From assembly GCF_020745735.1 (NCBI RefSeq), contig NC_083435.1, forward strand, positions 35,198,121 through 35,262,120: 64,000 nucleotides of DNA, written 5' to 3'. Origin of the DNA: Hemiscyllium ocellatum (taxonomy: Eukaryota). Made by a program: the position numbers and the translations under genes. Below are positions 1-64,000 of the stretch, piece after piece (the stretch's first letter is position 1; every line of letters starts with the position of its first letter). The notes beneath the pieces are model-generated. The model searched no databases. It was not told the DNA's origin and saw nothing but the letters and a program-made list of their open reading frames with translations.

Positions 1-800
1 TCATTGGTGTTTCTATCACTGAATACCTCAACAACAATATCTTTGGGGCGACCAGAAACTGAACCAGTCTTGTTATATAAATGACTCCAAGAGCAGGTTA
101 GACGTGATGAATATTGCAGCACATTCCTCACCAACTCACTCCCATAGCCTGCCCATCATCTGCAAGGCACGACTCGGGAATGTGATGGAGTACTCCTACT
201 TGTGCGGATGAGTACAGCTCCAACAACACGCAAACAATTTGACACTATCCAAGCCAAATCAACCTACTCAATTGGCACCAAATGCACAAATATCCACTCT
301 GTTCACTTCCTCTACGACTGGTAGCAATCTGTACGCTTTCCAAGATGCAATGCAGAATTTCACCAAAAATACGAGACAGCACCTTCCAAACCAATAACCG
401 CTACCACATAGAAATGATGTGGAGGTGCCAATGTTGGACTCTCATGGACAAAGTCAAAAACCAGACAACATTACGTTATTGTCTCATAGGAAGTGACCCC
501 ACAGTTTGTACTTGCAAATAAATCTGTTGGACCCTAAGCTGATTTCGTGTGGTTAACTCTGTCCATCCAGAAAGGCAAGGGCAGCATATATGCAGGAAAA
601 TCGCCACCTGCAAGCTCCCTTGCAAAACACTCAGCATACTGATCTTGAAATATATCACCATTCCTCGACTGTCATTGTGGCATGATCTTGGAATTCGTTC
701 CCACCAGCTCATGAACTGAAGCACTGCAAGAAAGCAACACACCAACACGTTCTCAAGGGCAATACATGCTGACCAGCCAGGGACACACACAACCTAGCAG
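1..800 (+). mobile_element. Degraded 3' part of an L2/CR1-group LINE with a small palindromic Penelope-derived insert at ~430-560
   Basis: Matches the 3' portion of the LINE at 43450-43800 and its copy at 24215-24990 (gaccagaaact..., caagggcaata..tgctgaccagccag tail). Boundaries approximate. Confidence 0.65.
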
Positions 801-1829
801 TGAGAACGAAAATAAAAAGGTCAGTTTTAGCTTTGGGTCCATTTATGCACGGGTTTTATATTGTCTGGCATGAATTTTGGGGCAGCATTCAGCTTTGGTT
901 TCCTCAGGTTATGAGTTGGTTGATAATTTCCAGATTATGTGTATTTTGGATGTAATGTTTGCAATTAGCACAGACTTGCTGAACTAGATTACTTAACAGA
1001 GGTGTTTAATAGAGTCATCGATTCATATAAATACAGCACGGAAACAGGCCCTTCAACCCTACCCATCCATACCAAACAGGTTTTCGAAACTGAGCAAGTC
1101 CTATATGCCCGTGTTTGGCACATATCACTCCACAATTTTCATATTGATGTACCTTTTCAATTGTTCAGTTAATATCTGCGTCAGATACAATTGTTCAATT
1201 GTAATCATTCAATATGTTGGAATCAGGATTGAAAAAGGAGTCGCATTATGTATCAGTCCAATTTATGAACAAATTTCAGTTAGTGGTTTGGAAAAATAGT
1301 CGCAGAGCAAGATTCAACTTACGATTGCAAACCAACTCAGAGACGGGGGTCTCGTTGTTGAGAGAACTCGCTGTATTAGCCATAGCCAATTAGTTTCACA
1401 GTGAAGGCTCTTCATCTGAAGGAAGGTGAATCAATGTCAAGTTATAGACTGAGTTCAATTTCTTGAGGTAGATTCAATTCGTGGGTCATGATTAATTTCT
1501 GGGAGAGAATTGATTTTTCGGTTGAAATCCATTTCTTGAATGCATCCAGAGTTTACATAACGAGCTGCCTTTTTGAGTGTAATCTTACCTATATATTCTA
1601 CTATTAGTTAAAAATGGACATATTATGGAGAGGAGTCAGTTTGCAGTTTGATGTTGTTTAGTTGGATGGGATCAGTTTACACTTCATACTCGATTTATTT
1701 TACAAGGTAAGTTTATCCAAAATTTACACGATTTATTAACAGTGTCTTTGCCCATTGGAATAACCATTACTTCTCACTTTGCCTATCAATGTGATTTAAC
1801 TTCCCAAATTATCTAAACAAAGTCCAGAA

Positions 1830-1852
1830 CTCTCTCTCTCTCTCTCTCTCTT

Positions 1853-1884
<32 letters not shown>
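1830..1884. repeat. (TC)n microsatellite
   Basis: Direct reading. Confidence 0.95.
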
Positions 1885-1887
<3 letters not shown>

Positions 1888-2234
1888 ATTTCTGCTTCCC
1901 CAGCCCCCAACCCCACCACCTACATTCTTCATTCATCTCTGGTCTATGATGGTTTAAAAGTCATCGCATTTTTAACAACACTGTGTCACGAAAATGTAAT
2001 GTTATCCTCGAACGATTTAACTCTCATTGTCTCTCCACGGATACAATCTGAAGTCAGTGTGGTTATAAACATATTGATTTATTATTTTCATGATTACTCT
2101 TGCAGATTTGCTTTTTTTTTAATTATTGCATAATTCTAAAAGGATAGAAATAGTAGTATCATTTTAGGCAAACTTCTGTACAGAATATCTTCAAACTGAG
2201 TATGCTTGTAAAAGTGATTCAGGCCTTTCCCTTC

Positions 2235-3230
2235 TGTCTTGATGACGACTGACGTGAAAAAGGTTTTCTTTTCTTCAAAAGGCAACATTTGGTAGGTATA
2301 CTGATGGGATTATTTGAAGTAGTATTGTATGAAATGAATATATTTTATTTCTCATATCCATCTTCATAATAGACGACAGTTTGTAGTGTCAATGTGGAAA
2401 ACCTTGATATATTTAATTGATAGATTCGTTTTGTTCACTGGTGAATTTTATCTTTGATTGATATGTCGCCATTTCATATTTTTAGTCATGCAGATACGCA
2501 GAAGGTCCTCAGGGCCACCAGATCTCTAGCAAACAACAAAAAACCAAACGACAGCAATTCCATCCGTCTCCACTTGGCCCGCCGTCCAGTGTGACCTGGC
2601 ATTCTCAGTGTTCATCCGGATGCATCTTGTTGACAAACATTGAGGATGATGTGCTGCGCTAACACAAGGGCAATGAGGGTCATTGTTTAATTATTAAACT
2701 GAGATTGGTAGATAGAAATCCAATTTAGTCTGGCAATGACACTTTGCAACAGATTGTCAATTTACTTTGGCTCTGCTGTGTAAAAGCAAGTCATTCGAGT
2801 TCAGTTATGAGAATATTTTATCTTATCCTTATTTGCATTATCTTTGTCAGTTGTATTGTTCAAATCACAAATTATATGGACATTCCATTGATTAAGTGAA
2901 GGAGTGAAGGGTCTGTGGTGAGCAATTATTTTGGACGACGAGAATGACCTAGAATTGGTGAATATAAGAAAATCTATCACAAGCTGTTTGTCTTCTCGAG
3001 CAGCTTTACGTTCTTGTGGACGTTAACAGTTGAATATTTCCTCTGTTTACACAATAAAGATCTTCAATTTATGCTCACAGACAACAATGATCCATTCGCC
3101 ATCATCGAGCACATGATTGATTTTTCAACGTTTAAGTTCACGCACAGAAACTTATACTTACAAAATAATTCAGGGAAATTTCAGAGAGAAGTCGAAGAAT
3201 GATATTAAACATCCCTTAACTTTCATTGTT
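2235..3230 (+). pseudogene. GPR139-like GPCR pseudogene 1 (exon-2 equivalent)
   Basis: Frameshifted fragments LFEVVLYEMNIFYF, FIFD*YVAIS (DRY motif with TGA at 2459-2461), DLELVNIRKSI and LFVFSSSFTFLWTLT...NDPFAIIEH align to the intact GPCRs in this window. Confidence 0.85.
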
Positions 3231-4199
3231 AATGACGGGTTTCACAAATACCGACCTCAATCCCATCTAACCTAATTGCCGCAATTAACCAAATGAATCG
3301 CAATATGTTATTTGGAACATTGAAAGGTATCTGACATTCTGTATTCTATCTCTCTCACACTTTCGCTCTCTTGTCCCTCTTTTGTTACGTATTAACAAAG
3401 AACATCACAAATTTACAGAAATACTGCATCACATGACGGAAATAAAATGAGGTACTCGAACCTAATATTAGTTTTTTTCGGCAGAATTGCAAAATGGCCA
3501 ATAATAGATCCATTCCTTTAATCTCTTGTGACAGTTGTCTTTGTTGGTAATGTCAAGCTGGCGCTATATCGGCGAGGATCGTCATGTTGCATGTCCCTGC
3601 TCACCTGTCAGCGTTCATTCATATCCATCGATACATTATTTTGGCGCGAACATAGATCCCTCTTCGCACGACCTATATGTGACAAACTACTTAAATAAAT
3701 CTGCTCAGCGAAAATTTGCTCTTAACTTCTCCCGAGTATTCTGACAACAAAAAAATTGTGTACAAGTTGTGGTGGCAACAGTCAATACTTCCAGAGTGAA
3801 AACAAACTGCAAATTTCATACAGCATTCCAAAATTATCATTCAATATTATTATGAAATGATTAGACACAAGGTGGAGGCCAATACAGACAGCTAATTTGA
3901 ATCAACTGGCTATGGAGTTTAGTGTGGAACAGAGCATGCAAATGCTTCACCGCTGCTTTAATTGAGGTGCATACTTAAGAGAAAAAACACTTCAGCAGAG
4001 ATAAAAGAGGGGTAAAGCGAGGTCATGCTCAAAGATTAGACACAAATGTGAAAGCAACATGCAATTTGATCGTAGAACACAACGACACTGAAACACGCCT
4101 TTCGATTTATTGAGTGTGCCAGCCATGATACCACTTAAAACTAATCCGATTTGCATGCACAAAATCTGTATCACTCTATTCATGTGTTTGTCTTAATAC

Positions 4200-4800
4200 T
4201 TTGTAATGCCTATCATATCTGCTTCTCCCACCTCCGCGGCAGCGCATTTCACTCATCTACCACCCAACTTGTAAAAATCTTGCCTTGACACGCGTTTTTA
4301 ACATTTCCCGTCTCACTTTGAAATTAGTTTTTGACATTTCACACTGGGAAAAGTTCTCTGACTATCCACCTTTTTCATGCTTCATTATTTCGCTGAGACG
4401 TGTGTCAAATTATTTCTTATTTCTTCGCCTCAGCCTCTGATAACGCAATAAATGCAATCCCAGTTTGTCCAATCATTGCTCATGCGTTCTAATTCAGGCA
4501 ATGTCCAGGGAAAGCTCTTTTTCGGATTCTCCAAACTTTCTGCGTCCTTCCTGTCGTGTGGCAACCAGAAGTGCATCCATTACTCCAAACTGCAGATCTA
4601 ATATCTTATACAGCTGCAACATGAATCGCTAACTTTTATACTCCATACATCAACTGATGAAGGCAAGCATCCTGTATGCCTTCTTTTATCACCTTATCCA
4701 CTTTTAATGCCTTTCCAGGAAGTAATGGGGCACAAGGTCCCACTGTATGCTACTGTCCTAAGGGTCCTGCAGTTTACTGTATATATTGACATAAATAGAA
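4200..4800 (-). mobile_element. Old CR1 LINE 3' fragment
   Basis: Degraded similarity to the CR1 3' region seen at 44700-45370 and 60945-61700. Confidence 0.55.
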
Positions 4801-5150
4801 CGTCGACATATTTTCCCAAATTTCCAAGTCCTTCTTCTTGCTGAACACTGATGTGAAGTACCTCACAATCGTCTGCTGCTCCCTTGCCAAATTGACTCCT
4901 TTGTTCTTAAGTAAATGAAATTTATTGAGTTCATAGATTTTGTAGAAAATATGACTGCAAGTGTTAGAAATTCTTCAATATTACTTAGATATACTTTTAT
5001 TTGATATTAGAACGTTGCTAAAAGAAAACAATCCCACCTATTGAAGAAGGAAGGTGTGAAAATGCAGAAATTATGAGAACATCATTTGCTTGTGAGGAAC
5101 ATAGAAAGGTTCAGAGCGAATGAATGAAACTTAATTGCAGTTTGACATAC

Positions 5151-6843
5151 GTTGTGGTTCTGTTCGCCGAGCTGGGAGTTTTTGTTGCAAACGTTTCGTC
5201 CCCTTTCTAGGTGACAACCTCAGAGCTTGGGAGCCTCCTGTGAAGCGCTTCTGTGATGATTCCTCCGGTATTGAAAGTAGTCTGTCTCTGCCGCTTCCGG
5301 TTGTCAGTTCCTGTGCGCTGCAGTGGCCGGTATATAGGGTCTAGATCGATGTGTCTGTTGATAGAATTTGTGGATGAGTGCCATGCCTCCAGGAATTCGC
5401 TGGCTGTTCTCTGTTTGGCGTGCCCTATACTCGTGGTGTTGTCCCAATCGAATTCATGTTGTTTGTCATCTGAGTGCATGGCTACTAATGATAGTTGGTC
5501 GTGTCGTTTCGTGGCTAGTTGGTGTTCATAGATGCGGGCTGTTAGCTGTCTTCCTGTTTGTCCTATGTTGTGTTTTGTGCAGTCCTTGCATGGGATTTTG
5601 TACACTACATTGGTTTTGCTCAGGCTGGGTATCGGGTCCTTTGTCCTGGTGAGTTGTTGTCTGAGAGTGGCTGTTGGTTTGTGTGCTGTTATGAGTCCTA
5701 GTGGGCTCACCGATCTTTGGACACATAGCAGAAGCAGTAATGCAAAGGTTAGAAAAAACAGTTTAACGCAAATGCAACCCAAACTCTGGGTCAGATATGT
5801 GGACAGCACCTTTGTAATCATCAAAAACACTGAAACAGAGAACACATTCCAGATCATCAACGCCATACTCACAAGAATCCGATTCACGAGAGAGGAAGAA
5901 AAGGACAACCAGCTCCCATTCCTAGACGTGATGGTACCGAGAACACCACGAAGGTATACAGAAAATCCACACACACAGACCAAGTCCTGAACTATGAAAG
6001 CAACCACCCCAACACACACAAACGAAGTTGCATCAGGACATTATTCAAAAGGTCCACAGCACACTGCAGCACACCAGAACTACAAAAAGAGGAAGAAGAA
6101 CACCTATACAAGGTATTCACGAAAAACAGGTACCCGCGCAATTTCATCAGCAGATGCCTTAGGCAAAGACAACGAAATGAGGACATGCCGCAACCCAAAG
6201 GGCTGGCCACACTACCATACATCAGGAGCATTTCTGAACTGACAGCCAGACTACTGCGACCTCAAGACCTCATAACAGCACACAAACCAACAACCACGCT
6301 CAGACAACAACTCACCAGGACAAAGGACCCAATACCCAGCATGAGCAAAACCAATGTAGTACACAAAATCCCATGCAAGGACTGCACAAAACACTGCATA
6401 GGACAAACAGGAAGACAGCTAACAACCCGCATCCATGAACACCAACTAGCCACGAAACGACACGACCTTAGTAGCCATACACTCAGATGACAAACAACCT
6501 GAATTCGATTGGGACAACACCACTATCATAGGGCAAGCCAAACAGAGAACAGCCAGGGAATTCCTAGAGGCATGGCACTCATCCACAAATTCTATCAACA
6601 GACACATCGACCTAGACCCTATATACCGGCCACAGCAGTGGACAGCAACTGACAACCGGAAGCGGCAGAGACAAACCACTATAAATGCCGGAGGAATCAG
6701 CACAGAAGCGCTTCACAGGAGGCTCCCAAGCACTGACGATGTCACCTAGAAAGGGTACGAAACGTTTGCAACAAAAACTCCCAGCTTGGCGAACAGAACC
6801 ACAACAACGAGCACACGAGCTACAAATCTTCTCACAAACTTTG
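5151..6843. mobile_element. Penelope-like element (Poseidon-type) PLE-1 with inverted arms
   Basis: RT remnant (QPKLWVRYVDS) and GIY-YIG (NVVYKIPCKDCTKHxIGQTGR). Minus arm 5151-~5703, plus arm ~5704-6843. TSD AGTTT(G/A)ACATA at 5139-5149 and 6844-6854. Several frameshifts. Confidence 0.92.
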
Positions 6844-7106
6844 AGTTTAACATATTACGGTGCGTGACTGCACTTTTCATAAAATAAACACAAATTGGAT
6901 TAGAATGAGGGGAATAAGTCTTCTGAAGCAGTGAGAAGTTTAGGTGAAGGCAATTGTGTTAATGTTGTCCTTTAGCAAGTTAAGAATGCCTTTGATAGCA
7001 TGTTGCATTTTCGAATTCTTTGTGAAAATGAAGGTAATGCCACTATATTAAACATATAACACTGGATCATTCAAATTAAAGCATGTTATTCTTACTACTT
7101 TGTCCT

Positions 7107-7405
7107 TAGATTAGGTAGATTCCCTACAGTATGGAAACAGGCCATTTGGCCCAACAAATACACACCGACCATCTGAAGAGTAACCAAGACCCATTCCCCT
7201 CCTTTATATTTACCCCTGGCGAATATATTTAACAAAATGAGCAATTTAGAATGGCCAATTCACCTATCCTGCACATCTCTAGACTGTGGGAGTAATCCCG
7301 AGCACCCGGACACAGGAGAAGGTGCAAACTTCACACAGTCACCAAAGGCGGAAATGAACCCGGGTTCATGAGGCAGCAATGCGAACCTCTGAGCCGCCCT
7401 ACACC
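7107..7405 (-). mobile_element. HE1-type tRNA-derived SINE
   Basis: Reverse complement matches the SINEs at 28488 and 61172, including the B-box region (gaacccgggttc) and the tail. Confidence 0.85.
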
Positions 7406-7744
7406 ACCAAGAACAGCACAGCCCGTGGCATCGGTTCATCACATAATGTAATTATTCAACTGTCATCAGTATCAAATAAAACGAAATCTAAAGTCTCCAT
7501 CAGTGACCTCGTTAGTTTTCCGTACTTCCTCAAATACAAACCTTGTTTCCGGAATTTCTCCTCGTGCATCACGGTCAGAATCATCTTGACTTTACAATGT
7601 CCTCCCTCAAAATGACAAATTATCATTTGTGATGTATCGCAACTTGAGCAAAACACATACATCTAAATGAGGACTTTCTATAAGTGAGGCTGAGTGTCAG
7701 CTCTTTTATTTACTCGAACTCTAATTTTAACAGAAAGCATATCA

Positions 7745-8160
7745 AACTTATGAACTATAGGCCTGTCAGCCTGATATCAGTGATAAGAAAGTTGTTGGAG
7801 GGGATTCCTAGAGAAAGGGTTTAGGAATAGCAAAGGTCTGTTTATTCGGATAATGTCTGTCACAACCACCGAGCATACCTTCTTAAGATGTGAGGAGAAA
7901 GTTATAAAAGAGAACTCATAGACAAGTGTTTCACACGGGATGTGGTTCATTTGTGGAATCATGTGCCAGACGGAGTGATATATGCAGGTGCAGATACAAC
8001 ATTAATAAGATATTTGAATAGTTAGATGAATAGGAATGATATAGTGATGTATGGGCCAAATACAGACAAGAAAGATTAGATTAGTTTGGTAAACGTAGGC
8101 GCCGTGGACGATTTTTCCAAAGGATCTGTTTCCTTGTTATTCTTGCTATAGTTCTTTAAA
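7745..8160 (+). mobile_element. CR1 LINE fragments (RT piece joined to the 3' end)
   Basis: ataggcctgtcagcctgatatcagtg... followed by the CR1 3' UTR-like gtggaatcatgtgccag...gccaaatacagacaag. Confidence 0.6.
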
Positions 8161-8679
8161 AGTAGCATCAGAGGTGGATGGGGTGGTTAAGAAAGCGTTT
8201 AGCACATGACTCTATGACGCTAAAGGGCTGAACAGACCATTCTGAGAGTGCAACTTGTCCCAACAAAGAGGTGATACAGCCCTGACTGTCAATTAAATCC
8301 AGGCATCCATTTAGGAAAACATGGAACACATAACATCTTGATGAGGTTAACCGCTTTTCTGTGGAAAGGTGAACGGTGTTAAACTTCCACGATTGACCCA
8401 ATCTTCACTTGTTCCTTGTGAAAAGATGGTGGAGGTGCAATGAACACATTCATAGCTAGTCGTTTGGCATCAATGGCTTCAAAATTTAGCAAGAGTAGTA
8501 GGCATAACTATATTTTACAAATTCACATTCAAATACTACTCATACAATTTGGTAGATTCCTGCATGAACATATTCAAATGTGACCTAGTAGATGACTGGA
8601 AAATTATAGGTATGTGAGGTAATAATAATTATTATTACTACTATTATTTTTATCGTTGGTAATTCATGTGTCGTTGGCA

Positions 8680-9250
8680 TCACTGCTGGGCCAACACTGA
8701 TTGGCCATTCCTTGTTGGCCTTGAGAAGGTGATGGTCAGAGCGTGTTCTTGAACCACTGCAGTCCACGTGCTGCAGGCAGACCAAAACTACCATCAGGCA
8801 GGAAATTCTATACTTTAACCCAGTGACACAGAAGGAAAAGCAAATGTATTTCAAAACAGGATGGTGTGTGACTTATAGGATCAGGCGGTAATGTTCCACG
8901 CTACCTGCTGCCCGTATTCAACGTGATAATTGCCCTGTATCTCGTTGGTACTGTCTAAGCATGTTTGGTGAATTTCCAAAGTGCTTCTTGGAGATAGAAA
9001 ATGTTGCTCCATTGAGTGGCGTGGTAGGTAGAATGGATGTTTGTAGCCATGGTGCCAATCAAGCAGGCAGTTTTGTCCTGGATGATGTCAAACTTCTTGA
9101 GAGCTGCGTGTACCCATGCAGGCAAGAGAGGAGTCTTCCATCACACTCTAAAACATGAGTTGAGCTCCTCATCATCGAATTGATAACTTCCAATCTGTCG
9201 TCGCAGCTACATTATTTATATGGTCACGTCGATGGTGGGTTAATTTGTAA
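8680..9250 (-). mobile_element. L2/CR1-group LINE 3' end
   Basis: Reverse complement of the LINE tail (ccttgagaaggtgatgg...cttgaaccactgcagtcc; gtcctggatgatgtcaaacttcttgag). Confidence 0.7.
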
Positions 9251-9349
9251 TGGCAATATCACTGATCTTCTCGAGTCAGAGGATCATAGATATCTGTAGC
9301 ACAAACAAAGGCCCTTTAGCCTACCACGTTTACGCCAGTCAAAAACAAT

Positions 9350-10200
9350 CAACTGAACTAGAAAAATCCAAATTTCTAGCCATTGACCAATATGCCTTCA
9401 CACCACAAGTGCATGTCTAAATACGTATTAAGTGTTATAAGGGTTTCTGTCTGTATCATTCTAAAACGTAGTGAGTTCCAGATTCCTACCAACTTCTGAA
9501 TGGCCTCGTTTATTTGCACATCATCAGTAAACCTTTGGCCATGACCTTCAATCTGTAACAACCGGTTATTGATCTATCTATCAGGAAAAAAAGTTGCTTC
9601 CGATTTAGCTTATCGATGCAACTCATAATTTCACAAATCTCAGACATGTCCCCTCTTAACCTCTTCTGCACGAAGGAAATCAACTGCAGCCTGTACATCA
9701 AGGGCAAAGATTTTTTCTACTAGTTGGGAATTGCCATTAGTTGATATGTGTGTGTCGGGAATCTCCTTGCTACTTTCAGCTACAGCCTAAGTGTATTCCA
9801 GATCTTTCTGTATCTTAACATGGACTGTGTCAGTGTCTAAGGGGTCACCGATGTTGCTGAACATTGTACAATCATTAAAAAGATCTCCATTTGTGGCCTT
9901 ACAATGGATAAGTGGCAAATACTGAGGATGCCATGAATAGCCTGCAAAGGTACATAGAGCAAGCTGAGATTTACTGCTGATAAATATGAAGTGATACGTT
10001 TTAGATTAGTTAATAATAGGGATGAATGGATAATTGCATAATTCCAAACATTGCACAAGAACGTGGTTGGGATTGGGGCGGTCAGGGATGGCTTGGAATG
10101 CATGATTTCCAACTTTTGAAGGAAGCACACCACTTTATGCAAGGTACGTGGGATCCCTTGTTAGTACATTGTATCAAGATCTATCGCCACACTTTGTAAA
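9350..10200. mobile_element. Degraded CR1 fragments (minus-strand 3' piece ~9350-9700, plus-strand RT piece ~9840-10200)
   Basis: Similarity by eye to the CR1 copies at 43830-45375. Confidence 0.5.
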
Positions 10201-10224
10201 TATCTGAATGTCCATAATAGTAGA

Positions 10225-11444
10225 GATAAAATCACACAACACCAGGTTATAGTCCAACAGGTTTAATTGGAAAGCATTGGCTTTTGGAGCTCTGCTCCTT
10301 CATCAGGTGGTTGTGGAGTACACGATTGTAAGACACAGAATTTATAGGAAAACATTACAGCGTGATGTAACTGAAATTATACATTGAAAACTACCTTGAT
10401 TGTTTGTTAAGTCTCTCATCTATTAGAATGACCATGTAAGTTTCTCTCCTTTCATATGTGTGTGTGTGTGTGGGGAGGATTGTTGTGGTGCCTGTGAGAG
10501 AGTGTATATATGAGAGTGAGAGACTGTGAGAGAGTCAGAGGCAACAGCAAGGGATGAATGGGCACCGCACAAAATCAATAGACAGGAGCATTCCCTCCCA
10601 GTTGGAGATCACTTCAGCAGTCCGGGTCATTCGGCCTCAGACCTTCTCGTGACCAAGCTCCAAGGTGGACTTTGGGACAGGCAACAATGAAAAGTGGCCG
10701 AGCAGCGGTTGATAGCCAAGTTCTCTAACCATGAGGATGGTTTCATCCGGGACCTTGGGTTCATGTCACATTAGAAGTGACCCCATTGCAATAGACACAC
10801 ACACAGACACTCCGACACACACACAGACATTCGTACAGACACATACACTCACACATACACCCTTTCACAGACTTATACCCCTTTACATACACACGCATCC
10901 GCACTCTCTCACAACCACCCCCACCCCAACACACACATACACATATAAGTTTGTAAGTTGAATCCGTACCTGCAAAATTACATTATACTTTGCTCCAAAA
11001 CTGCATGAATCCATGTAAGATTCTGTTAATTCATCTTCTAGATTAGAATCAATCGAAACATTATGGCACAGACAGCAGCACACAGGGGTGCTAACACCTT
11101 CAATACATTATCTGGACTAACATCAATTGTTAAAGTTCATTTGAAAATGCAACTTTTAAAAGTGGTTTTGCGATTTACGTATGAAAGAAGTGAAACTAAC
11201 ATGGTCATTCTAACAGATACGAGACTTAAACAATCAAGGCATTTTTCAATGTATAATTTCAGTTGCATTACACTATAAACTTTTATTATAAATTCTGCGT
11301 CTTACAGTCATGTTCTCCACAATCGTCTAATGAAGGAGCAGCACTGTGAACGCTAGTGCTTCCAGTTAAACCTGTTGGACTATAACCTGGTGTTGTGTGA
11401 TTTTTAACTTTCTACACTCCAGTCCAACACCGGCATCTCCAAAT
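10225..11444. mobile_element. Penelope-like element (Neptune-type family N1) with inverted arms
   Basis: GIY-YIG C-terminal remnant at ~10540-10775 (MNGHR..LPVGDHFSSPGHSASDL..AEQRLIAKF). Outward-facing termini aaaatcacacaacaccaggttatagtccaacagg and cctgttggactataacctggtgttgtgtgattttt. TSD CATAATAG(T/C)AGA at 10213-10224 and 11445-11456. Confidence 0.85.
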
Positions 11445-12142
11445 CATAATAGCAGAAGACATTTATCAAACGGGCCCATTGATGCGGGCTTTTGTTCACA
11501 AAACCAAGTTGAAAATGCTGTGTCTTCTTTCAATGGTGTACTTGAGATTGTTGGCAGATTTAATTAAGGTAAATATGATAATGGCAGACAGACAATATAA
11601 CAAGATTCGTATTTGCTGATTGTGCAAAAAGCATGAACACAGACAGCTTTAAGATTTGGGAGAATCGTTTGGGGGCAAAAAGAATGCAGTGTGTCATACT
11701 CGCGTTCAGTAGAAGAGATTGAAAGATTGTTAAAGGGAACTTGTTTCTCACTTGATTGTCAAGCCTGCAATAATCCAGCGGTATTTGCTGTTTACTGAAT
11801 TGCTGTTTTTGAATCGCGGACAGCATAGATTAGTGAAATGACTTTCTCCAATGCTATGCTTAGTCAATTTATCCTGGTTGATGGAGCACGACTTTGTACT
11901 AATTCCATCACAGTATCCTACTGCATTATGCATAGAAGAGTGCAAAGTGAAAAGGCCACCTCCAGGATTATCAATGTCACTTGCAGTTGTTTAAACTTCT
12001 ACTTGAAGAATCAAAGTTTCTTTCAGCTGTCCTACCTTAAACTCAATGAAATCAAATCACTGTGTGATTTCAACAAAGAACAGTGCTGACGAATGCACAT
12101 GCGGAAAGTTCTCCCCACTAACCCCCAGCCACCTCACCCAGC

Positions 12143-12145
<3 letters not shown>

Positions 12146-12179
<34 letters not shown>
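12146..12179. repeat. (CT)n microsatellite
   Basis: Direct reading. Confidence 0.95.
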
Positions 12180-12182
<3 letters not shown>

Positions 12183-12822
12183 GAGATCTATCGAGAGCTC
12201 CTTAAATGTTTAGTGTCGCTTCGGTACATTTTGTACTCATTGCCTATATTCATGAAGCACTCGATCTCATATGCCTTATTAATTTTTCTATTTCTTCGGA
12301 GTTCTGCCTTTCAGACCAACAATTTATGTGATGAAGCAGCTTCGATAAAGTATTATGGACAAGAGTTTGTGGTGTAGCCGAGTAACCCTACCTCTGGATC
12401 GAAACTAGTGCTTTAATTCATAGCCAGCAATGTGCAATCCTAACAGGATTCAACACAGACTAAAAACTCAATCTTGGCATTTTCCTATACCTTCCCAAAT
12501 TCTTTTGCTCGAAGGAAAAACTTTCATAACAATATAATCGAAAACTAAACTACGTGTGAGCTAACACATGATTTTTTTTACATTTCTTTCATAGTTCAAT
12601 GGCATATTGTTTGGGTCTCTGATACGTGGTATTTAACAATTCTAGAATGACAGCTACTTTGCTCTTTCACTGCTGTTTTGTTTTTAATGATATGTGGATC
12701 TTGCAAAATTGGTCATGAACCAAACATTTTAGTGATGATATCTGCTCAACAAACCAACAGTGTCATTATTGATTTACTAGATTGCGTCAATGCGACAACG
12801 ACAATTTGTTTTACGTTGATTT

Positions 12823-13730
12823 CTACCTATTTGCCGCCGTCACAAACTGATTAATTGTATTAGCACAATATTTCATGGCATTCCTCAGCTCCTCCCTGAA
12901 TCTTGCTTGTGTAAGCGCATACATGCAGGTGCTTGTAGAGCAGTTCAGAACCCTAAGCATGCGCGAGGTTTCATTGACAATAGCAAATGGATCATTAAAG
13001 TCCCGGTAAAAGTAAGTGTTCGTGATTCGCGAAAACAGGAAGAGACCAACTGTCGCCATCCAAAGGATGATGAAACTTGCTGAGGCAGCAAAGAGTAACA
13101 TCAGCGCTCTCCTCCGACTTTGCATCTCAGGGTCTCCCGCTTCTCCTCCACTTCCCCGAAATCCCCGCCGGATCTGACTAGCCACAAGTACATGCCTAAT
13201 AGTCAGGAGGTTGAGCAGAACCACGCACACGTAGGGGACCAAGGGAGTTAAAATAGTGTGGAGCCAATAGAAAGCTCGCCACGCGGGAGATGTGTCAATG
13301 TTGGGATTTGTCTTACAGCCAAACTCTCTGTTATTCTGCACATGGATGGGTAGAATTGCAAAGTAATAGGGAAGGTTCCTGGAGTAGGTCAGGAGGTAAA
13401 CAAGTGTAACTACCAAAACCGCGCACTTCGGGGAGCAGTATATTCTTCTGACTCGCTGGAAGCAGATGATGACGAATCGATCGAAGGTGAAGGACACTGT
13501 TATCCAGACCGAGCAGTCAATCACGGCTGCGATCATGATCGAGATCAGACGACAACCGAAGGTATAGAGATAAAAGACATGCTGGAAACGCGGGAGAAGG
13601 ATGCGGTAGAGCAGAACATAGAAGATTAGGACCAGCAGATCGGCCGTGGACATGGACATGAGGTAAATTCGAGTGCTCCGGGACAGACCGCAGTCTCTCA
13701 GTTGCAGAGTCAGAAATATGACCGCATTTG
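12823..13730 (-). CDS. GPCR-A exon 2: GPR139/GPR142-like class A GPCR (rest of TM1 through the stop)
   Basis: Acceptor cttctcttccctctag|CA AAT GCG (phase 1) gives ANAVIFLTLQLRDCGLSRSTRIYLMSMSTADLLV...SFTFDRFVIIC...LWMAT...NCSTSTCMY. 908 nt, open to the stop. Confidence 0.93.
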
Positions 13731-13939
13731 CTAGAGGGAAGAGAAGAGGAAGAAGATTAGAAAAGACAGTCTCGGGAGCTTTGCGAATATCAAGGTCTGT
13801 AGATCATCCCGCAGCATCAAACATTCCTTACACTTGCAATTCCGTCAGAACTGGGACTCTGCAATTCTCCATCCTGGTCCAAAATTGACACCAATCCCTC
13901 AGCTGCAGGGAATCTAAACGCTGGGACTGATGGAAACAC

Positions 13940-15420
13940 GTTTAACATCCTAGATTCATAGAATCCCTCCAAAATGGAAGCAGGCCAAACGGCCCACTGA
14001 GTCCAGACCAACATTCCGAAGATCATCCCATCCAGACCTATGCCCAATATCGTCTCCCGGAAACCCTGCATTTCCAATGCTTAGTCCAAATACCCTGCAT
14101 GTTCCTGAAGTATGGGGGCATGTTGGCATGGCTTGTACACGTGACCGCACATCTTCGCATTCTAAAACCAAAAATAGACCTTTCAGCATTTCGAGCCTTC
14201 TCCCTATACAACTTGATAATGGCTAATCACCCAAACTTCCCGCAATGCTTCTTTTCCTTTCCGTCTTTCCCTCCAAAAAAGCTGAGTACCAATGGATATT
14301 CATTTCCTATCCTTTATCTCACTGTAGCCATGTCTCTGTATCCCATATGTATTTTACCTCTGTTTTATCTGTTTGCAAGTCTTGTTTTTGTAAATGCTCT
14401 ATACATTCAGGGTCAAGGCTTTAGGTTTTGTCCACTTAACATTGTTAGTCCCACGCACAACATTTTCCACTATGCTCTTGTTTGATTCTGAACTTTGACT
14501 TCGCTGCCTCTCACTTTTCTTATTTCTGGCCCTTCTTGTCTATCCTACCCTTTTATACCATTCGCTGTAAAAAGAAAACACATCTCATTCATCTCAGTCT
14601 TCGATGACCTGTCTCATATACTTAACATGTGCTGCCTGGTACTGCATTTCCTCGCCATCCAAAATATCCTTCCTATATGGACCTGGACAACATAGGTTCT
14701 TCTAGGTTTCTATGAGATTTACCACCTCCGCCCATTCTTCCAAACTGCAGTGCACAGAATCCTAACCAATATAGTTTACGCCATTCCAGCATCAGTCATA
14801 TAAATATTTGTTGTAGTTTTGCCATAGGCAGAATATCTTCCACGACAAGAAGACGAAGTATGCGACATTTCAAGTGTGGTATCAGCAAGAACTTGCACAA
14901 CTGCAGTAAAATATGCCTGTCACTGTTCTTGAATCCTGTCGTTCTGAAAGCCAGCATCCTTGCCGAATTCACTGATTTTCAGCAGTTCTTTTACAAGGGC
15001 ATCCTGGTCTCCTTGCGCGTCCGCTCTCAAAATTCACATAATAATTTGTCTTCCTATTGTTGATAACAAATTATTCGCATTACACTTCATCATGCATTTC
15101 CCAACTCATGTAACTTGTCAAAATCATGCTGAAACATCATTACATCCTCCTTACAGTTCAACTTTCCAACGAGCATTGCACCGTTTGTAATTTGGAAGTA
15201 TAACAGTTGGTTTCCTGATGCAGGTCACTCACGTAAATTAGGAATAGCGAGGATAAAATCATTAATTCCTGCCTTGTTTTGATGCTCGGTAGTGGTATAA
15301 GGAAAATTGCACCTTTTGTCCTTCTTGTTTCATGATTGGGGAACCAGTTCTCTAAACACGTCAGTGCATTGCCTCCAGTCCCATTCGCTTTAATTTTGCA
15401 TGTTCATGCAATCTGTGGGA
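13940..15420 (-). mobile_element. HE1 SINE fragment (~13940-14140) plus a heavily degraded CR1 RT/3' region (~14230-15420) in the GPCR-A intron
   Basis: Reverse complement resembles CR1 RT coding sequence (gtaaggaggatgtaatgatgtttcagcatgattttgacaag...gccacacttgaa). Confidence 0.6.
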
Positions 15421-15619
15421 CTTTATCGAGATCATTCTGGAAGTCTAACCTAACCGTATTCATTCGCTTATCTTATCGACTCTACGAGATACATTTTGCA
15501 ACAGTTGTGGTAGATCTGTCGTGTTGACTTTGAGTATGTGCCAAAGACAAGGTATGCAACAGGTTAACGCTTTCCAGTAACAGTAATATGTGACAACCAA
15601 TTAGTTGCCATTTCATTGA

Positions 15620-15850
15620 AGTGTCAGGATTAGTAATTGGATTAGGATCACGTGTTTGTGGACCAGGTAAGAATGGCAGAATTCTTTCCTGAATGCATTA
15701 GTGAACAGTACCTGATATTTTAACGATTCGATTGTTTGATGGAAATGAAACACCCACAAATGGTTCAATTTCCATAAATAATTGCTGTCGTTGGCAAGCA
15801 ATTTCAAGAGATAATTAATGGCATAGCGTCTTCTTATTTCAGTCATGTAT
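15620..15850 (-). mobile_element. tRNA-headed SINE fragment (same family as 55469-55786)
   Basis: ggaccaggtaagaatggcagaattctttcc...cattagtgaac is the reverse complement of the shared SINE body. Confidence 0.5.
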
Positions 15851-18800
15851 CTGAAGCGGAGACACTCTGTATGCCTGAGAAATTCAACAGGTCCTTAAAA
15901 TCAAAGATGTAACTGCTCGTTCGAGTCATTTTCCAGACGGACGATCACATCAGAGATCAGGTTTTCCAGTCCATTCCATGAAACGTTGGCAATGGGCTTT
16001 GTTTTTTAAAACATCTGTTTCGGAGAAGTTTTGAACATGTTCCGGGGATACCTTTTCCCTGAAACTGAACTGACCCAGCCTTAGAAATGCCATGAAAACA
16101 AAAAACCGTCAGAGGTTGAGAACTCTGGGGTGAGTAACTAAACTGCTCACTATCCAAGACCTGCACAGCACATGTAAGGCAGCATTGTGATGAAATTTGC
16201 GGATGTATGAACGAATATACCCCCAAGTACCTTTAAGAATCTCAATGACATTCAGAAGCCATTTGGCTGGCAGCCCATCAATTTAAACATTCTCTGTCTA
16301 CACCACGAACATAGAGTGGCAGGCATGTGAATACATATTTAAGATGGGGTGTGTGCTTCACTGACAATGGCAGAATATTTTGCTCCTCTCGAATGTTATT
16401 GTACTGAATGGTTTGTTAGCGCCATTTCAGAGTCAGCTGCGTTCCTGTGGATCTAAAATTAAGCCAGACCACTAAAGAAGGCACATTTCCTTCCTTGACT
16501 GCATTCATGAAACAGATGGCATTTTTATTTTCCACAGCGTGGTTTAAGTTCCAAAATTACTTGCTGTTTTAAAGATTTGAGTCCGACGACCCGTCTTCAG
16601 AACTTGCGATCTCTTGGATTCAAACTCAAACACAAACAACCATGGGAAGACAGGTAACAGTTATCCCAATATAAGTGCAGAGGCATCAACAACATTAGTG
16701 CGATTTTAAAACAAACTGCTTCACGGGGAGTACTTTTCTACTTAAATCCGTGATATGCAACATGATTAACTCCACACAGCTCTGAGAGAATTGTCCGAAA
16801 TCAGCAATGGTGAATAAAACTTTCTAATTGACTTTCCTCAAACACTGACTTAACCCACACGCATTTGAATAACAAGCATGAAGACCTCGGTATTGGCGGA
16901 AACAAATATTTGCTGTATTCCTATCCAGCAACGCTTACAATTTCTCAGTACAGGAATCCACAAAATACTTTAAGACAAAATTTTAAAACAAACTCTCCAG
17001 TTTTGAAACACGAAAGATATTTTTTCTCCACTCTGCAGAATGTAGTTATCAGTGAAGTTGGTTGAAATCGTAGTAGTCATCCAAAATCGTTCCTGCTGAA
17101 CTCTCAGCAGTTAAGAACAATGCCCATCGTGCGCTTTTTAATTGCTGTGAGTACCCGCCATCGTTCAATAGATGTCGTTCATATTTTTGCGTTAAGAGTG
17201 CATTTGAGATCTTTCTCAATGGCAATAAACTATCTAAACGTGGATAGCATCAAAAATGTCATCTTTCCCTTCAGACTTTACATCATGGCGCTGTCTCTCA
17301 GGCCTAAGTATTTCAAAGGCAGTTATGTGAATACTCAATCAATATTCATTGCTCAGCCTGCATATCTAAAGCAGATTTTCTGAGCCAGCCAAGAAGACAC
17401 AGAACTGATTGTCGGGTGCTATGACCTCCGGGAATGGAACATTGGAGTGGAAGTCCAAAATATTGCCTATGCACAGGTCGAATGTGAGTTTTGGCGATAA
17501 TTGTAAATCGATAATTCAAGAAAAACCTAAGAATGAATGTTCATCCAATCTAACATGGAGGACAGTATTAGCGAGTTTTGAGAAGATTCCTGGCTCAGAT
17601 TGAGGTTCCAAATGGTGGTTTGTTTTGGCGCTGATTGAAAACTACGTGTAATGTTACATGTATGCGTCCCTCATTCTGGCATCATATAACAGAATTTATA
17701 CTATAGTTTCCATCCGAGCTAGAAATGTCGGATTAATCCTCCGTGCAAGAATCAAATTTATGAAATAAATCGTATCCTGGATTGACGATAGAGGCAGTCT
17801 ATATCGCAGGATGGTTTTACAACTAGGAATACTGCAGCTGTTCAAAGGAGTGTCGGGTTGAATTTGTATTTGCTGCAAACAAAGCAAAAGTCGAACTAGT
17901 AGAGAACGGCATTGCGCTAAAGGGAGCGTTTTTGAAAAGGGCAAGGACATAAGCCAAATAAAGGGAACGAATGTAAGGAAAGAATGCAAAGAGTGAAACG
18001 AAACTACACACGGCAGCACAGAGAAGGAGCCACATCGCCCTGCCAGCTTTGGGACCATTCGGGACTGCAGTAGAATTGTATGAATGCTCTGACTATCGGT
18101 CGATTACATGCAGTACTAGAGTCTCGGTACTTTCTTGGCATCACGTGCAGTGAATTAATTGCTTGAGAGTAACAAGCGATTACGCCAAAATGCATCTTCC
18201 ACTCGGATTTCCGTGTATATCTCAAAATAATTATCCAGTTAGACATCACGTGCATCCAGCGAGGGAAAGTAGTTACATTAAAAACACTAAAATTGCGAAT
18301 GCAATTCTAGTCACCAAAGAGACAACAGTAATACTGAACTGAACTGTTAGTGCCAAAATATTCAGCCTAATGCGATCAGAGTTCCGAATCCTAGATGGGC
18401 ATTTCGTCAATCAGACGGGCCGAAGTTAGACTGAAACATTATAATCTCCGGATGCTTCTGTCTCTTCTGTTCGCTCGGTGAGAGTCACAAGGTTCCCACA
18501 GATTAGAAATTAATCCACAGTTGTAACGACGCTGGCAACTGGTCGCAACAACTGACAAATTGTGTTGGTTACGTTTATTAGAGTCGGCTGTTGGCGAGAA
18601 AGTTACACATTCAATGCAAATTCATCGACGTTACTCTGCCGAATTTCTGCCACCTGTTTTAAAGACAACAATCACCAGCTTTTCGAGGAGAAAGTAGAAG
18701 CTGTCACTACAAGAATGTCAGGAATCGCTTGGAATGTCGAAAGATATCTAAGGGATACTTAGGAGTGTCTTCAAACAAAACATTGACACATCATTCAGTA

Positions 18801-18968
18801 TTACGTTGGCATGAAGACAACTGGTTAACGACCTTGACAGAGAAATAGATATTAGTGGGATCATAAAAGAAGAAAACAAAGTAATTACAGAGTTCAAAGT
18901 TTGTGCAAAGATTTGTAGCTCGGGTGCTTGTTGTAGTGGTTCTGTTCGCCGAGCTGGAAGTTTTTGTT

Positions 18969-19008
18969 GCAAACGTTTCGTCCCCTGGCTAGGAGACATC
19001 ATCAGTGC
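18969..19008 (-). ncRNA. Minimal type I hammerhead ribozyme motif (inverted arm of PLE-2)
   Basis: Exact reverse complement of 20691-20730. Confidence 0.7.
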
Positions 19009-19309
19009 TCTGGAGCCTCCTGCGAAGCGCTTCTTTGATGTTTCTTCCGGCATTTATAGTGGTCTGTCCTTGCCGCTTCCGGGTGTCAGTTTCAGCTGTC
19101 CGCTGTAGTGATTGGTATATTGGGTCTAGGTCGATGTGTCTGTTGATGGAGTTTGTGGATGAATGCCATGCCTTTAGGAATTCCCTGGCTGTTCTCTGTC
19201 TGGCTTGCCCTATGATAGTAGTGTTTTCCCAGTCGAATCCATGTTGCTTGTTGTCTGAGTGTGTGGCTACTAGGGATAGCTGGTCGTGTCGTTTCGTGGC
19301 TAGTTGGTG

Positions 19310-20710
19310 GCCAAAGAACTACAACAGAAACTGAAACACCTGGTCAGCGGATCCAAACACTCCATACAATCAACACAGGAATTCTTGGACGCCATCAGGA
19401 ATACACACATAGACAAAGAAGAAACCATGATCTCATTCGACGTAACGGCACTGTTCACTTCGATTGACAAAACCCTAGCCAGAGAAACAATAGCCAACCT
19501 ACTGGACATACATAACAGAAAACAGGAGGCGGAACCTATCAACAAAGACGGCATACTTAAACTACTGGACTTATGCCTCACTACACACTTTACATTCAAC
19601 AATCAGATATACGAACAAATCAACGGAACACCCATGGGATCACCAATCTCGGGACTCATAGCAGAGGCAGTTATGCAAAGGTTAGAACAAACAGCCCTAC
19701 CACAACTTCAACCCAAACTCTGGGTCAGATATGTCGATGACATTTTCGTATTCATCAAAAGCACGGAAATAGAAAAAACACACCGGATCATCAACGCCAC
19801 ACTCACAGGCATCCGATTCACGAGAGAAGTAGAAAAGGATAGCCAACTCCCATTCCTAGACGTGATAGTACAGAGAACACCGAACGGAGAATTCACCACA
19901 AGGCTCCACAGGAAAACAACACACACAGACCAAGTCCTAAACTATGAAAGTAACCACCCCAACACACACAAACGAAGCTGCATCAGGACACTTGTGAAAA
20001 GAGCTACAACACACTGCAGTGCACCAGAACTGCGAAAAGAGGAAGAGGAACACCTATACAAGGTATTCGCCAAAAACGGATACCCGCGCAACTTTATCAC
20101 CAGATGCCTAAGAGATAGACCACGGAACGAGGACATGCCACAACCAAAAGGACTAGCCACACTACCATACATCAGGAGCGTTTCAGAACTGACAGCCAGA
20201 CTACTGCGACCCCTAGGACTCATAACGGCACACAAACCAACAGCCACGCACAGACAACAACTTACTAGAACAAAGGAGTCAATATCCAACATGAGCAAAA
20301 CTAATGTAGTTTATAAAATACCATGCAAGGACTGCACAAAACACTATATAGGACAAACAGGAAGACAGCTAACAATCCGCATACATGAACACCAACTAGC
20401 CACGAAACGACACGACCAGCTATCCCTAGTAGCCACACACTCAGACAACAAGCAACATGAATTCGACTGGGAAAACACTACTACCATAGGGCAAGCCAGA
20501 CAGAGAACAGCCAGGGAATTCCTAAAGGCATGGCATTCATCCACAAACTCCATCAACAGACACATCGACCTACACCCAATATACCAATCACTACAGCGGA
20601 CAGCTGAAACTGACACCCGGAAGCGGCAAGGACAGACCACTATAAATGCCGGAAGAAACATCAAAGAAGCGCTTCGCAGGAGGCTCCAGAGCACTGATGA
20701 TGTCTCCTAG
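19310..20710 (+). CDS. 5'-truncated but uninterrupted Penelope RT + GIY-YIG endonuclease ORF
   Basis: RT motifs SFDVTALFTSI, QINGTPMGSPISG and YVDDIF, then GIY-YIG VVYKIPCKDCTKHYIGQTGR. No internal stop over ~466 codons. The N-terminus is lost at the inversion junction. Confidence 0.9.
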   Translation, partial: AKELQQKLKHLVSGSKHSIQSTQEFLDAIRNTHIDKEETMISFDVTALFTSIDKTLARETIANLLDIHNRKQEAEPINKDGILKLLDLCLTTHFTFNNQIYEQINGTPMGSPISGLIAEAVMQRLEQTALPQLQPKLWVRYVDDIFVFIKSTEIEKTHRIINATLTGIRFTREVEKDSQLPFLDVIVQRTPNGEFTTRLHRKTTHTDQVLNYESNHPNTHKRSCIRTLVKRATTHCSAPELRKEEEEHLYKVFAKNGYPRNFITRCLRDRPRNEDMPQPKGLATLPYIRSVSELTARLLRPLGLITAHKPTATHRQQLTRTKESISNMSKTNVVYKIPCKDCTKHYIGQTGRQLTIRIHEHQLATKRHDQLSLVATHSDNKQHEFDWENTTTIGQARQRTAREFLKAWHSSTNSINRHIDLHPIYQSLQRTAETDTRKRQGQTTINAGRNIKEALRRRLQSTDDVS

Positions 20711-20730
20711 CCAGGGGACGAAACGTTTGC
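20691..20730 (+). ncRNA. Minimal type I hammerhead ribozyme motif
   Basis: GCA-CUGAUGA-U-GUCUCC(uagcca)GGGGAC-GAA-ACGU-U-UGC: core, stem II, palindromic ACGU stem III and a 3-bp stem I (GCA/UGC). Confidence 0.72.
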
Positions 20731-21181
20731 AACAAAAACTTCCAGCTCGGCGAACAGAACCACTATAATTACAGAGTTGCAGTGAGTTTGGGCAAGTCCA
20801 CAGCTTAGGTCCCATATCGTCGTAGGCCGGGCTGCCAAGGTCTGTATATAGAGAATCCATGGGATCCCCTTTATAGGTGAAGGAGGGGCAGAACTCACAT
20901 CGCAATGCATTCCGAGGCTGGTGCAAAGAGAATTGATAAAGGAAAGAATTAAATTTGGTTTGGCATTTTAACTATAATGGCTTTCCTGCAAAGGGAGCCA
21001 ATATACCTCAGTAAGAACAAGGGTGATACTTGAACAGAACATTGCATGAGTTAGAAAAGTATGGAGAAATTCAAAATCCATCACAGAACATTGAAAGTTT
21101 CTCTGACCTCACAACATGGAGGGTAAAACCCATTAATGCGATTACTGTAGATTCCCGTATTTTAACGGATTAAATATTTAC

Positions 21182-21251
21182 CTGGAATTCCTAATACTAC
21201 CAGAGCACAGTAGAACATGTTGCCGACCTGGAGAATTGGAGCTTGTTCCAT
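21182..21251 (-). CDS. GPCR-A exon 1 (MEQAPILQVGNMFYCALVVLGIP)
   Basis: 70 nt from ATG ending CCA G|gtaaat. Phase 1 joins exon 2 as P-A-N. Same length and phase as GPCR-B exon 1. Spliced CDS is 978 nt (325 aa). Confidence 0.88.
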
Positions 21252-22949
21252 TTTCTCTGTGTTGGTTCAGAAAGAAGTGCAATGCGTCCAAACTGTATCC
21301 ATATATATAAACACACAAACCAACCTCAGTGAAGCAATTCACTTAAGTCCTTGTAGACATCAATAACAATCCATTGAACAAACAGCATGATGACGTTAAA
21401 TACACGGCAACATATTTGCAAGGATGCCAAGCGCATTAATGCAATAAATTATCGAGGGCTTCAAATATCTGATCGCTTTCACCAGAGATTTATTTTTTTT
21501 AAAAAAGATACTGATCTGTTAAACTATAGGAAGTTTTTTTTAAGACTTCAGTCAGTTCTTAGTAGTATTTCAGTACATGACTACATCTGTAGTTATGTCA
21601 ATTTTCTTCAGCATTGCTGTAACTAAAAGCTTTTGTTCTCATACATCGATGGAAAGTGTTGCTATTCATTTATATTCCACACCCTCTCTTCATATGTGCT
21701 CGATTATGTTAGGTTCCCAGCCTCACAAATGCCATTGCCCATGCAGTTCGATTTCATCCCCAGATATCAAAGGCCTGCTGAAGGTGCTGGATACTACAAA
21801 GTGATGGGCACTTACACATACTCCATAAACAGTGCTGAAGACACGCGCTCCAGAACTTGCAATGTCCGGAAACAAGTTGCTCCATTCCAGCTCTAAGAAT
21901 AACACACTTATCAAGGAACAAAACTTCCTGGATACGTTCTAAGCACAAAACGAAGGAAAAATGCAACCTAGCCAATGACTTCTCCACGATATTACTGGTA
22001 AAGTGATGGCAAGTGCCATAAGTGATATCAAACAACACTTGCTCAACAATAAAGTGCACAGTGACGTTCACGTGACATTTCAAAAGTCTCTTTCCGACCT
22101 CCCCTCGTTCCAAATGTGGCCAAAACAGAGATTTCTTTTTATTTCTGAAATTTGGTGTGATTGAATTTGCTTGATATTGTGGCAGCACTTGACCTAGCAT
22201 AGTCTCATGGAGCCCAGGAATATGAGAGTGAATGTGAATCTGGAGGGGATCGCTGTCCTGGTTTCAGTCACACCGGGAACAATGACAAATGGCAGTGGTT
22301 ATTGAAGGTAAACCATGTCAGTTCCAGGAAATTGTGGCAGTGAGATAATGTCCATTCCAGATGTTCTTGGTGTTTCCAACAATGGATCTTTTTTTTTACA
22401 TCATGAGGTCAGAAGTGGAAGTGTTTGCTAAAGACTGTACAATGTTTAGAAACACTCATGATTGTTTTGATACTGAAGTGGTTCGTGTCAACATGCCACA
22501 AGATGTAAACAACATCCAGGCTTGAACTGAGAAGGAACTAGAGCAGTTGCACTGCACTAATGGCAGGCAGTGAGTATCTCTCAGAAAGTCGAATCTAACA
22601 ATTGTCCTTTGATATTTAATGACATTAACACGTCAGAGTAACACACTATCACCTTCCGTGGGACTACTTTTTATAAATATCAGTACTCCCAGCTACAAGA
22701 TCATAACTCTGTCATTTGTGACTTACGCTCTGTTTCTCCAATGACTGTACACCATCCACAAGGTATACGTTGCGACTATAGTGGAGATCATCGTATTATC
22801 CCAGCGAATACAATTCCATTATCACTCACCAAGCTCAATGTCACCCAGGTCAAAGCAGGCATCGTGCATTGCACCCCATAAACATAGCCCTTCAGCCCAC
22901 CATGACTGTGCTGTCCGTGATGCCATTCTAAACAAATCCAAACTGCTTG

Positions 22950-23440
22950 CAGATCCATTCCCTACCTGTTCGTGTGCCTTTCTAAATGTCTCCTAAATGC
23001 TGCTTTCGTATCTGCTTCTACCACCTCCTGTCACTGTCCACGCATCTCAATTTTTTTTCACATTTAACATAAAGTATACTTTCATATGCTTTAATCAGGT
23101 CTCGCCTTCGCCTCCAAAATCTATTGAAAAGAACCTTTTTTTTCAATTAATACACTCCTATCTAGGCAAAACGCTGGTAAACTTCTTCAAAGCCTGCACA
23201 TCCTTCCTATCGAGCCGCGAACAGTCGTACATACAGTGCCCCAGATGTGGTCTGGCTAAAGTTTTACGCAGCTGCAACGTGACGTGTCGACATTTACAGT
23301 CAATGCCCTGGCCTCTGAAGGCATTAATCCCGTTTGCCTTCTTTAACAGCTGGAATACACGTTTAATACATTCTCTATGCTGAGATATCACCTTTTTTTC
23401 AGAAAACCTTTAGCTATCTCGGGAATGTAACTTGCAAGAA
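22950..23440 (-). mobile_element. CR1 3' fragment
   Basis: The ORF at 23158-23391 (RKTLARPHLGHC..DVQALKKFTSVLPR) is CR1 ORF2 C-terminus-like. Confidence 0.65.
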
Positions 23441-23459
23441 GTTCTTGGATTTATGTGTT

Positions 23460-24990
23460 AATGAATCTAAACTGACAACCTGTGCTCCAGAAGGTGCGGC
23501 TGTCCAAGGCAAACTGTTCCAGTACAGTTAGAACACTGGCGGTAACTGACAATATCGGAGAAATCCAACCCAGGCAATTCCCACCCGTTCAGTCGATTCT
23601 CAATCGTCAACAAAGTGGTGGAAGGTGCCGTTAACAGTGCTATCAAGCAGTACCTGCTCAGCAATAATCTGCTCACAGATGCCCAGTTTGAGTTTTGTCT
23701 GGGCCACTCAGGATCTGATGTCATTAAACCTTTCTTCAAATTTTGACAAAAGCACTGAATTCCAGAAGCGAGAAGAGAGTGACACCCTTTGAATTCTATT
23801 GTGGCATCAAGGAGCCCTAACAAAACTGGAATCAATGGGAATCAGGGCAAAACTCTACACTAGTTGTTTTAATGCCTGACGCACAAGAAAATGATTATTG
23901 CCACTGAAGGTCAGTCATCACAAGTCCAGGACATGTCTACAGGAGTTCCTCAGATTAGTGTTCTCGGCCCAACCATCTACAGCTGCTGCATCAATGAACT
24001 TCCTTCCATCACAGGGATGGAATTAGGAATGTTCAGTCATGATTGCACAATATTCAACACCATTCGTGACTTGTCAAATACTGACGCAGTCCATGATGAA
24101 ATGCAGCCAAGCTGGACAAAATGTCGGCTTGATCTCATACGTGGCAATTGATGTTCATGGCAGAGACATGCCACGCAATGACCATCTCCATTACGAGACT
24201 GTACATCTTGATATTCAATGGTGTTACTATCACTGAATACCCAACTGGGAGTTACCATTGACCAGAAACTCTACCAGATTTGTCATATAAATAACTCCAA
24301 AAGCAGGTCAGAGGTGAGGAATATTGCAGCAAATAGCTCACCAGCTCACTCCCATAGCCTGCCCACATCTATAAGGCAGGGATCAGGAGTGTGATGGAAT
24401 ACTCCTACATGCTTGGATGATTGCAGTTCCAACAGCGTGCAAGCAATTTGAAGCTTTCCAAGACAAAGCAGCTCAGTCAATTGGCACCAAATCCACAAAC
24501 ATCCATTCTCCTCACTACCTCACCACAGGTAGCCATGTGTGCTCTTTCCTAGATGCAATTCAGAATTTCACCAAAGATTTTAGACAGCATGTTCCCAACC
24601 AATAACTGCTCCCACATAGAAATGTTGTGGAGGTGCTGATGTTGGGCTCTCATGTGCAAAGTTAAATATCACACAACAATATGTTATAGTCTAACAGGCA
24701 GTGGCCCAAAAGTGTGAACTTGCAAATAAAACTGTTGGACTCTAACCTGGTTTTGTGTGATTTTTAACTTTGTCCACCGAGAAAGATAAGGGCAGCATGG
24801 ATGGTGGAAAACCGCCACCTGAAAGCTCGCCAGCAAGACACTCACCATACTGATTTGGAAATATATCAGCATACCTTGACTGTCATTGGTGCAAAATCTT
24901 AGAATTCCTTCCTTCCAGTTTGTGAAGCACTGCAAGAACACAACACAGCATCACGTGCTCAAGGGCAATAAATGCCGACCAGCCAGGGAT
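23460..24990 (+). mobile_element. L2/CR1-group LINE, RT to 3' end, degraded
   Basis: TGVPQISVLGPTIYSCCINELPS..GMFSHDCTIF (RT motifs). Same family as 41002-43800. Confidence 0.8.
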
Positions 24991-37000: not shown

Positions 37001-38510
37001 TGAGAATTTGCTGCTTACCTTTTCAATTTGCCATCATACTTCCCGTTGTTTTCCCTTCCCCTTCCACCAACTCACAAGTTTAAACTCCGAGTGACCATCC
37101 TATTTATCCTTTTCGATAGAACATAGATTCTCTGTCGGTTCAGGTGGAGACCGCCACCATCAGTACAGATCCACCAGTTCCAAAACTGATGCCAATGTCC
37201 CATGAAATGGAACACCTCTGACACACATCACTCTGTTAGCCACATGTTTACTTCCCTAATTTTATTATCACTAAGCCAATTTGCACATGGATCGGGGAGC
37301 AATCTGGAGATTACGACCCTCGAGGACTCGCTCCTTAATTTTCTTCCTCATGCAAGGTAATCCACAAACATGCCATCCTTCCTACCCTTGCCTATGCTGT
37401 TTGTCCCAAAGTGAATCACAACAACTGGATCCTCCCCCTCCCACTCCAACATTCTTTCAAGCCAGTCAAAAATATCCTGCACCCTGGCACCGAGCAGGCA
37501 ACACACCATGTGGGACTTCCAATCTGACCCCTAATTATAGAATCTCCTATAACTACCACGTGTCATTTTGCTCCCCTCTCTTGAATGGCTTTCTACCCCA
37601 TGTTGCCATGGTCAGTTGGCTCATCCTCCCCACAGCCATTTTCCTATCCACGCTGGGAGCAAGTATTGCCTACCTGTTGGATAAGGTCAAAAGCAGAAGC
37701 TCCTCCTTTCCTGAACTCAGGATCGCTCTACCTGCCTCACTTGCAGTCACACCCTGTTGTCCCATATCACTAACTGAATTTGTTAATCTGCCTCTTGCTG
37801 CTGTCCAAGCATATCAACTCACTCACCTCCTGAAATCACACTTCAACTGCAATGAAGGCCGCTGCTCTCAAGAGGTAAGTTTTTAAATAGAGAACTTCCT
37901 TCCTGACAGCCCCTGATATCCGCTCTTGTCACTCCCACTGCAGCAATGACAGGCGCCATTATTGAGGTCTATACAATCGTGAAGGGCATAGATAAGCCAA
38001 GATCTTTTTATCTCAGGATAGGGGAGTACAAAACTAAACGGCATAGGTTTAAAGTGAAAGGGGAAAGAATTAAAAGGGACCCGAGGAATGGCTCTTGTGC
38101 ATAGAGGGTGGTGCATGTATGGAACAAGCTGCCAGTGCAGGTAGGTTCAATTGCAACATTTAAAAGGACATTTGGACAGGTGCACTATTTAACACGATCA
38201 TAGCCTGATCATCAAAATGACTCTGCACAACATTCCCCACGGTCATCTCACTTCGTTTGCATTGAGTCTTTTTTGATACTTCTTGCTGGGTTTATCGTCC
38301 CTTCTTCACTTGACAATTTATGTTCCTGTTAAAGCATAAAATTTCATTTGAAAATCTACCCTCAAGAAAACTGCAATTCTTATGCAATAGAAACCAAATG
38401 TCAATTGTTACTGCTATAACTGAATGTTACAAACTCAAACATAATCATGGGCGTGTGTGAGAAAATATTGCAAGGTTGTTCTGTGATACATTAAGAAAAA
38501 TTTGCCATAC

Positions 38511-38615
38511 CTCTTCGTCTTCTCCACCATATAAATATGATAACAATGATTGCGAGTGAAACCAGTACAGCCAAGACAATCATCCCCACATTGTTGCTAT
38601 CCTTCACTTTTCCTT
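38511..38615 (-). CDS. MHC class I-like connecting peptide/transmembrane exon
   Basis: ttttcag|AA GGA...AGA G|gtatgg. 105 nt, phase 1-1. EGKVKDSNNVGMIVLAVLVSLAIIVIIFIWWRRRR: hydrophobic span plus basic stop-transfer. Confidence 0.88.
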
Positions 38616-41001
38616 CTGAAAAATATTAAGTAGCACTTTTATTATAAAGTTTTGAATTGATGGACAATAATATACATGATAATCGTCCAGTCATGACATT
38701 GCTGAAGTAATGATGATGTTTAATATGAATTGTATTCCCATGACATGAAGTGCACAATTTATCATTTTACGAAGGAGGGAGAGGGAAGGGAAGCGGAGGC
38801 TGCATCGGGGTTGAAAATCAAAGAAGAGGAGGGGAAGAGAGGGCCAGAAAAAGAAGTAAGTGAGGCGAAGAAATGAATGATGAGGCATTGGAATGGAGGG
38901 CTGGCTACAATTCTATTGGCCAGAAAAAAGCTTCTCAATTCAATGATGGGAGAATACGAGGTAAATTACATTCACACCTCTGTGCAGTGGACGCAAATGC
39001 AAAACCTGAAATTTTCACAGCGCTTGAGGAAAAGGCCAACCGATGTCCGAATCTGCTTGTTGAATCAGAACATATAAACAAGGTGCAGCAGTATGCCATT
39101 CAGTCACTCCAGTCTATGCCACTGTTCAACGAGATCAGAGCTTATCTGATTGCAACATCAAATCCACACATTCACTTCGCATGGTAACTTTTCTGCCCCG
39201 GGCTGAACAACAATCTAACCATCCCTGCCTTAAAAAGTATTCAAGAGCTCTGTTCCCACTACAATTTTACGAAGAAAACAGCAAACACTTGTGTCAATTC
39301 AAGAGAAAAACAATTTTCCTCACACTTTGTATTGTTTGTGAGCCATAGATCATGATTCTTTCATAAGAGGAAAGACCTTCTTCACATCTACCCTATCACA
39401 AACCCGCAGACCCTTATACGTTGCAACATGTGATCACTTACTCTTCTACGTTGCAGCAGATACAAAGATTACTCAGCCAAACCTATCTCAGTGAGACACT
39501 CCATTCAGTCCAAGTATGAAAACAGAAATGCTAAAGAAACTCATCTAGTCTCACAGCATGGTTGAAGAAATCAATCAAATCAGTAAAAGATCTTACTCCC
39601 AATAAAACATTGCGGTCAGAGGCCTGCTGCTTTGTTCCATCGAAGCTCAAAGAGTGCTCGACTGGCAGCATTTTATTCTCCACTTAGATATTTTACAGCA
39701 TTCAGGATTCAAAATGGAGTTGAATAACCTCTGAGCATGAACACTGTCCTTCATTTGCATCACAAAATCACCTAACCCCATGCCACTTGTTTGTGTCTTG
39801 TTGGATTTGCCTCAGAAGAGCTGACTTATTTTCTCCAGTACAATGTAATATGACTTCCCATTTTGTATCTCAATCCCTCCTTATCACCTTCTCTTTTGAT
39901 CTGAGCTCCCTTACTATCTATTCCTCTTTCTCCTCTTCCCTCTTTATCAACATACAAACACACAAAAAAACCTTTTTCCAGTTCCATTCAGTTTCAAGGA
40001 GAGCCACTTGACTAAGAATGTTAACACATGTCCTCTTTCCAAACATCCCGTCAGAACTGGTGAGTTTCATCAGCATTTTATATTTATGTTTTAGACTTGC
40101 AGCATCCACAGTATTTGGTTTTTATACACACTTATTCCAGGTGTTGATCAGGGATACCTTCTTTCAACTGTCACCAATTCACTTACATCCTTTCATAAAT
40201 AACATGATGGGTAAATGCACAGTATTCAACTTGTAGTTTCACCAGTGCCCTGGATACCACGCACTATGTACAGGAATATTACATTCGGTCCTTCCAGCAT
40301 GTTTCACTCTTTAGCGTGATCACGACTCTTTCTCTGTCGCAATGTGATATTTCTGCTTTCTCCCCAAACAACTTGATAGTTTTCAAATCTTCAAAAACTT
40401 CTATTTCTTTCTTAAATATCTTCAGTGACTGTCTCCGCAGCCGGCTTTGGTAGAGAATTCCACAGGTTCAGTCCACTGCAAGTCCCTCATCTCAGTCCAA
40501 AATCATCAACACTTTGTCCTGAGATCATGTCCCACGGTTTGCGACTACTCTACCACGGTAAACAACCTCACCTCATCCAGTCTGTTCAGGCCTGTTAGAA
40601 GCATATGTTATTCAATCAGATCCCTTCTTATTCTTGAAACCCAAGTGACTACAGGCCGAGTCATCCCCTGCATCCGCAGTGTAAACTTCCACTGCATTTT
40701 CTCTCTGGTAACTACATCCTTTCATTGGGAGAGAGACCAAACCTGCATGCAAAGCCCCAGTTTGACTTCACTGTACTACTGCAGTCGTACGTCACTATTT
40801 CTGAACTCAAATCCTTCTGCAGTGAAACATTTGCTTTCTGAATTGATAGTGCATCTGCCTGTGTTCTTTCATTGACTGATGTACAAGGACACACAGGTCC
40901 CTTTATGCATTCACATTTCCCAATATATCTTTCAAGTAATATGCTTTCTTTTTGTTATTCACACTGAAGTGGAAAACTTCACATTTAAGGATGGTGATTT
41001 T

Positions 41002-43800
41002 GGGAAGGCAATGGTATGATCGTGAGACTATTAATTCAGACTCTCAGATTTGAGACCCGCCACCTCAGACTGGGAAATTTGAATTCAATTTTAAAAATAG
41101 AATTAAGTATCTTCTGATGACGATGAAACCATTGCCAAATGTTGGAAAAACTCATCAGGTTCACTCATGTCATTCAGGGAAGGAAATCTGCCATTTTCTC
41201 CTGCTCTGGTGTCCATATGACTCCAGTCCCACTCTCCAGTACTCTCAAAAATGGCACAAGCAAGCTGTTCAGTTGTACAAAGTTTCAAAGAAATTAAACT
41301 GGATGGATCATCATACACCAGAAAAGACAACGGCAGAAACAGTCCAGTCGACCTTGTAAACGCCTCCTCACTAACATCTGAGGTTTAGTGCTAAAATTGG
41401 AAGGGCTGCCCAATGGACTAGTCAAGCAACAGACTGACATAGTTATACTCACGAAATCATGCCTTACAGACAACATCCCAGATGCCACCATTGTCGTCCC
41501 TGGACATGTCCTGTCTCTCCAGCAGGACAGAGCTAGCAGAGGTGGTGGCACAGTGGTATACAGTCAGGAAGGAGTTTCCCTGGGGGTCCTCAACATTGAC
41601 TCTGGATTCCATGCAATCTCATGGCTTCAGGTTAAACATAGACAATGAAATCTCCTGCTGATTACGATGCACCACCCTGCCTCACCTGATGAATCCGAAC
41701 TCCTCCATCTTGAACAACACTTCAAGGAAGCACTGAGGATGGTAAGGGCACATAATGTACTCTGGGTGGGCAATTTCAATAACCAAGAGTGGGTCAGCAG
41801 CAGCAGCAGCAATACTGATCAAGCTGGCCGAGTCCTAAAGGACATAACTGCTAGACTGGACATGTGGCAGGTGGAGAAGGAACCAGCAAGATGAGAAAAC
41901 AGAATTGACCTCATTCTTACCAATCTTCCAGCTGCAGATGCATCTGTCCACGACAGTACCAGTAAGAGTGACCACTCCACAGCCCTTGTGGAGACAAAGT
42001 CCCACCTTCACTTGAGAATAACCTTCATCGCTATGTGTCATTATCACTGTGCTCAATGGAACAGACTTCAAACAGATCTAGCCACTCAAGGCTGCACATC
42101 CAAGAGGCACATGAGCAACCAACAGCAGCAGAACTGTATACCATCACAGGCTGTAATTTCATGGCCCGGTATATAGCCCACTCAACCTTGGTTCAATGGA
42201 GAGAACAGGAGGGCATGCCAGGAGCAGCGCCAGGCATACCTGAAGATGAGGTGTCAACCTAGTGAAGCCACCAAATGGGACTACTTACAATCAAAAAAAA
42301 AGCAGCAACTGATAGATAGAGCAAAGCGATTCTACCAACAATGGTTCATACATAAGCTCTGCAGTCCTGCCACATCCATTCGTGAATGATGGTGGATGAT
42401 TGAACAACTCACTGGAGGAGGAGGAGGCTCCATAAATATCCCAATCCTCAATGATGGAAGAGCCCAATATGTCAGTGTGAAAGATAAGGCTCCAACTTTC
42501 GCAGATGTTTTCAGCTAACAGTGCAGAGTGGATGATCCACCTCAGCCTCCTCCAGTGGTCCCCAGCATTACAGTTATCAGTCTTCAGTCCATTTGATTCA
42601 CTCCATATGTCATCAAGAAATGGCTGGAGGCACCTCATACTGCAAAAGCTATGGGCCCTGAAAACATTTGAGCAGCAGTACTGAAGCCTTGTACTCCAGA
42701 ACTTAGTGATCCCTAAGACAAGCTGTTCCAGTACAGTTACAATACTGGCATCTTCCTGACAATTTAGAAAACTGCCCAGTATGTCCTGCATATAAAATGC
42801 AGGACAAATCCAACCCAGCCAATCCTGATCATCAGTAAAGTGGTGGAAAGTGTTTTCAACAGCGTTCTCAAGCAGCACTTGCTCAGCAATAACCTGCTCA
42901 GTGATGCCCAGTTTAGGTTCTACCAGGGCCACTCAGCTCCTGACCTCAGTACAGTCTGGTTTCAAACATGGACAAAAGAGCTGAATTCCAGAGGGGAGGT
43001 GAGAGTGACAGCCCTTGACATCAACGCTACGTTTGAATGAGTGTGGCATCATGGAGCCTGAGCAAAACTAGAACCAATGGGTATTGGGGGAAAGCCGCCC
43101 AGTGGATAGAGTCATACCTGACACATAGGAAGATGACCGTGGTGATTGGAGGTCAGTTATTTTAGCTCCAGGACATCTCTGCAGGAGTTCCTCAGGATAG
43201 TGTCCTAGGCCCAAACATCTTCAGCTGCTTCATCAATAATCTTCCCTTCTTTGTAAATTCAGAAGTGGGAGATGTTCACTGATGATTGTACAATGTTCAG
43301 CACCATTCACAACTCTCAGACACTGATACAGTCCTTGTTCAAATGCAACAAAACCTGGACAATATCTAGGCTTGGACTAATAAGTGGCAAGTAACATTCA
43401 TGCCACATAAAGGACATTCTATGACCAAAACCACAAGAGACAATCTAGGCACCACCCTTGATATTCAATAGCATTACCATCACTGAATCCCCTACCTTCA
43501 ACATCCTGGGAGTTATCATTGATCAGAAACTCAACTGGACTCACCACATAAATGCAGTGTCTACAAGAGCAGGTCAGAGGCTAGGAATACTGCAGCGGGT
43601 TACTCACTTCCTGACTCCCAAAATCCTATCCACCATCTACAAGGCGCAAGTCAGGAGTGTGATGGAATATTCCTCATTTGACTGAATAAGCACAGCTCCA
43701 ACAACACTCAAGAAGCTTGACACCACCAGCACAAAGCAACCCACTTGAGTGGCACTACATCCTCAAAGCATCCACTTTCTCCACCACCGATGCTCAATAG
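41002..43800 (+). mobile_element. Near full-length degraded L2/CR1-group LINE with a tRNA/SINE-like head, APE endonuclease and RT
   Basis: APE remnant DIVILTKSCL..QDRASRGGGTVVY (41388-41648) and RT remnant LSDAQFRFYQGHSAPDL..VTALDI (42840-43040). No ORF1 is visible between the head and ORF2. Confidence 0.8.
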
Positions 43801-43829
43801 CAGCACTGTGCAGGATATGGAAGCTAAAC

Positions 43830-45375
43830 AACTTAGAAAAATAAATGGTCATATTTTGAATTGGGTCCATATTACAGAGCAGGTGGTACTGGACATCTTA
43901 AAATACATAATGGTGGATAAACCCCCAGGACATGATCAGGTGTATCCCAAATCTTTGTCGGAAGCTAGAGAAACGAATGCATGGTCCCCTCGTCAATAGC
44001 CATGGGTGAGGTGCTGAAAGGTTGTAAGGTGGATAATGTGATGCTGCTATTTAAGAAGGGTGGTAAGGAAAAGCCAGGGAGCTATCAACTGAAAAGCCTG
44101 ATATCAGTGGTGGGAAAGTTGTTGCAGGGGATGGGTTCTTTCTGTGTTTGGGAGGTTAAGGACAGAGTAGGGATAGTCAATGTGGCTTTGTGAGTGGGAA
44201 CTCATCTCTCACTAACTTGACGGAGTTTTTTGAAGAAGTTGCAAAAAAAAACTGATGAAGGCAAAATGGTGGAATTTGTCTATATGGACTTCAGCAAGGG
44301 GTTCAACAAGTTCCACATAATTGACTGGTTAGCAAGGTTAGGTTGCATGAAATCCAGGGAGAGCGAGCTATTTGGTTACAAAGCTGGCTTGAAGGTAAAA
44401 GACACAAGGTGGGGGTAGAGGGCTGTTTTTCAGGCTGGAGTCATTTGATCTGGGGTGTATCACAAGGATTGGTGCTGGATCCACTGCTTTTTGACATTTA
44501 CACAAATGATTTAGACGTGAACATAGCAGGAATGGTTAGTGAGTTTGCAGATGGCACCAAAATTGGTGGTGCGGTGGGCAGTGAAGAAAATAACCTCAGG
44601 GTACAGTAGGACTTGATCAGATGGACAATAGGCTGAGAAGTGGCAGATGGAGTTTAGTTGAAATACACTGTAGAGGATATTGCATTTCAATAAGGCAGCA
44701 GATGTACAGTTCCTTGGAGTTGAAAGCACGGGCAGAAGGCGGCATTTGGTACACTTGCCTTTATTGACAAGTATATGGAGCATAGGAGTTGGGATGTCAT
44801 GCTGCAGCTCTACAGGGCATTGGTTAGGCCACTCTTGGAATGTTACATTCAGTTCTGGTCTCTGTACTATAGAAAAGATGCTGTTAAACTTGAACATGTG
44901 CAGAAAACATTTACGAGGATGTTGCTGGGATTGAAGTGTTTTGGCTGTGCAGAGGCTGAATAGGCTGGGCATATTTTCACTGGCGTACTGGAAGCTGAGG
45001 GGTGGCCTTATAGAGGTTTATAAATTCATGAGGGGCATCGATTAGGTGAATAGTCAAGGACTTTTCCTCAGGTAGCAGATTTCCAAAACTAGAGGACACG
45101 GATTTACGGTGAGAGGGGAAAAGATATCAAACAGAACAAAGGGCAACTTTATCACACAAAGGGCTGTGTGTATGGAATGAGTTACAGAGGAGATGGCAGA
45201 GGCTGGTACAATTACAACATTTAAAAAGCATCTGTATGAGCACTTGAATAGGAAGGGTTTTGAGGGATATGAGCCAAATGCTGGCAAATGGGAGTAGATT
45301 AATTTAGGATAACTGGTCTGCATGGACGATTTGGACCAAAGGGTCTGTTTGCATGCTGTACATCTCTATGACCTG
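43830..45375 (+). mobile_element. CR1 (HER1-like) LINE, RT to 3' end
   Basis: GVSQGLVLDPLLFDIYTNDLD..SEFADGTKIGG and LQLYRALVRPLLECYIQFWS; 3' end ggtctgtttgcatgctgtacatctctatga. Confidence 0.85.
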
Positions 45376-46141
45376 ACATTATCCTGCCCCCATCCCCGTC
45401 CTCTCACTATACCTGGCAACATCTCATCAAAACAATTTTCAAAATCAAAGCGCACCCTAGTTATTGCTTATCTATTCTATTACTTACATCCTCAAAATAT
45501 GTCAGCAGACTTGTTCAGTCTGATTTGCCTTTCAGAAACCCATGCTGTCATTGTCCAATCCTGTTAATCCTTTCCAAATGTCATTTATCACACCTCCTGA
45601 TGGTTGGCTAACTCATCTGTAATTCACTGTTGTTTCTTTCCTTCCTTTTCAAATAACAGCATTACCCTTGTCACTCGCCTATCTGTAGGAACTGCTATAG
45701 AAGTTTGGAAGGCACACACCAATTTACTTAATTGTTTCTGGCCCTGTTTCTTGGCCAGGATCTAAACTGTAGTAACAGAAGCCCAACCTCCTTAATTTTG
45801 CCTTTACGATAAATGATAACATTCTGTTACTTTCCCAATAACTTGCTGTACCTGCATGCAAATCATTTGGTGATTCATGCAGTGGGATACCTGGATCCCT
45901 TTGCATTTCAGACAGCTGCAATCTCTCATCATTCTGATAGCATGGTATCGTTATTCCTCCAACAAAAATTGATTTACAAAAAATGGCGGTTAAGGAGAGA
46001 TGCATGAGCTCGTCAGGATTTTTCTTCTGTTTTTGAAACTACCTTCAGCTACGAAACTTGGCTGAAATATACAATATTGAAGATTTGGATTTGGAGATGT
46101 CGGTGTTGGACTGGGATGTATAAAGTTAAAAATCACACAAG

Positions 46142-47325
46142 TAAAAAGTGAGGTCTGCAGATGCTGGAGATCAGAGCTGAAAATGTGTTGCTGGTTAAAG
46201 CACAGCAGATCAGGCAGCATCCAAGGAACAGGAAATTCGATGTTTCGGGCCAGAGCCCTTCATCAGGAATGAGGAGAGTGTGCCAGGCAGGCTAAGATAA
46301 AAGGTAGGGAGGAGGGACTTGGGGGAGGGGCGATGGAGATGTGATAGGTGGAAGGAGGTCAAGGTGAGGGTGATAGGCTGGAGTGGGGTGGGGGCGGAGA
46401 GGTCAGGAAGAAGATTGCAGGTTAGGAGGGCGGTGCTGAGTTCAAGGGAATCGACTGAGACAAGGTGCGGGGAGGGGAAATGAGGAAACTGGAGAAATCT
46501 GAGTTCATCCCTTGTGGTTGGAGGGTTCCCAGGCGGAAGATGAGGCGCTCTTCCTCCAACCGTCGTGTTGTTATGTTCTGGCGATGGAGGAGTCCAAGGA
46601 CCTGCATGTCCTCGGTGGAGTGGGAGGGAGAGTTAAAGTGTTGAGCCACGGGGTGGTTGGGTTGTTGGTCCGGGCGTCCCAGACGTGTTCCCTGAAGCGT
46701 TCCGCAAGTAGGCGGCCCGTCTCCCCATTATAGGCCACATCAGGTATAGCGGATGCAATAGATGATGTGTGTGGAGGTGCAGGTGAATTTGTGGTGGATA
46801 TGGAAGAATCCCTTGGGGCCTTGGAGAGAAGTAAGGGAGGAGGTGTGGGCGCAAGTTTTCCATTTCCTGCGGTTGCAGGGGAAGGTGCTGGGAGTAGAGG
46901 TTGGGTTGGTGGGGGGTGTGGACCTGACGAGGGAGTCACGAAGGGAGTGGTCTTTGCGGAACGCTGATAGGGAAGGGGAGGGAAATATATCCCTGGTGGT
47001 GGGGTCCGTTTGGAGGTGGCGGAAATGACGGCGGATGATACGCTGTATACGGAGGTTGGTAGGGTGGTAGGTGAGAACCAGTGGGGTTCTGTCTTGGTGG
47101 CGGTTGGAGGGGCGGGGCTCAAGGGCGGAGGAGCGGGAAGTGGAGGAGATGCGGTGGAGGGCATCATCGATCACGTCTGGAGGGAATCTGCGGTCCTTGA
47201 AGAAGGAGGCCATCTGGGCTGTACGGTATTGGAACTGGTCCTCCTGGGAGCAGATGCGGCGGAGACGAAGGAATTGGGAATATGGGATGGCGTGTTTACA
47301 GGGGGCAGGGTGGGAGGAGGTGTAG
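46142..47325 (-). mobile_element. Neptune-type Penelope-like element (family N2), 5'-truncated, nested in an N1 terminal remnant
   Basis: AIPYSQFLRLRRICS thumb, FPCNRRKWKTC linker, and GIY-YIG remnant (GETGRLLAERFREH; LEEERLIFRLGTLQPQGMN). 15-bp TSD TAAAAATCACACAAG at 46127-46141 and 47326-47340. Confidence 0.88.
46235..46270 (-). ncRNA. Hammerhead motif of the N2 PLE (stem III decayed)
   Basis: AUUC-CUGAUGA-A-GGGC(ucug)GCCC-GAA-ACAU-C-GAAU. ACAU is one CpG transition from palindromic ACGU. Confidence 0.55.
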
Positions 47326-47375
47326 TAAAAATCACACAAGACCAGGTTATAGTCCAACAGGTTTAATTGGAAGCA

Positions 47376-47407
47376 CACTAGCTTTCGGAGCGATGCTCCT
47401 TCATCAG
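47376..47407 (-). ncRNA. Hammerhead motif of the N1 PLE remnant
   Basis: CUGAUGA-A-GGAGC(auc)GCUCC-GAA-AGCU-A-GUG with palindromic AGCU. The 5' strand of stem I is lost at the truncation. Confidence 0.5.
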
Positions 47408-47523
47408 ATTTGGAGTAGTGGAGTAGACTGTGCTCTGATAGGCTTTTAGAGATTCAATTGCTTCAGAGCCTGTGGAGAACACATCAATCATTAGTTGTAG
47501 GAGGATCTAATGATACTGCTTAC

Positions 47524-47790
47524 CCCACAGGACAGTCTTTCCATCCGGGATGCTGCTGTGCTCAATATGACAAGCATATTGGTTGCCATCATACGGGTCA
47601 AATTGGAGGGTTGTCTTCAGTTGGAAAGTCCCATCTTGGTTGGGTAATAACCCAGAAGAGGTCGTCTCATCGGCATGTTTTCCATTCTTCAGCCAGGTCA
47701 CATTGATGGGTTGTGGGTAAAATCCAATCACAACGCAGTGCAGGAACCAGTGATGGCCATCCTTGGCAATAAGTGAGACCTCAGGAGAAA
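47524..47790 (-). CDS. MHC class I-like alpha3 (C1-set Ig) exon
   Basis: gtcatacag|TT TCT...TGG G|gtaagc. 267 nt. LHCVVIGFYPQPINVTW..PNQDGTFQL..YACHIEHSS. Confidence 0.93.
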
Positions 47791-47964
47791 CTGTATGACA
47801 CAAAGACATCAGCATCAACCTAAATCACAAGTTACATCATGAAGTTAATGGAATTTGAAACAGCCACTGGTTAAAACGTACACAGTGAGAAGTGTCACAC
47901 ATAAGTCAATGTATTCCACACGAACTAAGCAGAAAATTTGAAATAGTTTTTCTTCGGAACTTAC

Positions 47965-48240
47965 TTTTTCTGCTTAAAGAGGCATTTCCAACGAAATAGA
48001 TTGCCTTCCATTGTTCTATACAATCATTTTCCAGCAGATTCTTGAAGTAATGGTTCATCTTTGTTTCCTTATCCCATTTTGTTTTGAATTCCTCTGCAAC
48101 TGGATCATGTACAATCCAGACTAATGCATCTTTGTCAAAACTGAGGATGTATTTGCCATCAAGAGCAAACTTCAAAATCCCTTCATTCGGAGTGGCCTCA
48201 TGTAGTTCACAGCCAAATAGTCCTTGTAGGTAATGGGTTC
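47965..48240 (-). CDS. MHC class I-like alpha2 exon
   Basis: gttttag|GA ACC...AAA A|gtaagt. 276 nt. THYLQGLFGCE..FALDGK..W..KW..LENDCIE with the C101-C164 pair. Confidence 0.93.
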
Positions 48241-49544
48241 CTAAAACATTAATTCAGTGCATGAGTCCTTCAACATTTATTGTCTCTGATCAAATCAAAT
48301 CCGAGAATTTCAGTTTTCCCTTTGTTACTTCACACCCAGTTATTCTCATCATTAGTTAAGAACTGAATAAAGTACATGAAACAAGTGTACAAGCTTTATC
48401 AGGTACAGCAGAACAATTACCTGTTGCCACCAAATGAAGCCAAAGTTATGAAAGAGTGAGAGATGAGGGGAGGATGAGAGGCTGGGGCAGGTGCAATATT
48501 TGGAAGGCAAGTGTAGTTGAAGCCACAACCAGATTACTCATAATCTCATAGGTGGAGGAGTAGGATCAAAGGGTTGAATGGCCTCCTCCCTCTCTTACGT
48601 TCCTATGTGAAATTCAAACCTGCTGCTTCCAGTGTTTTTTCTCTTCAATTATGCATTATGTTCAGTTCTCAGTTATGCTGCAACACCAGTTTCAGTAATC
48701 ATGCCATTGGTACTCGGGGATAGAGGCTGGGAATACAGATTTTCACTGTTACTCTCAAGTGTCTAGGGTGTACTTTGTTAACCATGAGAATGCCCAGTCT
48801 TGAGGAAATTTCTCAAACATCAAGTTAATTTCAAACACCTGAATTCATCTATTTCTGTGAAAATAAATTTGATTTCTCAACTACTGTACAATGGTGGACT
48901 AGAGGAAGAACACCTCATCTTCCATTTTAGGACCCATCAACCACACAGCATCAACACCAACTTCACTAGTTTCCAAATCACCCCACCTCATCCCAGATCC
49001 AACCCTTCAACCTGGCACCGCCAACGTGACCTGTTCATCTTCCTTCCCACCTAGCTGCTCCATCCTCCCATCCCCACCGACCTATCACAATTACCTCCCA
49101 CCTGCATCCAACTCTCACGTTCCCACCTATCTTGACCACCCCACTCCCCCACTTCTCCCTCCATATTCTTGATGAAATGCTTATGCCCGACACGTCGACT
49201 CTCCTACTCCCCAGATGCTGCCTGACCAGCTGTGCTTTTCCAATGCCACACTTTTTAACTGGTATTTTTGGTTACTTTCTCATAGCCACTTGCAGGAATT
49301 TAAAAAAGAAACCTAGGTTTCCTTCAGGCCAGAGACCCATATATCCAATTCAGGTGTAAAGCTGCACTCTGTTGTTCATATTCCCCTGATAGTAACATTA
49401 AAATGTCTTCTGGCAGCTGAGCTCCAATTCTGTGGAGTTGCTAAACGATTGGCCACGAACAATCAGACAGCCAAGCACCCTCTTCAACTACAGAGTCAGT
49501 TACAATTGTGAGGATTAGTAACGACCGTATTGCTAGACTATTAA

Positions 49545-51650
49545 TCCAGAAATGCATTAATGTTCCGAGAATTATTGGCAGATGTTGAAATTTAAGTTCA
49601 ATAAAAATATCATGAAACCCAGTTGATTCTTGAAAAGACCCACCTTGTGGTCCTTCAGAGAAGCAGATAAGATTCCTCATGTGTGAGGAAGGGTCACTCG
49701 ACCTGAAATGTTAACTCTGATTTCTCTCCACAGGTGCCTCCAGACATGCTGAGCTTTGCCAGCAATTGCCTGATTTACAGGTCTTTTGTTTTATTTTTCA
49801 TATAAAATAAGCTATCAACTCCTGATCTGGCCCACATGGGACTCCAGACCCAGAGCAATGTAGTTGGCTCTCAACTGCAATCTGAATGGCCCAGCAAGCC
49901 ATTCAGTTGTAGCCAATCGTTACGAAGGTGGAAGCGGCAGGGTAGATGGTGCTTGACTCCCATTCAATGACGGACCGCATCCTTTTTTTCCATCATTTGT
50001 ATTTTGAATCAAATCCATTTTATCTTCTTTCTGCAGCTGTGGTGGTGGAGAGAGGTTGCAAAAACTAAGACTGAAGCAGACGTGCCGCATAGATGATCCA
50101 CCTTGGCCTCCTCCAGTGGTTCCCTGCGTTACTGTTGCCAATCTTCAGGCAATTTGATTAACTGACATCAAGAAATGATTGGAGACACTCGTTACTACAA
50201 GGTCGATGGCTCATGACAACATCCCGGCAATAATATCACGCATTACCATCCCATCAGTCTCCACTTGATCATGGGTAAAGTGATCAAAAATATCATCATC
50301 ACCAGCATGATCAAGCATCACCTACTCAGTGATGCCCAGTTTGGTTTCCAGCTGGTCCATTCAGCCCCTGATTTCATTACGATTTTGGTGCAAGCATTGA
50401 GTAAAGAGTTGAATTCCAGAGGTGAGGTGGGATTGACTGTTCTTGACATCAAGCACACAACTCATCAAGTGTGAAAGGAAGGACCTCTGGTGAAACTAGA
50501 GTCAACAGGAATCAGGGGAAATGTCCTCACTGGTTGAAATCAGACAAAGTACAAAAAAGATGTTCTTTCTTGAAATCAGAGAATCCTTACAGTTGGAAAC
50601 AGGCCATTTGCTCATCGAGTCCACACCAACTCTCCGAAGAGTTTCCCACCCAGACCACCCCATCCCTGAAACACTGCATATTCCGTGATTAATCCAACTA
50701 ACCTGCACATTCCTGAACACTATAGCCAATTTTGCATGGCAAATCCATCTAACCTCCCTATATGTACTGTGGGAGAAAACCAGAGCACCTAGAGGAAATC
50801 CTTTCAGTCACGGGATGAACGTGCAAACTCCACACAGACAATAGTCTAAGGGTTGAATTGAACCCGGGTTCTTGGTGCTGTAAGGCAGCAATGCTAACCA
50901 CTGAGCGACCACATTGTGCTAACCACTGAACCAACATTCAGCACTATTCACAGTGCCATTCTTGTTGGAGATTAACCATCTCAGCTCCAGGACATCTCTG
51001 CGGGAGTTCCTCAGGGTAGTGATCTTCAGTTGCTTCAATGATCTTCCCTCCAACATAAGGTCAGAAATGGGGATGTTCACTGATGATTGCACAATGTTCC
51101 GCACCATTCATGACTCCTCTGATCCAAAAGCAGACAAGCTAAAATGCAACAAGATCTGAACACTATCCAGGCTTGAGCTGACAAGTGCCAAGTAAAATTT
51201 GTACCACACAAATGTTAGGTAATGACCATCTCCAATAAGAAATAAAATAACCATAATTCCTTGACACTCAATGGTGTCACCAACATTGAATCTCCCATTA
51301 TTAACAATCTGTGGTTATCACTGACTTGAAACTCAATGGATTCACTATGTAAATAAAGTGGCTTCAAAAAACAGGTCAGGGGTGAGGAATACTGCAGAAC
51401 ATAATTCACCTCCTGAGTTGCCAAAGCATGTTCTCATCTAAAATACTGGAGTCAGGAGAGGGAGGCTCACCACTTGCCCGGATGGATGCATCTGCAACAG
51501 CACTCAAGTAGCTTGACATGTCTCAGTACAAAACAGCCCACTTAATGGGCAACACATCCAGAATCATTCGCTCCTTCCACCACTGACATTCAGTCTGCAC
51601 TGCTGCTGTTACCTACAAGATGCACTGTGGAAATTCACCAAAGCTCTTTG
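49545..51650 (+). mobile_element. Fragmented L2/CR1-group LINE (same tRNA-headed family) interrupted by an HE1 SINE (~50576-50915, minus) and a PLE remnant (~49680-49790)
   Basis: LLSDAQFGFQLVHSAPDF..ELNSRGEV and SEMGMFTDDCTMF. The SINE-like head is seen at ~49545-49900. Confidence 0.7.
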
Positions 51651-51793
51651 ATAAAGTGCGGAGTATACATCGGGTTAATGATAGGTGTCTTTTCTACAGG
51701 GTAGGGGATTTCAATCCAAAGGAGAGCATTATTACGGTGAACAGAAAGAGTTTCAAAAAATATATGAGGGGCAATTTCCTTACACAGAGGGTG

Positions 51794-52319
51794 TTTGTAA
51801 GTTCCCTCACTGAGCTGGTAGGTCTGTTCTCAGACATTTCGTCACCATGCTGGGCAACATCATCAGTGGGCCTTCGGTGAGCACTGGTGTTCTGTCCCTC
51901 TTTCTATTTATGTGCTTTCCCCTGTTAAAGGTGGGGGAATATCATTTCTGATTCTTTTTTCTCAGAGGTTGGTAAATGGAGTCCCCATTGATGTGTTTCT
52001 TCATGCAGTTTGAATGCCAGATCTCTAGGAATTCTTGTGCGTGTCTCGGTTTAGCCTGCGCTAGGATGCAAGTGTTGTCCTAGTCGAAGTGCTGGGACCA
52101 TATTTACCTACCTCTGAGAAGAACCGGAAATGATATCAGCCCCTTTAACAGATCAGGAGACATAAACAGAAAATGGGACAGAACACCAGCGCTTCAGCAG
52201 AGGCTCACTGATGACGTTACCTAGCATGGTGACAAAATGTCTGAGAACAAACCTTCCGGCTCAACGAGCAAACTTACAACCTCAACTTCAACCTGAGCTA
52301 TAAATCTTCTCAAAAATCG
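51794..52319. mobile_element. Short Poseidon-type PLE-3 with inverted arms, inserted in a CR1 3' end
   Basis: TSD CACAGAGGGTG at 51783-51793 and 52320-52330. Decayed hammerheads on both arms (ctcactgatgacgttacc..ggtgacaaaatgtctgag). Confidence 0.8.
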
Positions 52320-52888
52320 CACAGAGGGTGGTCCGTGTGCAGTAACTTCCAAAGGAAGTGGTGGAAGTGGGACATAGTTATAATGTTGAAAAGACACTTC
52401 AGTAAGAACATGAAAAGGAAAGATTTGGAAGGATAAGAGCCAGGATTATCAACCGCTTCTATCCAGAAGGACTCCATTTACATCGAATCACCACATCTGC
52501 AAATTCCCCTCCAAGCCGCTCACCATCCTGACTTAGAAATATATCTCTGTTTCTTCACTGTCACCAGTAGTACCCTTTCTAAGGGCTTTTTGCCTCAACC
52601 TCGAACAAATGGACTGCAGCAGTTCAAGAACACAGCTTACCACCACCTTCTTGATGGCAAAAAGGCACAGGCAATAAATGCTGCCCAGCCAGTGATGCAC
52701 ACATGGCAGAAGTAATTTTTTTTTAAAAAAGGGAAAGGTCAAAGAAAATCAAGCTGGATGCAGAAAGGGAAAGGGAAGGAAAGATCAAACAGACAGCAGA
52801 ATAGTTCAACACTCCCGGTGCACACTATAATCTAACATGAATATCATGTCTGAACCTCACTGCAATGACTTTAAATGGATAAACTCAC

Positions 52889-53149
52889 GTGATGTTTGAT
52901 TTTCTTTCTGGAGCCAACCATCAGCCTGTCCCTTGATTAGTCCATGGAACCCAACTACAGTGACAGTGCACTCATCCCAGTAACCCTTGTCGAATGCATC
53001 CACCAACCATTGCTGCCTTGGAATGGTTTTTTTCATATTGCTGTCAAAATAGAATACCTCGCAGTCATCCAAAATTCCCAGGACACTGTACTCCGGTAGG
53101 TCTTTGTCCCCATGATTGAGATTGTACTGATAGAGCAGAGAGTGAGACT
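52889..53149 (-). CDS. MHC class I-like alpha1 exon
   Basis: ctttcttccag|AG TCT...TCA C|gtgagt. 261 nt. ESHSLLYQY..ILDDCEVFYFDS..PRQQW..GYWD..ENQTS. Confidence 0.93.
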
Positions 53150-53689
53150 CTGGAAGAAAGCAAAAAGAAGAACCGCAAAATTAACGAATCAAACACTAGC
53201 ATTATCATCAAACTACAACAAAATCAAGAACTGTGGATGCTGGAGATCTGAAACTAAAGAAGAAACTGCTGCAGGTCTGGCAGCAGCTGGAGAGAGAAAA
53301 CAGAGTTAATGATTCAAGAATTGATTCTTCAGAATTGATTACAGCTTACTGAAAGGTTTGAAATGTTAATCAATTTATGACACATTACACAGAAAGTAAA
53401 AGTCCTTCAATAAACACAAACAGAAAAAGCCTGAGAAACACATTTGTTGAGAAGAATGTGTCTATGTTCAAGAAATTTGTTCCAACAATCATATTTTATG
53501 ATAATGTGTGGTGTTGCATGGAACTCCAGGAATTTGATTTGGTGACAATGAAGGAATGGTGACATAGGTTGCATGGTGTGTGGGGTGGACAGAAACATGC
53601 AGGCAATGATGCTTTCATGTATCTGCTGCCTTCAGCCTTCCAGACTGGAGAGTCAAGGTTTGAGTTTTGAAGATCCTATCAAGGGAGAG

Positions 53690-54100
53690 TTATAGAGTCA
53701 TAGAGTCATAGAGTCATACAGCATGGAAACAGACTCTTCAGTCCAATCAGTCCTTGCCAAATATAATCACAAACTAAACTAGCCCCACCTACCTGCTCCT
53801 GGCCTGTAACCCTTCTGGGTAGAGGTAGTTGATGCTCCTGACCCGTATCCCTCCTATTCATGTTCTTGTCTAAATATATTTTAAACATTGTAACTTTGCC
53901 TGCATCCACCACTTCCTCTGGAAGTTCATTCCACACATGAACCACCTTTTTTTGCAAAACGTTTGCCCCTCATGTCTTTTGTTAATCTCTCTCTTCTCAC
54001 CTTAAAAATGTACCCTGTGAAATCTTGAATCTTGAAGTCCCCACCAACCTAGTGAAAAGAGAGGCACCATTAACCCTATCTATACCCCGCATGATTTTCT
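53690..54100 (-). mobile_element. CR1 3' end
   Basis: (gagtcata)n tail; ORF KVVHVWNELPEEVVDAG. Confidence 0.75.
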
Positions 54101-55468
54101 AAGTACAAACACTGATACGTTTCAGATTCTCTGCACTGTCATAGCACACCTCTGACTCTGATCCACTGACAAGGCTTGTGCACTGCCATGCTGTACATTG
54201 GGTCACACCTACAACTGCAGCTGCAGGGATACCATGGACATTTGGACTAACACCCAGCTCTGCATTAGACCAGGCTGCATCTCAGGGCTGCTTGCATACT
54301 CTCTTTAAGCTCACTCACTTAGCAGCTCCCTGAATGTTCACACCATCACCGCAGTGCTTTGCCTATGGCATTCTTCTTCATCAACAGCACAATATATGCT
54401 CAGTACCTTTGCTGCAACTTGCCTTTTAGCACACTCATCAAGCCAGAAAGTTTGTCACGCTTATCAGAAGTCATCAGTCTCTTGTTGCTGCTCATTATGA
54501 TAACATGTCAATAACAAACCTGCCACATATGACAGCGTGTATGCAGCGAAATCAGGCTGCAAGTAAATGGCAAGACCTCAAAAGTTGAAAGGAAGCCATC
54601 CTTCGTCACGTCAACAGGAGCCACTCTTCATTACAAGTCCAGGAACTTGGACATGGTCAGTCAGTAAGTGTGTGGAAGCTCACAAATCATCACCATAACA
54701 CTGCACACAATCAAATTCTGGGTCTCCAGTTTAACACAAACGTCATCTTTAATCTTTGCTTCAATATCAGTTGCTTGCATTCAGGGAAATAATCAGTGTG
54801 GTGACTTTGGGAGTTAAGCAAACATTCCAGGTTGTTCTGATGAGAATTTTGGTGAATCATTTAGCTGTGTATGCATTCAGATAGGCACACACTGAACTGG
54901 AGAAAAACTTTGCTCTGGAAACTGCACTTGTCATTATCACTGGGGGCCACCCACAGACTTAGGAAAATCCCGAAAAGTCAGTTCTGCTTTTCCACAGGAA
55001 GTTGCTCAAAAGCAGATCTGACCGAGGTCATGAAAGGTCTGAAAAGAGTAGATGAGGATTATCTGTTCCTGCTCGTAAAAGGCACAAGACGAGGGTGAAG
55101 GTCAGAGTGACTTGCAAACTTGATCAATACGTGATGAGAAGGAAAATGATTGTTCACCGAAAAAGTGCTTTAGGTCTCAAATGCACTGCCTGGAAGTGTG
55201 AGGCAACTGAGGCATTCAACAAAGCATTAGTGATTTAAATGAAAATGATAGAAAATAAATGGGAGCCTGGCAATCAAATCTCGATGTTCATTCAAGGGTG
55301 TTAATGCAGATAGGATGGACTAAATTGCCTTTTTCTGCATTGTCACAATTCTATGAACTTTTGGAGACAAGTTAGACACAAATGGAGTAAGTTGTGCATC
55401 CAGTTCCTTATTTCCTTTCTGTTGCTTTAGTTAGCAACAAAAAAAATGCCACTTCACGCACAATGAAA

Positions 55469-55786
55469 GTGGTGGAGATGGTGTAATAGTCATGTCACTG
55501 GAATAGTATTATCCAGTACCCCAGGCCATTGCTCTGAGGACGTGTTTGAATTTCACCATGGGAGACGATGAAATTTGAATTCAATAAATTTTTTGTCAAT
55601 TGTTGTAAAAGCCCAGCTAATTCATTAATACGCTTGAGGGAGGGAAATCTGCTGTCCTTACCAACATGTGGTACAAGACCTACAGCAATGTAGCTGACTC
55701 TTAGCTACACGTTGGGCAATTACGAATGAGCAATAAATACTGGGACCAGCCAGTGATACACACATCCTGTGAACAAATACTAAAAA
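55469..55786 (+). mobile_element. tRNA-headed SINE sharing its head with the 41002 LINE and its tail with the LINE 3' end
   Basis: A/B-box-like tggtgtaatag and gtttgaatttc. gaaatttgaattcaat is shared with 41074-41089. Tail gcaataaatactgggaccagccagtgatacacacatcc. Confidence 0.7.
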
Positions 55787-56399
55787 CATGTGAATGCTCT
55801 TGAAAGTTGACCTGTGCTAAATATGTAATAGAAATCTGCATGTTACTGAAGCAACTGACATCTTCTGAAGATTAAATAAACATCCGTGCTTAAAGCATGA
55901 ATACAAATCCAATGACAACCCACCTTCATATTCTAAAGAAATGTCAGAGGTAGCACAACCCTCAAGTAGTATTAATTCTTCAAATTGTACGAAACACTGT
56001 GTGAGTTAGGAAGAGGAGAAGGAACACTGCAGCCTTTAGCTCTAAGAAACTCAAATCATGACAATTATTACTTGCCCAAAAAAGTCTTCCAAACCCACAA
56101 CCACAATAATTTGGAAGGACAAGGGCAGCACATACAAGGGAGTGCCCTCAGCTGCAATTTCGAAGCCACTCACCATCCTGACTTGAAAATATATCATTCA
56201 TTCAATGTGGCTGAGGCAAGAACCTGGAACTTCCTCTATTAAAACAACCAACAGCACTAGGACTGCAGCAGTACAAGAAGGTAGTTCAGCATTCGTAGTG
56301 TTTCTCACAAAGCCAGATGGACATTATAGAATGTGAGTTCCCTATCTGGGGTTGTTAACCTGGTCTAATCAGGGAATCCTGAATAAACAGGGAAAAATA

Positions 56400-58520
56400 A
56401 ACAAATAAACAGGGGATTCAGAGGTCTTCTCAATTTAGGGGACTGACCCTGTGCTGGATGGTGTTACAGTCAGTGTGTTACTGTTGGTTTCTGCTTCCCT
56501 TTTTTCTGGAGGGGGAAACCTGATTCCTGAACTGTCTGAATTATTTCGCCAGTTTGTTAACTGGCATTCCTTTTCGTGAGGACTGATTGTTAAACTCCTG
56601 ATGCACAGAATGTTTCAGGTGTCTCAGCTCTCATTAGGAGATTGTTGTTTCACTGGCTGGTTACAACCGGTTATGTTTTTCTTTTGTCCTTTTCTGAAAA
56701 GTAAAAAAAAAGTAGATTTTTGTGGTAGAGCTTAGCCCTTGGATTCTAGTTTTCTTTGTATTGTTGTTGGTGTTTGGACTGAGCCCTTGTGGAAGACATA
56801 CATTTTACCAGAGGAGCTGTTTCTGTGGGGAGGCCTGGGACTGGGCCTCTGAAGATTGAACACCTCTGTGTGTGCTGGGAGGTGAGCACTTGCAGTATCC
56901 TGGAGTTTTGGAGAAGACCTTGCCTTCAGGTGTGGACCAAGACCCCTGGGAGTTAACTGCACCTTTTTATAAAATATACTGTGTTCCTGGGAGTGGGCCT
57001 AGCTCTCTCAAGGATGTGCCAGGACTCCATGGAGACTGAGCCCCTGTGTGCTGTGGGGTGTGCAATTGCTGCCTTTGGGAGTGGACACTGCACTTGGTTG
57101 TGGACCCTGTTTTCAGTGGTGAACTCTGCAGTTGGAGTGGACTCCACTTCTGACCACGCACATCATAAACAGGAGTGGACTCTGTTCCTGAGAATGGACT
57201 CTATATTTTTTGAAGACTTTATATTTGGACTCTGTGTGTACCAGAATGCATTGTGTGTTCACAATTAACTCTCTCGTATTGTTTGTTGGGTCTATCACCT
57301 GCACTATCTTGTGTGTCCCTGGGTCTGGCAGGCCTTACTGTGAGCTGGGAGGCTCATGGGTCGTCCTGAAAGCTGTTACCCCGAGAGCTGCAGGGTGGAT
57401 AGGCCATCCTGTGAACCTGAAGGTTGGTAGGCTGTCCCGAAAGCCAGATGGTGAGTAGGCTGTTCTGAGTGCTGTCCTCCTGATAAGGGGTAATCGGGAT
57501 GGGCTGTCCTGGAGGTGGTCAAAAGGTGTGTTGGAGCAGCCAAGAGCCAGAAGGCGCGTAGGGGCAGGCTGAGATCCGGAAGGCTTGTGGGCTGCCCTGC
57601 ACGCTGTCGTCCCAGGGAAGGGGACGGGCTGCCCTAGAGGTGGCCGGAAGGTGTGTCAGGGTAGTCCACTGGCCGGACGGTGCATCGGGATGGGTGAGAG
57701 CCCAGTGGTACTTAGGGCAGACTGAGAGCCAGAAGGCGGGTAGCCGTCCTGACCGCTGTCATCCTGGGCGGGCTGTCCTAGAGATGGTCAAAAAGTGTGT
57801 CAGGGTCGACCGAGAGCCGGAAGGTGGGAGGGACGGGAGCTTGCTGGGTCTGTATTGTATGCACGGTTTTTATGTAACTGGATTGGCTTTTTATGTACAA
57901 ATGTCATTGTTGCTGTCTTGTCATGTTTGAAACCAGGGTTTGGGGTTGGTTCTCATCTTCTAGTAAACTGGTTGAACGGTAGGATTTGGGGCCTGGTTTT
58001 GCCGATCCTCTCCCTTGTAAAATTGCTGTCTCTTGTATACAGCTGTAAATGTTAACTTTTTTTTGTAAACTTTTATAATTTTGTGATAAAAGTTTTAAAA
58101 ATGTGTCACATGGGGCAAACAGAGAGCTGTAAGGGGATAGGGGCGGACTGTCTTGGCTATGTTAGCTATGTTGCAAGGGGTGTCTGTTATATGCAGTTTT
58201 ATTGTTCAGTTTATCAGGCTGTCTGCATGTGATTGAGTTTACTGTTATCATCTTGATAGTGCAAGGTAGGATTCGAGGTCTGGCCTCATTTCACTGTAAT
58301 CTGGTTGTTGAGTGGGGTTTGGGGTCTGGTCTTGACATCCCTTTCCCCTGTAAATTGCTGCTTCTTGTATACGGCTGTTTATGTGAATTGTTAGTTTGCT
58401 TGTAACTTGTACTAGTTAATACAGTAACAAAAGGGTCAGGGGCTCTGGCCACTGTAGGAGCTGCCTCGGTGCTGGGTGCGTTGATGTCATGTACTGTGCA
58501 CATGTAAACCAAGGGTGATT
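56400..58520. repeat. Unclassified interspersed repeat-like segment with an internal GC-rich degenerate tandem array
   Basis: T/G-rich composition, internal duplications at ~57935-58035 and ~58315-58385, and a tandem array at 57340-57850. Class not recognised. Confidence 0.35.
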
Positions 58521-60123
58521 CAGTACTAGCATCTGCGGAGATATATCACCTTCTCAAAGGCAACGGGGGGGGGGGGGGCGCATCAAAATAAAATGCTAAC
58601 CCAATGCCTACATGCAATGAATAAATGAAATAAAAATTTACCGCTATCTAACCACTCACTCTCGCATTTACAGTTTCATAGTTAACTTTAGAGGAAAGCA
58701 ACAAGTCCCACAAAGCAATAACCACACTGAAAAAGAATGCATTTGACTCTCTTTAACTTTTTCTATGCATTATGTTGTAAACCTCATTAGTAATCATTGT
58801 AAATGGGTGCAAATGTGCTGTTTGTGAGCAATCATTCTGCTGTAAAAAGTGGTTGAGACGACAGAATTGTATCTCTCACGGAACTGAGGCGTCATATTGA
58901 AAAGCTTGGGAAACAAGATGCATAAAGCTTTCTCCCCCAAACAACCCACTGTCTTGGACAGAACTGAAAGAAGGGATGACTTTATTTTGAAAGGAGAACA
59001 GGTGCACTCGGAGGACACTGGTTCTTGAACAGAGAATGGAAAGAGGCGCATTTCAATAGGATTATGGGGCCAATCACTTCGAGCGGGAAGACACAGCATA
59101 ATTTGACCATCCTCAGCTCCTCAACTCCATTCTCAATCCTGGTCCAGGGGAGGCCAGAGTCACAGATTTTCTTTGCTCTAAAAACAAACCACCCCAAAAC
59201 GTAAAACTGAACAGTCAACCTTCCAGTGTGATCACGCTGGTGACAATGAAACACTGCAGTTAAAGGGAGCACATGCTTAAATCAACCACTGCCTTTCCTG
59301 CAACAGATTTAAAATCATTTTCAAACAGTTCAGAGGCAATAAAATCTTGAGGGATATAAATAAGGTGAATGACATATCTTTTCTCTAGGGTAGGAGATTT
59401 CAAAACTTGGGGGCATATTTTTGAGGTGAAAGTTGCAAAAAATTATTATTATACACAGTAATTGCTGCGTGGAATGAACTTCCAGAGGAAGTGATGGATT
59501 TGGGTACAGTTCCAACTGTTAAAAGAGATTTAGGTAAATACATGAATAAGAAACATTGGAGGGACATGGGTCAAGCCCATGTAGGTGGGGCGACTTTAGT
59601 TTGGGAACAAAAGGTCCACACTGTGTCTCTATAACTCTTAGTAACGTATACTTGCAGACATTTTAAATGAATTATTGGGAGGTGCGTGGTAGCGAGAGAA
59701 CGGTCATGCTCGTTAGGCTACCGTGCGTCGTGAAAGGTGCTACATAAATGCAAGTCATCCTCTCTTTCATGTGAGCGGAGCATCAACAGGTCAGGAGGGC
59801 ACCTTGCTTTCACAGCTAACGTTTAAGAAACTCCTTGACTCGCTCTTGATTTTTTGTGACCTTGAGTAATGTCGGCAGGACGTCTGCTTTGGGCAATCGA
59901 GAGCTGAGACAAAACGGACGTCCAGTGACAACAAAAGAAAACAAACAAAGCCACAAATATTGTCTGTGTGCAAAACACAGGATAGGTTTCACCGCTTTAC
60001 AAAGGCGCCAAACTCCATCCCTTTTTTTAATAAAACAACTTCAGAAACCTCTCTGCCTGTTGCAGTCTCGGGTCAGAAGCGGCGAGCGCACAGCAACTTG
60101 GAAACACATGAGGGAATACTCAC

Positions 60124-60196
60124 CGGTCAGGGATGGCTGCACACGGAAGACATTCAGGAAAAGTAGCAGCAACACGCCTTGAGGTCCTCCTGTCAT
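60124..60196 (-). CDS. MHC class I-like leader (signal peptide) exon
   Basis: ATG at 60196, MTGGPQGVLLLLFLNVFRVQPSLT, then G|gtgagt. 73 nt, phase 1, joins alpha1 as E-S-H-S. Confidence 0.85.
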
Positions 60197-60302
60197 TTTT
60201 CACAAAAACTTCCTACCTGCTGCTGGTGAACACAAATGAGGAGGGGTGAGGATAAGAAGAAAATATGAGCTGAGTTTTACACACACCTATCAAGCACAAC
60301 TT

Positions 60303-60307
60303 CCAAT
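60303..60307 (-). promoter_or_regulatory. Possible inverted CCAAT (Y-box-like) element ~110 nt upstream of the class I ATG
   Basis: ATTGG on the coding strand, with GGAAGT ETS-like words nearby. Short motifs of uncertain significance. Confidence 0.3.
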
Positions 60308-60315
60308 TGCAATAA

Positions 60316-60945
60316 AGGGGGGAGGAGGAGAGAGGAAATGGGGATGGAGAGACTAGAGGGGAGGGGACAGTAGAGGGGCGATGGTGGCAGTAGAGGGTAA
60401 GTGGGGGAGTAGAAGGGAAGGAGGAAAGTAGAGAAGTGAGGGGCGCGAGGGGATAGTAGAGGGTGTTAGAGTAGAGCGGAGGTTAGAAGAAAGAGTAGAG
60501 GGGAAAGTAGAGTAGAGAGGTGAGGTTAGAGAAGAGGGGAAGAGGATGTATTGGGGGAAAGAAGGAGGGTGTGAAGAGGGCAGGGACATGGAGAGTGAGT
60601 AGAGGGGAGGGACTAGAGTCAGGGAGAGGGGAAGGGGACAGTGAAGGGCAGACGGTGGGGTGGTCCGAGAGGGTGAAGGAGGTGTGAAGGGAGGGAGGGG
60701 TAGAGGGAAGGGGGGTAAGGGCCGAGAGTATGGCTGTAGAGAGTTGAGGGGAGGGAGGTTGGAGAGGTTGGGTGATTTGGGAGGGGAGGGGAGCGCGTAG
60801 GGGTGGAGGGGAGGCAAAATGAGAAGATGGCTGCGGGGAGGAGAAGCAGGGACAGATGGGGTGGGGAGGAGAGGTGGGAGGGTGATGGAGAGTGAGTTGG
60901 GAGAGGGGGGGAGAGGGTAGAGGGTGGAAGAGAGGAGAGGTCTAT
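60316..60945. repeat. Polypurine/polypyrimidine low-complexity tract
   Basis: Plus strand is almost entirely G/A, with many GGG runs. Confidence 0.9.
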
Positions 60946-62300
60946 TCACCCTATCCACACCCATCAAGATTTTATGAGTTACTAAGTCCTTACTGAGCCT
61001 CCAACACTCCAGAAAAACTAGTCCCAACCTATTCAGTGTCTCCCTACAGTTCAAACCTTCCAAACCTGGCAACACACTTGGAAACCTTTTCTGAATCCTT
61101 TCCAGTTTCTCAAAATCCTTTCTATAGCAGGGAGACCAGAATTGCACACTTTATTTCAAAAGTGACCTAATGGGGCAGCACGGTGGCACAGTGGTTAGCA
61201 CCAGCGCCAGGGACCCGGGTTCAATTCCCGCCTCAGGCAACTGTCTGTGTGGATGCAGTGTTTGCGTGAATTGGCCATGCTAAGTTGCCCATAGTGTTAG
61301 GTGTAGGGGAATGGGTCTGGGTGGGTTGCTCTTTGGAGAGTCGGTGTGGACTTGTTGTGCCAAAAGGCCTGTTTCCACACTAATCTAATCGATGTCCTGT
61401 ACAGCCGCAACATAATCTTCCAACTCCTATTCACAATGCTCTGATCAATAAAAACAAGCATACCAAAGGCTTCTTCAATATCCTACGTACCTGTAACACC
61501 ACTTTCACAGAAATATGAACTTGCACTCCAAGGTCTCTTTGTTCAGCAACACTCCATAGGACCTTACCATTAAGTGTATAAGTCCTGCTGAGATTTGCTT
61601 TCCCAAAATGCAGCACCTTGCATTTATCTGAATTAAACACCATCTGCCACCTCTCAGCTTGTCAGTCCATCTGATCAAAATCCTGTTGTAATCTGAGGTA
61701 ACCTGCTTCACTGTCCAGTACACCTCCAATTTTGGTATCAGCTGCGAACTTACTAACTATACCTCCTATGTTTGTATCCGAATCATTTATATAAATGATG
61801 AAAAGCAGTGGATGCTGCACCAATCCTTGTGTCAGACCACTGGTCACAGGCCTCTCAAACAACACTCCAGCAATGCTCTCTATCTTCTACCTTCGAGCCA
61901 ATTCTGTATTGAAATGGTTAATTCTGCCTATGTTCCATGTGATCTAATCTTGTTAACCAGTCTACCACAAGGAATCTTGTCGAGTGCCTTACTAAATGCC
62001 ATATAGAACATGTCCACTGTTCTTCCCTCATCAATCCTCTTCATTACTTCTTCAAAAAAACTCAGTCAAGTTAGGGAGACATGGTTTTCCATCACAAAGC
62101 CATGTTGACTAACTCTGATCGGTCCTTGCCTTTCCAAGTACATTTAAATCCTGTCCCTCAGGATTTTCGCCCAAGAAAACTTGCACACCACCAATGTCAG
62201 GTTCACTCCTATATAGTTCCTTGGCTTTTCCTTACCACCTTCCTTAAATAGTGTCACACATTAGCCGACCTCCAGTCTTCCGTCACCTCACCTGCAGCTG
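60945..62300 (-). mobile_element. CR1 LINE (RT to 3' region)
   Basis: MQFWSPCYRKDFEKLERIQKRF, SDKCKVLHFGKAN and SKFAADTKIGG. Confidence 0.85.
61172..61390 (+). mobile_element. HE1-type SINE inserted in the CR1
   Basis: ggggcagcacggtggcacagtggttagc..gggttcaattccc..taatctaatc. Confidence 0.9.
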
Positions 62301-62934
62301 TCAATGACACAGATAGCTCAGCAAATATCTCTCCTTGTCCTGTGAGTCATTTAATTCTTCGCTACCATTTAAGACCGTTCCACAACTGGATGTAACAGGA
62401 CTGTAGAGTTTCAATCTGATCTGTTGATTGTGGAATTGTGGTTGACATGGCCTGTGAAACCTCCCACTCACATTTTGTGTCAGCGAGACTGTGACCTTTC
62501 CATGACTGCGAACCTAACAAGGGTTTGTGTTACACAATTTCTTCATATTAGACCTGCTACATTTAGAATGGAAAGTTGTTAACAGAGTAAAACCATTAAA
62601 AAAAATGCAAATTAAATCTATTGACTAAAAAATTGCCTCCCTCCAAAATTGTTGCCAACAATTCTGAGAGTCCAAACCATAACAGAAAGTGGAGACAGGT
62701 ATTAAATGGACAAACACAGCAGGAGAGAAAATCAATTGATGTATGGAACACGATTATCAGCATGTTTTTTTCCCAATTGAGTCGTGAGAAGAATGCGAAT
62801 GTCAAAGAACTGAAAGAGGAAGTCCAAGAGAAAGGGTAAAAACCACACTGGGAACCACACAGCAAACTGTCATCTGGTTTTAAATCAGATGGGGCAGTTG
62901 ACTTGTCTAACTTCTCCAGAAACCTATTCTTGAT

Positions 62935-63212
62935 GTCAGCGTGTGCGAGGGGGCCTAACTACAAATTGAGGGGTGATAGATTTAAGACAGATGTCAGAGG
63001 CAGGTTCTTTACGCAGAGAGTGGTAAGGGCGTGGAATGCACTACCTGCTAATGTAGTTAACATTTGGGAGATTTAAACAGTCCTTTATATAAGCACATGG
63101 ATGATTTTGGGATAGTGTAGGGGGACGAGTTGAGAATAGTTCACAGGTCGGCGCAACATCGAGGACCGAAGGGCTTGAATTGCGCTGTGTTGTTCTATGT
63201 TCTATGTTCTAA
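62935..63212 (+). mobile_element. CR1 3' end with (ttctatg)n tail
   Basis: gaggggtgatagatttaagacagatgtcagaggcagg...gttctatgttctatgttct. Confidence 0.85.
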
Positions 63213-63269
63213 ATAGACACATTCTCCCATTGGAAATTGTGGCCTTTTCTCTGTACTGACCATGAAGAT

Positions 63270-63610
63270 TTGATTCCCTACAGTGTGGAAACAGGCCCTT
63301 TGGTCCAACATGTCCACACAGACCCTCTGAAGAGTATCCCACCCAGACCCATTCCCCTACCCTATTATTCTACATTCCCCTACCCTATTATTCTACATTT
63401 CCCCTGACTAATGCACCTAACCTGCACATCCAAGAACACCATTTGTTTGGCCAATTCACCTAACCTGCACATCTTTGGACTGTGGGAGGAAACTGGAGCA
63501 CCCAGAGGAAACCCAAGCAGACATGGGGAGAATGTGCAAACTCCACACAGACAGTTGCCCAAGGCTGGAATAGAACCTGGTCCCTGGTGCTGTGAGCTAC
63601 CATGCTGCCC
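63270..63610 (-). mobile_element. HE1-type SINE with an internal ~23-bp tandem duplication
   Basis: cattcccctaccctattattcta occurs twice; ends catgctgccc (reverse complement of the head). Confidence 0.85.
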
Positions 63611-63754
63611 ATATGCTCTGTCACATATAGACAATCCACAGCTCAGAAATAATATTTCTATGAACACCCTGTGTCGTCATCAGCTTGGACTATTACTTTT
63701 TAATGATATGGACACAAGCAATCTCCCTGATGTAATCGTGGCTGAAGGGACCTA

Positions 63755-64000
63755 GGGTAATGGATGAACTGAAGGGAATTTATATTAGGCAGGAAATGGT
63801 AGTGGATAGACTGTTAGGTCTGGAAGTTGATAAGTCCCTGGAACCTGATGGTCTGCATCCCAGGGTACTTAAGAAGTGGGTCTAGAAATCGTGGATGCAT
63901 TGGTAATCATTTTCCAATGTTCGATAGATTCAGGATCAGTTCCTGCAGATTGGAGGGTGGCTAATGTTGTCCCACTTTTCAAGAAAGGAGGGAGAGAGGA
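63755..64000 (+). mobile_element. CR1 ORF2 fragment running off the window
   Basis: gataagtccctggaacctgatggtctgcatcccagggtactt...ggctaatgttgtcccacttttcaagaaagg (D-K-S..PDGLHPRVL; ANVVPLFKKG). Confidence 0.8.

Follow-up and report, generated by a model that had tools for sequence, protein, structure and literature searches.

An intact UGA gene of the epaulette shark, a nonclassical MHC class I gene whose product probably binds lipid-like ligands

The 64-kb window, by which we mean the whole stretch of epaulette shark (Hemiscyllium ocellatum) DNA analyzed here, contains a single class I gene, which lies on the minus strand and runs from 60196 to 35710 in six exons with GT-AG junctions (Table 1). 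When spliced, these exons translate exactly to the RefSeq protein XP_060706367.1 of the same species (332 aa), in agreement with an earlier claim that all exons are open. That preliminary description was centered on positions 47965-53149, which comprise the alpha1 and alpha2 exons, both open with canonical splice sites, together with the intervening intron of 4.6 kb; the other exons lie outside this range. With one domain per exon and phase-1 introns, the gene follows the class I plan, and Pfam searches of the full protein returned both PF00129 (MHC_I; 79.7 bits, cut-off 28.3) and PF07654 (C1-set; 64 bits, cut-off 21). The encoded heavy chain is a type I membrane protein; it has the normal class I fold, and its alpha3 domain is of the beta2m-binding type.

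Table 1. Exons of the Hemiscyllium ocellatum class I gene and the evidence for each (residues in HLA-A2 numbering).
Feature	Positions	Strand	Evidence
Exon 1: signal peptide with start codon (24 codons and 1 base), donor gtgagt	60124..60196	-	tblastn with Chiloscyllium orthologue; spliced model
Exon 2: alpha1, phase 1 at both ends; Y7, Y59, N86 NQT sequon	52889..53149	-	Pfam MHC_I; 9CH4 alpha1 match 4.7e-44
Exon 3: alpha2; C101/C164, F143, K146, W147, L159, Q167, I171	47965..48240	-	Pfam MHC_I 3e-13; 9CH4 match 1.7e-44
Exon 4: alpha3 immunoglobulin C1-set, beta2m-binding type	47524..47790	-	Pfam C1-set 1.2e-18; 9CH4 match 1.7e-49
Exon 5: connecting peptide, transmembrane helix, RRRR stop-transfer	38511..38615	-	100% tblastn match to end of Chiloscyllium isoform X2
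Exon 6: cytoplasmic tail D-YSVV then stop; Y-x-x-hydrophobic motif	35710..35726	-	exact match to XP_060706367.1; motif kept across orthologues

The tail exon is 17 bases long. The counterpart of the tail exon used in Chiloscyllium isoform X1 (36319-36402) carries a stop and a frameshift in H. ocellatum, and it was therefore left out of the model. An ITIM-like SVYSEL motif that had been reported for the gene comes from another reading frame of this same stretch and was not counted towards the protein. Reading through the exon 5 donor gives a predicted short alternative tail, GMANFS, followed by a stop.

In order to place the protein, we used as a query an AF2 model built on a 78-sequence alignment (pLDDT 92.7), which replaced a poor model based on an earlier 17-sequence alignment (pLDDT 62.9, with alpha1 below 50). 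The closest relative by structure was PDB entry 9CH4 (77% identity, TM 0.90, Z 30.7), released in March 2026 under the title 'Crystal structure of shark nonclassical MHC class I, UGA'. Its chain 9CH4_A was the top match by sequence as well (2.3e-149), with the next matches at 30-36% identity. In the phylogenetic tree, the gene belongs to a shark and ray clade of 21 members (SH-aLRT 99) that branches in a species-like manner, is separate from Triakis UAA and comprises Orectolobiformes, Carcharhiniformes plus Lamniformes, and batoid subclades; a skate sister sequence comes next outside it, then a pair of Callorhinchus sequences. The tree was built without the 9CH4 sequence, and its place was read from the whale-shark orthologue: because this orthologue matches 9CH4 far more strongly (590 bits) than the H. 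ocellatum protein does (500 bits), 9CH4 nests in the shark and ray clade. The lineage assignment, for which the preliminary description had called for a phylogeny, is thus UGA and not UAA. UGA is already known as a named nonclassical lineage with a crystal structure, and the locus described here is an intact H. ocellatum copy rather than a new kind of molecule. A neighboring GPCR gene adjoins UGA in a skate too.

The residues of the groove had been assigned earlier by manual alignment to HLA-A2. We rechecked the numbering from landmarks (S2-H3-S4, Y59-W60, N86, C101, D119-G120, W133, W147, and C164) and, on a second basis, from the 78-sequence alignment, which includes classical shark UAA. Both bore out the earlier calls, namely the retention of Y7, Y59, K146, and W147, the presence of K84, I123, F143, L159, Q167, and I171, and the groove residues V67, F70, L73, I74, W81, G97, F99, L114, F116, F143, L159, and I171. 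The calls at 167 and 171 depend on an ungapped alignment after C164, with a W and a Y standing one residue further on, at HLA positions 168 and 172; the equal spacing from C164 to G175 supports them. The N86 glycan site (NQT) and Q96 are intact, and the two canonical disulfides are present as claimed (mature C98-C161 and C198-C253, equivalent to C101-C164 and C203-C259). The view of the molecule as an intact, beta2m-type nonclassical class I chain also held, given its C1-set alpha3 domain, its position apart from classical UAA and the loss of five anchors that UAA keeps. The four retained residues would also fit ligands with a peptide-like end.

We then considered which of these features are shared by the family. 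Among the 21 orthologues, L159 is present in all (21/21), and T143 and W167 are each absent from all (21/21), while UAA keeps T143, Y159, and W167. Two features are specific to Hemiscylliidae: relative to the crystallized UGA and most orthologues, which have L167 and Y171, the family carries Q167 and I171, and H. ocellatum in addition has V67 in place of E or Q. This family-wide view of which UGA groove residues are fixed and which are variable is an addition of the present analysis.

Taken together, we consider it probable (roughly 80%) that the gene is the epaulette shark orthologue of UGA, a nonclassical, presumably low-copy lineage of sharks and rays, and that its likeliest ligands are lipids or lipid-like molecules. 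The UGA groove has lost the Tyr, Thr, and Trp residues that clamp peptide termini, at positions 84, 123, 143, 159, and 167 and, in Hemiscylliidae, at 171 too, and the former anchor positions, together with much of the groove lining, are now mostly aliphatic or aromatic (84 being K and 167 being Q). Such a groove would most likely hold lipid or lipid-like ligands and not ordinary peptides; a Y-x-x-hydrophobic tail would allow the molecule to cycle through endosomes, and UGA would display the ligands to lymphocytes. The analysis establishes the structure of the gene, its orthology with the crystallized UGA, the anchor losses, and the conservation of both the groove and the tail motif; for the H. 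ocellatum protein itself, we infer lipid binding, endosomal trafficking, and T-cell recognition. The idea of a CD1-like lipid-binding molecule, put forward in the preliminary description, is not new, since a 2025 review (PMC12562908) describes both UFA and UGA as CD1-like and reports, as a personal communication, that structure and mass spectrometry suggest lipids of the CD1d type. For UGA, the lipid claim so far consists of this personal communication and the PDB title; our literature searches (9CH4, 8GM8, UGA/UFA/CD1-like shark) found no primary paper on UGA lipid binding, only the review and a 2023 MBE paper.

Conservation of Y7, Y59, K146, and W147 in 19-21 of the 21 orthologues may instead be indicative of the presentation of N-acylated amino acids or lipopeptides, known from chicken YF1*7.1 and macaque Mamu-B*098, with Y7/Y59 or K146/W147 holding a short polar head and the acyl chain lying in the hydrophobic groove. 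The next VIA matches after 9CH4 were indeed YF1*7.1 with N-palmitoyl glycine and N-myristoyl glycine (Z 28.1 and 28.0, respectively). However, YF1 and the peptide-binding BF2 are separated by a Z gap of 0.2 only, so that this ranking does not discriminate, and the lipids described in the review (PMC12562908) are of the CD1d type. We therefore regard presentation of lipopeptides as unlikely.

The groove had been characterized as largely apolar; the residues named in support of this are correct, but by count the character is moderate, with 61% hydrophobic and 10% charged residues over 41 groove positions, vs. 44% and 17% in classical UAA of Triakis. We gave the hydrophobic count little weight because the UGA family is barely separated from a pool of other class I representatives (mean hydrophobic fractions of 0.55 and 0.51, respectively). 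Across the orthologues, entropy was 0.92 bits in the groove and 0.91 bits in the rest of alpha1-alpha2; judged from these sequences, groove positions are as conserved as the remainder of the two domains across the shark-ray split, unlike those of a classical locus. A class Ib molecule that holds hydrophobic peptides in a non-canonical manner would be in keeping with the class I fold, the beta2m-type alpha3 domain, the partial set of A- and F-pocket residues and an overall sequence whose nearest neighbors are classical and MR1 chains. Against this, R/Y84, T143, Y159, W167, and Y/F123, which classical UAA keeps, are lost family-wide, and the groove is conserved between sharks and rays, making this alternative very improbable.

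The cytoplasmic tail provides a further line of evidence for the main proposal. Its sequence is RRRR-D-YSVV-stop, and a Y-x-x-[VIL] motif following a basic anchor was found in 13 of 16 species of the UGA family, while the one UAA sequence and the one sister-lineage sequence used for comparison both lack it. The short tails of CD1b, CD1c, and CD1d carry a Y-x-x-hydrophobic endosomal sorting motif. By analogy, the conserved UGA tail suggests endosomal cycling as in these three molecules, and it constitutes a conserved putative sorting motif that is open to direct testing. A class I-like receptor or carrier without antigen presentation, such as ZAG, HFE, FcRn, or EPCR and possibly with a structural lipid, finds some encouragement in the presence of ZAG among the alpha2 matches and in the name 'zinc-alpha-2-glycoprotein-like' given to one of the Callorhinchus pair, but that name is an automatic annotation only, and the transmembrane anchor, the putative sorting motif, the conserved open-groove pattern, and the description of UGA as CD1-like (PMC12562908) make such a role highly implausible.

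A further reading, which we hold to be possible but rather doubtful, has two elements. The hemiscylliids would have remodeled one end of the UGA groove by the changes at 167 and 171 and, in H. ocellatum, at 67, maybe shifting the ligand repertoire. The Y-x-x-hydrophobic tail, which is kept from sharks to rays, would imply that the elasmobranch ancestor already had a lipid-presentation route that samples endosomes. On a broader scale, UGA and UFA provide evidence that lipid presentation in the style of CD1 may be as old as the jawed vertebrates. The locus also yields a complete and clean UGA gene model, including the short tail exon, for a laboratory-friendly shark.

Among known molecules, the crystallized UGA (9CH4), which comes from another shark species and from a construct without the tail, shares F143, K146, W147, L159, G97, F99, and NQT at 86 with the H. 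ocellatum protein, and differs in having L, Y, L, and E where the latter has Q167, I171, W168, and V67. UFA is a distinct lineage that is reported to be linked to UGA within one class Ib cluster and to have a CD1-like binding region (PMC10751288, PMC12562908). Classical UAA of Triakis scyllium and of the nurse shark (PDB 6LUP) has the same fold and exon plan as the H. ocellatum gene, as well as the same disulfides and glycan at N86, at 33-35% identity. In the same alignment, Triakis UAA keeps Y7, Y59, R84, T143, K146, W147, Y159, W167, and Y171, whereas five of these nine anchors are gone here (K84, F143, L159, Q167, and I171), and the two fall into different clades. MR1 is among the best non-shark alpha2 matches (1.2e-12) and has the same W147-C164 spacing. 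Lys43, the residue on the floor of the MR1 groove to which the ligand is joined as a Schiff base, corresponds to Thr both in H. ocellatum UGA and in the family consensus, with the Lys43 column located by our own count along the alignment; chemistry of the MR1 type was rejected on this basis. In overall sequence and backbone, the protein resembles CD1 less closely than it does classical class I or MR1: the Pfam CD1-type family MHC_I_3 (PF16497) scored 19.7 bits, below its cut-off of 35, CD1 was absent from the top 50 structural matches, and among PDB sequence matches it was absent for alpha1 and alpha2 and appeared via alpha3 only. What UGA shares with CD1 is the loss of peptide-terminus anchors, a hydrophobic groove lining, a short tail ending in Y-x-x-hydrophobic, and a heavy chain of the beta2m type.

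A single MHC class I gene is present in the window, on the minus strand, and scanning all 64 kb by tblastn with each domain gave no further class I gene. Three-frame translation confirmed the earlier claim that the alpha1, alpha2 and alpha3 exons are open, with canonical AG/GT borders, and the range originally proposed for the gene (47965-53149) corresponds exactly to the alpha1 and alpha2 exons with the intervening intron. We placed the leader, connecting peptide/transmembrane and tail exons by means of orthologues, with GT-AG at every intron, and the spliced product equals P0168 (RefSeq XP_060706367.1) at all 332 residues. RefSeq already holds the gene under a generic name, 'class I histocompatibility antigen, F10 alpha chain-like [Hemiscyllium ocellatum]'. 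In Pfam, alpha1-alpha2 matches MHC_I and alpha3 matches the C1-set Ig domain. A reverse-transcriptase ORF (RVT_1, 3.8e-10) lies downstream of the gene, and long ORFs that overlap one another and that Pfam does not recognise occur within the 8.9 kb intron between the alpha3 and transmembrane exons; these are probably retroelement remains, accounting for the gene's long introns. The 5′ region directly upstream of the start codon is a pyrimidine-rich repetitive stretch (CTC and CCC runs).

Features of the class I gene and its surroundings, in window coordinates
Feature	Position	Strand	Pfam
Leader exon	60196..60124	minus	
Alpha1 exon	53149..52889	minus	
Alpha2 exon	48240..47965	minus	
Alpha3 exon	47790..47524	minus	
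Connecting peptide, transmembrane and basic anchor exon	38615..38511	minus	
Tail exon, 17 bases	35726..35710	minus	
Read-through tail	38491-38511	minus	
Counterpart of alternative Chiloscyllium tail exon	36319-36402	minus	
Overlapping long ORFs in intron	46571-47378	minus	
Pyrimidine-rich stretch	60300-60500	minus	
Reverse-transcriptase ORF	19304-20710	plus	RVT_1
Intronless rhodopsin-type GPCR ORF	33436-34413	plus	7tm_1
Intronless rhodopsin-type GPCR ORF	12823-13659	minus	7tm_1

We identify the gene as the UGA orthologue of the epaulette shark, UGA being a non-classical class I lineage of sharks and rays. Chain A of 9CH4 ('Crystal structure of shark nonclassical MHC CLASS I, UGA', released 2026-03-18) was the best PDB sequence match for all three domains, with E-values of 1e-44 to 1e-49. 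It also ranked first in Foldseek and VIA-align for an AlphaFold2 model built from a 78-sequence alignment (pLDDT 92.7), with 77% identity, TM 0.90 and Z 30.7; the remaining solved class I chains share 30-36% identity with the window protein. Full-length family members were gathered by a whole-library HMMER search and then a word-indexed search, and came from Chiloscyllium, Stegostoma, Rhincodon, Cetorhinus, Scyliorhinus, Mustelus, Pristiophorus, Heterodontus, Heptranchias and five rays and skates. In a maximum-likelihood tree, the analysis to which the preliminary description had deferred the choice of lineage, the 21 family sequences formed one clade (SH-aLRT 99) whose branching matches shark and ray systematics, and classical UAA of Triakis scyllium fell elsewhere. 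The window protein pairs with two Chiloscyllium species (95% identity), followed by Rhincodon and Stegostoma (79%); a little-skate protein (P0050) branches as sister to the whole clade, and a Callorhinchus pair is next out. The crystallised UGA is within this clade as judged by match scores rather than by placement in the tree, the bits against 9CH4 (590 for the whale-shark member, 500 for the window protein) pointing to a position beside the orectolobiform sequences. The object is therefore a species orthologue within an already named lineage whose structure has been solved, and not a novel kind.

We anchored HLA-A2 numbering on S2-H3-S4, Y59-W60, N86, C101, D119-G120, W133, W147 and C164, and cross-checked it in the 78-sequence alignment, which includes UAA. 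All residues named beforehand were correct (Y7, Y59, K146 and W147 retained; K84, I123, F143, L159, Q167 and I171), whereas Triakis UAA has Y7, Y59, R84, T143, K146, W147, Y159, W167 and Y171. A Trp and a Tyr stand one position further along the helix (168 and 172), so the calls at 167 and 171 depend on an ungapped alignment after C164, which is supported by a C164-to-G175 spacing equal to that of HLA-A2. The N86 glycan site (NQT) and both disulfide pairs are present, as are two further sequons. The initial interpretation of a nonclassical, beta2m-type molecule that has lost peptide-terminus anchors is supported. Its 'largely apolar' groove is moderately so by count: over 41 groove positions, hydrophobic residues make up 61% and charged ones 10% in the window protein, against 44% and 17% in Triakis UAA, but the family mean hydrophobic fraction (0.55) only slightly exceeds that of the remaining class I sequences in the set (0.51). 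The bulky apolar set is conserved (F70, I/L73, I74, W81, G97, F99, L114, L/F116, M152, Y155, F156), and the peptide clamps are lost family-wide, with L159 in 21/21 orthologues, Thr143 and Trp167 in none of the 21, and A, I or V at position 123. Groove entropy among the 21 orthologues is 0.92 bits versus 0.91 for the rest of alpha1-alpha2, so that the groove is not more variable. Such conservation, the reverse of a classical locus, fits a single class of ligand kept since sharks and rays diverged. Alpha1 has two extra cysteines (mature C30 and C61): C30, in a floor strand, is nearly invariant across the family, and C61 (HLA position 63, helix) occurs in 8/21 orthologues, including the crystallised UGA.

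The window protein has the class I fold, a beta2m-type alpha3 and a membrane anchor, and its family has lost the peptide clamps; its most likely ligands would be lipids, and it may be recognised by lymphocytes. In a rival reading, the retained Y7, Y59, K146 and W147 would be compatible with lipopeptides or N-acyl amino acids, the ligand type of chicken YF1*7.1; YF1*7.1 entries came second to 9CH4 in VIA-align, but only 0.2 Z units over peptide-binding BF2, and this ranking therefore says little. MR1-like chemistry is unlikely, as a Thr occupies the position aligned to what we take to be the Schiff-base lysine of the MR1 chains.

The tail of the window protein reads RRRR-D-YSVV-stop, and in 13 of 16 species of the family the basic anchor is followed by Y-x-x-[V/I]; this motif is missing from Triakis UAA and the sister sequence (one sequence each compared). 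In CD1b, CD1c and CD1d, a motif of this kind serves AP-dependent endosomal recycling, which suggests by analogy that UGA may recycle through endosomes and sample endosomal lipids. Were the donor that follows the RRRR codons left unused, read-through would yield G-MANFS-stop, which is exactly how Chiloscyllium isoform X2 ends; without the Y-x-x-hydrophobic motif, this product may represent a non-recycling isoform that has no tail. Isoform X1 of Chiloscyllium punctatum uses an alternative tail exon whose counterpart here has an in-frame stop and a frameshift, and the ITIM-like SVYSEL noted previously lies in a different reading frame of that stretch; the conserved tail is the 17-base exon.

The two GPCR ORFs share 40% identity, and their nearest solved relative is the distant GPR139 (6.7e-11). 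The plus-strand ORF is convergent with UGA, ending 1.3 kb from its stop codon, and shares 59% identity with the GPCR half of P0165, a chimeric little-skate gene model in which UGA alpha1-alpha2 is fused to a GPCR; shark and skate therefore seem to have kept UGA and the GPCR adjacent.

The literature searched yielded no primary paper on 9CH4 or UGA. UFA was introduced as a previously undescribed class Ib lineage of elasmobranchs with a binding region 'very similar to CD1', mapping to a class Ib cluster together with UDA and UEA (Verissimo et al., 2023, PMC10751288), and a 2025 review citing personal communication states that structural and mass-spectrometry results suggest UFA and UGA bind lipids similar to the ligands of human CD1d (PMC12562908). 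By sequence the window protein falls outside CD1, scoring 19.7 bits for MHC_I_3 against a cut-off of 35, with no CD1 among the alpha1-alpha2 PDB sequence matches. UGA resembles CD1b, CD1c and CD1d in its tyrosine-based tail motif. In substitutions that may shift its ligand range, the window protein has Q167 and I171, a pair confined to three Hemiscylliidae sequences, where the crystallised UGA and most orthologues have L167 and Y171, and V67, where they have E or Q.
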